This document shows, piece by piece, positions 1 to 64,000 of a DNA stretch of 64,000 bases. Numbering within the stretch: position 1 is the stretch's first letter; each line of letters opens with the position of its first letter. The translations under genes and the position numbers were made by a program. Source of the stretch: Mustelus asterias. Lineage: Eukaryota. The notes below the pieces were generated by a model. The model was not told the origin of the DNA, did no database searches, and saw only the letters and a program-made list of their open reading frames with translations. The DNA is taken from positions 116,746,001-116,810,000 of the forward strand of contig NC_135803.1 in assembly GCF_964213995.1 (NCBI RefSeq). The letters are read 5' to 3'.

Positions 1-687
1 CCCGGGGCTGAATTCTCCAGGCCCGCTGGCATCTCCCACCCCATCCGGAGTATTTCACTTCAGCGGGGCTCAGACTTGCTTCCCACTTTTGGGGAACTAG
101 TGGCCTGACCCCGCTGGAGTGAAGTGGGAGGCAATCAGGGCCCCCCAGGGGGTTGGGCAGCAGGGGGGCACCTTGGCACTGCCCATTGGGCATCGGACAG
201 TGCCAAGGGGGTGGGGTCTGCTGGGGGCAGGGCCTAGGGGGTGATTGGTGGGGGTGGGGGGATCCCGCTGCCACTCTGCCATTGGGATCGATGTAGACTA
301 GCAGGAGGTCAGTGATCGGGTGGTAGGGGGATCGTCACTGCTGGGGGGGAGGGGTGGCTGTAGATCGGGTGGTCCAGGACTGGGGAGTTCGGGGCTGGCC
401 CACAAATGGACAGGGGGCTAGCGATTGAGCTGGCCATCAAACTGCAGGCTGACAGAGAGGGGCCACTGCGCATGCACAGAGGCCCGGTACTGTCTGCCTC
501 CAGCGTGAAAAGCCCCCCCCCCCCCCCCCCCCCCACCCCGAGCTTTTAATGATATTTCCGATTGTGACCTCTGCATTGCACAGAGTGTGGGAGATTCTTG
601 TCTGAAGTCACACTGAAAAAGCCAGCATGACTTACACCAGTTTTCCCGTGAATTCAACATTTAGAACTTTTTTGGTAGAATCTGCTA
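1..687 (-). mobile_element. Non-autonomous DNA transposon (MITE-like), GC-rich, left end outside the window
   Basis: 632-685 is the reverse complement of the terminal region of the element at 13154 (attctaagtgttgaat...aaaactggt). The GC-rich interior resembles the copies at 13154 and 19147. Confidence 0.6.
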
Positions 688-694
688 CTATATC

Positions 695-886
695 ACTGTT
701 CCTTCACTGTCACTGGGTCAAAATCCTGGAACTCTCTCCATAACAGCACTGTGAGTGTACCTACACCACAGGGACTGCAGCAGTTCAGGAAAGCAACTCA
801 CCACCACCTTCGCCAGGGCAACAAGGGATGGGCAATAAATGCTGGTCTCGTCAGCGACACCCACACACAACGAATTCATAAAAAAT
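695..886 (+). mobile_element. 3' end of a non-LTR retrotransposon
   Basis: Ends in AATAAA and an A-run. Homologous reverse copies lie at ~9755-10165 and ~22510-23030. Confidence 0.55.
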
Positions 887-1488
887 ATTATCCCCCAGTT
901 AGAAGTAAAGTTTTTCTGTTATTCATGTTTTTAAGAGGTTTGAATGAAGTAACTGAACTGTTGCATAATGAAATTCTAATTATGCTAAAGACTTGATTCA
1001 AAATACCTCATGGTTTGAAATAAAATACCTACAGATACTAACATTTTTCCTTTAGAAAGCATAGTTTTACTGACGTTTTTTGACTCAAATTATATTCAGA
1101 AATGGTATGGTCAACACATTGTCTTACAACTCTTGCACTTCAAAATATAACACGACACCACTGATCACAATATTAAGTATTTACAGACAAGTTTTAAAGT
1201 GGCACTATTGCTGCCTTTACAGTAATGTTGTTTGTTCTAAAAGGTATTGTTCAGACATACTAAAACTTGTAAAACAGTGCCACCTCCAGACTAGTGGTGG
1301 AACTACCACTATTAGGAATATTCAAATGGTTTCTGGACTAACCTCCGCAGAAGCTTGTTGAACTGCATAAAGAATGTTTCTATGTAGATGGCTCATAAAA
1401 TCAGTTTTACAGTTTAGTTTTTTTTAATGTGATATTGAGGGAGATTTTTAACAGCCTGAAAAACAAGCAACTGGCAATCGACAATCTG

Positions 1489-3240
1489 GTAAGAAGTTTA
1501 ACAACACCAGGTTAAAGTCCAACAGGTTTATTTGGTAGCAAAAGCATCACAAGCTTTCGGAGCCCCAAGCCCCTTCTTCAGGTGAGTGGAAATTCTGTTC
1601 ACAAACAGGGCATATAAAGACACAAACTCAATTTACATGAATAATGGTTGGAATGCGAATACTTACAGCTAATCAAGTCTTTAAGATACAAACAATGTGA
1701 GTGGAGAGAGAGCATCAAAACTGGCTAAAGAGATGTGTATTGTCTCCAGACAGGTCCAGGCAAGCTGTGGGGATTACAAATAGTGCGACATGAACCCAAT
1801 ATCCCGGTTGAGGCCGTCCTCATGTGTGCGGAACTTGGCTATCAGTCTCTGCTCAGCGACTCTGCGCCGTCGTGTGTCGTGAAGGTCACCTTGGAGAACG
1901 CTTACCCGAATATCAGAGGCCGAATGCCCGTGACCACTGAAGTGCTCCCCACCAGGAAGAGAACAGTCTTGCCTGGTGATTGTCGAGCGGTGTTCATTCA
2001 TCCGTTGTCGCAGCGTCTGCATGGTTTCCCCAATGTACCATGCCTCGGGACATCCTTTCCTGCAGCGTATCAGGTAGACAACGTTGGCCGAGATGCAAGA
2101 GTATGTACCGTGTACCTGGTGGATGGTGTTCTCACGTGAGATGATGGCATCTGTGTCGATGATCTGGCACGTCTTGCAGAGGTTGCTGTGGCAGGGTTGT
2201 GTGGCGTCGTGGTCACTGTTCTCCTGAAGGCTGGGTAGTTTGCTGCGGACAATGGTCTGTTTGAGGTTGTGCGGTTGTTTGCAGGCAAGAAGTGGGGATG
2301 TGGGGGTGGCCTTGGCGAGATGTTCGTCTTCATCAATGACATGTTGAAGGCTCCAGAGGAGATGCCGTAGCTTCTCCGCTCCGGGGAAGTACTGGACGAC
2401 GAAGGGTACTCTGTCCACCGTGTCCCGTGTGTGTCTTCTGAGGAGGTCGGTGCGGTTTTTCACTGTGGTGGGTCGGAACTGTTGATCGATGAGCCGAGTG
2501 CTATATCCTCTTCTTATGAGGGCATCTTTCAGCGTCTGGAGGTGTCTGTTGCGATCCTCCTCATCCGAGCAGATCCTGAGTATACGGAGGGCTTGTCCGT
2601 AGGGGATGGCTTCTTTAACGTGTTTAGGGTGGAAGCTGGAGAAGTGGAGCATCGTGAGGTTATCCGTGGGCTTGCGGTATAGTGAGGCGCTGAGGTGACC
2701 GTCCTTAATGGAGATGCGTGTGTCTAAGAATGCAACCGATTCCAGAGAGTAGTCCATGGTGAGTCTGATGGTGGGATGGAACTAGTTGATGTCATCATAT
2801 AGTTGTTTCAGTGATTGTTCACCATGAGTCCAAAGGAAGAAAATGTCATCGATGTATCTAGTGTATAGCATCGGTTGAAGGTCCCGTGCGGTGAAGAAGT
2901 CTTGTTCGAACCTGTGCATGAAGATGTTGGCATATTGAGGTGCGAATTTGGTCCCCATGGCTGTTCCGTGTGTCTGGATGAAGAACTGGTTGTTGAAGGT
3001 GAAGATATTGTGGTCCAGGATGAAGCGGATGAGTTGTAAAATTGCATCTGGAAACTGGCAGTTGTCGGCGCTGAGCACTGAGGCCATTGCAGCAATGCCA
3101 TCGTCATGGGGGATGCTGGTGCAGAGTGCCGAGACATCCATTGTGATGAGGAGTGCTCCTGGTTCAACTGCTCCATGTGTGCCGAGTTTCTGTAGGAAGT
3201 CCGTAGTGTCGCGACAAAAGCTGGGGGTTCTTTGTACAAT
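1489..3240 (-). mobile_element. Penelope-like retroelement (RT + GIY-YIG endonuclease), 5'-truncated, with pLTR at ~1489-1750
   Basis: RT motifs GTAMG and YTRYIDD (2782-3240) continue in frame across one premature TAG (2782-2784) into ORF 1774-2757. That ORF has a Cys-rich linker (CHSNLCKTC) and the GIY-YIG-type NVVY...WYIGET motif. A direct repeat caatcgacaatctggt flanks the element at 1475-1490 and 3261-3276. Confidence 0.92.
1548..1584 (-). ncRNA. Minimal hammerhead-ribozyme motif in the Penelope pLTR
   Basis: The minus strand reads CAC-CUGAAGA-A-GGGGC uuggg GCUCC-GAAA-GC-UU-GUG: conserved core, stem II, palindromic stem III and stem I CAC/GUG. Confidence 0.7.
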
Positions 3241-3764
3241 CGACAATCCGTACAATCGTACAATCGACAATCTGGTCAGGGTCCTAGGGACACCAACATG
3301 CTTACCTGAATCACCTTAAATACGTGCTGAGAACTCCTGCCCAAAAGAGGCAGGAAACAGTTTAAATATGTAAGTTGTAATCCTCTATTTGACTGCAAGT
3401 GTCAAGCAGAACTGAACAAAGCTTACATGACACGTGCCAATCATACTTTCCCCAGGGCTTGAGAAACCTGGACGGCAATCTTTAAAGTGGCCAATTAAAG
3501 GCTATTCCCAAAAGATACGTTTCAGGGTTTTTTTTAAAGACAAGAGCAGGTGTGTTTCCCCAAGCCCGGCAAACATTATCTGGCCTACTCTTGGCTCCCT
3601 CCCTGACAGCCGGCCCTCCCCAATAGGCCTAACTGGCTACCCAACAGCAAGCATCAGATTCTCCTCCTCAGCATCTGCATCAAGGCTGCTATTTGGCATC
3701 TGCAATACACTGAAAAAATGTTAAGATCTGAACCTGAGAGTGGCTTGAAAATCCCACATGCCAG

Positions 3765-3945
3765 AAAAGCAAAACATTGCAGATGCTGGAAATCTGACTA
3801 GAAAGGCAGAAAATGTTGGAAATACTCAATAGGCCTAATAGCATCTGTGAGGAGAAACAGAATTTAATGTTTCATCACAACCTGGAACGTTAACCTCTTT
3901 ATGTGGATGTCTCTGCTGAGTATTTCCAACATTTTCTGCCTTTAT
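3765..3945. repeat. Degenerate fold-back (inverted-repeat) interspersed element
   Basis: aaaggcagaaaatgttggaaatactca (~3802-3828) pairs with tgagtatttccaacattttctgccttt (~3917-3943). Confidence 0.55.
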
Positions 3946-4146
3946 TCTCAACTGCCATGTTGGGCAGGTACCAAAGGTCTCTTTCCAGTATGATATCCGT
4001 TCAATATCTAAAGTTTTGTGAAAACTGAATCTTCGCACCTGAGCACAGGTTTCTGACTGAGAGCAAGTAACATTTGGAGGATAGCAAAGGGACTTTGTAG
4101 TCAAGCAGGTTGTCACACTTGTGTTTTGTTCACTGAATCTAAGCTG

Positions 4147-4471
4147 GAATCATAGAATACCTATAGTGCAGGAGGAGGCTATTCGGCCCATCAAGTCTGC
4201 ACCGACAACAATCCCACCCTGGCCCTATCCCCCTAACACTACATATTTACCCTACTAATCCCCTGAACTCTAAGGAGCAAGTTAGCATGGCCAATCAACC
4301 TAACCCACACATTTTTGCACTGTGGGAGGAAACCAGAGCGCCCGGAGGAAACCCACGCAGACATGGGGAGAATGTACAAACTCCAGACAGGCAGTCACCC
4401 AAGTGGGGATCGAACGCAGGTCCCTGGCGCTGTGAGGCAGCAGTGCTAACCACTGTGCCACCTCGCTGCCC
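4147..4471 (-). mobile_element. tRNA-derived HE1/V-SINE-type SINE, CR1-like tail (tail A)
   Basis: Pol III A/B-box head (gtggttagcactg...gttcgatcc), conserved core and a (tatgattc)-type tail. Confidence 0.85.
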
Positions 4472-5074
4472 TGAGTTAGCTTATCTCAGGCAGAGGGATT
4501 GGTTTCAATTAGCTTGAGCACCTTGATATAGGGAGTGGAAAATCTTGCAATGTTTCCAATCCTAATTGGATAAAACAACTGATGAAGAGTAGGACATGTT
4601 CAAAAAAGAATTCAGTTTAATACAATACTGGCATAAACCTTTAAGGGGTAAGAGTTCTTAAAGTTTAGGGCTTTTGAGGTACAAAACTCTTAATTAAAAT
4701 CTCTAAAGTTCTGAATTCTTAGCTGCAACCACTGGGGTCCTCAGTTGTGCCTGACCGAACAAGTTATGAATAATTAGCATTGATGAATCAAGTAGAACTT
4801 ATTAAGCAAAATTTTACAAATACTTAACAAAAAAACCAAGACAACATGGATGTTTCTTATCCCTGAAGGTCCTAGGATTCCTTGAGCATTGCCAGCCTTG
4901 CTTCATCTGTGCCTGAAGTGATGTTACTGTTTTTCAGATGAAGCATCCCACAGAAGCCATGGTGAAGCTATGCTTCAGGACACTAATGGTTTGCTCCATG
5001 AGGTTCCTTGTGGCTGCATGATTCTTGTTATACGTACAGTATCTTCGTATAGTGAGGTTGAGGAGTCAAGTCCT

Positions 5075-6142
5075 GCTCCAGAAACTCATCCACGAAACTC
5101 ATCTCCAAACTCCGTGGCCTGGGCCTCGGCACCTCCCTCAATGAATGGATCCTGAACTTCCTAACTCTCAGACCACAATCAGTAAGGATAGGAAACAATG
5201 CCTCCTCCACGATCACCCTCAACACTGGTGCCCCACAGGACTGTGTTCTCAGCCCCCTACTATACTCCTTATACACCTATTACTGTCTGGCCAAATTCCC
5301 CTCCAATTCGATTTTCAAGTTTGCTGCCAACACCACCGTAGTGGGTCGGATTTCAAACAATGACGAGATAGAGTACAGGAATGAGATAGAGAATCTGGTG
5401 AACTGGTGCGGCAACAATAATCTCTCCCTCAATGTCAACAAAACGAAAGAGATTGCCATCGACTTCAGGAAGCGTAAAGGAGAACATGCCCCTGTCTACA
5501 TCAATGGGGACAAAGTAGAAAGGGTCGAGAGTTTCAAGCTTTTAGGTGTCCAGATTACCAACAACCTGTCCTGGTCCCCCCATGCTGACACTATAGTTAA
5601 GAAAGCCCACCAACACTTCTACTTTCTCGACTCTCATCAACTTTTACAGATACACCATATAAAGCATTCTTTCTGGTTGTATCACAACTTGGTATGGCTC
5701 CTGCTCTGCCCAAGTCCGCAAGGAACTACAAAAGGTCGTGAATGTAGCCCAATCCATCACGCAAACCAGCCTCCCATCCATTGACTCTGTCTACACTTCC
5801 CGCTGCCTCAGCAAAGCAGCCAGCATAATTAAGGGCCCCACGCACCCTGGACATTCTCTCTTCCACCTTCTTCCTTTGGGAAAAAGATACAAAAATTTGA
5901 GGTCATGTACCAACCGACTCAAGAACAGCTTCTTCCGTGCTGCTGTCAGACTTTTGAATGGACTTACCTTGCATTAAGTTGATCTTTCTCTACACCCTAG
6001 CTATGACTGTAACACTACATTGTGCATTCTCTCGTTTCCTTCTCTATGAACTGTGTGTTTTGTCTGTATAGCTTGCAAGAAACAATACTTTTCACTATGT
6101 TAATTCATGTGACAATAATAAATCAAATCAAATCAAATCAAA
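5075..6142 (+). mobile_element. Rex1/Babar-like LINE, 3' part (RT C-terminal region), degenerate
   Basis: Translation gives [17 protein letters not shown]...[10 protein letters not shown]...LNVNKTKE. The 3' UTR ends in (AAATC)n. A second copy lies at 44188-45441. Confidence 0.75.
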
Positions 6143-6584
6143 GATGCACAATGGATATCCCTGTCATTACCAAACAGCAACCCATTTGTTCGCTGTGGTG
6201 GCTCAAGAGCAGTGGGTACATCTGACTGCCTCAGGATAAAAGCATTGTGGTTCTTGCTGCCAGGATATCAGACACTCAGTGACATGATTTCTATGCATGT
6301 TCAGACACCAACTGCAGACTGATGGAGACCTTGCGTTTCCCATACATCTCCCCATTGACATGTGGGACTGGTAGAGCATCTTGCCTGCACCACTGGGAAT
6401 CCCGCTTCCTGGAGCGGCCACATGTTCACTGCTACTACTCTTTAGTCAGAGAAAAGACAATGACATCCTTGCTCATAACATTCAGGGCCTCTTGTCACCC
6501 TCCAAATATAGCAATCGACAACTAATTGTTGGTGATGTTGCTGGCTCTGGCCTGGTGAGATTCATTTGTATAGAAAGTGTGTGA

Positions 6585-6978
6585 GACGGCACGGTGGCAC
6601 AGTGGTTAGCACTGCTGCCTCACAGCTTCAGGGACCTAGGTTCGATTCCCAGCTTGGGTCACTGTTTGTGTGGAGTTTTCATATTCTCTCCATGTCTGCG
6701 TGGGTTTTCTCCGGGTGCTCTGGTTTCCTCCCACACTCCAAAGATGTGCAGGTTAGGTACATTGGCCATGCTAAATTCTCTCTTAGTGTCCCAAGATATG
6801 TAGATTAAGGGGATTAGCAGGGTAAATACTTGGGGTTGCGGGGAAAGGTCTGGGTGGGATTGTGCCTTAGTGTCAGGGGGATTACGTGGGGTTACAGGGA
6901 TAGGGCCTGGGTGGGATTGTTGTCAGTACAGACTTGATGGGCTGAATGGCCTCCTTCTGCTCTGTAGGGATTCTATGA
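6585..6978 (+). mobile_element. HE1/V-SINE-type SINE (tail A)
   Basis: ggcacggtggcacagtggttagcactg head, B box ggttcgattcc, tail gggattctatga. Confidence 0.88.
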
Positions 6979-6999
6979 AACACAGGATCTGAGTATCTT

Positions 7000-9585
7000 T
7001 TAAACAGTGAACATGGACATCCAAATAAATTTGAGTCCTTGCACAGAATACATTAAAATTAGTAGTCTGGTGCAAAGGTTAATCAACAAGGTTGATTGGA
7101 GAGAGTAGAAGTTAAAGGAGAGGGTAGAAGTGCAGGTTAATGGAGCTGAAGGCTCAGGAGCGGTCAGTAAAGTTTCCAGACCATGTAATAGAACAAAGAG
7201 TATAGAAGGTGGCAGGAATCTAACCTCAGGAAAAGCAAAAAAGATGACAAGTATGAGAAGGCAGGTGGTCAATGCAGGACTGAGGGTGTTGTACCTAAAT
7301 GCGCGCACTATACGGAACAAGGTAAATGAGCTTGTTGCGCGCATTGAAATTGGTTGGTACGATGCTGTGGGCATCACAGAGACGTGGATGCAAGGGGATC
7401 AGGGCTGGGATCTAAATATCCAAGGATATGTGTCCTATCGGAAGGACAGGCAGATGGGCAAAGGGGGCGGGGTTGCGTTGTTAGTAAGGAATTAAGTTAA
7501 ATCGATAGCAAGAAGTGATGTAGGATCAGAAGGCATAGAATCTCTGTGGGTAGAGTTGAGGAATCGCAATGGTAAAAAGACCCTGATGGGAGACCCTGAT
7601 GGGAGCCTCCTAGCAGTAGTCAGGATGTGGGGCAGAAAATATATCAGAGAGGTAGAAAAGGCCTATAAAAAAGGCAATATTACAATAATCATGGGGGACT
7701 TCAATATGCAGGTGGACTGGGAAAATCAGGTAGGTAGTGGATCCCTTCTTAAACAGCGGTGTTACATTAGCTACTTTCCAGTCCTCTGGTATCCTAGAAA
7801 CCATAGAAACTCTACAGTGCAGAAAGAGGCCATTTGGCCCATCGGGTCTGCACCGACCATTATCCCACCCAAGTCCTACCCCCATACCCCTACAGCCGGC
7901 CCTCCCCATATTAACCCGCTAATCCCTCGAACCTACACATCTCAGTACACTAAGGGGCAATTTTAGCATGGCCAATCAACCTAACCCGCACATCTTTGGA
8001 CTGTGGGAGGAAACCGGAGCACCCGGAGGAAACACACGCAGACACGGGGAGAATGTGCAAACTCCACACAGACAGTGACCCAAGCTGGGAATCGAACCCA
8101 GGTCCCTGGAGCTGTGAAGCAGCAGTGCTACCCAGAGGACTGGAAAGTAGCTGATGTAACACCGCTGTTTAAGAAGGGAGGGAGGCAGCAGACAGGAAAC
8201 TATAGGCCGGTTAGCCTGACTTTGGTCATTGGCAAGATTTTAGAGTCCATTATTAAAAATGAGATCGCGGAGAACTTGGAAGTGCATGATAAAATAGGAC
8301 TGAATTAGCACGGCTTTGTCAAGGGGAGGTCATGTCTGACAAATCTGTTAGAGTTATTTGAGGAGGTAACAAGGAAGTTAGATAAAGGAGAACCAGTGGA
8401 TGTGATTTATTTAGATTTCCAGAAGGCCTTTGACAAGGTGCCGCATAGGAGACTGTTAAATAAGTTAAGTGCCCATGGTGTTAAGGGTAAGATCCTGGCA
8501 TGGATAGAGGATTGGCTGACTGGCAGAAGGTAGAGAGTGGGGATAAAGGAGTCTTTATCAGGATGGCAGCCAGTGACTAGTGGTGTGCCTCAGGGGTCAG
8601 TGCTGGGACCACAACTTTTCACAATATACATTAACGATTTGGAGGAAGGAACTGAAGGCACCATTGCTAAGTTTGCAGATGATACAAAGATATGTAGAGG
8701 GACAGGTAGTATTGAGGAAGCAGGGAGACTGCAGAAGGACTGGGACAAGCTAGGAGGGTGGGCAAAGAAGTGGCAGATGGAATACAATGTGGAAAAGTGT
8801 GAGGTTATGCATTTTGGAAGGAGGAATGGAGGCACAGACGATTTTCTAAATGGGAAAATGCTTAGGAAATCAGAAACACAAAGGGACTTCGGAGTCCTTG
8901 TTCAAGATTCTTTTAAGGTTAACATGAAGGTTCAGTCAGCAGTTAGGAAGGCAAATGCAATTCTAGCATTCATGTTGAGAGGTCTAGAATACAAGAGCAG
9001 GGATGTACTTCTGAGGCTGTATAAGGCTCTGGTCAGACCCCATTTGGAGTATTGTGAGTAGTTTTGGGCCCCATATTTAAGGAAGGTTGTGCTGGCTGCT
9101 GAAAGGGTCCAGAGGAGGTTCACAAGAATGATCCCTGGAACGAAGAGCTTGTTGTCTGAGGAACGGTTGAGGACTCTCGGTCTGTACACATTGGAGTTTA
9201 GAAGGATAAGGGGGGATCTTATTGAAACTTACAGGATACTGCGAGGCCTGGATAAAGTGGACGTGGAGAGGATGTTTCCACTAGTAGGAAAAGCTAGAAC
9301 CAGAGGGCACAGCCAGATGATCCTTTAAAACAGAGATGAGGAGGAATTCCTTCAGTCAAAAAGTGGTGAATCTGTGGAACTCTTTGCCGCAGAAAGCTGT
9401 GGAGGCCAGATCATTGAGTGTCTTTAAGACAGAGATAGATAGGTTCTTGATTAATAAGGGGATCAGGGATTATGGGGGAAAGGCAAGGGAATGGGGGGTG
9501 AGAAAAATATCAGCCACGATTGAATGGCGGAGCAGACTCAATAGGCTGAGCAGCCTAATTCTGCTCCTATGTCTTATGGTCGTAT
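7000..9585 (+). mobile_element. CR1-clade LINE, rearranged: APE endonuclease (~7280-7740) and RT (8131-9585), interrupted by a SINE and an inversion
   Basis: YLNARTIRNK...GITETW...RKDR...GGGVALL...IMGDFN (EN); PEDWK...NYRPVSLT, GVPQGSVLGP, KFADDTK (RT). Several stops and frameshifts. Confidence 0.9.
7795..8130 (-). mobile_element. HE1/V-SINE-type SINE, young subfamily, 5'-clipped
   Basis: Near-identical to the copies at 10740 and 62055 but lacks the first ~25 nt of the head. Confidence 0.88.
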
Positions 9586-9754
9586 AAGGTTAATAGAATA
9601 AATTTATAAATGTGTATATTTTCCAAAATATTACCAGAGCTCCAAGGATTAGATTATAATAAGAGATGACTTGCATTTCTTGGAATATAGAAAGTTTAAT
9701 GATGCTTTGATTGAGAGTTTTAGGATTTTGAAAAAAACTGATAGTTTTGTATTA

Positions 9755-10165
9755 ATTCTTTCATGGCATGTGAGCATTGCAAGCAAAGCCACATTTATTG
9801 TCAATCCCTTTTTGCCCTTGAGGGGCTGCCTTCGTGAACTGTTGCAGTCCATGTGGTGTAGGTACACCCACAGTGCTGTTAGAAACAGAGTTCCAGGATT
9901 ATGATCCAGCAACAGTAAAGGAATGGCAATATAGTTCCAAGTCAAGAAGATGAGTGGCCTAGAGGGAAATATTCAGATGGTGGTGTTACCATGCATCTGC
10001 TGCTCTTGTCCTCTAGGGGGTAGAAGTTGTGTGTTTGGAAGGTGCTGTCAAAGGAGGCTTGGCGAGTGGCTGCAGTCTATCTGGTAGATGATACACATTG
10101 CTGCCACTGTGCATTAGTGGTGGAGGGAGTGAATGCTTAAGGTGGTCGATGGGATGCTGATCAAG
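9755..10165 (-). mobile_element. Non-LTR retrotransposon 3' fragment
   Basis: Reverse-complement homology to 695-886. Confidence 0.55.
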
Positions 10166-10739
10166 CAGACATGGTTGGGAGGGGCTGGCATGCATGGGAA
10201 GAGTGGTATGGGTTGGGGATGGCATGGTTGGGAGGGGATGGCATGGGAAGAGTGGCATAGGAGTGTTGGATGAGATGATGGAATTGGTTAAGTATACAAA
10301 TTTGGCAGCATATGTTTCGTGGGTCTCTGTTATTATAAAAGCAATAACGACAATTACATTTTCTGCCTCGTGATATTATAATAACTTTTTTCTGGTTGGA
10401 CTTTTTCCATTTTGCCTCAGGATCTGTCCTTTTCATACTGTCCTGGTTCACCTAACTCTATTTTTATACATCCACCCAGACATTCTGCTGGTTCTATTTA
10501 CCAGAAGATTTTTCCTTCAGTCTATTGGGTTTTTTGTATATTTTATTAGTTTAATTGCTGTCTTTGTTCTGGTGAATTATTTTTGCTTTATTTCAGTCTG
10601 TGGTCATATTTTTGGTCTTTTCTCTCCTTTAATTTTCTTGTTCAGTTGTTTCATTTCCTTGTTTTCTAGTTGTTACTTTCAACATGCCCTACATTTTTTG
10701 TAATTTTATCAAAGCTACAGTATTTTATCTTAGCAATCT

Positions 10740-11080
10740 TAGAAACCCTACAGCACAGAAAGAGGCCATTCGGCCCATCGAGTCTGCACCGACCACAATC
10801 CCACCCAGGCCCTATCCCCATATCCCTACATATTTACCCACTAATCCCTCTAACCTACGCATCCCAGGACACTAAGGGCAATTTTAGCACGGCCAATCAA
10901 CCTAACCCGCACATCTTTGGACTGTGGGAGGAAACCGGAGCACCCGGAGGAAACCCACGCAGACACGAGGAGAATGTGCAAACTCCACACAGACAGTGAC
11001 CCAAGCCGGGAATCGAACCCAGGTCCCTGGAGCTGTGAAGCAGCAGTGCTAACCACTGTGCTACCGTGCCGTGCCGCCCG
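10740..11080 (-). mobile_element. HE1/V-SINE-type SINE, young subfamily
   Basis: Full head, core and tail on the minus strand. Confidence 0.9.
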
Positions 11081-11315
11081 CCTTTCTTCCCATGCCATCC
11101 CCTCCCAACCATGCTATCCCCAACCCATACCACTCTTCCCATGTATGCCCGCTTATTAAAGCTAGAGTAGCTTTTCTGTGTGATTAATACACAAACTGAG
11201 ACTGGTTGCTGCATTCAACGTGAAACAGTGGGTTACAAATCACAGAATGTCACAGCGAACAATTCAACTATCGGCTTCAGTCAGAATCACTCAAGCTTCG
11301 ATATTAACCCCAATT

Positions 11316-11627
11316 GATAGAATCCATGCAGCGCAGCTGGAGTCTGCACCGACTCTCCGAAAGTGCACCCCACCCAAGCCCGTAACCCTGCACGTTTAGC
11401 ATGGCTAGTCCACCTAATCTACACACCTTGGGACACTAAGGGGCAATTTAGCATGGCCAATCCATCTAACCTGCACATCTTTGAACTGTGGGAGGAAACT
11501 GCAGGAAACCCACACAGACACAGGGAGAATGTGCAAACTCCACACACATAGTCAACGAAGTCTGGAATCAAACCCGGATCCCTGGCGCTGTGAGGCAGCA
11601 GTACTAAACTCTGCGCCACCATGCCAC
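11316..11627 (-). mobile_element. HE1/V-SINE-type SINE (older)
   Basis: Diverged copy of the same head and core. Confidence 0.8.
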
Positions 11628-12520
11628 CTTCCCAACAGTGGGTAATATAGAGTGTTAGGCAGGGAGGGGGGGGGCGGGGAGGTTTAAAAATGAAATACGG
11701 ATAACGTGACCACACGCATCCACTGGCCTTTTTATGGTGGTGAGTTTTGGGGCTTCCCTACGTCCTGGCTGGAGGGGTGGGACACTTAATTAACAGACTT
11801 GAATGGGGCTTTCATGGTGCAAGTGGGAGCTCCATTTAAAACTTGCTGCTGCTGCATGAGTTTTCCATGGATCAGGAAACCCAGCAATGAAAGGGGCCAG
11901 GGAACAGGCAGCTTGCCAAAGCAAGTGGCAGCTTCAACACTTCCCGAAGACCAGGTGGAGCCCCTCCCTCACCGAGCCTGATCTCCAACCCAAGCCACGA
12001 ATATCGACCTCTCTTCCATCGGTCCCAGTTATTGACCACTTTGCCCTCCCCACCCCCACCAGCCCCAATTACCACCTACCCAGCTCTAAGCCCAATTTGC
12101 TGATGAGAGTGAATGCTTGAACACTGGAGCCAAACCCAAACATGAGCCAAATTTCAGGATGAGGACACGAGAAAGAGAATAAAATTGCATTAAAACAGAA
12201 GTGTTGATGAATGGGAGAGTGGGCAGGAGACATCATTAAAGAAAAACACATCAGCCATCCTCCATCAATCAAGAGATTACTTCAAAGCTTTGTGCAATGT
12301 AATTTGGTAAAAATAGAAGGACAGATATCAACTTAGGTATTTGAATATTGCTTTCACTGTTGAGCCTGCAGATACCAGACCAAAATATCCTGCAGAGTAC
12401 ACTCCAACAATACTGAGTGACAAGCAATAAATGCTTAAATTCAAGAGACAGCTCAGTGTATAGGTAAAAGATCTTATGTTTTATGTCATAATGGCAGTGT
12501 TTAATGCTGTATGTTCTGTA

Positions 12521-12825
12521 GGGCAGCACGGTGGCACAGTGGTTAGCACTGCTACCTCACAGTGCCAGGGACCCAGGTTCGATTCCCAGCTTGGATTACT
12601 GTCCGTGTGGAGCCTCCACGTTCTCCTTGTGTCTGCATGGGTTTCCTCTGGGTGCTCCGGTTTCCTCCCACAGTCCAAAAGACATGCTGGTTAGGTGCAT
12701 TGGCCATGCTAAATTCTCCCTCAGTGTTAACAAACAGGCACCAGAATCTGGCGACTAGGGGATTTTCACAGTAACTTCATTGCAGTGTTAACGTAAGCCT
12801 ACTTGTGACTAATAAGTAAACTTTA
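12521..12825 (+). mobile_element. V-SINE-type SINE with the alternative tail (tail B)
   Basis: Same head and core, but ends ...ttcacagtaacttcattgcagtgttaa...cttgtgactaataagtaaacttta. Confidence 0.85.
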
Positions 12826-13153
12826 AGAACTTCCATAATATAGCAGAAAATATTTGCTTTGTAAATTCAAAATTAATTATATGAAGCCCAGTATGATATC
12901 TTCTGTAAGTTCTATGTCGCAAATCTGTGCATTGACTGCACATGAGATAGAAAAAATTGTTGAGTTGAATTTTAAAATACACAAATGTCCAAGGAAATTC
13001 AACTTGAAACAAAAATCAGAGGCATTTGACACACATATCCTGTCATTGCTTAATAGTTTCCTGAGTCCAGATTTTGCTGAGTGGCAAAGATGCCACTTTC
13101 ATCTATCATCTTGCACCGAGATGTTTTTGCCAGCAGAAATTTTTACATTTCAA

Positions 13154-14270
13154 GGCCGGAATTCTCCCAAAAAAATTCTAAGTGTTGAATTTGTGCGAAA
13201 ACTGGTATAACTCACGTTTTTTTTTCAGTGGGAGTTCAAACTAGACTCTCCCACACTCTGAGCACTGCAGAGGCCACCAGCATGAATATCATTAGATTTC
13301 AGGGGGTGGGGCCTATTCCCACCCGGAAGGCTGAAAGCAGCGGGCCTCTGCACATGTGCAGTGGCCCCGAACTGATAACCCTCCATTTGCTGGCCAGTTC
13401 GAACACTGGATCCCCGGGACCCCCACAGTGCTGCATCCCCAACCCCCCAAGGCCCGATCACGGCCCTCCCCGACCATTCCGGGGCCAGCCCTGAACCCCC
13501 CGTAACTCCCCATCCCGGACGGCCCTGATCTCCAGCCCTCCACCACCCTCCTCCCCCCCTCACAGTTCTCTCCCCAGCAGTCCCGGCCCTGTGCCCCCCA
13601 GGAAGTGCCAACCCCACAGCAGGCAGACACCCACCCCCAACCCACCCCTATCACTTTCCTCCCTACTGCCCTGACCAATCCCTAGGCAGAGTACCAGCGA
13701 GACCCCCTCCCACTGATTGCCCTGGGCCCTGCCCCACTAGCCCCCACCCCTATAGGCCATGCCCCCTTGGCACTGCGCCATGCCCGGTGGGCAGTGTGAA
13801 GGTGCCCCCTGGGCATGGGCACTTTGCCCCTTGGGCAGTGCCAGGGGCACAGGCTGGCACTTCCAAGGTGCTCATGCCCAGGGGGCACCACCTCCCCACC
13901 GCCTGACTCTCTGGAAGGCTCCGATTGCCCCCCCTTCACTCCAGCAAGATCGTCCTGATTGTTCCCCGAAAGTGGGGGCTACTGTAAACCCCACTAGAAT
14001 GAAACACTGGCGGAGTGGGAGAAGGTAACGGCCCCAGAGAATTCAGTCCCAGGCCCGCTAATTACATTTAAATTATATTAAAAACAGATTAAAGTGACTT
14101 ACCTGGTCCTCCCACTGGTTTCCAGTGCAGATCTGATGGTGCCAGAAATCTGGCGCTGGGAGATGCACTTACGGCGGGAATGCATGCACGAATCCTATGC
14201 ATGCCCAGCCATGAGATTCTCCACCCCATTGCACTATAAAATTAGCTTAGCAGGGTGGGAGAATCACCCC
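13154..14270 (+). mobile_element. MITE-like non-autonomous DNA transposon (PIF/Harbinger-like)
   Basis: Imperfect TIRs ggccggaattctccc / gggagaatcacccc, GC-rich non-coding interior, homologous to 1-687 and 19147-20090. Confidence 0.6.
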
Positions 14271-15235
14271 CCCCTCCCCAAGCATCTTATCCAATATGGT
14301 GCCCTGAAGGGTGCTGTGAACAGGTCAAGCAGATTGAAGAATCATCATTGTAACAAAAGGCTGAATTTTACAAGACCTCTGGAGATGGCCTCAGAGGCGG
14401 GAAGTTTTGTCAAATGGTGGTGGATGTTGTCGAGATGTAAACTGAAATCTTCTCGCCGTAGGATAATACCAATGACGGGAACATCAACAGCATGGCTGTC
14501 GACCAATTGGAGGTTGGCTAAATAATGGTCAGCTGCTGACATTTTACCAGCGTTGGGACATATCTCCACTGTGTGAGGACACCACTAAGGCAGACTGGCA
14601 GGGGTTCCTGTTGACCTGCCTTAAAGGCCATTTCATGGCCTGGAGGGGCCACATGGCAGCAAAGGCTGCACCCCCCAACTCCGACATCGCTGCTGATGGG
14701 TTTACCCCTCCAATTGCCGGGACCAGCCTGCCTGACACCAGCATAGTCAAAAGATTATCATACCCAGCTTTTGTAGACATCTCAACATGGAGACATCTTC
14801 TTTACACTGCAGCCTAAGCAGTGGCTACCAGACTGTTGAGCTGACATTGAAAATTGAAATCAGAAGTTGCTGTCGGTGATATCCTGTTGCTGCTCTATTA
14901 CAGCCATTGCCATTGAAATCTGCACCGAGATTACCATCATGTCATGAATTCAGTCTATTTCCTACTAGTCTTGTGCTAGTTGTCTTGCAAATCAGGAGTA
15001 ACCGAATCTTTAACAGCATAATAAGTGAGCATTATTGCTGAACAACCTCTGTGGCCCTGAACTTTTGTAAAAATGTGGGCCAGAATTCTTCGGCTGTTCA
15101 TGCCGGCGAGATTCTCCCGTCTTGCCGGCAGCGGACCCCCACCCGTGGGTTTCCTGCCGGCGTGGGGTGACGTCAATGGGAATTCCCATTGACAGCAGCA
15201 GGACCAGAGAATCCCGCTGCTACCAAACAATGCAT

Positions 15236-15307
15236 AGTAGAGTGGCGCAGCAGAAGCATGCTGGGTTCATAACCCAGAAGTCGATGGATCAAAACCATTC
15301 TCAGCTA
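15236..15307 (+). pseudogene. Initiator tRNA-Met (CAT)-derived sequence, head of a retroposed chimera
   Basis: 72 nt AGTAGAGTGGCGCAGCAGAAGCATGCTGGGTTCATAACCCAGAAGTCGATGGATCAAAACCATTCTCAGCTA. It has 9 substitutions against the vertebrate tRNAi-Met sequence as recalled, keeps the CAT anticodon, has no CCA and is followed by TTTACCTTTT. Confidence 0.88.
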
Positions 15308-15323
15308 TTTACCTTTTATCTGT

Positions 15324-15757
15324 TTGCACTTCAGTCCCACGCTCCTGATCTACGGACACCTGGTGCGGAGAAGGGCGGGTCGGGATGGCGACCTCCTCGT
15401 GAACCTGCTCCTGGGCCTGGCGAAATGCGCCATTTACAGGTCCAGGCAGAGGGCGATCGAGGGGGCTGTCCATCCTGACTGTCTGCCCCTCTATCGCGGC
15501 TACGTTCGTGGCCAGGTGTCCCTGGAGAGGGAGCATGCGGTGTCCACGGGCACGGTTGACGCCTTCCGCGCCCGTTGGGCACCGCAGGGGTTGGGGTGCG
15601 TTATCGACCCTAATAATCACATTATGATTTGATGTTCTTAAGTTTCCTTTGTACTTTGATTTTTGTTCGGGCTGTTCCCCCTCCTTTTGGGAGCTGTCCC
15701 TTTTACTTTGTCCTGATTTAATTTGAGTTTGTTTATTTGGTTTGACCTTAAAAGAGG
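15324..15757 (+). mobile_element. 3' end of a Tx1-type (L1-clade) LINE: ORF2 C-terminus plus T-rich 3' UTR
   Basis: HFSPTLLIYG...LVNLLLGLAKCAIYRSR...AFRARWAPQG resembles Tx1-family ORF2 C-termini. Stop at 15630-15632, then a T-rich UTR ending AAAAGAGG next to the TSD. Confidence 0.72.
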
Positions 15758-16400
15758 CCAAACAATGCACCACCTCCCGCCGGCTGGAAACACGCAGATG
15801 GGAGTCTGGAGAATCTGACCCATGGAGTTTCATTCCTCCTGAAGAAATTAACATTACAAATTTTGCCTTTTTCCTTGAGGACGTTTCTTTAATCCCTTGT
15901 TTATATCCCAATTTTTATTTTGTTTCCTATGCAACAATTTAAATGTTATTTCAATTTTACTATGTAGTAACAGTGGGCCTTGACAACATCCACATTATAA
16001 GTGCAGCAAAATCCAGGCCAATGTCTATTTGAGAACAAGGACAAGGGTCACAGCTGGGTACACAAGAGTTCACAGTTATTTCCAAACTACTGTTGTTGAA
16101 AGTGGAGAAATAGAGATGCTGATTTTTGCAGTCAGAGACTCTCTGCTTATAATGATTCCGTTTATATTGGGCCTCAGTGGAATGGTTACTGAGTTGGTTG
16201 CTCAGGACAAAACAGCAAACCACAATCTGAAGCAATAGAGTTCAATATTAAATCATTTAAAATGAGCAATAGTCAGATTCTCATCTTAGAGTCAAATATG
16301 ACACCAAGGTTCAGGGCTGCTTCAGCCTCAAACAGTTGCCAAGGAGAGGGGTGCAATCAGAAACCAGGGAACCGAACATGCGGCAGAATCTGAAGACAAT

Positions 16401-17340
16401 GGGCAGAATTTTATGAAAAAAATCTAAGTGCTGAACATAGAATCCCTACAGTGCAGAACGAGGCCATTCAGCCCATCCAGCCTGCACCGACAACAATCCC
16501 ACCCAGGCCTCACTCCTGCAGCCCCATATATTTACCCTGCTAATTCCCCTGACACTAGGGTTAATTTAGCATGGCCAATCAACCTAACCCTCACATCTTT
16601 GCACTGTGGGAGGAGACTGGAGCACCCGGAGGAAACCCATGCAGAGATGGGGAGAATGTGCAAACTCCACAGAGACAGTGACCGAGGCTGGAATTGAACC
16701 TGGGTCCCTGACGCAGTGAGGCAGCAGTGCTAACCACTGTGCCACCGTGCCGCCCATAGGGGGGAAAAATGGAAGAGATTCAGACTCATTTTGTGGGCAA
16801 GTTAAAAAAAAGCAATCTTACGGCTCTTAGTCAAAAAACAAATGCCAAGATGCAATTCTCGCCAGCAGGGGGAGGGGCAGAGCCTAATCTCTTTGGTGGA
16901 GTGGAATGCTGAGCTCTAGGAGTGCCATTGCACAGGTGCCCCGATCTCCTGGTGTACTGAGACATCTCCTATCATCCCCACCCCACACCCTCGACAGAGT
17001 CAGGATCTGCCGTTGATTACTCCCTGTGCCGGGCTACCCCACACCCAACTCCCTGTGGAGAGGGCCCCCCCACGCCCCCAGACATCGCACCAGCCCCCTG
17101 CAAACATCACCCCAGATATCACCCCGTGCCACCCTGATCGCTGGCCCGGCCGATCAACACCACCTCCCCCCAATCGCCGCCCCAGACATCCTCTCCCCCA
17201 ACCCCTGCCGATTGCTGGCAGGGCAAATCAACCCCCCAATTGACACCCCGGCTGATCACCCCCCCCTCCCCTGTAATTCCTAATCAACGCCCCCCGCCCA
17301 CCCATCCAATTCCCAATACTTGGAGGAAATTTCTTCTCAC
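16401..17340 (+). mobile_element. MITE-like element (same subterminal motif), containing a SINE
   Basis: Terminus gggcagaatttt...aatctaagtgctgaa, C-rich interior. The right end is uncertain. Confidence 0.45.
16436..16756 (-). mobile_element. HE1/V-SINE-type SINE (tail A)
   Basis: Full head, core and tail; catag is present at both ends. Confidence 0.88.
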
Positions 17341-17476
17341 CCAGATGTCAGACTAGTAACTACTAGAGTCTGTTATAAAGGATGTGGGTGGGTGACTATT
17401 GGGGTCTTGCAGGGATCATTGCTTGCCCCCACACATTTGCTTTTTAATGATTTGGATGAGGGAATCAAATGTAATA

Positions 17477-18020
17477 TGCATTTGGAATACTGTGCCCAGT
17501 TCTGGTCGCCACACTACCAGAAGGACGTGGAGGCTTTAGAGAGAGTGCAGAGGAGGTTTACCAGGATGTTGCCTGGTATGGAAGGGCTTAGTTATGAGGA
17601 GAGATTGGGTAAACTGGGGTTGTTCTCACTGGAAAGATGGAGGATGAGGGGTGACCTAATAGAGGTGTATAAAATTATGAAAGGCAGAGATAGGGTGAAC
17701 GGTGGGAAGCTTTTTCCCAGGTCGGTGGTGACGTTCACGAGAGGTCATAGGTTCAAGGTGAGGGGGTGGGTGGTTTAACATGGATATCAGAAGGACGTAT
17801 TTTACACAGAGGGTGATGGGGGCCTGGAATGTGCTGCCGGGCAAGGTGGTGGAGGCGGACACACTGGGAACGTTTAAGACTTATCTAGATAGCCACATGA
17901 ACGGAGTGGGAATGGAGGGATACAAAAGAATGGTCTAGTTTGGACCAGGGAGCGGCGCAGGCTTGGAGGGCCGAAGGGCCTGTTCCTGTGCTGTATTGTT
18001 CTTTGTTCTTTGTTCTTTTG
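17477..18020 (+). mobile_element. Young CR1 3' fragment with a (TTCTTTG)n tail, inserted in an older CR1 fragment that continues to ~20415
   Basis: HLEYCAQFWSPHYQKDVEALERVQRRFTRM; near-identical to 44293-45160. Confidence 0.88.
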
Positions 18021-18376
18021 TTACTTCCAAGTCTGCTGATGACATGAAACTTAGTGGGAATGTGAATGCTGCGGAGGATGTTGAGAGGCTTCATGGCAAG
18101 TTAGACAAGTTGAGTAAGTGGGCAAATACATGCAGATGCAGTATAGAATGGATAAGTATGAAGTTAAACACTTCGGTCGGAAAAACAGAACAGTAGAGTA
18201 TTATTTATATGGTGATAGATTAGAAATGATGACATATAAAGGAACCTAGGTGTCCTTGTACACCAATTACTGAAAACAAACATGCAGGTACAGCAAGCAG
18301 TTGAGAAAGCAAAAGGTATGTGGGTCTTCATTGCAAGAGGAGTTGAATATCCAAGCAAAGATGTCTTACTGCAACT

Positions 18377-18900
18377 ACAGTAAGAAGTTTAACAACACCA
18401 GGTTAAAGTCCAACAGGTTTATTTGGTAGCAAAAGCCACACAAGCTTTCGGAGCTGCAAGCCCCTTCTTCAGGTGAGTGGGAATTCTGTTCACAAACAGA
18501 GCATATAAAGACACAGACTCAATTTACATGAATAATGGTTGGAATGCGAATACTTACAACTAATCAAGTCTTTAAGAAACAAAACAATGTGAGTGAAGAG
18601 AGCATCAAGACAGGCTAAAAAGATGTGCCTGTCTTGATGCTCTCTCCACTCACATTGTTTTGTTTCTTAAAGACTTGATTAGTTGTAAGTATTCGCATTC
18701 CAATCATTATTCATGTAAATTGAGTCTGTGTCTTTATATGCTCTGTTTGTGAACAGAATTCCCACTCACCTGAAGAAGGGGCTTACAGCTCCGAAAGCTT
18801 GTGTGGCTTTTGCTACCAAATAAACCTGTTGGACTTTAACCTGGTGTTGTTAAACTTCTTACTGTGTTTACCCCAGTCCAACGCCGGCATCTCCACATCA
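18377..18900. mobile_element. Penelope pLTR palindrome (two inverted pLTR copies plus a 35-bp tail)
   Basis: Arms 18377-18615 and 18627-18865 are homologous to 1489-1725. TSD-like ttactgcaacta (18366-18377) / ttattgcaacta (18901-18912) lies inside a CR1. Confidence 0.88.
18767..18803 (+). ncRNA. Minimal hammerhead-ribozyme motif (mirror copy on the - strand at 18439-18475)
   Basis: CAC-CTGAAGA-A-GGGGC ttaca GCTCC-GAAA-GC-TT-GTG. Confidence 0.7.
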
Positions 18901-19146
18901 TTATTGCAACTATACAGGGTCTTGGTGAGACCACCTGGAGCATCGTGTGCAGATTTGGTCTTATCTAAGAAAGATATACTTGCCATCAAGCAGTGCAGCA
19001 AAGGTTCACTAGAATGATTCCTGGATTGGCAGAATTGTTGTATAGTCAACTAGATCTGAATTCACTGGAGTTTAGAAGAATGAGAGGGGATGTAATTGAA
19101 ACATATAAAATTCTGACAGGACTGGACAGACTAGTTACAGAAATGA

Positions 19147-20090
19147 GGGGAGCGATTCTCCCAGCCCACTGTGCTGCTCGACATCAGCGGGGGCCATTTC
19201 GCGGGTTTCCCGCTGAGCATCACAACCTCCACGCATCTCTGGCACTAAGTTTGTTTGCATAATCAGTTCCGCGCCAGAAATCGGCGCAGAGCCAATTACA
19301 GTATGGAAATTGTCATTTCCATATAATTAGCGGGCCCGTGACTGAAGTCTGTGGGCTCACTAGATCTCTCCCCCGCCCCCCCCCCCCCCCCCAACTTCAG
19401 GAGTGGTCCCCTCCTGCAGGGTTTACTCCTCCTCCCCACTACTGGGGAACAGGCGGCCTGACCCCCTGGAGAAAAGAGAGGCCATTGAGGCCCCCCAGGG
19501 AGGTCAGAGTTAGAGGGAGGTGTCCCTTGGGCAATGCCAGCCTGGCACTGTGGCACTGCCCCAGGGGCAAACTGGCAATGCCCACCGGGCACCTTGGCAC
19601 TGCCCACCATGCACCAGTGCCAAGGCGGTGGGGCCTACTGGAAGCGGGACATATTGGGGGGGGGTGATCAGTTGGGGGAGACCCACTGCCACTCTGCAAT
19701 CGGGATTGGTGGGGAAGGGAGAGAAGAGGGCATTCAGGGCTGGCCATCCGTGTTGGGGGAGGTCGGGGCTGCCGTGGGGGAAGATCGGGGCTGGCCGTGG
19801 GGGTGGGGGGGCGGGGGGGTAACTGGCCGGGGAAGGTCCGGAAGCCCAGCGATCAAGCTGGCCAGTGAACTGAAGGCCAGTAATGGGGGGCCACTGCACT
19901 ATGCTGCCCGCCTCTCAGGTGGGAATAGGCCCCGCCCACAGATTTTCAGACTGAATCACCCTGAGGCACTCTGCAGTGCACAGAGTGACAGAGATTCATT
20001 CTGGAAATCACGCTAAAAAAAAACCGACGGGATTTATCCCCATTTTCCCGCATGTTGAGAACTTAGAATATTTTTGGAAGAATCCCGACC
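19147..20090 (-). mobile_element. MITE-like element (family of 13154) inserted in a CR1
   Basis: Termini ggggagcgattctccc / ggaagaatcccgacc. CR1 sequence resumes on both sides. Confidence 0.62.
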
Positions 20091-20486
20091 ATCCTCTGGC
20101 TGGAGGGTCTTGAACACGGGGTCACAGTCTCAGGATACAGGGTACACCATTTAGGACTGAGATGAAGAGAGGCCTCTTCACTCAGAGGGCGGTGGGCCTG
20201 TGGAATTCTCTACCATAGAAAGCTGTGGTGGTCAAGTAACTGAATAGTTAAAGGAGGAAATAGATAGATTTCTAGACTCTAAAGGTGTCAAAGGAAATGG
20301 GGAGAGCATGCAAGAATGGCATTGAGATAGAGGATCAACCATAATCATATTGAATGCTGGAGTAAGCTCAAAGGGCTGAATGACCTACTCGTGCTCCTAT
20401 TTTCTATGTTTCTATGATAAGTTACAGCAATAACTGGGTATAGGATGCTGGTGATAAAGTATAGCTGGGTGTCATCAATGTATATT

Positions 20487-21065
20487 ACAGAATCACAGAA
20501 TACTACAGTGCAGAAGAGGCCCTTTGGCCCATCGAGTCTGCACCGACGCATGAAAGACCCTGACCTGCCCACCTAATCCCACTTGCCCGCACTTGGCCCA
20601 TAGCCTTGAATGTTATGGTGTGCCAAGTACTCATCCAGGTATTTTTTAAAGGATGAAAGGCATTCTGCCTCCACCACCCTCTCAGGCAGTGCATTCCAGA
20701 TCGTCACCATCCTCTGGATAAAACAGTTTTTCCCCCAAAACCTCCCACCCCTCACTTTTAACTTGTGTCCCCTCGTAACTGACCCTTCAGTTAAGGAGAA
20801 CAGCTGCTCCCTATCTATCCTGTCCATGCCCCTCATAATCTTGAACACCTCAATCAGGTCGCCCCTCAGTCTTCTCTGCTCCAGAGAAAACAACCCAAGC
20901 CTATCCAATCTCTCTTTATAACTTAAATGTTCTATCCCAGGCAACATCCTGGTGAATCTCCTCTGCGCCCCCTCCAGTGCGTTCACATCCTTCCTATAAT
21001 GTGGCGACCAGAACTGCACACAGTACTCCAGCTGTGGCCTCAGCAAAGTTCTAGACAACTCCATC
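20487..21065 (-). mobile_element. CR1 LINE 3' fragment
   Basis: [23 protein letters not shown]...; tail (ttctgtga)n. Confidence 0.88.
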
Positions 21066-21454
21066 ATGACCATGTATATATGCAATCTGATGTCATAATT
21101 TTAGATATCATCACTAACGACCAATTGTTTTACATTGCAACTCCACCAGCTACAGTTTTTGACTTACAACTTCATTGTTAACTGTTGGATCAGCAGTAGG
21201 GCCATCCATATTAAGAATACAGATGATCCTTCCAGCACAGGACAACTGACACTACAGCTTATGTTTCAGTTGATCCCAGTATGTAAGGTCAGAAACGTTG
21301 TACTATGCCAGAAAAACATGAACAAATACCTGTAAAGCCAATAAAAATGAGTACCAAGAAAAGCTGCACGATGGAGTTACAACTGACACTGGAAATAACA
21401 GATAGCCACTTATCATTTGATCTTCATGCACAAACCAGCCCATCGTAAATGACT

Positions 21455-21760
21455 TACGTCATCCGTCAGATGAAATGTCAAACTGTGCTTCTCTCAGGTG
21501 GAAGTAAATAAAGTCCTCAGCACTATTTCAAAGAAGATCATTGGAGTTGACCCTGATGTCATGGTTAATATTTAATTCCAAACAAGATCACTAATTATAG
21601 ATAATTTATCTCATTGCTATTTGTCAGACTTTGCTGTGTGCAATTCAGTTGCCACCTTCCTTACATTATAACAGTAACTAGAGTTCAAAACATTCTTATG
21701 ACTGGAAAGTGCTTTGGTATGTCTTGAGGTTTTTAGTGGTGCTATGAGTGCAAGTCTTTA
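21455..21760 (+). mobile_element. Ancient SINE, probably Deu-domain (SacSINE1/AmnSINE-like)
   Basis: tcagatgaaatgtcaaac...cattgctatttg...ttgctgtgtgcaa...aagtgctttgg resembles the Deu core. Related copies lie at ~57235-57445 (+) and ~59510-59870 (-). Confidence 0.5.
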
Positions 21761-22509
21761 TTTTCATTTAAACCAGGTAAAAATGGTAATTGACAATTTA
21801 ATTATATGTGTTGTATGCTTTATCATAATTTGTTATACTTGCTGAATGCTTCTGTATGTATTTTAAATACATTTTTCGTAGTTTCCCTTTCCCTCACTTC
21901 CACAATCAAAGGCTGATTATTCAGTTACCCTTATCTCTGGAATTATCTTCCCGAACCATTACTTTTCTACTTCTCTTGCAGTAAACTTGTCAAATACTGA
22001 CATTGCGGGTAACTTAGAGACTAGGACAGTGTCGGGATCTGCAAAGGCAAGTCAACGGGCATGAGTGGTCCGCAGACAGGCAAGGAGGTACCAGTCCACC
22101 AAAAAGTAAGGCATTGGAGGAGTTCCATTGCAGGGGACACAGTTGAGGACTTTAATGGGGTGGCATACAGGAGCACCCTCTTGAACATACACACTAAAAT
22201 ATTTGATTCATTGGCAGTTTTTATCATTTTAAAGTTTTTATTGATGGCTTTTATTGCAGGATTTTGGCCAAAAGGATGCTGTGATGGAATGCTGCAGATA
22301 GATTGAAAGTGGAGCAATTGTGAATTGAACAATTGTGGTGAAGAGATGACATCCAAAAGGGAAGGTTGTCAGAGCAGGCACTTACAGCAGCCCATCTAGG
22401 GTAAAGGCACCAACACTCCCTGCCAAATCCAGAAACTCATTGCAATTCATCCAAAAGCTCTCCACAGTAGTTCCATCTAAATCACATTGCCTGCAAGCTT
22501 TAAAAATAA

Positions 22510-23030
22510 TCATGAATGGGATTTGGGCATTGCTGGCATTTAGGCCCAGGTGTTCCCATGTGTTTGCTGCCTTTGTCTTTCTAGATGGTAGCGGTCATGC
22601 AGTTGGAAAATGATGTCAAAGGAGACTTGGTGAATTCCTGCAGTGCATCTTGTAGATGGTACACACAGCTGCTACTGTTCAGCGGTGGTGGAGGGAATTA
22701 ATGTTTCTGGAAAGGGTAGTAATCAACTGGGCTGCATTGTCTTGGACAGTGCCAAATGTCTTGAGTGTTGTTGGAGTTGCACCCATCAGGCAAGTGAAGA
22801 GTACTTCACCACACTCCTAACTTGTGCCTTGTAGATTGTGGATAGGATTTGGGGATGGGGACGGGGGAGGTCAGGAGGTAGTTAGTCGCTGCAGGATTCC
22901 TAGCCTCTGAAATATTCTTATAGTCAAATATTTATATGGCGAGCCCAATTCAGTTTCTACTCAATGGTAGCCTGCAGGTATTGATAGTGGGGGATTCAGC
23001 CATGGTAATGCCATTGAATGTCAATGTTGG
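22510..23030 (-). mobile_element. Non-LTR retrotransposon fragment (family of 9755-10165)
   Basis: Shares the tgcatcttgtagatggtacaca...ggtggtggaggga motif. Confidence 0.55.
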
Positions 23031-24844
23031 CTGGTTGGTCAACCAAATAGCCCTGGTGTAGCTCTCTCTTGCAACCGAACATGAATGATAGACTGAATGG
23101 CCTTCCTTTGAGCTGGATGTTTCTCTAAAGATCTAATGCATTGTAGAAATATATGTTTTTTATAGTTCATACTGCATTCTTAAAGTTACAAAGCTAATGC
23201 CCAGAATGGAATGGGGCAGACCAAAATCCATTCCTTGCTTGCTCCAAAAAACAAATTTCAATTGAATCCAATTTGTGGTCCTTACAAGTGAGACAAACAA
23301 GATCCAAGTTGATAAGATTAGGCATTGCACCCTATCTTGGGCTTGATCTGATGGTTGGTCTTAGCCAAAAGAGGGGGGTAGGGGGGCGTTGGGAGGGGGT
23401 GGGGGGGGGGGGTGGTGGGGGTGGGGGGGGTGCACCATGCAAATGTCCATTGACCTCCGGCAGGGTTCTCCAGTTTTGGGGTGAGCGTGGCCGGAGAATC
23501 CCACCCTTGGTTTCATTCCAAAGCAGACAGAATGAGAGGCGACATAAAAAAAAGGCCAAAATTTCCTGGCCGTTCCTGCCGATGGGATCTTCCAGTTCCC
23601 CCGACGACATTCCCTGTCATGGGCTCCCTGGCAGCAGAGGGCGAAAACAATGGGAAAACCATAGCAGTTGGAACAGAAGATCCCCGTTGCCAGCCAATGG
23701 CGGGCAGGCTGCCTCACACAATGCAGGGGTCAGGGTGGAAAATCTCACTATCATGCACAGGTAAATCAAGTCTTCTGGGTTTCTATTCCTTAGTACTATC
23801 CTGGGCAAAGTTTTTAACATATAAGCCGTTGGGAAGGATCTCTAAGGTGACTTTGTGTAAATTAAATTACCACTCTGATATGGTTGTGTCCTACCATGGA
23901 GATCTTCAGAGGTGAAACTCTCTGATTTGACAGGAGCACAAACAGGGAAGACCTAACTCGACTGTGCTTGTATTGGTTTCTGTAATGGACCCTATCCCCA
24001 TTTTTTACAGTGATGACATGGAAATTATTCTCAAAGGAAATCATGCTACCAACATTGTGGCTGTTGCCTAGCTACGTTCATAAAATCATATACTGAAGAA
24101 AATGTAAACCATGTCATAACCCATCACTGACCTTTTGCTAAAAATAGATCTCCAGTGCATTTCTTCAAATATAAATCTTAGCGCCACCCCCCCACTGTGA
24201 CTAATAAAGTAGTGACAACAGCCCATGTTTCACTAAGGCCTCCAGAGGCAAACACGAATATCAAGTTATTTCAGCTACTCCCTGGATATCAGTCACCAAC
24301 TGCATTAAGTTACTCATGTTTACTGGCTGTGAAGGATATGTGGGATTGTCATTGCCTAACTTAATCTGGACACTGGATGCATACACCATTACTCACATCG
24401 AGAAGATATTGCAGAGGAGCACTCAAGCACTTGTTGCATAACTGAGACATTAGTTCGTTTATAATATTAAACCCAAGTAAACCAAAACTGAGCTCACAAT
24501 TTTTCTCATCAATTTTCTTAAATTTCTATTGGATAATACATTGCGTTGAGTGCGTTGCAAGGTAATAACATGTCAAGGACATTCCTATGATAACTTCAGT
24601 CATGAAATTGAAGCTCCAGTGTTTCATTTCTGAAACCTGAGATGGGTTACAGCTTCATCAAGTCTATGTAATTCTGTACAATTTTTATCATACAGCTTTA
24701 CATCAGTACTCAGTGAAAGAGAGAGCTGTTCTTCTGTTGGGATAGGCTGCACTTAAACAGCAAATCAAATAACTGGGGTAGTGGACAAGAGCTTTAATCT
24801 AATAAGGGGATGGATGGGAGATTACAAGCTCAAAGACATCAAGG

Positions 24845-25323
24845 GAAAACATAGAAACTAGAGGCAGGAGTAGGCCATTCAGCCCTTTGAGCCTGCTCTG
24901 CCATTCATTATGATCATGGCTGATCATCAAATTCAATAACCTGATACCCCCTTCCCCGCATATCCATTTAGCTCCAAGAGCTATATCTAATTTCTTCTTG
25001 AAATCAGACGACTACTTTCTGTGGTAGTGAATTCCACAGATTCACCACTTCCTGGGTGAAGAGATTTCTCCTCACTCAGTTCTGAAAGGTTTACTCCTTA
25101 TCCTCAAACTATGACCCTAGTTTTGGACACCCCCACCAATGGGAAGACTCTTTCTGAATCTACCCTGTCTAACCCTGTTAGAATATTATAAGTTTCTATG
25201 AGATCCCCTCTCACTCTTCTAAACTCCAGTGAATAATCCTAACCGACATAGTCCCTCCTCAATTGACAGAACTGCCATCCCAGGAATCAGCCTGGTAAAC
25301 CTTCTCTGTCCTTCCTTTGTAGC
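24845..25323 (-). mobile_element. CR1 3' fragment, target of the Gypsy insertion; continues at 30070-30660
   Basis: CR1 tail (catagaaa) and RT C-terminal sequence are contiguous across the LTR element. Confidence 0.8.
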
Positions 25324-25641
25324 TGATGCACATCAATTTAGACACGAGGCTCGAAGCTCAGTAAATGAAGGCTTTTATTTACTATTAATGAAGCTACCAG
25401 AACTTATGTACACTATCCCAGACTGAAGGGGTCCCGGCCAGAGCAGGGACTCTTATACCTCTCCCAGGAGGCGGAGCCCGACTGGGATGTGCCACAACAC
25501 TATCATACAAAGGTGTAACAACCCCACCCTAACCCAACAGCAACAATAGCACAATCCAACAGTAACATATGTACATCCTTGTAGTCCTGGCCAGCCCCTA
25601 GCTCAGCACTATCCAGTGGGAACCAACGATGGTTCACCACA
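25324..25641 (-). repeat. 3' LTR
   Basis: Direct repeat of 29752-30069; adjacent to the PPT. Confidence 0.97.
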
Positions 25642-25704
25642 TTCACCCCTCCTTTGAAAACAATGGCCGGCGGGGTACAAAAACCAGAATAAAATGTCAG
25701 CAAT

Positions 25705-28700
25705 CTATAAGTTCAGACGGTCAGGGGGACCGCACCGTCGTTGTGACCTCCTCAATACCGGCGGTGACACCGGAGTAGGCACCTGCGGTGGCGTTCTCCC
25801 CAAAGCGGCGTCCAGCTGTTCTTCCACGGACTCACAGGCCGGTTGACCCTGAGGTGACGGTAGTCCAGGGGATCCTGACACGCCCTGCGGTGGCGACCAT
25901 CTTCTGGGCTCAGGCAAGCTGTACATGGGAGTAAAATGGTTAAGCAATGGTCCCGATGCTGCCAGCGCCGTGTCCGGGGAAGAAATGAGAGATAATGGGT
26001 TTGTTACTGGGGGTATGGGAGCGACAGGGGTTGCTACGTCCCCTGCTGGCACCAGGTCTCGGATCGAGACCGTGTCCTCTCGCCCGTCAGGGTATGCCAC
26101 ATAGGCATACTGAGGGTTGGCGTGGAGGAGATGGACCTGTTCAACCAAGGGGTCGGAGTTGCGGGCCCTTACATGTCGCCGCAGGAGGACGGGTCCTGAG
26201 TACGTCAACCAAGACGGTAATGAGGTCCCCGAGGAAGACTTCCGAGGGAATGAGAACATCCTCTCGTGGGGAGTAGCATTGGTTGCCGTACACAGGAGGG
26301 AGCGAATAGAGTGGAGCGCATCAGGGAAGACCTCCTGCCAACGGGAGACTGGAAGACCTTTGGACTTCAACGCCAGTAAGACAGCCTTCCAGACTGTAGC
26401 ATTCTCGCGTTCCACCTGTCCATTACCCCTAGGGTTGTAACTCATGGTCCTACTAGAGGCAATCCCGTATGAGAGCAGGAATTGCCTCAAGTCATCGCTC
26501 ATGAACGACGAGCCCCTGTCGCTATGGATATAGCTGGGGTACCCGAACAGGGTAAAAAAATCACGGAATGCCTCGATCACCGTGGCAGCGGATGTATCCG
26601 AGCAGGGAACAACAAACGGGAACCGGGAGTACTCATCGATGATGTTTAGAAAGTACACGTTCCGATCTGTTGAGGGAAGGGGGCCCTTAAAATCAACACT
26701 CAGTCTCTCGAAGGGACGAGTGGCCTTGACCAAATGTGCCTGGTCAGGTCGGTAAAAGTGCGGTTTGCATTCCGCGCAAATCCGACAGCTCCTTGTTACC
26801 GACCTGACGTCCTCCACCGAGTAAGGCAGGTTGCGGGCTTTTACAAAGTGGTAGAGCCGAGTGACCCCAGGATGGCACAGATCATTATGGAGGGCGTTCA
26901 AATGATCCTCCTGAATACTAGCGCATGTTCCACGCGAGAGGGCATCCGAGGGCTCATTGAGTTTCCCTGGACGATACAGGATATCGTAGTTATAGGTGGA
27001 GAGTTCAATTCTCCACCGCAAGATCTTGTCATTCTTGATCTTGCCCCTCTGCGTGTTGTTAAACATGAGCGCCACGGACCGCTGGTCCGTGATCAGGGTG
27101 AACCGTTTTCCCGCCAAGTAATGGCGCCAGTGTCTGACGGCCTCCACAATGGCCTGGGCCTCCTTTTCCACCGCTGAATGCCGAATTTCAGGGCCTTGGA
27201 GGGTGCGGGAAAAAAATGCGACGGGCCTGCCCGCCTGGTTAAGTGTGGCGGCCAGGGCGAAATCAGATGCATCGCTCTCCAGCTGAAAGGGGATGGACTC
27301 ATCTACCGCGTGCATCGTAGCTTTCGCGATGTCGTCTTTCAATTTCTCGAAGGCCAATTGGGCCTCTGGCGTTAGGGGAAAAGTCGTGGACTTAATAAGC
27401 GGACGGGCTTTGTCCGCGTAATTGGGAATCCACTGCGCATAATAAGAGAAGAAGCCTAGGCATCTTCTCAGTGCTTTTGCACTAGCAGGCAAGGGAAGCT
27501 CAGCAAGGGGGCGCATACGGTCTGGATCAGGGCCAATGACCCCGTTTTCCACCACGTATCCTAGGATGGCTAAACGGCGCGTATGAAACACACACTTCTC
27601 CCTGTTGTAGGTCAAGTTCAGGCGAGATGCAGTGCGTAAGAAGTTCAGGAGGTTTGTGTCGTGGTCCTGCTGGTCATGGCCGCAGATGGTGACATTATCC
27701 AGGTACGGGAAGGTAGCCCGCAGCCCGTTCTGGTCCACCATTCGGTCCATAGCACGCTGGAAGACCGAGACCCCATTGGTGACACCAAAGGGAACCCTGA
27801 GAAAATGATACAAGCGACCATCCACCTCAAAAGCCGTGTATTGTCGGTCCTCTGGGCGAATGGGGAGTTGGTGGTAGGCAGACTTGAGGTCTATGGTGGA
27901 GAACATCCGGTACTGCGCAATCTGATTGACCATATCAGATATGAGCGGGAGAGGATACGCATCCAGCTGCGTATATCGGTTAATGGTTTGACTGTAGTCA
28001 ATGACAATCCGGGGTTTGTTCCCGCTCTTGACCACCACAACCTGTGCTCTCCACGGACTAACACTGGGTTGTATGATCCCTTCTTTGAGGAGCCGCTGAA
28101 CCTCAGATCTAATGAAGATCCGATCCTCAGTGCTGTAACGCCTACTTTTAGTCGCGATGGGCTTGCAGCCTGGTACCAGATTCTGAAACAAAGAGGGAGT
28201 GGTGATCTTTAGCGTCGAGAGGTTGCAGGCGGGGTGCGTTGGGCAATTTGGAGGCTGCTGCTGTTTTCCCACTGCCAGTGAAGGGAGTGGCCCACCGTAC
28301 TGTAGGATTACGCTCCTCAAGTGGACCATGAAGTTTAGTCCGAGAAGTATTGGCGCGCAAAGATACGGCAACACAAGGAGCTTGAAGCGCTCGTAAACTG
28401 TGCCTTGTACTTTCAAGGTTACCACGCAACTCCTTAGCACGGCAACAGACCGGGACCTTGATGCCATAGAGATTGTCTGTTTGGCAGGTTGAATCTGGAG
28501 TCCACACCTCTTCACAGTGTCTGGGTGGATAAAGCTCTCAGTGCTCCCGCTGTCAAACAGACAATAAAGCACATGATTGTTTACCTGGATATTCATCATT
28601 GAACGATCGAGTCTATGAGGCTTGGCCTGGTCCAGGATGATCGACGCCACCGTTGGTTCATGATCGCCACTGCAGGCAGCTGAAATCGATGCTGAGGACC

Positions 28701-29698
28701 CCTGCTGGTCGTTCATGGTCAGTGTCGACCAACATGGCTGCCCCCATGAATCGCACGTGGGTAAGGGCGCCAAACTCCGCGACCCCTGGTGGTCATACTC
28801 CTCCGACTCCGTCGACCGTAATGGCGTCGTCCTGGCCTCGCACGTGGATGAACCCCGCGACGACTTCGACGATGATGATGATCCAAGCTCCGAAGAATCG
28901 CAGGCCGCACTGCCGTTCCTGGGTTTCAATCGGCACACCTTTGCATAATGCCCTTTTTTACCGCATGCAGTGCACAATACAGCTTTAGCGGGACACTTTT
29001 GCCGGGTATGTTTTGCTCCTCCACAGAAGTAGCACCGCGGGCCGCACGGGGCTGCAGCTGTCATCTGGCCCGAATGGGAGCACGCCATTACACAGCATTT
29101 CGAATCCGAGGGGCGAGGAGGGATTTGCGACTGCTCCTGCCACGTTGTCTCCACGTGGTCCTCTGGATATAAGACTAAGCTCTTTGAAGCCGACTTGAGT
29201 ATCTCTGCTAACTCGATGGCCTGGGTAAGATTAAGGTTACCCTTCTCCAACAGTTTAAGTCGAACGTACGACGATCCGACCCCAGCCACAAACACATCTC
29301 GGGCGAGGTCATACATGCTCTGCTCAGCCGACACAGCTTTGCAGTCACAGCCCCTGGCTAGCTGTAAGAGCTCATTGGCATAGTCCTCCATCGTTTTGCC
29401 CGACTGCCGTCGTCGAGTGGCTAGGAGGTAACGAGCGTGTATCTCGTTAGGTGGTTTTGTATAGCGCTTCTTTAGAAGCTCGAGGGCCTTAGGGTGATTA
29501 GTGGCCGCACGGATCGCGAGGTAGACTGTGTCGCTTACCCTCGCATGGAGGACCCGGAGTCTGTCATCATCTGTGGTGACCGCTGTGGAGGCTGCTAGGT
29601 AAATCTTCTAAACACTTCAGCCAGTGGTCGAAGGTGTTAGAAGCGCCCACCGCACGTGGATCTAGCGTCAGACGTTCTGGCTTGAGAATTTGCTCCAC
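25705..29698 (-). CDS. Gag-Pol polyprotein (two CCHC knuckles, protease, RT, RNase H, integrase); +1 frameshift near 29600, GTG at the expected start
   Basis: ORF 25705-29391 is open for 1228 aa: CYFCGGAKHTRQKC / CTACGKKGHYAKVC, LFDSGS, IDLKSAYHQ, PFG, YLDN, SDAS, HHCC, D-D-E. The upstream gag frame (EQILKPERL...FDHWLKC / YLAASTAV...LATRRRQSGKTMEDY) joins it after one frameshift. Confidence 0.92.
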
Positions 29699-29751
29699 AC
29701 TCTCTCTCTTCTTTTTTTCTCCGTCGAGAGTTTAATAATAGTAAATAAAAT

Positions 29752-30069
29752 TGATGCACATCAATTTAGACACGAGGCTCGAAGCTCAGTAAATGAAGGC
29801 TTTTATTTACTATTAATGAAGCTATCAGAACTTATGTACACTATCCAAGACTGAAGGGGTCCCGGCCAGAGCAGGGACTCTTATACCTCTCCCAGGAGGC
29901 GGAGCCCGACTGGGATGTGCCACAACACTATCATACAAAGGTGTAACAACCCCACCCTAACCCAACAGCAACAATAGCACAATCCAACAGTAACATATGT
30001 ACATCCTTGTAGTCCTGGCCAGCCCCTGGCTCAGCACTATCCAGTGGGAACCAACGATGGTTCACCACA
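29752..30069 (-). repeat. 5' LTR with TATAA (29881-29885) and AATAAA (29802-29807)
   Basis: Direct repeat of 25324-25641; motifs read on the minus strand. Confidence 0.95.
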
Positions 30070-30924
30070 GTAGCAAGGACGTCCTTCCTCAGACAATGAC
30101 ACTAAAACTGCACACAATACTCCAGGTGTGGCCTCACCAACACCCTATACAATTGCAGTAAAACATCCCCATCCCTCTCACTTGAAGGCCAACATACCAT
30201 TTGCCTTCTTGACTGCCTACTGTACCTAGACGCTTAGTTTCAGTGACTGATGCCCGAGGGCACCAAGGTCAAGCTGTTTATCCATCTCTTCCAATTTACA
30301 CCCATTCGAGTAATAATCTGTCTTCCTATTATTGCTACCAAAGTGGATAGCCTCACATTTATCCACATTATACTGCATCTGCCATGCATATGTCCACATA
30401 CTCAGCCTGTAAAAATCATGTTGGAGCATCTCGGCCTCCTCCTCACAGCTTCCCTCCGACCCAACTTTGTATCATCTGCAAATTCCATAATAATACATTT
30501 AGTTCCCTCTTCCAAATCATTAATATATAATGTGAACAGTTGGGGTCCTAACACAGATACCTGTGGTACCCCACTAGTCACTACCCGCCAATCAGAAAAA
30601 GACCATTTATGCCAACTCTTTGCTTCCTAGCCACTAACCAGCTTTCTATCCATCTCACGACATCACCGGCAATGTCACAGCTCTAAAGCAAAGGTCAGGA
30701 ATGAACAGTGAGACTTAGGTATTGGGTATTATGGTGACCTTTCAGGTCAGAATTTTACTCATCCCGAGCAGGCACACTTCTGATCTGGAAGTGCATAAAA
30801 TATTCTGTGAAATAACTTGTGATAACATTAGGCGCGCATCCCGATGTCACCTCGCTCTCACACAATATCTTTGTCAGTGGGTGCAGGCTAGTGAGACATT
30901 ACAACAAACTGTAAACATTTCCAT

Positions 30925-31720
30925 AGGTATGTAAATAGGAAGAGATTGGTGAAAGTAAATGGGGGTGCATCAAAGACAGACAAATAGGATTATAATAGGG
31001 AATAAGGTAATGGCAGAGACATAAAACAAATATTTTGTAACTATCTTTAATTCTGGAAATAATGGAGAACTAAGGATCTAACAAGAATGAGGAACTTGAA
31101 GAAATCAGTACAAGTAGAGAAGTAACACTTGAGGATTTAATGGAACTAATAGATGACAAATTCCCTGGATAATGGTGACTCCAGAGATAGTCGCTACATT
31201 GATTTTGACCTTCCAGAATTCCTTAGATTCTAGAACAGTTCCCAAGAGTTGAAATGTAGGAAACATAACTCTGTATTTAGGATAGCAGGAAGAGAGAAAA
31301 GAAAGAACTGTAATCCAGTTAACTTATCAATAGTAGGCAAAATGATAGAATCTATTATTATGGATATGGTAACAGGCCATTTGGAAAATCTAAATATAAT
31401 CAAGCAAAGTAAGTACTGATTTATGAGAGGGAAGTCACATTTCATGAATCTGTTAAGAGTTTTTTTTAGGATGTAATTCATAATATGGATAAGGGTCAAC
31501 CAGTGCATTTAATGCACATATATTTGGATTTTCAAAAGGCAGTTGATAAGATGATATATAAAAAGTTATTTTACGAAATTAGGGCATGTAGTGTTGTGGG
31601 TAGTACATTAACATGGACATGTACATTAGTTAATGGACATAAGTCAGGGAGTAGGTATAAATGGGATATTTTCAGTGTGACAGGCATTAACTAGTGCAGG
31701 GCCACAAGGATCTGTAGTTA
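30925..31720 (+). mobile_element. Degenerate CR1 RT fragment
   Basis: Remnant of IYLDFQKAVDK with many stops. Confidence 0.7.
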
Positions 31721-32363
31721 AACTGCTGCAGGGACATTAAGATGAAACACAGCTTAAAGTAAGGCCTGGTTCTAAGTTTAAAGTGATTTGTCTAATTAGT
31801 TAGAGCCAATAGAAGTTCACCCTTACACTTCTTGACAATATTATAGACCAATTAGTAATTTCCAACAATATTGACTAAGGTGGGCCTAAAACATCTTTAG
31901 AGTAAAAGAGGTTGCGGGAAACATCTTTATGCATGTCTAGGGTGAAAGAGATCTTTGGGGGTAGTTGAGCATCTTCCTATCAATACAAAAGATTGTTTCC
32001 AACTACTTCAGGGGCAGTCAAACTTCCTCTTGTCAGTGTGGAGTTTGAGTGTTAAGTGCTGGGATTTGTTCAGTGATGGTTTCCCTACCAGTAGAAATCC
32101 CAGAAAGGTGTAGTGCTTCTTGGAGTCACTGACAGTTTCTCTGTTGGATTGATCACCTAAGAGAAAGCTTGGAATTGGTAGAATTTCATTGATAAATATA
32201 CTTTTCCTATATTCTTCCTCTATTTGTTAATTGGTAAGTTTTAGTTTATTGAATAAGTTAATATTTATTCTTGAATGTTTGATCAGGACAATCAAACTGT
32301 TGTTTAAAATGTACTTACTTATAGTCAATAAGCATTGACATTATTTGCTAATTCAGAGTCTGA

Positions 32364-33594
32364 GGGCCCTATTTTACCATTTTGATTCTAAGTGCTAAGC
32401 GGACTTGAAACTGGGAGTGTTTCAGATCCAACTTTTAGACCCATTCTCAGGTGCCCCCATACGCACTCTGCCTGAAAAAATATCAGCAATTCCGAATCGC
32501 GCTGCAGAAGCCTGTGGGCGGGGCTTAATGCGCCCAAAGTCCTGCAGCTCCGATCGGCGCCTCCAACTGCGCATGCGCAGAAAAAAAAGGATAGAATGCA
32601 GCTCCCCTGTCACATCGCTCCCGGGCCGGATAATGCCTCCTACTGGCCTCCACAGACATTACCCCACCCCCACAACATTACTGACACCCTTATCCCCCCA
32701 CCCCCTCCACCACCAATCATGGGCCCCTCCCCCCTTCCCCCTTACTGATCACAAGCAGAGTGGCAGCAGATCCCCCCTTCCCCCTCTCTGATCACAGGCA
32801 GAGTGGCAGCGGATCTCCCCTTCCCGCTCACTGACCACAGGCAGAGTGGCAGCGGATCTCCCCTTCCCCCTCTCTGATCACAGGCAGAATGGTAGCGGAT
32901 CCCTCCTTCCCCCTCACTGATCACAGGCAGAATGGCAGCGGATCCCTCTTCCCCCTCACTGATCACAGGCAGAATGGCAGCAGAGCCCCCCCTTTCCCTT
33001 TCACTGATCATAGGCAGAGTGGCAGCAGAGCCCCCCCTTCCCCCTTACTGATCACAGGCAGAGTGGCAGAAGACCCCCCTTTCCTCCTCATTGATCACAG
33101 GCAGAGTGGCAACAGACCCCCCCTTCCCCCTCACTGATCACAGGCAAAGTGGCAGCGAACCCCACCCCCTCCTGCCCCCCACCAATCTCAAGCAGAGAGA
33201 CGTTGGACCCACCTCCCCCCAACCCCCACCGATCTCAAGCAGAGAGCCGTCGGATGCTCGGCACTTACCTCCTCACTGGCTGGAGCGCCCAAATTGGACT
33301 TTTGTAGAGCATGTCTGTTTTGCGCTGATTCTGGATGGGCGAAAGCGGTGGTAAAAGGGGAAGTGCCGGTAAGGTTGGGTGTGCAGCCCATTAAATCAAT
33401 TTAAATGCATGCAAATACATTTAAATGGCCGTCGCGCCCGTTTCAGGCACAGTCCTGATCACAGCCATTTTCAGGCCTTGGTAATGTGGGAACTGGCGCG
33501 GAGGCGGACGCGGATCGCGCTATTCACCTCACGCCTGACTTTACCAAGTTTTCATGCCCGAAAACGGGCACAACTTGATGGTAAAATCGGACAT
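32364..33594 (+). mobile_element. PIF/Harbinger-like MITE with a 3-bp TSD (TGA)
   Basis: TIRs gggccctattttacc (32364-32378) / ggtaaaatcggacat (33580-33594); TGA on both flanks. Confidence 0.65.
32740..33160. repeat. Minisatellite, ~43-bp unit x ~10, inside the MITE
   Basis: Unit ctgatcacaggcagagtggcagcggatcccccttccccctca. Confidence 0.9.
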
Positions 33595-34894
33595 TGAATC
33601 TTTGCCTGATGGTTATTTCTCTGTTAAATTGGACAGGGATTGGGTATTGGAAGGGGCCTTGTTAGGTCAGGGTTTAATGTGGTCGGGGAGTGGTTGGGGT
33701 TTGCAGGGGTATTTGTGGGTGAGCGGGGGTTTGAGTTATGCTGTTAATCATGGAGTTACAACAGAAAGTAAACAGCCTGACAGTTCCAGTGTTAGTATCC
33801 AGGTAAGTAATTTATGTGTAGCCAAAGTCTCCAACATTGAAATCAGTGTCAGAGACTTTTGCGTAGTGCCCCAGATGGGAACTAACCCCTCAGAAGTTTA
33901 AACTTCGCGGGCAATTGCAGCACCTACGCACCCATCAGGACTTTGCAGGCTCCTGATGCATATCACTAATTTAAGACCAGATTTCACTGCTCTGGATCTT
34001 GGAAGATTTGGACTATTGAGTAGACTAGCCCTATTCCCTTGGGGTTTAATAGGAGAAGAGGTGGTCTCATTTAAACTTTTAAAATTCTTAAAGGGTTTGA
34101 TAGAGTGAATGATGTTTCCCCTGGTTAGGGACAATAGTACCAGGATCACAGTTTTAGAATAAAGGGTCAATCATTTAACTATTTCATCAGTGCCAGTTGT
34201 GCCCTCAGCTGCCAACGCATTAAGCTTTGGAATTCCCTCATTGAACTGCCTCCCTAACTTTCCTTCCTCCACTAAGACAGTCCCTAGAACTTTTCACTTC
34301 TAAACTATTGGCCATCTGCCCAAATATTGCCTTATGTGACTCAATCCATATTAGGCAATCATACAGGGCTCCTGTTCCTGTTCATTGTGTGTGAATACTG
34401 TTGAGAACAGGACCAGGTTTAGCTCTAAACTCCTCCACAGTTTGACTTCCTGCCATCAATCACTATGAAAACTAATATATGGGCTACCTTCACTGATGTA
34501 CTACATTGTTACCCATGGACTGATAAACGAGAGAGAAAATCAATGCCTTCAGCAGAGAAAGGGAAGGGAGAAAGTTGAAGGATTATATTGGAGAAAACAA
34601 AGTTTTCTAGTTGAAAAAAAATCTGAACTTACTTGACTCCATTTCGAATAGCAGCTGAATTGGTAATCTCATTCAAGCAAAGTGGTTGTTATGCAAAATG
34701 GAACAGTTGCAGGTATATTTATGTCGATGAGACCATGATGTTTTGTATAACACATGGAGCTCATTTTAATTTACAGGTATTCAGAACAAACTACTACATA
34801 ACTGATTTACTAAGGAAGTTGGTAGAGTTATCAGGAACCAATCTGTACATTTTCAATTAAGATTGTAATATATAACAGAGCAATGTAAACATGG

Positions 34895-35375
34895 GCCACA
34901 AGAGCAGGAGTAGGCCGTTTGGCCCTTCAAGCCTGCTCCATCACTCAGTAAGATCATGGCTGATTTGGTTGTGGTGTAAACACCACTTTCCTATCTGCCC
35001 CACATCCCATAATCCATGACTCCCTTGTCTCTCAAAAATCTATCTAACTCATCATTGACTAGAATAAAAGATCCAGCCTCCTTTACTTTCTGGGGTAGAA
35101 AATTCCAGATAAACAGCCCTCAGTAAAGTAATTTCTCATTCTTCTAATCTAAACTCTAATTAAGTACAGGTCCAGTCTGCTCAACTTTCCCTCCTAAACC
35201 AAGCCTTTCATCATAGGAATCAGCATTGTGACCTTCTCTGAACTTTTTCCCGATGTAACTATATCCCTCCTATAGTAAGGAAACCAAAAGTGTACACATT
35301 AGTCCAGGTGGCTCTATACAGCTGTAGCAAGACCTCTCAATTTTTATACTCAATTCCCCTTGCAAGAAGGACCAA
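34895..35375 (-). mobile_element. Degenerate CR1 3' fragment
   Basis: CR1 tail gagcaggagtaggcc... and an ARGIEYKN remnant. Confidence 0.65.
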
Positions 35376-37941
35376 AAACTGCTCAATCCGTCCCAGCATC
35401 CTTAATGGACACAGGCTCCTAACATCACATATGCCTGAAGGAAGCTGCATGTGATTGAATTTTCCGCTTTTATTCCAATTACTATTTATTTCTTTACCTC
35501 TGTGCATAAGTTGATCCACCTGTCATATGCTTTAAAGATTTTTCACACCAGTACTGACGGTTGTGCCTCTAAGTAAAATGAACAACTGCAAGACCATCTG
35601 GACTGGATAACGTTCTGCCCACATACCAAGCCAATGAGCATAGACAGAATAAATACAACATGTGGTGTTTAATGTTTTACAAGTCAGATGGGTTTTCAGC
35701 TCAACCTTAGAATCATAGCAGTTGTGTTTTGACATAATTGCACGTTATGTAAAGTGACTTTCAGGCTCCGTGCACATTAGAATTGTAAATTATTCAGTAA
35801 TCTAATTGCTAAACTTGTACTACACTTCAGTTGGTGAATGCTAATGGTTCTCACCAGTAGTCTATTTTATTTTAATATAACACGGAACACATGTAAATAC
35901 AATCGAAATATGACAAGATACAGATGTACATATCTAATCCTCTCATGGTGAGATCTTGATCTCAGTCAGATTAACAGACTAAATGTTGGATGGAAGTCAA
36001 GATCTTCTTCATAGTTTAGGATAAATACTTGTGTTCAAATTTCCCTATACATCCTAATATTTACAAAGTAACAGAGGCTGGAACTGGGTACTTGTACACC
36101 CTCTTAACGAGTTAACTAGCGGGTTATGGAATTGAGAAGGAAACCAGAAAAAAAAATTGTCCTTTGGTTTAGCTGGTTCTGCCTAATCCAATAAGTAGCG
36201 TGGTCAGTATAAGTTTCTTTAATCAGCTCACCTATTGTCTTCACTCTGCTCTTCAAGGCATTGGCTTCTTATAGAGCATGATTGCATCAATATTAGTTAA
36301 CCTTGTCCCACTTAGTAATTGATAATGGAAGATGGGTGTACAATTGAATCCAATGGAATTGTCCTAAATTGATATCAACACACACTTGTGCTTCCAACAG
36401 GGGCCAGGTTACTGAATATGACTGCGCACAGGAACCTTGACGTACTTTACTCTTGCAAACGCAGAGCCAGTAAGGCTAGATTTGGGCTTCTTACTACCAT
36501 CCCAGATGAGATCATCACAAACCTCTGCAATGACACTACAACTCTAGCGTTGGCACTGAATTCTTTCACTAATTATAGCGAAAATGGCCATTGAGATTAA
36601 TCTTCACATCACCAACCCAGATTTAGAAACAGGTCCCAATTAAGTGGAAACTCTGTGAAGGTCGCCTCTCTTCAATTCCCTTTGAAGTTAGCTCAGGCCA
36701 TGACATCCAATTTCAACTGCAAGTGTTTTGTGTCAGTGTGAAACTGAATTGTAATCACTTTGCCCCAACATAAACTCAAATGTCAGAATTCCATGTTCCT
36801 GGGATAATGGATTGTTTGGCAGTGGAACATTGAGGGAAACTGGACAGAGAGGATTGTCCACTGAAAGGGAGCCCATCCGCTTTGCTGCATACTATTATGG
36901 AAACTGTTTGGGTGTTGCTCATGAACCAGTCAGGATTTTCTTTCAGACTATCATTCCAATCACTGAAGTGTTATGATCTTAAATGTATTTTAAACTTATA
37001 GTGTGTTTTCCCCAATTATACTTAAACCTTTATACCACAGATAATATTCTGATAAAAAGTTTTATGTAAAATAATATGTTGCTTTCCAAATCAATTGCAG
37101 CATTAAAGGAAAGGTTTTCCTATCTCCAAAAGCAATTTTTGATTGTGCAACTTGTCTTTGTAAATAAACAGCAGCTGAGGAGTGACATGGAATATTTTCT
37201 GTGAGTGCTGGTAATCTAGAAAATATCACTGTTACAAGTAAATAAAAGGAATATTTTTGTTGGTATATACTGATTTGTCCATAATAGCTTCCATTTGCTC
37301 TCATTTTCACTAACAAAAACAAACACTTACATAGTAGGTCAACTATCTGAATATCTGATTAAAATTGTGATAAAATATTTAAAGATTGCTCTTAAATATA
37401 AAATGCAGATGCTCTAATGCGTTAGTCTGTCATTTGACTCTCTGCTATTTTAGTAGAGGCATTATCCCATTGAAAATAAATCGGTCATCATTGCTGCTAA
37501 AACAGCTGAGAGTGGAGTTGTACATCACTGTGGTAAGCATTTCTATGACAACAGTGTTCTTGGCACTACCTAGTGGAAAGTCATGGTATAGAATTACAAT
37601 GCTCGGTCAAAAAGGATACAATCAACAAATGTCCTCTTTATTATGATGCTGACAGAGACAGCTAATTGTAATCTTTCTGATAAATCTTATTCATAGTGTG
37701 TTTTCATAAATGTACCTGGTGTCAATGCACCAGACATACTGTCAATTTAATTAGTTTAATTTGGTGATGTTTTTGTTGTGTAAAAATCATCTTCAAACCT
37801 CTCTACTTTTCCTGGGAAGTTGATGCTATTGGATATTTCCCTTTAAGATGTATAATCATCCATAGCATCAACTTTCCAGGAAAGAATAAAGAGGTTTGAT
37901 GATGGTATGTTATACAAATGTATTATTTTAACCAGAATATA

Positions 37942-38243
37942 GGGCAGCACGGTGGCTGCCACTGCTACTTCAAAGCGCCAGGGACCTGGGTTCCATTGCC
38001 AGCTTGGATCACTATCTGTGCGAAGTTTGCACGTTCTCCCCACATCTGTTTGGGTTTCATCTGGGTGCTCTGGTTTCTTCCCACAGTCCGAAAGATGCGT
38101 TGGTTAGGTACATTGGCCATGCTAAATTCTCCCTCAGTGTACCCAGACAGGCGCTGGAGTGTGGCGACTAGGGTATTTTCACAGTAAATTCATTGCTTGT
38201 TAATGTATGCCTACTTGTGACACTAATAAATAAAAATAAATAA
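37942..38243 (+). mobile_element. V-SINE-type SINE, tail B
   Basis: Head and core as at 12521; ends (taataaa)n. Confidence 0.82.
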
Positions 38244-38916
38244 GAATATTACCAATAATTTCTGCAACACATGATTATTAATAAGATTTTATTTTAAAAT
38301 TAATATGACTTTTTATTTAATAAGAGGTAACAAAGATTGAAATCAGAATACAATGGCATAACCAAGTTACGTGATAACTTCACAGATCACAGATTTGTTA
38401 CAGCGCAGGAGGACATTTGGCCCATTGTGTTTGCAAGAACTCGCCAAATGAGCATCATGACTTAGTGCCATTCCCCTGCCTTTTCCCCATACTCCTGCAC
38501 AGTGCTTCTACTCAGGTAATCATTTAATGCCTTTTTGAATGTCTCGATTGAACCAGCCCTCGCCACACTTCCAGGCAGTGCATTCCAGACCTGACTTTTT
38601 TTCTCACATCACATTTACTTCTTTTGCAAATCATTTAAATCTGTGTCCTTTCGTTCTTGTTCCTCTCAGAAAGGAAAACAGTTTCCCCCTATCTATTCTG
38701 TACAGCCCCCTTATGATTTTGGACATTTCTATCAAATGTCCTCTTCGCCTTCTTCTCTCCAAGGAGAACAGTCTCCACCTCTCCAATCTATCCTCATAAC
38801 TGAAGTTTCTAATCCTGAAACCATTCTTCTAAACCTCTCCAATGCATTCACATCCTTACGATAGTTTGGTGCCCAGAATTGTACACAATATTCCAGTTGA
38901 GGTCTGGTCTAACTAG

Positions 38917-40141
38917 TATTGCAAAGTTGAGTTTGTGAAGTTGGAAAGTGATGTTGATAAAGATGTAAAAAATTATTAAAATGCTAGAAGAAAAAAACAT
39001 TGCATGGTCCCTTTACGAGCTGGTTTTGTTTCAGTGCTTGGAGGTTTAAAATGCAAAGTACATCCAAAGTCCAAGCTGAAACATTTGTATCGAAAAGTCA
39101 AGCAGTAGTCTTGACAAAGACAACCTGTTGTTGTTTGAATTTTGCCCAATCAATTTAAAGCTGGCACTCAGCTACCAAGAACCTATAAGATTTAGATTTG
39201 ATGATGTTGAAAAAAATCAGACCAATCCCTATTGGAGAAAAACTGATAGGTCATCACAGGTATAAAATAGAGTGCAAGAGGGAAAAAACAGGAGATAGCA
39301 ACTGCCACCTCTCAAGCCTTGAGGGGGAGAGGACAAATGCCAGTTGCCAAGAGCTAAGAGTTCTCAGCTCTCAACCCTGCCGGCTTTATATATGTCTTAA
39401 GAGAACACAGCATCTAACCAGCGAAAGGTACCAAAATCAAAAAGAACTTACAGACAGAGAAATCAACTGAGAAACTCCAAAAGGTTCCGAAAGAATGAAA
39501 CCGGGTTTTATATTTTTTTGAGAGTGACTGAATTCTATTTTTTTTTGGTTAATGAATGGATCTTGTCTTTATTTGAGCAGCATACCAGTAGAATCTTATT
39601 TTATTTGGTATGGTACTTGTTTAATGTTTATTTATTAGTCACAAGTAGGCTTTCATTAACACTGCAATGAAGTTACTGTGAAAATCCCCCTTGTCGTCAC
39701 ACTCTGGTGCCTGTTTAGGTACACTGAGGGAGAATTTAGTATGGCCAATGCACCTAATCAGTACATCTTTCAGACTGTGGGAGGAAACCGGAGCACCCAA
39801 AGGAAACCCAAGCAGACACGGGGAGAACATGCAGACTCCGCAGATACAGTGACCCAAGCCGGGAATTGAACCTGGGTCCCTGGCGCTGTGAGGCAGCAGT
39901 GCTAACCACTGTGCCACCATGCCACCCATGTTTAGTTAAAGTTCCCTGATGGTTAAATACAATTAAGTGTTATGTGTTCATTTTAAAGTGAGTGTCAGGT
40001 ATTTCTGTTAGTTAACCACTAAACGTCACTGAAGGACAGTTCACCTTCCCACACATTTTTAACAGATTACGAGGCAAGGTATTCCTCTTTGGGGGATTCG
40101 GCATTACTTCTGAAAAGGGGGTCAACCTCTGTGTCGTAACA
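38917..40141. mobile_element. Probable solo LTR (~0.9 kb) containing a SINE
   Basis: 4-bp TSD CTAG (38913-38916, 40142-40145); imperfect inverted termini tattgcaa / tcgtaaca ending in CA. Confidence 0.55.
39622..39928 (-). mobile_element. V-SINE-type SINE, tail B
   Basis: Reverse complement of the 12521 type. Confidence 0.85.
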
Positions 40142-41185
40142 CTAGTGTCTTGAACAAGTTCAAAATCTCCTTGCTCTTGTAGTCTATACTAATATTAACA
40201 AAGTACAAAATATTATCTGCTTTATTAACTGCTCTCTCCACCTGCCCTGTCACCTTCAATGATGTATGCATATATACACCCGCGTCCCTCTGCTGTTACA
40301 TCCCTTGAAGAATTTTACAACTTATTTTATATTGTCTCTCCATGTTTTTCCTACAAAAATGTATTACCTCACACTTTCCCGCTTTGAACTTCATCTGCCA
40401 CCTATCTGCCCACTCCACCAACATGTCCATGCACTTTTGGAGCTCTACACTGTCTTCTTCACAATTTACAATGCTTCCAAGTTTTGTGTATCTGTAACTT
40501 TGAAATTGCCCCCTGCACACCAAGTTCTAAATCATTTATATATATATATGGAAAAGCAAGCGTACCAATAACAAATACAAACCTTCCTCCAGCCCAAAAT
40601 ATATCCATTGGCCATTACTCTCTCCTTCCGATTATTCAACCAATTTTGTATCCACATACTGTTTCTTTGACTGCTAATTCTATACCAAATAATTGTTTCT
40701 AGAAGCTTGCCCACAGTTGATGCTAAACAGATTGGACTATAATTACTGGGGCTATCCTTACAATGTTTTTTGAACAAGTGCATAATATTTGCAGTTCTCT
40801 GGCCCTCTGGCACCTCCCAAGTCTAGAAAAGACTGGAAGATTATGGCCAGCACCCCTGCAATTACATTTGCACTTCCTTCAATATCCTTGGATACATCTC
40901 ATTCAGTCCCGGTACCTTGTTAATTTCCTTATCAATTTTGCACCCTTGGTGGAAACTTGGTGCTCCCATGTCAATTCTGTGAATGGAATATAGGACCAAG
41001 CATGTTCAATGCTACAGGTTACCTCTGAACACAGCAGGGAGCTGAACAGTGTTCTGTTGGTAACATGTAGTGCAATCAACCTTCTGTTCTCAAAGGCAGT
41101 CTCTCCCAAAAATAAATTGCATTGAATAACAAAGGGCTGCCGCTGAATGCATATTGGGAGTGCTGCTGGAGAGCTTAATGCTCCT

Positions 41186-41194
41186 TTCACAAAT

Positions 41195-41240
<46 letters not shown>
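41186..41240. repeat. (CA)n microsatellite; further CA/CT-rich tracts to ~41610
   Basis: Perfect CA run visible in the sequence. Confidence 0.95.
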
Positions 41241-41244
<4 letters not shown>

Positions 41245-41287
41245 AACACACACTCTCTCTCACGCACACAAACACACTCACACTCTT

Positions 41288-41413
41288 TGGCCAGAATATT
41301 ACCGGAATGTCTGCCCTGGAATCGGGGCGGGCAAAGTTCACAGAACAGCATTCTCCGTTGGCCTTGGGTGGGATCTTACGAGCCCCGGACGGGCATGCCG
41401 GTAAAATTCCGGC
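41288..41413. mobile_element. Very short MITE
   Basis: Inverted termini ggccagaatattaccggaatg / catgccggtaaaattccggc. Confidence 0.5.
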
Positions 41414-42732
41414 ACACATCTTTATCTTTCTCTCTCAAGGAAACACTCATGCTCCTACATCTCTCTCTCTCTCTCAGAGAAATGCACACACTCCTACATC
41501 TCTCTTACACACATCTGCATCTCTCACACACACACACACACACGCCTGCATCTCTCTCTCACACACACACACACACATACACCACACACACACGCATGTC
41601 TCTTTCACACATATGCTGATGAGTGTGCCTATCAGAAGCCAACGCAGTGTGAAAACAAGTTCCAATTGGACAAACTGAAATTAAAGCTATCAAACGTAAA
41701 ACTACCGAACCTACCTGAGAACCCCTGGATAAGTCCCACAGAGCCCCAAGGTTTCATGGAACCCAGTTTGGGAAACACTGGGCTTCAGGAAACATCCTAA
41801 AACATAAAATCTTATTGTTTCATCCATTCAGCTATTAAAGGGAAGTTTGAATTCCTTATCAAAAGTTATTGATGTCTATGGGGATTGTAATAAGTCCCAC
41901 AAGAAGTCTAATAACCTAAGGCAAGTGGTCCGCATCAGGGAATCATCACATGACACCTGCTACCCATCAGACCACCAACCTCTCATGCACCATACCCCCA
42001 TTACTCACACAGTGAAGATAGTTTGTGCCAGTTCATTAGATAATGATGTTACAAGTTCTGACACCAGCAGGTGAGAACCTGGATGAAGTAACACACAGAA
42101 TGTTGATGGGCATGCACACCAAGATGCCAGGTGAATTATCTGACCTGCCATACAGCCTCCTGTCACTGGCAAGGAGCAGAGAAGAGCCCAATTCCAACTT
42201 GGCAGAGGGCATATTATGCAAAGTTTGTCCTCAGCAGTCTCTGCTACATCAGTTGACCCTGATCCACTGCAATTCTGTCACAATATCCGCTGCAGCTTTT
42301 ACATAGACAGGTCATCAAATCCTCCGCCCTTCATGTGAGAGTGCAGCAATACTCTCCAGAAGATACAGTCATTATCTAATGAACTGGCACAAACTAGAAC
42401 CAGAAAATACAGGAACTCACCACAACACCTCCAAGGCACACGAGTACTTTCACTTTACAATAGCAGAGGTTCTTCAGATTGCAAAATGGGTGGCTCGCCC
42501 TTTCAGTGATGTGAGCAGCTGAAAGGCTTGATGTTCTGAGAATGACATGCAAATTCAATCGACCTGCTTGATTCAAATTTGGGCAATGTGTGTCACTTCA
42601 GCAGGTAAGACTGTGTGATATCTGAGTAGCACCAATTCAGCACCAATTCAGTGTGCCACATGGGCACTCTGCCCAAGATGGCACACTGTGCACGCCATGA
42701 CAGAAGTGTGTTTTTCAGTGTATTATACAGTT

Positions 42733-43134
42733 TTACTTGGAGCTGGTGTACTTGGTCATCGCTTTTTTCCCCTCTGACACAACATGCTTGGCCCGTTCCC
42801 CATACCAAGGGGAACTGGCCAAGCCAGTTGGCAGCAGGCGCACAGCGGTCTGGATCTCCCGGGAGCTGATGTTCTGCCGCCTGTTGTAATGGGTCAGGCA
42901 GGAAGCCTCCCCCACAATGCACTCAAAGATGTCGTTGATGAAGGAGTTCATGGTGCTCTTGACCTTGGAGGAGGTGCTGGTGTTGGGGTGAACCTGCTTC
43001 ATTACTTTGTAGGTGTAGATGAAGTAACTCTCCTTCCTGGACCTCTTCTTCTTCTTGCTGCTCTTCGTTGGCAGCTTCTTCAGAGCTTTCTTGCCATCCT
43101 CCTTAGAAAATTGCTGCTTCTTATCCTCACCCAT
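42733..43134 (-). pseudogene. Histone H2B-derived ORF (133 aa), probably a pseudogene
   Basis: [18 protein letters not shown]...[10 protein letters not shown]...[12 protein letters not shown]...[19 protein letters not shown]. It has many substitutions at normally invariant sites, an 8-codon insertion and no 3' histone stem-loop. Confidence 0.85.
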
Positions 43135-43872
43135 TATCACCTTCAATTTCAGAGGCTGCCAGCAGAACACCCCCCTCCACTCCCCTCCCCCCAGCAGATC
43201 CAATTACACTTCAGAGATGGAATTTGCCCCCAAATACTTTTCTCAAAAACTTCAAGCAGGAAAGACCAACTGGTTCACCTTGTCTGTCCTATACAGCCAT
43301 ATCGCCTCATGCATCAGGACTCAGACACTCTGTACCCATCAAGAACCCTGTATTCTACTGAGGGAAGCAATAATGGGGTTGAAAACCAGGACTAAGCTGA
43401 AAGAAAAATGTTGACAGTTCCTTTCTAACCCCCACTAGGGTACTGAAACCAGTTCTGGAGTTCACAGTGATGAGGGCTCTGAGTATCTTGTTTAGTTCAA
43501 CCTGGGCACAGACCATTACCAAGGTGAAAGGTTAGGGGCAACCTGTTCCTGATACTGCCCTGGAACCGAGTGCGAGGATATATATGACAGTAGGGACTCA
43601 CGAGCTAATTTTGCTTCCCTTTCTCACATCTTTGATGAAGCAACAAAGCTGAGAGAGACTAATATCTCCTGCACCAAATTAAAAAAACCTAACTAGTTCA
43701 ATTGGCAGTGTCTTTCGGTGTTTCTGACATTCTCAACTTTGGTCTGACCTAAGCAAACCAGAAAATCATTTCTTCTGTGTAAATCATTTTGTATCTTTAT
43801 TTGCTAAGGTCGAAAAGCAACTTCTTCGAATTCCTGTACGTGCAATGGTATCCAGTTTTAAAGACAGCTTTA

Positions 43873-44172
43873 ACATGGTGGTTAACAGAGTGGTTAGCAC
43901 TGCTGTCTCACAGCGCCAGAGACATGGGTTCAATTCCGGCCTCCGTCTGTGTGGAGTTTGCTCGTTCTCCCCGTGTCTGGGTGGGATTCCTCTGGTTTCC
44001 TCCCACAGTCCAAAGATGTGCGGGTTAGTTGGATTGGCCGTGCTAAGTTGCCCCTTAGTGTCAGGGGACTAGCAGGGTAAATACATGGGGTTACGGGCTG
44101 GGTGGGATTGTTGTTGGTGCAGACTTGATGGGCCAAATGGCTTCCTCCAACACGGTAAGGATTCCATGATAT
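43873..44172 (+). mobile_element. HE1/V-SINE-type SINE (tail A)
   Basis: Head, core and tail recognisable. Confidence 0.8.
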
Positions 44173-44187
44173 TTTCTACTAATAAAC

Positions 44188-45441
44188 TCCAGCCTCCCAT
44201 CCATTGACTCTGTCTACACTTCCCGCTGCCTCGGCAAAGCAGCCAGCATAATTAAGGACCCCACACACCCTGGACATTCTCTCTTCCACTCTCTCGCCAC
44301 ACTACCAGAAGGACGTGGAGGCTTTGGAGAGAGTACAGAGGAGGTTTACCAGGATGTTGCCTGGTATGGAGGGGCTTGGTTATGAGGAGAGATTGGGGAA
44401 ACTGGGGTTGTTCTCCTTGGAAAGACAGAGGATGAGGGGAGACTTAATAGAGGTGTATAAAATTATGAAAGGCATAGATAGGGTGAACGGTGGGAAGCTT
44501 TTCCCCGGGTCGGTGGTGACGTTCACGAGGGGTCATAGGTTCAAGGTGAAGGGGGGGAGGTTTAACACAGATATCAGAAGGACATATTTCACACAGAGGG
44601 TCGTGGGGGCCTGGAATGTGTTGCCGGGCAAGGTGGTGGAGGCGGACACACTGGGAACGTTTAAGACTTATCTAGACAGCTATATGAACGGAGTGGGAAT
44701 GGAGGGATACAAAAGAGTGGTCTAGTTTGGACCAGGGAGCGGCGCGGGCTAATTGTTCCTTGTTTCTCGTGGAAGTGGAAATGACTCGGGTTGGGAAGCA
44801 TTTTCCGATCAGGGCCATTGTGATCTCCTGGACTCGTTTCGATCGCCTCAGGGGGTCGGAGAGGAATTTCCCAGATTTTTTTTTCCCCATATTGGCCCTG
44901 GGGTTTTTCACTCTGGGTTTTCGCCTCTCCCTGGAGATCACATGGTCTAAAAGGGGGGGGTGGGGGTGAGTTAATAGGTTGTAATGAACAAAGCATCGTA
45001 GCTGTGGGGGACAGCTCGGTGGATAGGATATTGGTATGTAGATAGGCTGGAAAATTGGGCGGGGATCCTGGATTCAGGATTCAATCCTGGACCGGGGAGC
45101 GGCGCGGGCTTGGAGGGCCGAAGGGCCTGTTCCTGTGCTGTATTGTTCTTTGTTCTTTGTTCCACCTTCTTCCATCGGGAAAAAGTTACAAGGGTCTGAG
45201 GTCATTTACCAATCTACTCAAGAACAGCTTCTTCCCTGCAGCCATTAGACTTTTGAATGGACCTACTTTGCATTAAGTTGATCTATCTCTACACCCTAGC
45301 CAAGACTGTAACACTACATTCTGCACTTTCTCATTTCCTTCTCTATGAATGGTATGCTTTGTCTGTATAGTGCGCAAGAAACAATACTTTTCACTGTATG
45401 CTAATACATGTGACAATAATAAATCAAATCAAATCAAATCA
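44188..45441 (+). mobile_element. Rex1/Babar-like LINE 3' end, split by a CR1
   Basis: Matches 5766-6142 and has an (AAATC)n tail; ttccac is duplicated around the CR1 insert. Confidence 0.8.
44293..45160 (+). mobile_element. Young CR1 3' fragment with a long 3' UTR
   Basis: ORF2 end (EALERVQRRFTRMLPGMEGL...GMEGYKRVV*) and a (TTCTTTG)n tail. Confidence 0.9.
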
Positions 45442-45574
45442 GGCTTAGTACATTCCTGTCTGTTTGCCATTCAGATAATGCCCGACAGTAAATATTTTGT
45501 TCTCCATTATACAACTGCATCTCAGCGGGGGTTACAAGTGGTTGAAGTGCAGTTATGAAGCAGAGCAGAGTGTC

Positions 45575-46162
45575 ATGCCACCTGACTGCTTGGAAGGAAC
45601 CATCGGAAGTTCAGGGGCACAGTACTTCAAATTCAGCTGCCAGGTTAAAAGTATCCACTGATTCAGCCTCCTGTTATCAGATCTCTTCCCAGTTCGAGCA
45701 AATAACCCCAATAAATAACTCTTTGCGTTCTCAACACCTTTATGCCCCATCAGCTCCACTATTAACACTTATAGATAGGCTAATATTTACGTCGTAAATG
45801 CTGTGTTCCCATCTGTTTTAGGTTTGGGTCAGGTTGCCAAGCGAATGTTCTCGAAAACCTCCCATGACCTGCCGACTGAAGGGACCCCAGCTGTAGTGAA
45901 ATGTCAGGGAGTGACTGCTGCAGCTGACAGAAGTTTCTGAAAAGGGAGCTGCTCAGGAGGTTGTAGTGCACAGAAATACTTTGGCACAGGGCTGTGCTGA
46001 ATATAGATCTCCGGCAGCTAGGGGCTGCTGCATTCCTGCTTCAGGCTGCACTGCGAACACTTTCTCCGGGAGGATCGAGGGACTTCACAAGACAGGGACA
46101 GAAAACTCCCAGCTGAAGCCCAAAGTTGCCCAGCGCTCTGTAGCTGCACTCCAGCAAGCACC
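45575..46162 (+). promoter_or_regulatory. Putative LMOD3 promoter / 5' UTR with clustered myogenic E-boxes
   Basis: Repeat-free; CAGCTG at 45634, 45888, 45921 and 46110; weak TATA-like atatag at ~46001; Kozak-like gcaccATG. The TSS cannot be determined. Confidence 0.4.
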
Positions 46163-46450
46163 ATGTCAGACTGCAGCCTCCAGTCCGATGATACAGAACC
46201 CAACAGTGGGGACGAGGACGAAATCCTCGCCACCCTGTCTCCTGAAGAGTTAAAACAACTGCAAAATGAGATGGAAGATCTGGAGCCTGACCCGCTTGTG
46301 CCCTTAGGACAGAGGCAGAAAGATCACACAGACAGAGCGCCCACAGGCTCCTTCGATCACAGGTCCCTGATTGACTACTTGTACTGGGAGAAGGAATCCA
46401 GCCGCCTCTTGGAGGAAGAAAGGGTCCCGGCCACTCTGCTCGACAGTGAG
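46163..46450 (+). CDS. LMOD3: Leiomodin-3, coding exon 1 (tropomyosin-binding N-terminus, 96 codons)
   Basis: [27 protein letters not shown]...[41 protein letters not shown]; donor GAG|GTGAGT, phase 0. Confidence 0.95.
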
Positions 46451-46579
46451 GTGAGTTTTGTATGGGCTGGAGATCTGGCACATCCAGGGAAATGTAACCT
46501 ATTCCCAGTCCTCCCTGGGGACAAGGTAGCAGAGAGTGAATCTGGCTCAGTGAAAGACATGGGGGAAATGGCAAGGCGT

Positions 46580-47055
46580 TAGAAGCAGGTCAATAAAGGT
46601 TTACTAGACTCATCCCAGGAATGGGCCAAGTTAGGTTTGTATCCACTAGAGTTCAGAAGAGTAATTGGCAACTTGATGGAAATCTTTAAAATCCTGAGGG
46701 GTGTTGACAGGGTGGATGTGGAGAGATTGTTTCCTCTTGTCGGAGAATTTAAAATTAGAGGTCGCTGTTTAAACATAAAAGTTCACTCGTTGAAGACATA
46801 GATGAGAAGAAATCGTTTCTCTCAGAGGGGGGTGAGTCTCTGTAACTCTCTTCCTCAAAAGGCAATGGAAGCAGAGTCTTCGAATATTTTTAAGGCAAAG
46901 CTAGATGTGATTCTTGATTAACAAGGAAAGATTATGGAGGAGCGGGGGTAAGCAGGAATGTGGGGTTGAGGTTACAAATAGATGAGCCATGATGGTATTG
47001 AACAGGGTCGAGAGGCCGAGTGACCTACTCCTGATCTGTATGTTCGTATGCTTGT
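46580..47055 (+). mobile_element. CR1 3' fragment in LMOD3 intron 1
   Basis: CR1 RT C-terminal remnant and tail. Confidence 0.75.
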
Positions 47056-47528
47056 ATTATAATGATATTATTTCCATTACTCAATATTCACTCTGAGATA
47101 TTATGACTCTGTCACATAAATGGATCATTTTCCTTTTATTTCTATTTGATGGAGTTTTAGAATGTGATCCATTCTATCGTCCTGTGGAATCTAACCCTGT
47201 GCCTGTGAGGTATACAGTTAGATATATAGTAGAAAATCAGCATGTTCATCCTAGTTGTGTGCGTTAGCTGGTTACACCGTGGTACATTATTAATTCATTG
47301 CCTCATTCAGCTCCCAAAGGAGTTTACATTGTGCCCTGTGACATGCAACAATGGAAATCTTAGTCAAGTGCTGAGAAAGATTTCTAAATGAACCAATTTG
47401 AATCTCTATGGGAGATTTGTCTTAAGTTGTTAGTGACTTTTATACATGAGTTTTATCAGAATTAAGAAACTCTACATTAATAAAAGCAAAAAGAACCCCA
47501 CAAAACTGAAAATCTCTCTTCTCCACAG

Positions 47529-48971
47529 CAAACTTTGGCAAGAAAAACTGAAGAAGAAGCACAAGTTGAAAAGGAGTGCGAGAAAGAAAAGAGTAAAAGT
47601 GAAACAAGAAACAGAGAGAAGAAAGAAGAAGGAAGCGGCAAACACCTGAATGGAAACGGTCAAAGGACTCAAGAAGTGGAAGATGACAAACCAGAGAGCA
47701 AAGAGATCAAGTACAAATCAGAGAAAGAGAAAGAAACGATAGAGGTGATGAAGTCACAGCAAAACAAAGATGTGCCAGTTACTGAACCTGAACCAGAAGC
47801 TGAGGGCAGTAACCAGCCAGAGAGAACAGCAGAGAAGAGCCCAGATCAACACATCAAACAGTGGAAGATTGAAGACACCTTTCCCTTGTGCAACAAGAAA
47901 AAGCTGGATTCCTCTACTGAAGAGCAGTGTGAAGACAAGGAAAGCAAGAAAAGCAGCGAAGAAGAAATTTCTACACCTCCGAAAGAAAGCCAGGAAATTA
48001 CAGAGATGAAAACAAGCAATGGAAAGGCAGGAAAGAAGCTAGAATTGGATAGCAGTTTCCTCAAACTGACTGCAAGACCTTCAGGAAACCCAACGCTTTT
48101 AGATGAGACGCTGGCGGATATTCGCAAAAACAAATCTGACCTTACAGAGGTCAACCTGAACAATGTAGAAAATATCCCTAAAGATATGCTGAAAAGCTTT
48201 GTGGAAGCTTTGAAGAAGAATAAGCACATCACTACATTCAGCATTACTAACACGGGCGCTGATGACGAAATTGCTTTTGCCATAGCCAACATGCTGAGAG
48301 AGAACAAGAAAATTGTAACTCTCAATATCGAGTCCAACTTCATCACAGGCAAGGGCATTGTGGCTATCATGAGGTGCTTGCAGTTCAATGAGATTCTCAC
48401 TGAGTTGAGGTTTCACAACCAGAGGCATATGTTGGGTCACCATGCCGAGATGGAGATCGCCAGACTCCTCAAAGCCAACACTACCCTCCTGAAGTTGGGT
48501 TACCACTTCGAGCTGCCAGGCCCCAGGATGGTGGTCACTAACTTACTGACTCGCAATCTCGATCAGCAGAGGCAAAGGAGGCTGGAGCAGCAGAGAAACC
48601 AGTTTATGCAAGAACAAGAAATGATGGTGAATGCCTGCCAGAAAATCTCCCCTGACCAGCTGGAGATGTTGGGTGAATATGTGCCCAATCTCTCCACCTA
48701 CCATGAAGACTCTCGTCTCCCACCAAACGCCTTTCACAATCGTCCAAAAAGCAACATTCAACGAATACAACTCAGAAAACCTCCCAAAAAACAGAGTAAA
48801 AATAAAGCTGGTCAAGACAGAACAGATGGGAATGACAAGCCAAACCTCAAGGCAATGATAAGGTCACTAAAGCCAGTTCCCAGGAATCGACAAGAACCTT
48901 TAGTTGAAGATACCCCTCGAGACCAGTTGTTAAATGATATTCGTCAGAGCAACGTGGCTTATTTAAAACCT
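47529..48971 (+). CDS. LMOD3: Leiomodin-3, coding exon 2 (E/K-rich linker, LRR actin-binding domain, start of WH2; 481 codons)
   Basis: Acceptor ctctcttctccacag|; ARPSGNPT...EVNLNN...[52 protein letters not shown]; [20 protein letters not shown]|GTGAGT. Confidence 0.96.
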
Positions 48972-49317
48972 GTGAGTAATATTTCCATAAGCTCCCAAGT
49001 GGTCTTTTATACGACCATAGGATCCCCACAGTGCAGGAGGCCATTTGATCCATTGAGTCTGCACCTACTCTGCAAAACAGCATCTTACCCAGGCCCACCC
49101 CCACCCCACCCTCCAGTTTCCAGAACCCCGCATGTTTACCATGCCTAATCCACCTAACCTACACATCTTTGGATCACCCTTCTTTCCGAGCAACACCATT
49201 CAGCTGCCATCAATCATAACTGGTGTCAATTTTCCTTGTGCATTCAAGATTTTTGGTTAATATCAAATTAATTTTCATAACTTTAAAAACGTCAAACATT
49301 CAACTTTAAACATTAAA

Positions 49318-49624
49318 GGGTGGCATGGTTGCACAATGGTTAGCACAGCTGCCTCACAGTGCCAGGAACCTGGATTAGATTCTGGCCTTGGGAGACTGTC
49401 TATGTGGAGTCTGCACATTCTCCCCATGTCTGCATGGGTTTCCTCTGGTGCTCCAGTTTCCTCCCACAGTCCAAAGATGTGCGGGTTAGGTAAATTAGCC
49501 ATGGTAATTGCGCTGGGTTACAGGGGCAGGGCGGAAGGGTGGGCCTGGGTGGGTGTTCTTTCGGGGAGTCGGTGCAGACCCGATGGGCCAAATGGCCTCT
49601 TTCTGCACTGTAGGGATTCTATGG
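49318..49624 (+). mobile_element. HE1/V-SINE-type SINE (tail A); a tail-only minus copy lies at ~49016-49175
   Basis: Head, core and tail recognisable. Confidence 0.82.
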
Positions 49625-51159
49625 TTAACTTATTTCATTTAACAATCCTAGAAATTTTGAAACAAAATCCTACAGAAACTGGAAACAATCTGAAACAAAA
49701 ACATCAATACTGGAAAAAATTCAGCAAATCAGACAGCTTTGTAAAGAAAGGAAAATATTAATGTTTTAGCACTGCTCTTTGTTAGAAGTGAAGGATATTG
49801 CAGATAATTACTGAGATATGCCTTTATATTTTAGGATTTGTTGAACATTCCTTTTTCCAATCCAACTCTTGTGCCATCCCTCACCTCTTCAAAAAATCTA
49901 ATAATGTATTTATCTAGTTGGTGCATCATGCAAACTTCATTAGGGCACTGCCTTGCAGTCATTTCCATGTATCCATTATTCTCTACTTTAATTCATAATC
50001 GTACTCAGGTATTCATTATTTTGAATCTAAAAATGTAACTCAATATGTCCAATCCAATTTTCTCTGCTATTGGGAAAATTCTTCAAACATATTTCTAACT
50101 TCACTTCGGTTATGCTTTCTATTTCACTCATAGTGTAAGTACTGTGTTGCAACATATGTTGTTGAATGTCTTCAGATCTGCATAAATTTAAGATGCATAA
50201 ATTAAAGTAAAGTAAAAGTTTATTTATTAATCACAAGTAAGGCTTACGTTAATACTGCAATGAAGTTACTGTGAAATTCCCCTAGTCGCCACATTCCGGC
50301 ACCTGTTCGTGTCAATGCACCTAACCAGCACGTCTTCCAGACTGTGGGAGGAAACCATGATCAGCATTGCCTCACTCATCCCTGACTTGGTACAGATGTG
50401 AGAGAACAAAAAAGTATAAACTGCTGCTGAAGTAGACTTGTTCATGATTGCTGATGACCTTATCACAGTGTAAAAATATCACTGACACTAACGGAGGTAA
50501 CTTGTACCCTTAAACTTGCATCACCAGCAAATTCAAATCAATTCTTGTCCCATGCTGTAATGTTTCATACATGTTAAAATGAACTCTCCCTTCAAAAATA
50601 CACATTTTGACTCATCCAAAAAAAAAATACAAACCAGAATGAAGTTGATTTGAAAGCGGAATGTTATGAGTGAAAATTTTTCAGACTAGTTGCCATCTGT
50701 TCCCCTGGCACAGGCCCTTATTGTAAAGTCATTGTGCACAGTCTGCCATTGTCAGTCTTTTATTACAATAGCTGGAAAATCAAATGCATTGAGGCTGCAG
50801 TTTTTCAATTGTTGTGCGTGAGACCCTGTCAGCACCTTGAAAAATCAAATTAAATCTCAGAAAGCACTCCTAACACACTCTAAATCATTGTCCATATTTG
50901 AGCAATGAACTCACCAAAAGACAAACACATTGTGTATGGGGACTTAATTTATTGATTTTAATAAATGGTAATGAAGAGAGGTTAAACATAAAAGGTATTC
51001 TGCTTAATTATCACCTTATTCTAGATATAAAGGAGATCTCCATATACTTGTCAGAAACTCTTAGTTGCTCCATTAATTTATGCTTTTAAATTATTTGGCG
51101 GAGCTCGTATGGAAAGCTCATCCATGATCTCATGTAGCATTCTTTTAGCAATACCTTTT

Positions 51160-51746
51160 TAAAAGTTTAAGTTTATTTATTAATGTCACAAGTAGGCTTA
51201 CATTAACACTGCAATGAAGTTACTGTGAAAATCCCCTAGTCACCATACTCTGATGCCTGTTCGGGGACAGTGAGGGAGAATTTAGCATGGCCAATGCTAC
51301 AGCACGTCTTTTGGACTGTGGGAGGAAACTGGAGGAAACCCACGCAGACACAGGGAGAATGTTCAAACACCACACAGACAGTGACCCAAACCAGGAATCG
51401 AACCTGAACAGGGAGATTGGACATCTAGAATCATAGAATCCCTACAGTGTAGAAGGTGGCCATTTGGCCCTTTGAGCCTGCAGCAACAACAATCCCACCA
51501 GGCCCCAGGTGATCCCATGTATTTACCCTGCTAATCCACCTGACACTAAGGGGCAATTTAGCATGGCCAATGAACCTAACCTACATATCTTTGGATTGTG
51601 GGAGGAAATCAGAGCACCTGGAGAAAACCCACACAGACACGGGGAGAATGTGCAAACTCCACACAGACAGTGACTGAGGCCAGAATTGAACCCGGGTCCC
51701 TGGCGCTGTGAAGCAGCAAAGCTAACCACTGTGCCACAGTGCCACC
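51160..51746 (-). mobile_element. Two adjacent SINEs: tail B (51160-51406, head-truncated) and tail A (51426-51746)
   Basis: Both tails and cores recognisable; a further tail-B fragment lies at ~50205-50358. Confidence 0.82.
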
Positions 51747-52429
51747 TTCTATCTATTCCCATTCATGATGTTTCTGAAGTTATACCTCATAGGAAAGTTC
51801 CACAGAAAATATACATTCTAACCTAGTTGACAGTTTTAAATATGGTTAATTAAGAAAATGAAAAAAACAAAAAAGTTATTTTCCTTTACAACATTGAGGA
51901 TGAGATGGGAATTCAACAGTATATAGTTCATCTCAATTTGAGAATTTTATCTTTTATTAGGCAACAAAAATTGGGTTATAAGTACCTGAAATTTAAAAAA
52001 TCTTTCTGGTAGTTATTTTCCTTTCTTGAGGAGATTAATTAATGCTCAGGTAAGCATTGATGGACCGAATAGTTTATCAACCTTCTTTGCAAAAATTGAA
52101 CTATGTTCTCACATATGCTTGCAAATCTACAATACCTAACTGGAGCGAGCTTTCTAATCTCTGGACAGTAAATGCCAGCATCTCAGCTCACTTCAAATTC
52201 TACACAATTTAATTTTCAGTGGGGAATACTGAATAGTGATTGGAGCAGATATCATAAACACAGGAAAGCTATGGTCAATTGTCATACCTGTACTCTTCTC
52301 CATGGTGAGATAAGCTAGCCAAACACAGACTGGAACTTTCACAGTCTGGAAGATCAATAGCACTGTAAACCAGGCAATTATGTAATAAGCTACTAGGAAT
52401 GTAAATCCAAATCGCTAAATTATAAGACT

Positions 52430-53300
52430 GACTACATAGAATCATATAACAGTGCAGCACAGCAAGAGGCCATTTAGCATCAGCTTTCTCGAAGGGCAAT
52501 CTAGTTAACCCAATTTCCTCATCCCTTTCCCCATATACCTACAATTTGTTTCCTTCAAGTATTTATCAAAATAGCTTTTGTAAGTCACTATTGAATCTGC
52601 TTCCAACACCCTATCAAGCAGTGTATTCTGAATCCTAACTAGTCATCGTATGAAAAGGTTTTCATCATGTTGCCTCTGGTTCTTTTTGTCAATCACCTTA
52701 TCTCTGTTCCCTCTGATGGTTGGCCTTTCAACCATTGGAAGCAGTTCCTCTATCTAAACACTCCACTATTTTTAACAGCTCTAGTGACTCTCCACTTAGC
52801 CTTTCCTCGCTCTAAGAAAACCAATCCCAACATCTCCAGTCTATCTGAGTAACTGTAGTTCCTCATACTTGAAAGCATCTGAACAAATCTCTGCTGTACC
52901 CTCTTCACATCTTTCATAAAGTGTGGTGCCCAGAATTGGACACAATACTCCAGCTGGGACTGAACTAGTGTTTTACAAAGGTGCAGCATAACTTGTTAGC
53001 TTTTGCAAAAACTACCGTTATTTATAAAGTATTGATCCCGTATGCTTTATTAACTGATTTGTTAACCATTTTCAAAGATTTGTCCACAAGCATCCCCAAG
53101 CCTCTCACATCCTGCACCCCCTTTAAAATTGTACTATTTAGTATTGGCTCTCCTTATTCTTCCCAGCAAAATGTGACACATCACACTTTTCTGCATTGAA
53201 TTTCAGCAGCTCATTCCACCAGCCTTCTTATAACGTATTACTATCATCCTTGCTGTTTACTGCACTTTCATCTGTTTTGTTTCATCTGCAAATTTCAAAA
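52430..53300 (-). mobile_element. Degenerate CR1 3' fragment
   Basis: [12 protein letters not shown] and LKFADETK remnants. Confidence 0.75.
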
Positions 53301-53984
53301 TTAAGCCCTGTAGGGGACATGCTAACAGGGTACTTATCGAACATGGTTTTATGAAAGGGATGGCATTATGAAAGGGCCTCTTTCCCCCTAACTTCCCAGC
53401 ATCGGATTTGGGGGGAGTACCCCAAAGATGCAATGGGGCATCCCTCTCAGAAGTTCCCAGGTAAGGCACTGGGTGGCAATTGTCCAGAAGCACTAATTTC
53501 CTCTGGACAATTACGATGTGCTGGTAACCATCCGACAAACCAGCGTTATGCTAATAGTTAAGTGAAAGAGTTAAGTATTAAGAGTCAGCGTAAGTATTTT
53601 GAACACCGAGACCGAGCCCTGCATTGGCCTCCCCCCACAATCCGGACCCCCCACTTATCAACCCCAGGGTATTCCCAACACCCCCTCCAAAACCCTTGAT
53701 CAGACCCCACTCCCAACTCGCCGACCAAATAGGACCCAGACTTGGACAGCCTCCAGAGCAGACTCAGACACGTAATGCCCCCCCCCCCTCCCCCCACCGC
53801 TCTGGTCTTCGGGGACTCTTCACTGCAAATTCCAACAGCTCCAACCAGCGGAAGTTTGAAGAAAGTTTCTTAAAGCTGGCAAGTGCGCGTTAAACTTTTG
53901 TAATTCCAGCGGGCCATCACTTTACGCTGCTGGGTGGAAGTTATGGTCTTGCGTGCAGGAGATGCAACACCTACCCTTTCACCG

Positions 53985-54360
53985 CCTCTCTCTCCTCACT
54001 GTCCTTACACTTTTTCCAGGCTTAACAACAATACAGGTGCACTTCTTTCAACTTAATATAGCATATTGTTGCTCACAATGCAGTTGTGCTGTAGATTAGG
54101 GACATCAAATGCAGACTGGGTGACCACTTTGAGAAACAGCTCAGTTCAGCCACAAACATGACTCGGAACCTATCCTTGACCTCACACCGATCTCTCAATC
54201 CATGGCCACCTGCAATGTCTCAATGAACCTCAACATAAAACTCATTTTTTGGTCAGACATTTTACAGACTTCTGGACTTCACATTGAGATTAATATTTCA
54301 AACTGCAACCTCTGCCCCCATTTTGTTTCCTTTGTTTCTTGCAGATTTTGCCTTTTCTCT
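53985..54360 (+). mobile_element. Highly degenerate Penelope-like GIY-YIG remnant
   Basis: Piecewise translation resembles ...CSQC...KCRLGDHFEKQL...LIF...LQTSGLHIE, the end of a PLE endonuclease. Confidence 0.45.
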
Positions 54361-55399
54361 TGTTTTGGCACTTCAAACAATGTGCAAAAGTTCAAAAACT
54401 GCTTCTTTTCCCAAGTAGTGACCTGTGTGGAGATATGTTATTGGCACTAATGAACTGAATTAAATCCTGTTTTTTTTTGCAGTGTTAATGTAAGTCTTAC
54501 TTGTGACTAATAAATAAACTTTTACTTTATTTTTTTTGCAGCCTGTCCTAATAGCCTTTGAACTGAATGACCAAAGGCTGTATTTTTGAAAATATATTCA
54601 GGAAAATTTACAACCCTGAAAGAACCTAATTCGGAATTTTAGCAAGTATGAATCCAGAGAATAGGATTTCACTATGCGATTGCAAAAAAAAGTGGTACTC
54701 ACAATCTGCCTTTCATGATGATAGTTTAATGCTTCTTACATGTCTACAATAATATAAAATACCGTTGATGCCATAGATCGCATCAGTATGTGTGGAAAAT
54801 GCTCCCTCTAGTGTTGCAGCATCAATAAATGATATCCAATTTCCTGTTTCTGATGCAAGGTCACCATTCTGAAATGTTAGCTGTTTCTCTCTCCACCGGC
54901 TCCTCCTGACCTGCTGCATTGCCATAATTTTGCATCTTTTATGAAAAGAAAATGTTTTACAGATCTATTGAAGTTTTTTGATAGCGTACCAATAGATGTA
55001 GCATACTTGAATTTTCTAAAGCCATTCAATAAGCCGCAACACCCGACATTGTTACAGAAGATTAGAGTTCATAGGATTGGGACGATTATATTAGCATGGG
55101 TCGGGGATTGGTTGATAGACTGAAGGGAAGAACAAATAGGTCATTTTTGGGTTGGTAGCTGTAACTAATGGAGTGCCACAAGGATCAGTTATTTACAATC
55201 TATATCAATTATTTAGATGAGGGCACCGAGTGTAATGTATCCAAGTTGGCTGAAAAAAAAAGTAAGGTGGATAGGTAAGCTGTAAGGAGGATGCAAAAAG
55301 GCCGAAAATGATTCGGCAAGAAGGTGGCGGATGGAATATACTGTGGGGAAATTTGAAATGACCCAATTCGAGAAAAAAAAATTTGAAAGAAATATGAGA

Positions 55400-55729
55400 G
55401 ATCATAGATTAGAATCATACAGTGCAGAAGGAGGCCATTCGGCCCATCGAGTCTGCACCAACCACAATCCCACCCAGACCCTATCCCCACAACCCCATGC
55501 ACTTACTCTAGCTAGTCCCCCTGACATTAAGGGGCAATTTAGCCCAGCCAATCCACCTAACTCGCATATCTTTGGACTGTGGGAGGAAACCGGAGCATCC
55601 AGAGGAAACCCACGCAGACATAGGGAGAACGTGCAAACTTCACACAGACAGCGACCCAAGCCGGGAATCGAACCCGGGTCCCTGGCACTATGAGACAGCA
55701 GTGCTAACCACTGTGCCACCATGCCACCC
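55400..55729 (-). mobile_element. HE1/V-SINE-type SINE inside a degenerate CR1 (~54940-56130)
   Basis: Full head, core and tail. Confidence 0.87.
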
Positions 55730-57511
55730 TATCCACCTTGATGAGTTGGTATTCTCAGGAACTTGGGTATTTATGTATACAGTCACAGAAAAGTAATATG
55801 CAGATACCGCACGTAATTAGCTAGGCAAATGTTTTGTTAACCTTTCTGATAAGGGGGCTAGACTATAAGAGCAAGGAAGTCGTGCTGTAATAATATGGGA
55901 CTAACTCCACATCTTTAGTGCTGGTACAAATTTGGTCTCCTAACTGAAGGGAGGATATATAAAATTAATTCGCGGTTTGACTGAGGTAGTGTCAAGGTAC
56001 TGTTTCTCCCTGACTGAAGAGTATAGTCTCAAGCCCAACATGCTCTCCCATTTAGGACTGAGATGATAAATGTCAGAAGGTTGTGAAGTTTAGGAATTCT
56101 ATGCCAGAGGGCGGTGTATGCTCAGCTGTTGATTATTTTTGTTCTCAATGAATCTATGCTGGTTCTCCTTTATTCGACCATACTTGACTAAGTGACTGTT
56201 AATTTTATTCCAAATTGTTTGTAAAAGCTTTCCCACCACAACTGTAGTTGCCAGGTTTATTATTCTCGCCTTATTTTGACAAAGTGTATCACATTTTCCA
56301 ACTCCAGTCCTCTGGTACTGCCCATATTTTAGGAAGATTGAATTGTAGCCAGCCAGCATTTTCATTATTTCGACCCTTACTGGCCTCAGGATGAATTATC
56401 AACTGTGCCCTTCCAACCTTTCTAGTTCCTCCTTACTTGCTTTTTGTTTTACCCAATTCAATCTTACCAGAGCTATTCAAAATTTTTACTGCAACAATGA
56501 AGGAGATGAATGCTGTTATTTTCTGCCACATTGTAAAACCTAGAATTTAATAGTTACTGGCAGTACAAAACACATTTTAGTAGCTGTTAATTCATTTAAA
56601 TTCTCAAAAACAAAAATATTAAAATGCATTTAAAGTTTTCAATTAATATCACTAATAAGTTACTTAAGGAATAACCTAATGACGATGGTGTCTAATGAAA
56701 AGTTGCATTTGTTTCCTGTGTCAATTCAACTTCGAACACAGATGTAAGAAATGGATGACCAGACACATTCCACCTCCTGCCCCAACACATTACATTGGCA
56801 AATTTACTCAAATATCTGGACCCAAAGGTTTGGAGAACTGACACCAACATATCAAACCCCAACTAATGATATAATGTAACCCAAATCCTAATTATTAATA
56901 AATTTTTCAAGCTATGTTACTCAGTATTAGGAATTGTATCCCTCCACTTCAACTCTCTATTGCTAAGAAATATTTGAAAATGATCACTGTGCTATCCCTT
57001 GTCTTGCCATTTTTTTTCCTTCTTGCCCTCCTGAAGGTATTGACTCGTGGCTGGAATACTGAGCAGCCCCTAATCTCTCAGCCAAGCAGTCACTCACCAC
57101 AAGCTACCTTAGATGATGCACAGCAGTAGATTGTTCAAACCAAGTTCAGGCACTAAGAAACCAGCAGGACATGCCTTTCTTTCCTTTTCATTCTTTTGAC
57201 ATTTTGAAGTGCAATAAATCTTAGTCAACATTCCTTCTGTGACCACCACCAGCCAAAACAGATTAACTGATCTTTCATCTAGATTGTTCTTTGTCGAATC
57301 AGTCTGTGCATGGATTGGCTGTTGTAGTTGCTTACAGAATACTGATTGCACTTCAACCATAATTCATTGGGTGATGTACACCATTCTGGGATGTCACAAG
57401 GTCATGATCAGACAATACACACATCTCAAGGGGATATATTGTCTTTGTGCAATTTGTAATTAATTCACCCAAATGCTGAAATTTACACTTTCTTTCTCGT
57501 CTTGTTCACAG

Positions 57512-57538
57512 GTTCCACTTCCAAAGCTGTTGGGTTAG
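57512..57538 (+). CDS. LMOD3: Leiomodin-3, terminal coding exon (VPLPKLLG*)
   Basis: Polypyrimidine tract and acceptor tttctttctcgtcttgttcacag|GTT CCA CTT CCA AAG CTG TTG GGT TAG. Phase 0 matches exon 2 and mirrors the short leiomodin last exon. AATAAA at 57775-57780. Confidence 0.88.
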   Translation, partial: VPLPKLLG

Positions 57539-60500
57539 TCTTGTAAAACGTGGAAAGCCAGTATGCCAGCTGTTTAGCAAAAAATTCAGAATTGTGCAAC
57601 AATAGGGATGGAGTGTCACAGTAACACGTGGACTGTTCCCTACTGTTAGCATATCTGTGTGGGAACAATTACAGAAGTTAAGGTTCTTTGTTTGCATTAA
57701 ACAAACTATGTGCATTAAAAGCCTATTGTCTTAGAAAGTTATTCACTTTGATTTGTATCTGGAATGTATTATAAAATAAAACGATTGAAACATTAGTTCC
57801 ACCTTTATTTTCCATTTGGTTATGTTTTCCCCTCCACATTTTAACATTGCTGAACTCACTACAAATTAATGCCCAATTGACCAGCCACAATCCCCGTAAA
57901 CATTATGAGTCTCTAACAGACCTATAGTTTAATGCCCTAGTCAAAGAAGCAGCTTTGCTTCCTTGGTCCATCAGTGAAAGACCACTTGGACAGTGAGCTC
58001 TATTCTAGGTATTTATTCAAATCTGACCTTTTCACCATTTCTATAAAATCATGTTTGAGATGTGCAAAAATCTCAAGTTTTTGCTATTCAGCTAAATTGG
58101 ATGTCATGCAAATGACAAAAGCATTACAGAGTTTATTGGAGCAGGGAGTCAAGAAGATAAAGGGTACTGCTATACTACAGGTACCACAATCAGACCCAAG
58201 TTACAGTGCCTGTTGGTATCACATTTCACCCAGTGACACACTATGTCTGCTTATTAGCAGTTATGTTCATTAAAAAGGAGCACTTGCATTGACTGTCTGA
58301 TCAAAAATAAAGTTCAAAAAATTCCATGGTTATCTGACTTTGTATGGACCCATGGTTAAACATGGCATAAGAGACTACCTCCTGTGGGTGTTCCAATATC
58401 TCGGTTACAGTACATTCAAGTTAGATCATCCACAATTTGATATATCACTGCTAGTGGAACAAGCTTACACAATACTTTAGTCGGTAAGTAGGTAACATGG
58501 AACTGAATTAACAATGTTTACCTTAGAGACTTAATGTGCTACAAAATCATTAAATCAACTTACAATTCTGTGTAAAAAGGTCAAACATCGATTTTGCGAT
58601 TTATTGCATTAATTGTAGTGTCCAAAAAGAGACATTGATGTCTGAATTTGTTTGTTTCATAAATTAAAGCAATTTTTAAAATTGTGAGAAATAATGAGCA
58701 TTAGCTGGTGTGAAATCGAGGTCAGTCCTCAAATGACCAGATTTATTGAATTTATCACAACTTGCAACCTTGTTCCTTTTGAGTGTATCCATATTCTGAT
58801 CAAATCATTAATAGTCAAAGGGCAGAACAGACATATTCCTATATATTCACCAAATATGAATGACTACTGAAATTCATTGGGCAGTCCACTGACTGGCTGT
58901 GACCATTTTAAACTTCTCCCCTATCTCAGTTACACTGCAATCAACACAAAAGCAAAATAGAGAGCTGATCTTCTGCACCGTGTCTCATTAGGCTTTTCTA
59001 GTCGACAGCTGATTCAAAGCCAAAACAGCTTTTTCAAAATCACAAGCCAGGAGATTGACCAGGCCAATTCTGACAAGGAAGCTCTAAAACAAGCAACTAA
59101 TAAAAAAAAATGCTCATACCAGAAAACCTAGCTTCCTTTTATTCATTTTGCTCATTAACTCAGCAGAATGCATTGATACAGGAAAAAAAATGGATCAAAT
59201 AGATGAGTCATTATGTCAACCTACAGACAAGTTCAAGAACCTGCCAGATATTTCTGGACATTAATTGGACAGAAATGGAGGTGATAAAGTTATTAATTGA
59301 AAAGGGAGAGATTTGTGGACTTCTGTGCAGAAAAATTAAAATTTAGAGCATATTTGGCATGTTAATTTTCACTCATTGTTTGGGAGAAATGGGGTGAAAA
59401 ACAAATTAATTCCACAATGGGGCACATTTGTGAATATACAAGCGAGTTTGATTCAATATAACAGGATATAATGCAAATTGTTTATTTGTACCATATTCTT
59501 TAAGTATTTGGATAACCTTTTTAAAACTTATATGACATTACAACTTCAGGATGCTGTAAATGTTTTACAGCCAATCAGGACTTGAGATATAAGAGTTCTG
59601 AATGTGAATATAGGAATTAGAGCCAAATTGTGCACAGCAAGGACCCACACCCAATGAGAATAATCAGATGCGTGTTGATTGAGGGTTAAATGTTAGCAGG
59701 GATACATTGGAGGTTTCCACTATTCTTCAAATTAGCATCATTCCATCTTTTGGTCAGATATTGCCTCAGTTTAACATTTCATCTGAAAGTCAATATCTCC
59801 AGTACAGAAGGGGGGGGGGTGGCACTAAAAAAACCTGCAAGTCTTTAGAGTGGGACTTGAATCACAACATTCTTCACGATGAATCAAGCCCAAAACCAGG
59901 GACTTCAACCCTATGTAGTGGGTAAATACACCTCCAGTATGGTAAAACCTTACAGCATCAAATTTTCAAAACGCAATCACTGGAAGATGCAAAAGATGAC
60001 CAGTATACCAAGCTATTGGGATCATTTACACCCTAGCTAATCTACCTCTTATCTGAAATAAATTTTTGGCCAATAAAAGATCAAAATGAAGAGACCAAGT
60101 CTGAAAGCAAATAGGAGCTATTTTGAACTTTACCAATAATTGAGATTCCACTATTACTAATCTAACTAATGTTATTTCGCAAATGGGAGTACTCCCTGTG
60201 GCTATGGGTGCCATTTTAAATTTCACTGAGCCACATGAAATGTTCACAGGTAGCCCCTGCACAATATGTTGATGTCACTCCCGCTACAATAACTTGCATT
60301 TATATTGCACCTTTTACATTGTAAAACAGCTTCTCAGGAGCATTAACAGACAAAATATGACACCGAGGTGCAGTGGGATCACATTTGGCTGGGTGGGTGA
60401 CTAAAGTTTAGTCAAGCATGCAAGTTTCAAGGCTCACCTTAAAAAGGGAGGGGACAATAAGCTCAGGAAAGGAATTCAAAAGCTTCAGTCACTGAGATAC

Positions 60501-61590
60501 CTGTACACAGTTCCAATTAGTCATGAATAAACTGGTTAGTGAACAATATTAAAATCTTCCAAATGCACAATTTAAAGTAGCTTTTATTGCATGCATGAGA
60601 TGTTGCATATCTTTGGACCTGCAGTTAAATGTCAAACAATTGTTTGTCAAGCATCCTAGCAGCTGTTTTGAAATGGAATTGCAATCATTTCATTAATAAA
60701 TGTGCTGAAAATCCCAAGGACATAATTTTTAAACTCACTTTTCCAGAGCTTTTAGGTTTGGTAAGAAGTGAAAATGGATGGTTGAGACTGCAAGTTTTTC
60801 AAATCCTACCTGGGGAGTGTGACTTCTGCTTTTTCTAATGTAGGATTTAATTAGTTTGGCAATGATTTCTGTGATCGTAAGAATGTAAGAACTGATGCTT
60901 TGTTCACATTTTACTGAACCTTTCAAGCCTAATTTCACAGAATATTAATCCCTTTTCACCTGGATCTCCTCAAAAGTCAACTGGGTACACATTAAATATA
61001 AATTGATCATTATTTCCCCATATAGTTATAATCAAAAATCAATACAAAAAGTGTTTCATTCATATTCTTGGGCAAAACAAATCACACAATACAAGAATAT
61101 GAAACTTTCTACATTTGAAACTGCAATTGGAAACAAGATTGTGGAAATGTCAAACTGTTTTTATGTAACACCAAAGATCCAGATCCATGTATTTTAATTC
61201 TTGCATATCCATGAATCAAAATGCAACATTGTATCCTTAAACCCAAAAACAAAAGCTGAACCAATTTACAGAATTAAATTTAACACCACAAAAAGTGCTC
61301 AAGTATACACATCATCCAGGTAAACTATGGCAATATCAGCATGTTAGCTAGCAGCTATTTTAACAAAACTTCCTCAAAATACATAAAGCCAAGAAAAGCA
61401 TAGCCTGGCACTATATCAAGCTGTTTGTTTTCTACAATACATTTTTACTCTGCAAGAAACCATCCACTTGTGCTTTGGAATACTTGACAATGGAGCATCA
61501 CTATCAGGTTGTATGTGGATCGCAAAATATTACTCCAGGAATACAGCACAACATAAGTTAACAGTACAAAGTTAGTTGATAAGTTCCTCA

Positions 61591-61766
61591 TTAGTCTTTG
61601 TTTTGAGCTGCCAACATATCAGCAAATTTAGAGACGTGTTCCTGTTCTTGACCAAGTGCATTCAGAAAGATTCCCATGGGGGTCTTCTTCAGTCCAACCT
61701 CTTCCATCTTGTTTTCAAGCTTGTTCTTCAAGTTACGAAGCCGCAGAGAAGCATGTACAAACATCA
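61591..61766 (-). CDS. ARL6IP5: PRA1 family protein 3, last coding exon
   Basis: (L)[57 protein letters not shown]; acceptor AG at 61768-61767, phase 1 matches the upstream exon. Candidate AATAAA at 60583-60588. Confidence 0.93.
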
Positions 61767-62054
61767 CTGAAATAATGTTGTTAAAGGTTAAACTCGAGTC
61801 TACAATTTAAGTTAGTTTTTAAACTTACATTAAAAAGTGCTTTACATATTAAACATCTTACATCCAGGCAAAGAGCTCACTAAGTGAATTCTAGATAGGA
61901 ACCCAGCTGCTACCTGCTCCATATAAGATTTCACCTAAATATTACAGCAGGCAAGATTTAGCAAAGCCATTTCTGAATTCTATTGGGCCAATAGACACTA
62001 TAATATTCAGTTTTCTAAAGAGATGTACATTGAAATATCAATATTCTACTAATT

Positions 62055-62405
62055 AGAAATCATAGAAATCATAGAAACACTACAGTGCAGAAGGAGGCCA
62101 TTTGGCCCATCGAGTCTGCACCGACCACAATCCCACCCAGGCCCTACCCAAACATATCCACATATTTACCCGCTAATCCCTCTAACCTACGCATCTCAGG
62201 ACTCTAAGGGGCAATTTTTTACCTGGCCAATCAACCTAACCCGCACATCTTTGGACTGTGGGAGGAAACTGGAGCACCCGGAGGAAACCCACGCAGACAC
62301 GAGGAGAATGTGCAAATTCCACACAGACAGTGACCCGAGCCGGGAATCGAACCCAGGTCCCTGGAGCTGTGAAGCAGCAGTGCTAACCACTGTGCTACCG
62401 TGCCA
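62055..62405 (-). mobile_element. HE1/V-SINE-type SINE, young subfamily, in an ARL6IP5 intron
   Basis: Full length; aattag is duplicated on both flanks. Confidence 0.9.
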
Positions 62406-62852
62406 CAATTAGTGATTGTATATCACTGGAATGGACCAAGGACATGAAGTAGTACTACATTAATTCATTTTCTGACAAACCTACCCAATTTAGAAATAGA
62501 TTATTCTTATTACATTTGCTCTTTCAGTCATTTGGATTGTCAGAAAGGGAGGAAAATAAGACAAAAAGTCATAGTCAAGTCCTATATCCTTTCTTCATCC
62601 AAGAATGAACAATGATGATTAATGGGGTTCCTGTTTCTGACTGCTGTCCATTAAATTTGTGTTAACACTTCTGCTGAAGCTCAAGATCAGCTGACTCAGC
62701 ACTGAGCATAAAGCAACATCATCCTGGTTCACAGCGAGTAGTGGCATATACTAACAAACCTATTAGGGGCTGCAGTCTATATATTTTTTTGCACACGGAT
62801 GTGTTTTGGCCTGTGTTTAATCATTTACACATTTGATGGAAACATTACTTAC

Positions 62853-63070
62853 AAAGTAAGGGTAAAGTGATTCCAAACAAGAAAACCATCACTCCACCAA
62901 TGATGGAAATTAAAAAGTAGCTCATCAGCAAGATGGTGAAGACAAACATAACTGGGTAACGACGCTTGAAATGACCGACAGCCGCCTTATTTTCAGAAGC
63001 CCACATGGAACCCATGAACATCAGTACCACCACTGCTCCACCTAGGATGATCTCCAGGGGACTCATAAAC
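62853..63070 (-). CDS. ARL6IP5: PRA1 family protein 3, exon 2 (218 nt, transmembrane region); exon 1 lies beyond the window
   Basis: (G)FMSPLEIILGGAVVVLMFMGSMWASENKAAVGHFKRRYP...GGVMVFLFGITLPLL; acceptor at 63072-63071, donor GTAAGT at 62852. Confidence 0.93.
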
Positions 63071-64000
63071 CTGTCAACAAAAGAAAAAAGTTAATCAGCA
63101 AGGTAGGTTGGCAGCAGTTCAAAGTTCAATTCTGCACAGGAAATTCAAGCTACCCAGGGAATTTCAAAAAAAGAGAACAAGAATACCCTTTGTAAAAGTG
63201 AATATTTCAGTTCAAGAGATGAAATTGGAGGTTTAAGTGTATATTAATATTTCTTGGATATCCATAATTCAGAAGCAATTCTCAGCTTTATGTTTGCAAA
63301 ATTCAAAATAATAGTTTATCCTAAAAGTGCTTTGGTCAGAGCAGCAGAGTAGGAGGGAGAGGAAAAGGAAACAGATGCAGTTAGTAAAAGGAAGCTTAGG
63401 AGAAGAGAAAGATAATGGCTTTGGTAATATATTACAGTAGTTGACAAATGCAACATAGGATTCCCAAGATAAGCAGCTTCAATTATAGAAGTTATTAAAT
63501 CACATGTTCCATAGCTACATAACATTTTGCACAGAACATGCTACAAACAGGCAGAACAAGGATTAAAATCTAGAATTTTGCAGTTAAATATTCTGTATTC
63601 ATCCATGTGATGGATGTTGGCCAGAGTCAGGTACACAGACCAGCTGCTAATAATGCCAAAACATAGCCAAGCGGATATAAACACCCATTTCAACACTGAA
63701 TAAACCAACCTCCTCTTTCAAAGCTTCATCTAATTACTTTGAGTACATCAAATACTTTGGTGCATCTCTTCATCATTAACCAGCATGCACATAAATAGCT
63801 AGCTCGCTAATTATACTCTGGCAAGACAGAGCTGCTCGTCCCCATCAAGAACAACTGTGAAATAGTTGGAGGACTTAAAATTAGACTGCCCATTTATTAG
63901 GCAAATTCTACTTTTCTCCCTGAATTGTGTACATCAAAGCTAAGGTAGGGACATGGCCTGTTTACTCTGCACAATGACATTTTCTCATCTCTTTGATATA

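Follow-up and report, generated by a model that had tools for sequence, protein, structure and literature searches.

A 523-bp insert in the genome of Mustelus asterias joins a tRNAi-Met-derived head, with its genomic trailer, to the 3′ end of a Tx1-like LINE. We regard it as a single-copy chimera that probably arose in a single insertion event, through a template switch of the LINE reverse transcriptase from LINE RNA onto an unprocessed Pol III transcript at that transcript's U-ended 3′ end. Related joins between tRNAs and retroposons recur in this genome, at an estimated several hundred loci. The insert lies in a stretch of 64,000 nucleotides (assembly GCF_964213995.1, contig NC_135803.1, positions 116,746,001 to 116,810,000), referred to here as the window, and coordinates below are those of the window.

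The first-pass annotation had described a perfect 12-bp TSD around an insert that splits a MITE and begins with a complete tRNAi-Met copy, followed by a Pol III trailer or terminator, about 100 codons of a Tx1-like ORF2 C-terminus and its 3′ UTR. This description stands, except that the tRNA copy starts at 15236 rather than 15235. The whole stretch bounded by the TSD CCAAACAATGCA occupies 15235-15757 inside the MITE; uninterrupted relatives of the MITE (L135/L136 and L108) have one copy of the motif duplicated in the window, where CCAAACAATGCA occurs twice when both strands are counted. The features of the locus are the following:

15076-15222 (no strand): left part of the MITE (about 210 bp), with a terminal inverted end at about 15076
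15223-15234 (+): left TSD copy, with the CCAA start also seen at targets where this Tx1-like LINE has ordinary copies
15235 (+): leader base T, tRNA position -1; the preceding A is assignable to the leader or to the TSD
15236-15307 (+): tRNAi-Met-derived head of 72 nt, with a CAT anticodon and no CCA (Rfam RF00005, 42.2 bits)
15308-15317 (+): genomic 3′ trailer TTTACCTTTT, ending in a T4 Pol III terminator (15314-15317) and identical in array genes L033/L034 and in locus L032
15318 (+): junction A, absent from gene and donor, which completes an 8-nt match to the LINE
15319-15632 (+): 5′-truncated C-terminus of the LINE ORF2, 103 codons, stop codon at 15630-15632
15633-15757 (+): LINE 3′ UTR of 125 nt, ending TTAAAAGAGG, with three further T4-T5 runs
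15758-15769 (+): right TSD copy, a perfect 12-mer repeat of the left copy
15770-15822 (no strand): right part of the MITE, with a terminal inverted end at about 15822

The LINE 3′ end contributes 439 nt of the insert, and the T-runs comprise T4 at 15314, T5 at 15660, and T4 at 15685 and 15701. A contig from a second sample spans 15193-15317, covering MITE, TSD, tRNA and trailer, without a difference, which rules out an assembly artefact at the left junction. Contigs of four organisms aligned to the window stretch break at repeats, and joints that skip 535 bases may stem from other copies of the MITE. A Pfam search with the window's 119-aa frame found no domain.

Several other features were observed in the window. 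A 554-codon open frame at 47484-49148 (+), without a Pfam match, reads like what we take to be a large exon of leiomodin (LMOD3-like). The interval 25705-29607 (-) holds a 1300-codon uninterrupted gag-pol of a gypsy-like LTR retrotransposon with protease, RT, RNase H and integrase; a weak Penelope-like GIY-YIG piece lies at 1774-2781 (-) and an RVT_1 fragment at 5062-5784 (+). The second tRNA called by ARAGORN, at 55653-55742 (-), was rejected as a gene, being the head of an HE1-like SINE.

The LINE portion belongs to a dispersed family with characteristic targets. Its ORF2 end has 72% identity to the end of P0001, which has RVT_1 and zf-RVT matches, both below cut-off, and the 437 sites compared differ from the majority of 29 ordinary copies at 9 (2.1%). 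Exact TSDs of 10-15 nt flank 10 of these 29 copies, CC directly follows 23 of the 27 with a full 3′ end, and the same 110-480-nt sequence lies in the 3′ flanks of seven (L005, L009, L015, L016, L023, L027 and L029). The family thus has repeated targets. The window's 12-bp TSD starting CCAA fits these ordinary copies, which indicates that this LINE was responsible for the insertion. The label Tx1-like rests on a preference for certain targets and on TSDs of about 10-15 bp, together with weak zf-RVT (E 0.012-0.018) and, upstream in L254, zf-CCHC (E 0.001) matches, these domain matches all being below cut-off. The label is plausible; homologue and atlas searches found no informative family name. 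Two copies of the window LINE (L026/L259 and L188) lie on the tRNA-array contig C85, and one of the 29 best copies is on an array contig, away from any iMet trailer. A fixed insertion site beside tRNA genes, as in the array-targeted Tx1 type that we presume to be Dewa-like, was not found among the 29 best copies, whose targets are dispersed. A related subfamily was seen to insert repeatedly at one motif of an LTR-like repeat (L120, L160 and L218). Locus L160 carries three LINE tails in tandem, and L258 has an env-like frame upstream.

The head differs from the array gene at 8 of 72 bases and is not pristine. Array genes L033 and L034 both read tRNA-TTTACCTTTT-CAGG with T at -1, a base present in most array genes and also at 15235; the window follows their trailer to the end of the T-run and then departs. 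The first-pass annotation took the missing CCA to favour a genomic or pre-tRNA template; the trailer is in fact genomic, being equal to that of array genes up to the T-run.

As the source of the captured RNA we lean towards the older dispersed chimera L032 on contig C11, the other option being a variant gene missing from the assembly. L032 shares the trailer and five of the eight head changes with the window and has only one private head change, and a diagnostic 16-mer of the head occurs three times in the genome, never in arrays. Divergence from the majority of relatives is 10.6% for the SINE partner of L032, as against 2.1% for the window LINE; had both loci come separately from a variant gene at those ages, a single private change in L032 would have p of about 0.002. 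L032 retains tRNA boxes and a T5 terminator, and its low private change beside an older SINE partner suggests that it was probably transcribed and captured later. Two of the window head's non-CpG changes are present in L063 and one in L210, however, so a variant gene lineage existed and the assignment to L032 is not certain.

The window junction was searched for throughout the 3.68-Gb genome. With the whole insert as query, 4894 candidates were returned, and among the best 40 scored the window alone covers the first 82 bases. Head plus trailer gave 380 candidates, the best 40 of which are the window, L032 and 38 places on small array contigs. A junction pattern allowing one mismatch had four matches, with a LINE behind it at the window only. 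These searches score the best candidates or need a near-exact match, so that old, diverged copies could be missed. The dispersed copies with an identical junction that would mark a SINE family, a check suggested by the first-pass annotation, were thus not found for this insert, and at the sequence level there is no terminator-free Pol III path from head to tail.

The type of join, as distinct from this junction, is widespread. Loci L032 and L063 carry the same iMet head followed by a SINE that we take, here and at the other chimeric loci, to be HE1-like. A paper search found nothing on HE1, and the accessible part of PMC5499810 does not mention it. A pattern of the iMet 3′ end, 4-24 nt and the SINE head had 24 matches at 23 loci (control 0), and the plain iMet 3′-end pattern had 222 (control 1); among the 100 matches listed of these 222, 72 were non-array loci, and all 72 were read. 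Pooling several patterns, with the SINE head within about 70 nt, yielded 44 distinct loci, so that tRNAi-Met heads are fused to the HE1-like SINE at at least 44 loci. Their spacers differ, and many match the trailers of different array genes; four long spacers (52-66 nt) end in a T-run, and gene-matching leaders are kept in L074 and L163. The SINE partner aligns from base 1-4 in 28 of the 44. Up to 150 of the 222 iMet 3′-end matches may lie in arrays, 28 of those listed being on C85, and large mixed tRNA arrays were noted on contigs C85, C102, C103, C130, C141, C223, C243, C383 and C959.

Other partners and longer chains were also found. Loci L120 and L160 have iMet heads on Tx1-like tails of about 130 and 45 nt, with other junctions and TSDs of about 16-17 nt, and three loci (L110, L165 and L168) have iMet heads on CR1-like pieces, named by eye. 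Serial chains comprise iMet, an intron-bearing Pro and a SINE in L185, and iMet then Asn, enclosed by a 16-nt TSD, in L161. In L094 a 5S-like piece directly precedes the iMet head, and in L075 a short T-arm piece is repeated at the 5′ junction. L162, L163 and L074 have a trailer without T4 before the SINE; in L162 and L163, whose iMet heads are unmutated, transcription could continue through, making them candidate seeds of dimeric SINEs.

The joins are not specific to iMet, an idea rejected when a generic A-box/B-box pattern followed by the SINE head returned 638 matches (control 1) with many different tRNAs. Among the first 30 of these, 16 of 28 distinct sense loci scored above the Rfam cut-off at the head position, and head identities assigned by ARAGORN and by eye include Gln, Arg, Val, Gly, Met, Asp, Ile, Pro, Lys and Thr. 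The antisense version had 579 matches, with an Rfam tRNA in none of the first 12 loci; the 100 rows listed are mostly head-to-head pairs of HE1-like SINEs within 40 nt, so the count is unusable as background and the Rfam result for the first 12 loci was used. Scaling the 638 matches gives an estimated lower bound of roughly 340 loci, against very roughly 290,000 SINE heads in the genome (from 13 motifs in 164 kb); the estimate is more than 300 for heads of tRNAs other than iMet and several hundred for tRNA-retroposon joins in all. In the joins found, heads are in sense and trailers are kept, as are leaders or introns in some. Heads resembling tRNA-Pro(TGG) in L140, L144 and L185 have about 18 additional nt within the anticodon loop, which ARAGORN calls an intron in L140. 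When very short Tx1-like tails were searched for heads from other tRNAs, three loci came up, of which L218 has a rearranged tRNA-Val-like head and two are unrelated. At L126, L132, L145, L127 and L220, heads of other SINEs or of the HE1-like SINE stand in the tRNA position and end in T-runs; SINE transcripts may be captured in the same way as pre-tRNAs.

TSDs of at least 7 nt were found in 3 of 28 and 3 of 22 SINE chimeras, no excess over nulls of 9% and 13% from shuffled pairs; no excess of long TSDs is expected of CR1/L2-type machinery. Single-step insertion at the SINE loci consequently rests on the 10 of 52 chimeras in which both flanks are collinear with intact repeats. In none of the 52 chimeras tested does a gene trailer resume after the tail.

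Head starts point to a preferred stopping place within the tRNA. The 44 iMet heads comprise 20 with a start at index 1-4, 17 with one at index 57-60 and seven in between; A58 corresponds to index 57 in tRNAi-Met and to index 56 in tRNA-Gly(GCC). The 17 of 24 truncated heads at index 57-60 have p of 7e-15 against a uniform spread. Before this count, 26 short iMet matches without a SINE behind them were dropped; about 10 of these share a common context like the primer-binding site of an LTR element, and the rest are unassigned or chance. A prediction test on tRNA-Gly(GCC) gave 48 matches (control 0), and of the 28 distinct heads among the first 30, half (14) start at 1-9 and the other 14 at 55-63, with the interval 10-54 empty. 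The trailer common to whole Gly heads, which we infer to be genomic, is present in eight of the 14 late-start heads, and all eight start at 55-58; two further late-start matches have no SINE tail and are probably chance. Heads shorter than 12-14 nt escape both the iMet and the Gly pattern. A pattern anchored in the trailer gave 21 matches, six of them informative, with starts at 1, 8, 56, 57, 59 and 62; the other 15 matched the anchor alone and are uninformative, one of them being a tRNA-Ile head.

The methyl group of m1A58 blocks reverse transcriptase and is already placed on the pre-tRNA, and the peak near A58 is most simply read as what a reverse-transcription stop at m1A58 would give. T-loop structure or cleavage in the T-loop could produce a similar peak. 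Long heads gave no signal of misincorporation opposite A58, with A in 26 of 27 and G in one. Starts at 10, 25 and 45 in L078, L168, L112 and L176 lie near modified positions 9, 26 and 46 and are too few to weigh.

For the window, the proposed sequence of events would begin with an endonuclease nick in the MITE and the priming of cDNA synthesis at the 3′ end of the LINE. Having copied about 440 nt, the enzyme would leave the LINE RNA, either through a match of ACCTTTT to the trailer or by an end-to-end jump, copy the pre-tRNA to position -1, and the second strand would then be joined. In other events copying would halt around A58, with m1A58 as the simplest cause. Seven bases upstream of the start of the window's LINE part the LINE sequence is ACCTTTTA, and the 7-nt deletion that the microhomology reading requires was seen in no other LINE copy. 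The junction would be either a microhomology switch with 7 nt lost or an end-to-end jump with a chance match, both being template switches. A single TSD surrounds the whole unit, and its length and initial CCA are those usual for this LINE. Among the origins listed in the first-pass annotation, a template switch onto pre-tRNA is the best supported; its description as a one-off event does not hold, the same kind of join recurring at dozens of the loci examined with many tRNAs and several retroposon partners. Since Pol III would stop at the T4 before the tail, the window copy is likely a dead end.

RNA ligation is the main rival to template switching, although we consider it unlikely for the window. 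RtcB would join the cyclic-phosphate end of a pre-tRNA to the 5′-OH of a broken LINE RNA, and the fusion would then be retrotransposed, as for U6/L1. The triphosphate carried by Pol III transcripts and the 3′-OH of nascent pre-tRNAs would disfavour such a reaction. RtcB ligation needs a 5′-OH and is much reduced by a triphosphate, according to the accessible text of PMC6789731. In its layout the window does resemble the U6/L1 pseudogenes of that source, with a whole Pol III RNA, a T-run, a 5′-truncated LINE and a TSD, and its partner is truncated inside ORF2 as in the U6/L1 chimeras made by ligation. The 8-nt match to the nearby LINE at the junction is not expected from ligation and counts against it. 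Most partners in the genome, moreover, are SINEs that begin at their own 5′ end, and the 28 of 44 aligned from base 1-4 suit a jump from a finished template.

Two separate events are a still less probable origin: a LINE could have inserted at the terminator of a dispersed tRNA copy, or a read-through transcript from an array gene into a Tx1 element could later have moved as one unit. Tx1 families often have target preferences (PMC4494074, in the part available), and two copies of the window LINE do lie inside array contig C85. Neither adjoins an iMet trailer, however, and in length the copy at L188 falls 38 nt short of the window piece. The read-through from a tRNAi-Met gene into a Tx1 just downstream, raised in the first-pass annotation together with the proposal to inspect such genes, gained no support: array genes L033 and L034 have the TTTACCTTTT trailer, none of the sampled array genes has the LINE at its trailer, and the targets of the LINE are dispersed. 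The enclosure of the whole unit in one TSD, the T4-T5 terminator at the join and the lack of continuing gene trailers after the tails of the 52 chimeras tested also speak against two events. The remaining proposal, a SINE family with a tRNAi-Met head mobilised by Tx1, matches the layout of the insert and has a precedent in Tx1-mobilised SINEs (SINEU, available part of PMC4494074), but it is refuted within the sensitivity of the genome searches by a junction that is single-copy, by the lack of the head in the 40 other best matches to the insert (of 4894) and by a Pol III terminator kept in the head, one of four T4-T5 runs in the insert.

Compared with known systems, the window locus appears to work like a U6/LINE chimera with a pre-tRNA as the captured RNA. 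U6 chimeras with L1, L2, RTE and their SINEs are described in platypus and anole, and mammalian switching as nearly restricted to U6 and U6atac, in the accessible text of PMC4476161; for U6/L1, RtcB ligation was shown to need a cyclic phosphate and a 5′-OH (PMC6789731, accessible text). As far as these texts go, the likeness to U6/LINE and U6/SINE retrogenes extends to a whole Pol III RNA with its T-run, in sense, within one TSD, with variable junctions and several LINE clades. The window insert has this layout, on a 5′-truncated LINE, and the genome has independent events with variable junctions. The small RNA in the window is tRNAi-Met rather than U6 or U6atac. Unlike the U6 chimeras of these two sources, the joins found here involve pre-tRNAs of many isotypes with leader, trailer and sometimes intron, an estimated hundreds of loci, many heads that stop near A58, and full-length SINEs as most partners.

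Primate tRNA/LINE-1 chimeras, in the accessible text of bioRxiv 10.1101/2025.02.02.635956, comprise 21 loci, mostly antisense tRNA halves read as twin priming, and the word "trailer" does not occur there. They too have tRNA and LINE inserted together within one TSD, whereas the heads described here are in sense, whole or cut at A58, with a trailer; the window head is whole and in sense, and the antisense control gave 0 of 12. The SINEU families are amplified, with U1 or U2 heads (PMC4494074, in part). In them, too, the 5′ ends of retroposons have repeatedly gained small-RNA heads, presumably by template switching, with Tx1 machinery; the window junction, unlike theirs, has not been amplified. 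Tailless and pre-tRNA retropseudogenes, which PMC4476161 and PMC2912911 cite in their available parts, start from priming on the tRNA itself and lack a retroposon tail. There also LINE machinery reaches nuclear pre-tRNA, and L161 and L181 look like that class, whereas the window has a LINE 3′ end. At R2 5′ junctions in human cells the extra RNA is almost always U6, with jumping versus ligation left open in the accessible part of PMC11371274. A non-LTR reverse transcriptase there continues onto a second RNA, leaving noncoding RNA at 5′ junctions, as proposed here, but the RNA captured here is a pre-tRNA, not U6. A literature search that was thin on subscription papers turned up no description of pre-tRNA heads joined in sense to SINEs or LINEs, nor of an A58 stop in genomic copies, and the large set of pre-tRNA/retroposon joins in this genome is apparently undescribed.

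The broader reading, which we hold with about equal belief and doubt, is that jumps onto nascent U-ended pre-tRNAs, with a stall at m1A58, are routine for the reverse transcriptases of at least three LINE lineages. The genome would then constitute a fossil germ-line tRNA-seq library recording leaders, terminators, introns and modification state, and at the same time a catalogue of proto-SINE births, including second-round capture from an earlier chimera.

The origin of SINEs is thought to lie in a template switch that attaches a tRNA head to a LINE tail, a step usually inferred from finished families. In this genome the raw head-tail joins can be counted and dated, and it can be asked why amplification is rare, given that the terminator comes along; taken alone, the window locus is a dead copy and only modestly interesting. 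Full-length Pol III SINEs make up most of the partners, and for this reason the joins also allow template jumping and RNA ligation to be weighed against each other in nature, a matter still undecided for U6 chimeras. Should the A58 peak hold across the whole genome, a modification carried by trailer-bearing pre-tRNA of the germ line would be readable from DNA alone.

Follow-up and report, generated by a model that had tools for sequence, protein, structure and literature searches.

In the 64,000 nucleotides of the Mustelus asterias genome analysed here (the window), a young Ty3/Gypsy element on the minus strand carries a primer-binding site (PBS) that is not a tRNA match with TGG and is exactly complementary to 15 nt of its own LTR. 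This signature is common to a compact Gypsy clade of its own, which is abundant in the shark-like host genome and occurs in many other animals, and the clade is likely to self-prime reverse transcription, in whatever form. A narrower proposal is that the primer is cut from the 5' R copy at the junction of a terminal A with a conserved RCC, and for this particular route we see the balance as even. Self-priming is a demonstrated mechanism in Tf1, and inferences of it have mainly concerned the chromovirus relatives of Tf1 and one plant copia lineage. If true, priming would have been solved independently in this clade, by a primer that probably lies inside the transcript and often doubles as poly(A) signal.

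The element in the window and its relatives

The element has the TG...CA LTRs, target duplication, polypurine tract (PPT) and protease-RT-RNase H-integrase order of Ty3/Gypsy elements (Table 1), and the closest solved structure to its RT is the Ty3 RT. The LTRs, 318 bp each, are unlike at 3 positions, and in this copy gag has a broken 5' start. A Pfam scan of the protein identifies protease, RT, RNase H and integrase, and neither a chromodomain nor a Tf2-type SH3 domain at E<=0.1. The first-pass annotation had described the 15-nt self-complementary PBS one base after the terminal CA of the LTR and lacking TGG, a polarity of pairing that suits priming, an AATAAA overlapping the putative primer, a TATAA at 29885, two CCHC knuckles and no evident chromodomain; all of these were recovered from the sequence, its translation or the Pfam scan, the AATAAA lying at 29807-29802 within the paired stretch. 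The PBS and its LTR partner are 50 nt apart, and the longest match of the PBS complement to the LTR, 15 nt, compares with a best of 10 nt in 2000 dinucleotide shuffles. Around the LTR end the window element has a small hairpin, which some of the sister families share and others lack.

Table 1. Features of the Gypsy element, in window coordinates
Feature	Position	Strand	Basis or remark
5' LTR, TG...CA, 318 bp	29752..30069	-	sequence
3' LTR	25324..25641	-	sequence
Target-site duplication, upstream copy (GCTAC, 5 bp)	30070..30074	-	sequence
Target-site duplication, downstream copy (GCTAC, 5 bp)	25319..25323	-	sequence
PPT with terminal AA, adjoining 3' LTR	25642..25655	-	sequence
gag-pol, one frame, 1300 aa	25705..29607	-	two CCHC, protease, RT (YLDN), RNase H, integrase
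TATA-like box, TATAAG from 29885	29880..29885	-	predicted promoter; kept in 7/7 host-genome families
Initiator-like TCAGTC	29849..29854	-	predicted start 29852, 33 nt past first T of TATA
Candidate self-primer, 5' R copy	29801..29815	-	+38 to +52 from predicted start
Conserved RCC directly after primer	29798..29800	-	predicted to open second helix
Predicted cut site	between 29801 and 29800	-	prediction
Spacer, single A between LTR end and PBS	29751	-	A in 118/121 anchored loci
PBS, without TGG	29736..29750	-	15/15 complementary to 29815-29801
Primer stretch, 3' LTR copy (alternative primer source)	25373..25387	-	sequence

Elsewhere in the window, a tropomodulin-domain exon is followed by a 554-aa open frame at 46022-49148, about 16 kb from the element, and probably belongs to a leiomodin gene. 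A frame weakly matching GIY-YIG at 1774-2781 is probably a Penelope-like remnant. A near-perfect inverted repeat of 239 bp, with arms 11 nt apart, lies within a LINE-like stretch (18377-18865), and our guess is that it might be the inverted end of a Penelope-like element. An array of 43-48 nt repeats is located at 32686-33254.

The element family is abundant and young in the 3.68-Gb host genome, where a first look gave 3035 candidates and the 40 that were scored are 97-100% identical. Among named proteins, those of sharks and rays are closest (74-82% over RT-RNase H), and farther relatives, at about 59-66%, are found in cnidarians, the nematodes Trichinella and Trichuris, a tunicate (Styela clava) and a sea cucumber. 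Judged by these protein matches the clade is animal-wide and not vertebrate-specific, and the restriction to vertebrates in the first-pass annotation is not supported. Relatives were collected from the host genome, from JGI metagenomes and from contigs filed under bacterial genomes, the DNA of which is presumably animal. The animal-type LTR retrotransposons seen in GTDB bacterial MAG contigs (L184-L195, L197, L198) probably represent host contamination. A loose pattern search of the genome was uninformative, since the reversed control matched more often than the pattern itself (about 757,000 matches). A scan of IMG/VR gave 18 pattern matches of which none was confirmed. At one locus (L056, 3786-8200), a direct-repeat pair is present and the flank past the repeat resembles the complement of the PPT, which suggests that a neighbouring copy from the L038 family has been rearranged or inverted.

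Conservation and covariation of the PBS

Of 206 loci searched, 143 have a gag N-terminus and 139 at least 170 nt upstream, and removal of 12 re-fetches leaves 127. At least 12 perfect complementary bases between the leader and the upstream sequence are found in 95 of these 127 loci (75/99 from the host genome and 20/28 from elsewhere; shuffled null 1/475), and at least 10 in 101 (shuffled null 4/475), so the complementarity noticed in the window element is conserved among its relatives. The other 26 loci have fewer than 10 perfect pairs; among the part of them that was inspected, several are decayed, have lost part of the LTR or have an uncertain gag start. In L076, L193 and L206 (the latter a re-fetch of L113) the PBS fits the element's own 3' LTR better than its 5' LTR, which points to mutation after insertion.

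The duplex begins at +2 from the CA of the LTR, after a spacer that is almost always A (Table 1), and none of the 121 anchored loci has a TGG at the PBS, so a normal tRNA site is not found among the relatives. The anchored loci harbor 20 distinct perfect 13-bp duplexes. Duplex length ranges from 12 to 19 bp, variable even inside one family, and the distance from the 5' LTR copy to the PBS is 35-70 nt across families. The paired stretch ends in TAAA(A), with RCC next in most families. As a control, 10 of 14 host-genome loci, all of one other Gypsy lineage, have a TGG site and a self-complement of at most 7 nt, the remaining 4 having yielded no LTR end; the same is the case for three elements with integrase before RT, which also have TGG sites and a self-complement of at most 7 nt.

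To score covariation, both sides of the duplex were anchored by motif alone (a T-A anchor), which was possible for 116 of 139 loci and left out 23; the 116 loci form 19 families, with the first member of each taken as representative. At six variable positions, 110 of 114 cells are Watson-Crick paired, against 52.1±5.9 when the PBSs are shuffled among families, and 0 of 20000 shuffles, which ignore relatedness, reach 110. Slid registers give 23-42 paired cells. The host-genome families taken separately have 40 of 42 cells paired (reached by 13 of 20000 shuffles) and those from elsewhere 70 of 72 (0 of 20000), and a G-U pair occurs in only one of 190 core cells. Within families there are 14 compensatory cells (7 types) versus 16 broken and 4 G-U, and compensatory cells would arise if the primer is the template of the PBS. 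For Tf1, about half of the cDNA is described as carrying a copied PBS (PMC11042837, excerpt). The covariation that the first-pass annotation had proposed to look for is thus present, and together with the lack of TGG in this clade and its presence in the other Gypsy lineages tested it supports the central proposal of that annotation, a tRNA-independent self-priming in elements without a chromodomain.

RNA folding, predicted promoter and possible routes of priming

In 17 of the 19 families, RNA folding predicts the duplex as the dominant structure (P>=0.95). For the window copy the minimum-energy fold is a different one, and the duplex lies 1.6 kcal/mol above it (P=0.22, z=0.49); over 29 copies of the window family the P of the duplex spans 0 to 1. 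When the duplex is enforced, the three bases past the primer are paired with a mean of 0.80 versus 0.47 in shuffled sequences, a weak control in that it shuffles the G/C-rich RCC too. The pairing of this second helix is at least 0.8 in 13 of the 19 families and below 0.8 in 6, and in four host-genome families the predicted partner of RCC lies close to the LTR end.

All seven host-genome families have a TATA box and, at a spacing of 31-34 nt, a TCAGTY initiator that lies 46-70 nt upstream of the anchor T of the primer. This fixed spacing predicts a primer located inside the RNA in the window element (Table 1), as had been suggested at first from the TATA-like word alone. The TATA/initiator pair is missing in the 8 other-animal families with LTRs printed, so an internal primer is predicted for the host genome alone. 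The paired stretch contains AATAAA in 8 families, ATTAAA in 5, GTTAAA in 5 and TTTAAA in 1 (n=19). The overlap of primer and poly(A) signal claimed for the window element therefore extends to 13 of the 19 families and fails in the other 6.

By the route that we put forward, transcription would start about 37 nt upstream of the primer, which would then be internal. By analogy with Tf1, the leader would fold back onto the PBS, probably with the help of nucleocapsid. Where the duplex ends, the RNase H of the RT would cleave the RNA after the A-run and just before the conserved RCC, with which a stacked second helix would begin. The resulting capped fragment of about 52 nt would prime minus-strand DNA, and the strong-stop DNA would jump to the 3' end of the RNA via the portion of R that remains from the cut to the poly(A) site. 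Finally, the PBS would be rewritten from the primer during plus-strand synthesis, and this would account for the speed of compensatory change. The duplex would also bury AATAAA or ATTAAA at the 5' LTR only, in the 13 families that have them, and protection against premature polyadenylation is likely a side benefit of this. AA precedes the 3' LTR in 22 of 26 LTR pairs. Should a single ribo-A of the primer stay behind, as in HIV-1, this AA and the spacer A may give two-base ends that are symmetric. The literature searched yielded no demonstration of priming by an RNA that carries a long 5' extension.

The primer could also be taken from elsewhere in the RNA. A strict Tf1-type route, where a second start at the 5' end of the paired stretch would give an RNA whose first 12-16 nt are cut off as primer, is unlikely on the present evidence, even if it can draw on a mechanism demonstrated for Tf1 (PMC7175516, PMC4600332, excerpts) and on the alternative starts of Tf2, one of which alone supports reverse transcription (PMC5341516, excerpt). 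It is consistent with the absence of the upstream promoter pair in the other-animal families and with the presence of TATATAAG about 23 nt upstream of the primer in some copies of the window family (L009, L019, L022); however, this second TATA-like word is not common to sister families, all seven host-genome families keep the TATA box and initiator at fixed spacing well upstream, and the duplex length varies even within a family. That this large, animal-wide clade of YxDN RTs primes from the 3' R copy, a possibility raised in the first-pass annotation, appears rather improbable to us. The poly(A)-signal stretch would anneal to the PBS, be cut after the A-run and so freed of its tail, and prime a circularised genome, a route that, if true, is not described for LTR elements in the literature searched. 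The same stretch is indeed found in the 3' LTR, within R if the predicted start is right, and this route would yield a longer strong-stop DNA and carry a new LTR mutation into the PBS within a single cycle, in agreement with the large number of compensatory variants. On the other hand, the proximity of the 5' copy to the PBS and its local folding with it in most families suggest that it should win kinetically over the 3' copy, and a polyadenylated 3' end would lack the partner of the RCC in the second helix near the LTR end, as predicted in the four host-genome families.

Two further explanations would dispense with self-priming. The duplex might serve solely to hide the 5' poly(A) signal, DNA synthesis being primed otherwise, and this reading, which we hold to be improbable, has in its favor the AATAAA or ATTAAA inside the paired stretch of 13 families and a pairing partner that exists behind the 5' LTR only. 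Against it, six families have GTTAAA or TTTAAA in the paired stretch, and in L032, L034 and L190 another AATAAA or ATTAAA is located downstream, beyond the duplex, so that the pairing tracks the position of the PBS and not the poly(A) signal. Its partner always begins at the PBS position, G-U pairs are nearly absent and no other primer site was seen. Priming by a fragment of a host tRNA or another small RNA, with an incidental match to the LTR, would have a parallel in the half-tRNA primers of copia lineages (PMC6317226, excerpt), and it is highly improbable given that the 20 different perfect duplexes each follow their own LTR. The tRNA match that the first-pass annotation had asked to be looked for does not exceed 9 nt at the PBS among 74 tRNA genes (28 distinct sequences), a very incomplete screen that covers 9 anticodon labels only. 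Self-priming, with a cut at the A-RCC junction of the 5' R copy as its proposed form, would make the clade a clean test of whether the RNase H of an RT can cut out an internal primer, and of whether priming and the choice of poly(A) site are coupled through one duplex.

As a separate observation, the host genome carries large tandem tRNA gene clusters, mainly Lys(TTT) and Thr, at G000:C16:97.2-98.6 Mb (most of L226-L255).

Placement of the clade and relation to known elements

For a quick maximum-likelihood tree, 6 of 53 candidate rows were dropped as too short or for want of a pol match; of the 47 RT cores in the tree, 40 are united on a long branch with an SH-aLRT of 100. Outside this clade are two integrase-first elements, one other, and four proteins that we take to be Mag-like from their motifs. 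The tree includes no chromovirus RT, so the clade is set apart from Tf1/sushi by domain content: no chromodomain or Tf2-type SH3 was found in P0001 and in the four in-clade homologues scanned. A search of the host genome for a chromovirus outgroup returned no sushi element, and gave integrase-first, other Gypsy and retrovirus-like stretches together with chromodomain matches without adjoining pol. The retrovirus-like pol stretches (L172-L178, L286, L287, L291) have other RT motifs. The window element has YxDN in place of YxDD as its RT active-site motif, as do at least 98 of the 138 proteins collected, and a literature search found nothing pairing 'YLDN' with 'reverse transcriptase'. Members with YxDD near the base of the clade also harbor the duplex (15 bp in L055 and L107, 12 bp in L049 and L088), so the trait appears to be ancestral to the clade.

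Tf1 and Tf2 of Schizosaccharomyces pombe, Tj1 of S. japonicus and the Tf1/sushi elements, including Tcn1, likewise have no tRNA site, and share with the present clade a PBS right after the 5' LTR, its complementarity to a stretch of the LTR and a polarity suited to priming. The clade differs from Tf1/sushi by the lack of a chromodomain or Tf2-type SH3, by two CCHC knuckles, by a mostly YxDN RT and by a duplex of 12-19 bp that ends in TAAA(A) and is followed by RCC. In Tf1, RNase H cuts between nucleotides 11 and 12 and the primer is the first 11 nt of the RNA (PMC7175516, PMC4600332, excerpts), whereas the primer of the window element is predicted away from the 5' end and, as often in the clade, overlaps the poly(A) signal. 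Outside the chromoviruses, self-priming was predicted from PBS-LTR complementarity for the plant copia elements TAR/Houba/Osr-1 (PMC6317226, excerpt), indicating that the trick arose more than once; these belong to another superfamily and to other hosts, whereas the domain order of the window element is Gypsy-type. In the excerpts consulted, self-priming is tied to Tf1/sushi, Tcn1 and TAR/Houba/Osr-1 (PMC3601003, PMC6238403, PMC3670739, PMC4600332, PMC6317226, PMC2774666, PMC7175516, PMC5341516, PMC6934838, PMC11042837). No mention of it in the present clade was found in the titles and abstract openings searched; Simmen & Bird 2000, the primary papers of Levin, Repbase, Dfam or GyDB may already note it. 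LTR finders that require a tRNA site would misjudge elements of this clade.

Among other Gypsy lineages, the Gmr1 clade has the integrase upstream of the RT, and the window element has the opposite order. Two CCHC knuckles, a single ORF and short LTRs, which we take as marks of the Mag clade (A/B/C), are all present in the window element, whose gag has weak matches to presumably Mag-like proteins, so labelled from their motifs; the RTs of the clade separate from those of the four Mag-like proteins in the quick tree (SH-aLRT 100). Cigr-1 of Ciona intestinalis combines short LTRs with one ORF of about 1200 aa, and its gag is similar to that of echinoderm Mag-C elements. The clade may be Cigr-1-like, its architecture fitting this description, and like Cigr-1 it is represented in a tunicate, by the Styela clava homologue. 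The CsRn1 clade has a CHCC gag motif and a tRNA-Trp site, and the window element has neither. Its LTR start, TGTGGYG, corresponds nevertheless to the CsRN1 motif (PMC3601003, excerpt), and Cigr-1 is listed in tunicates and molluscs (PMC6238403, excerpt).
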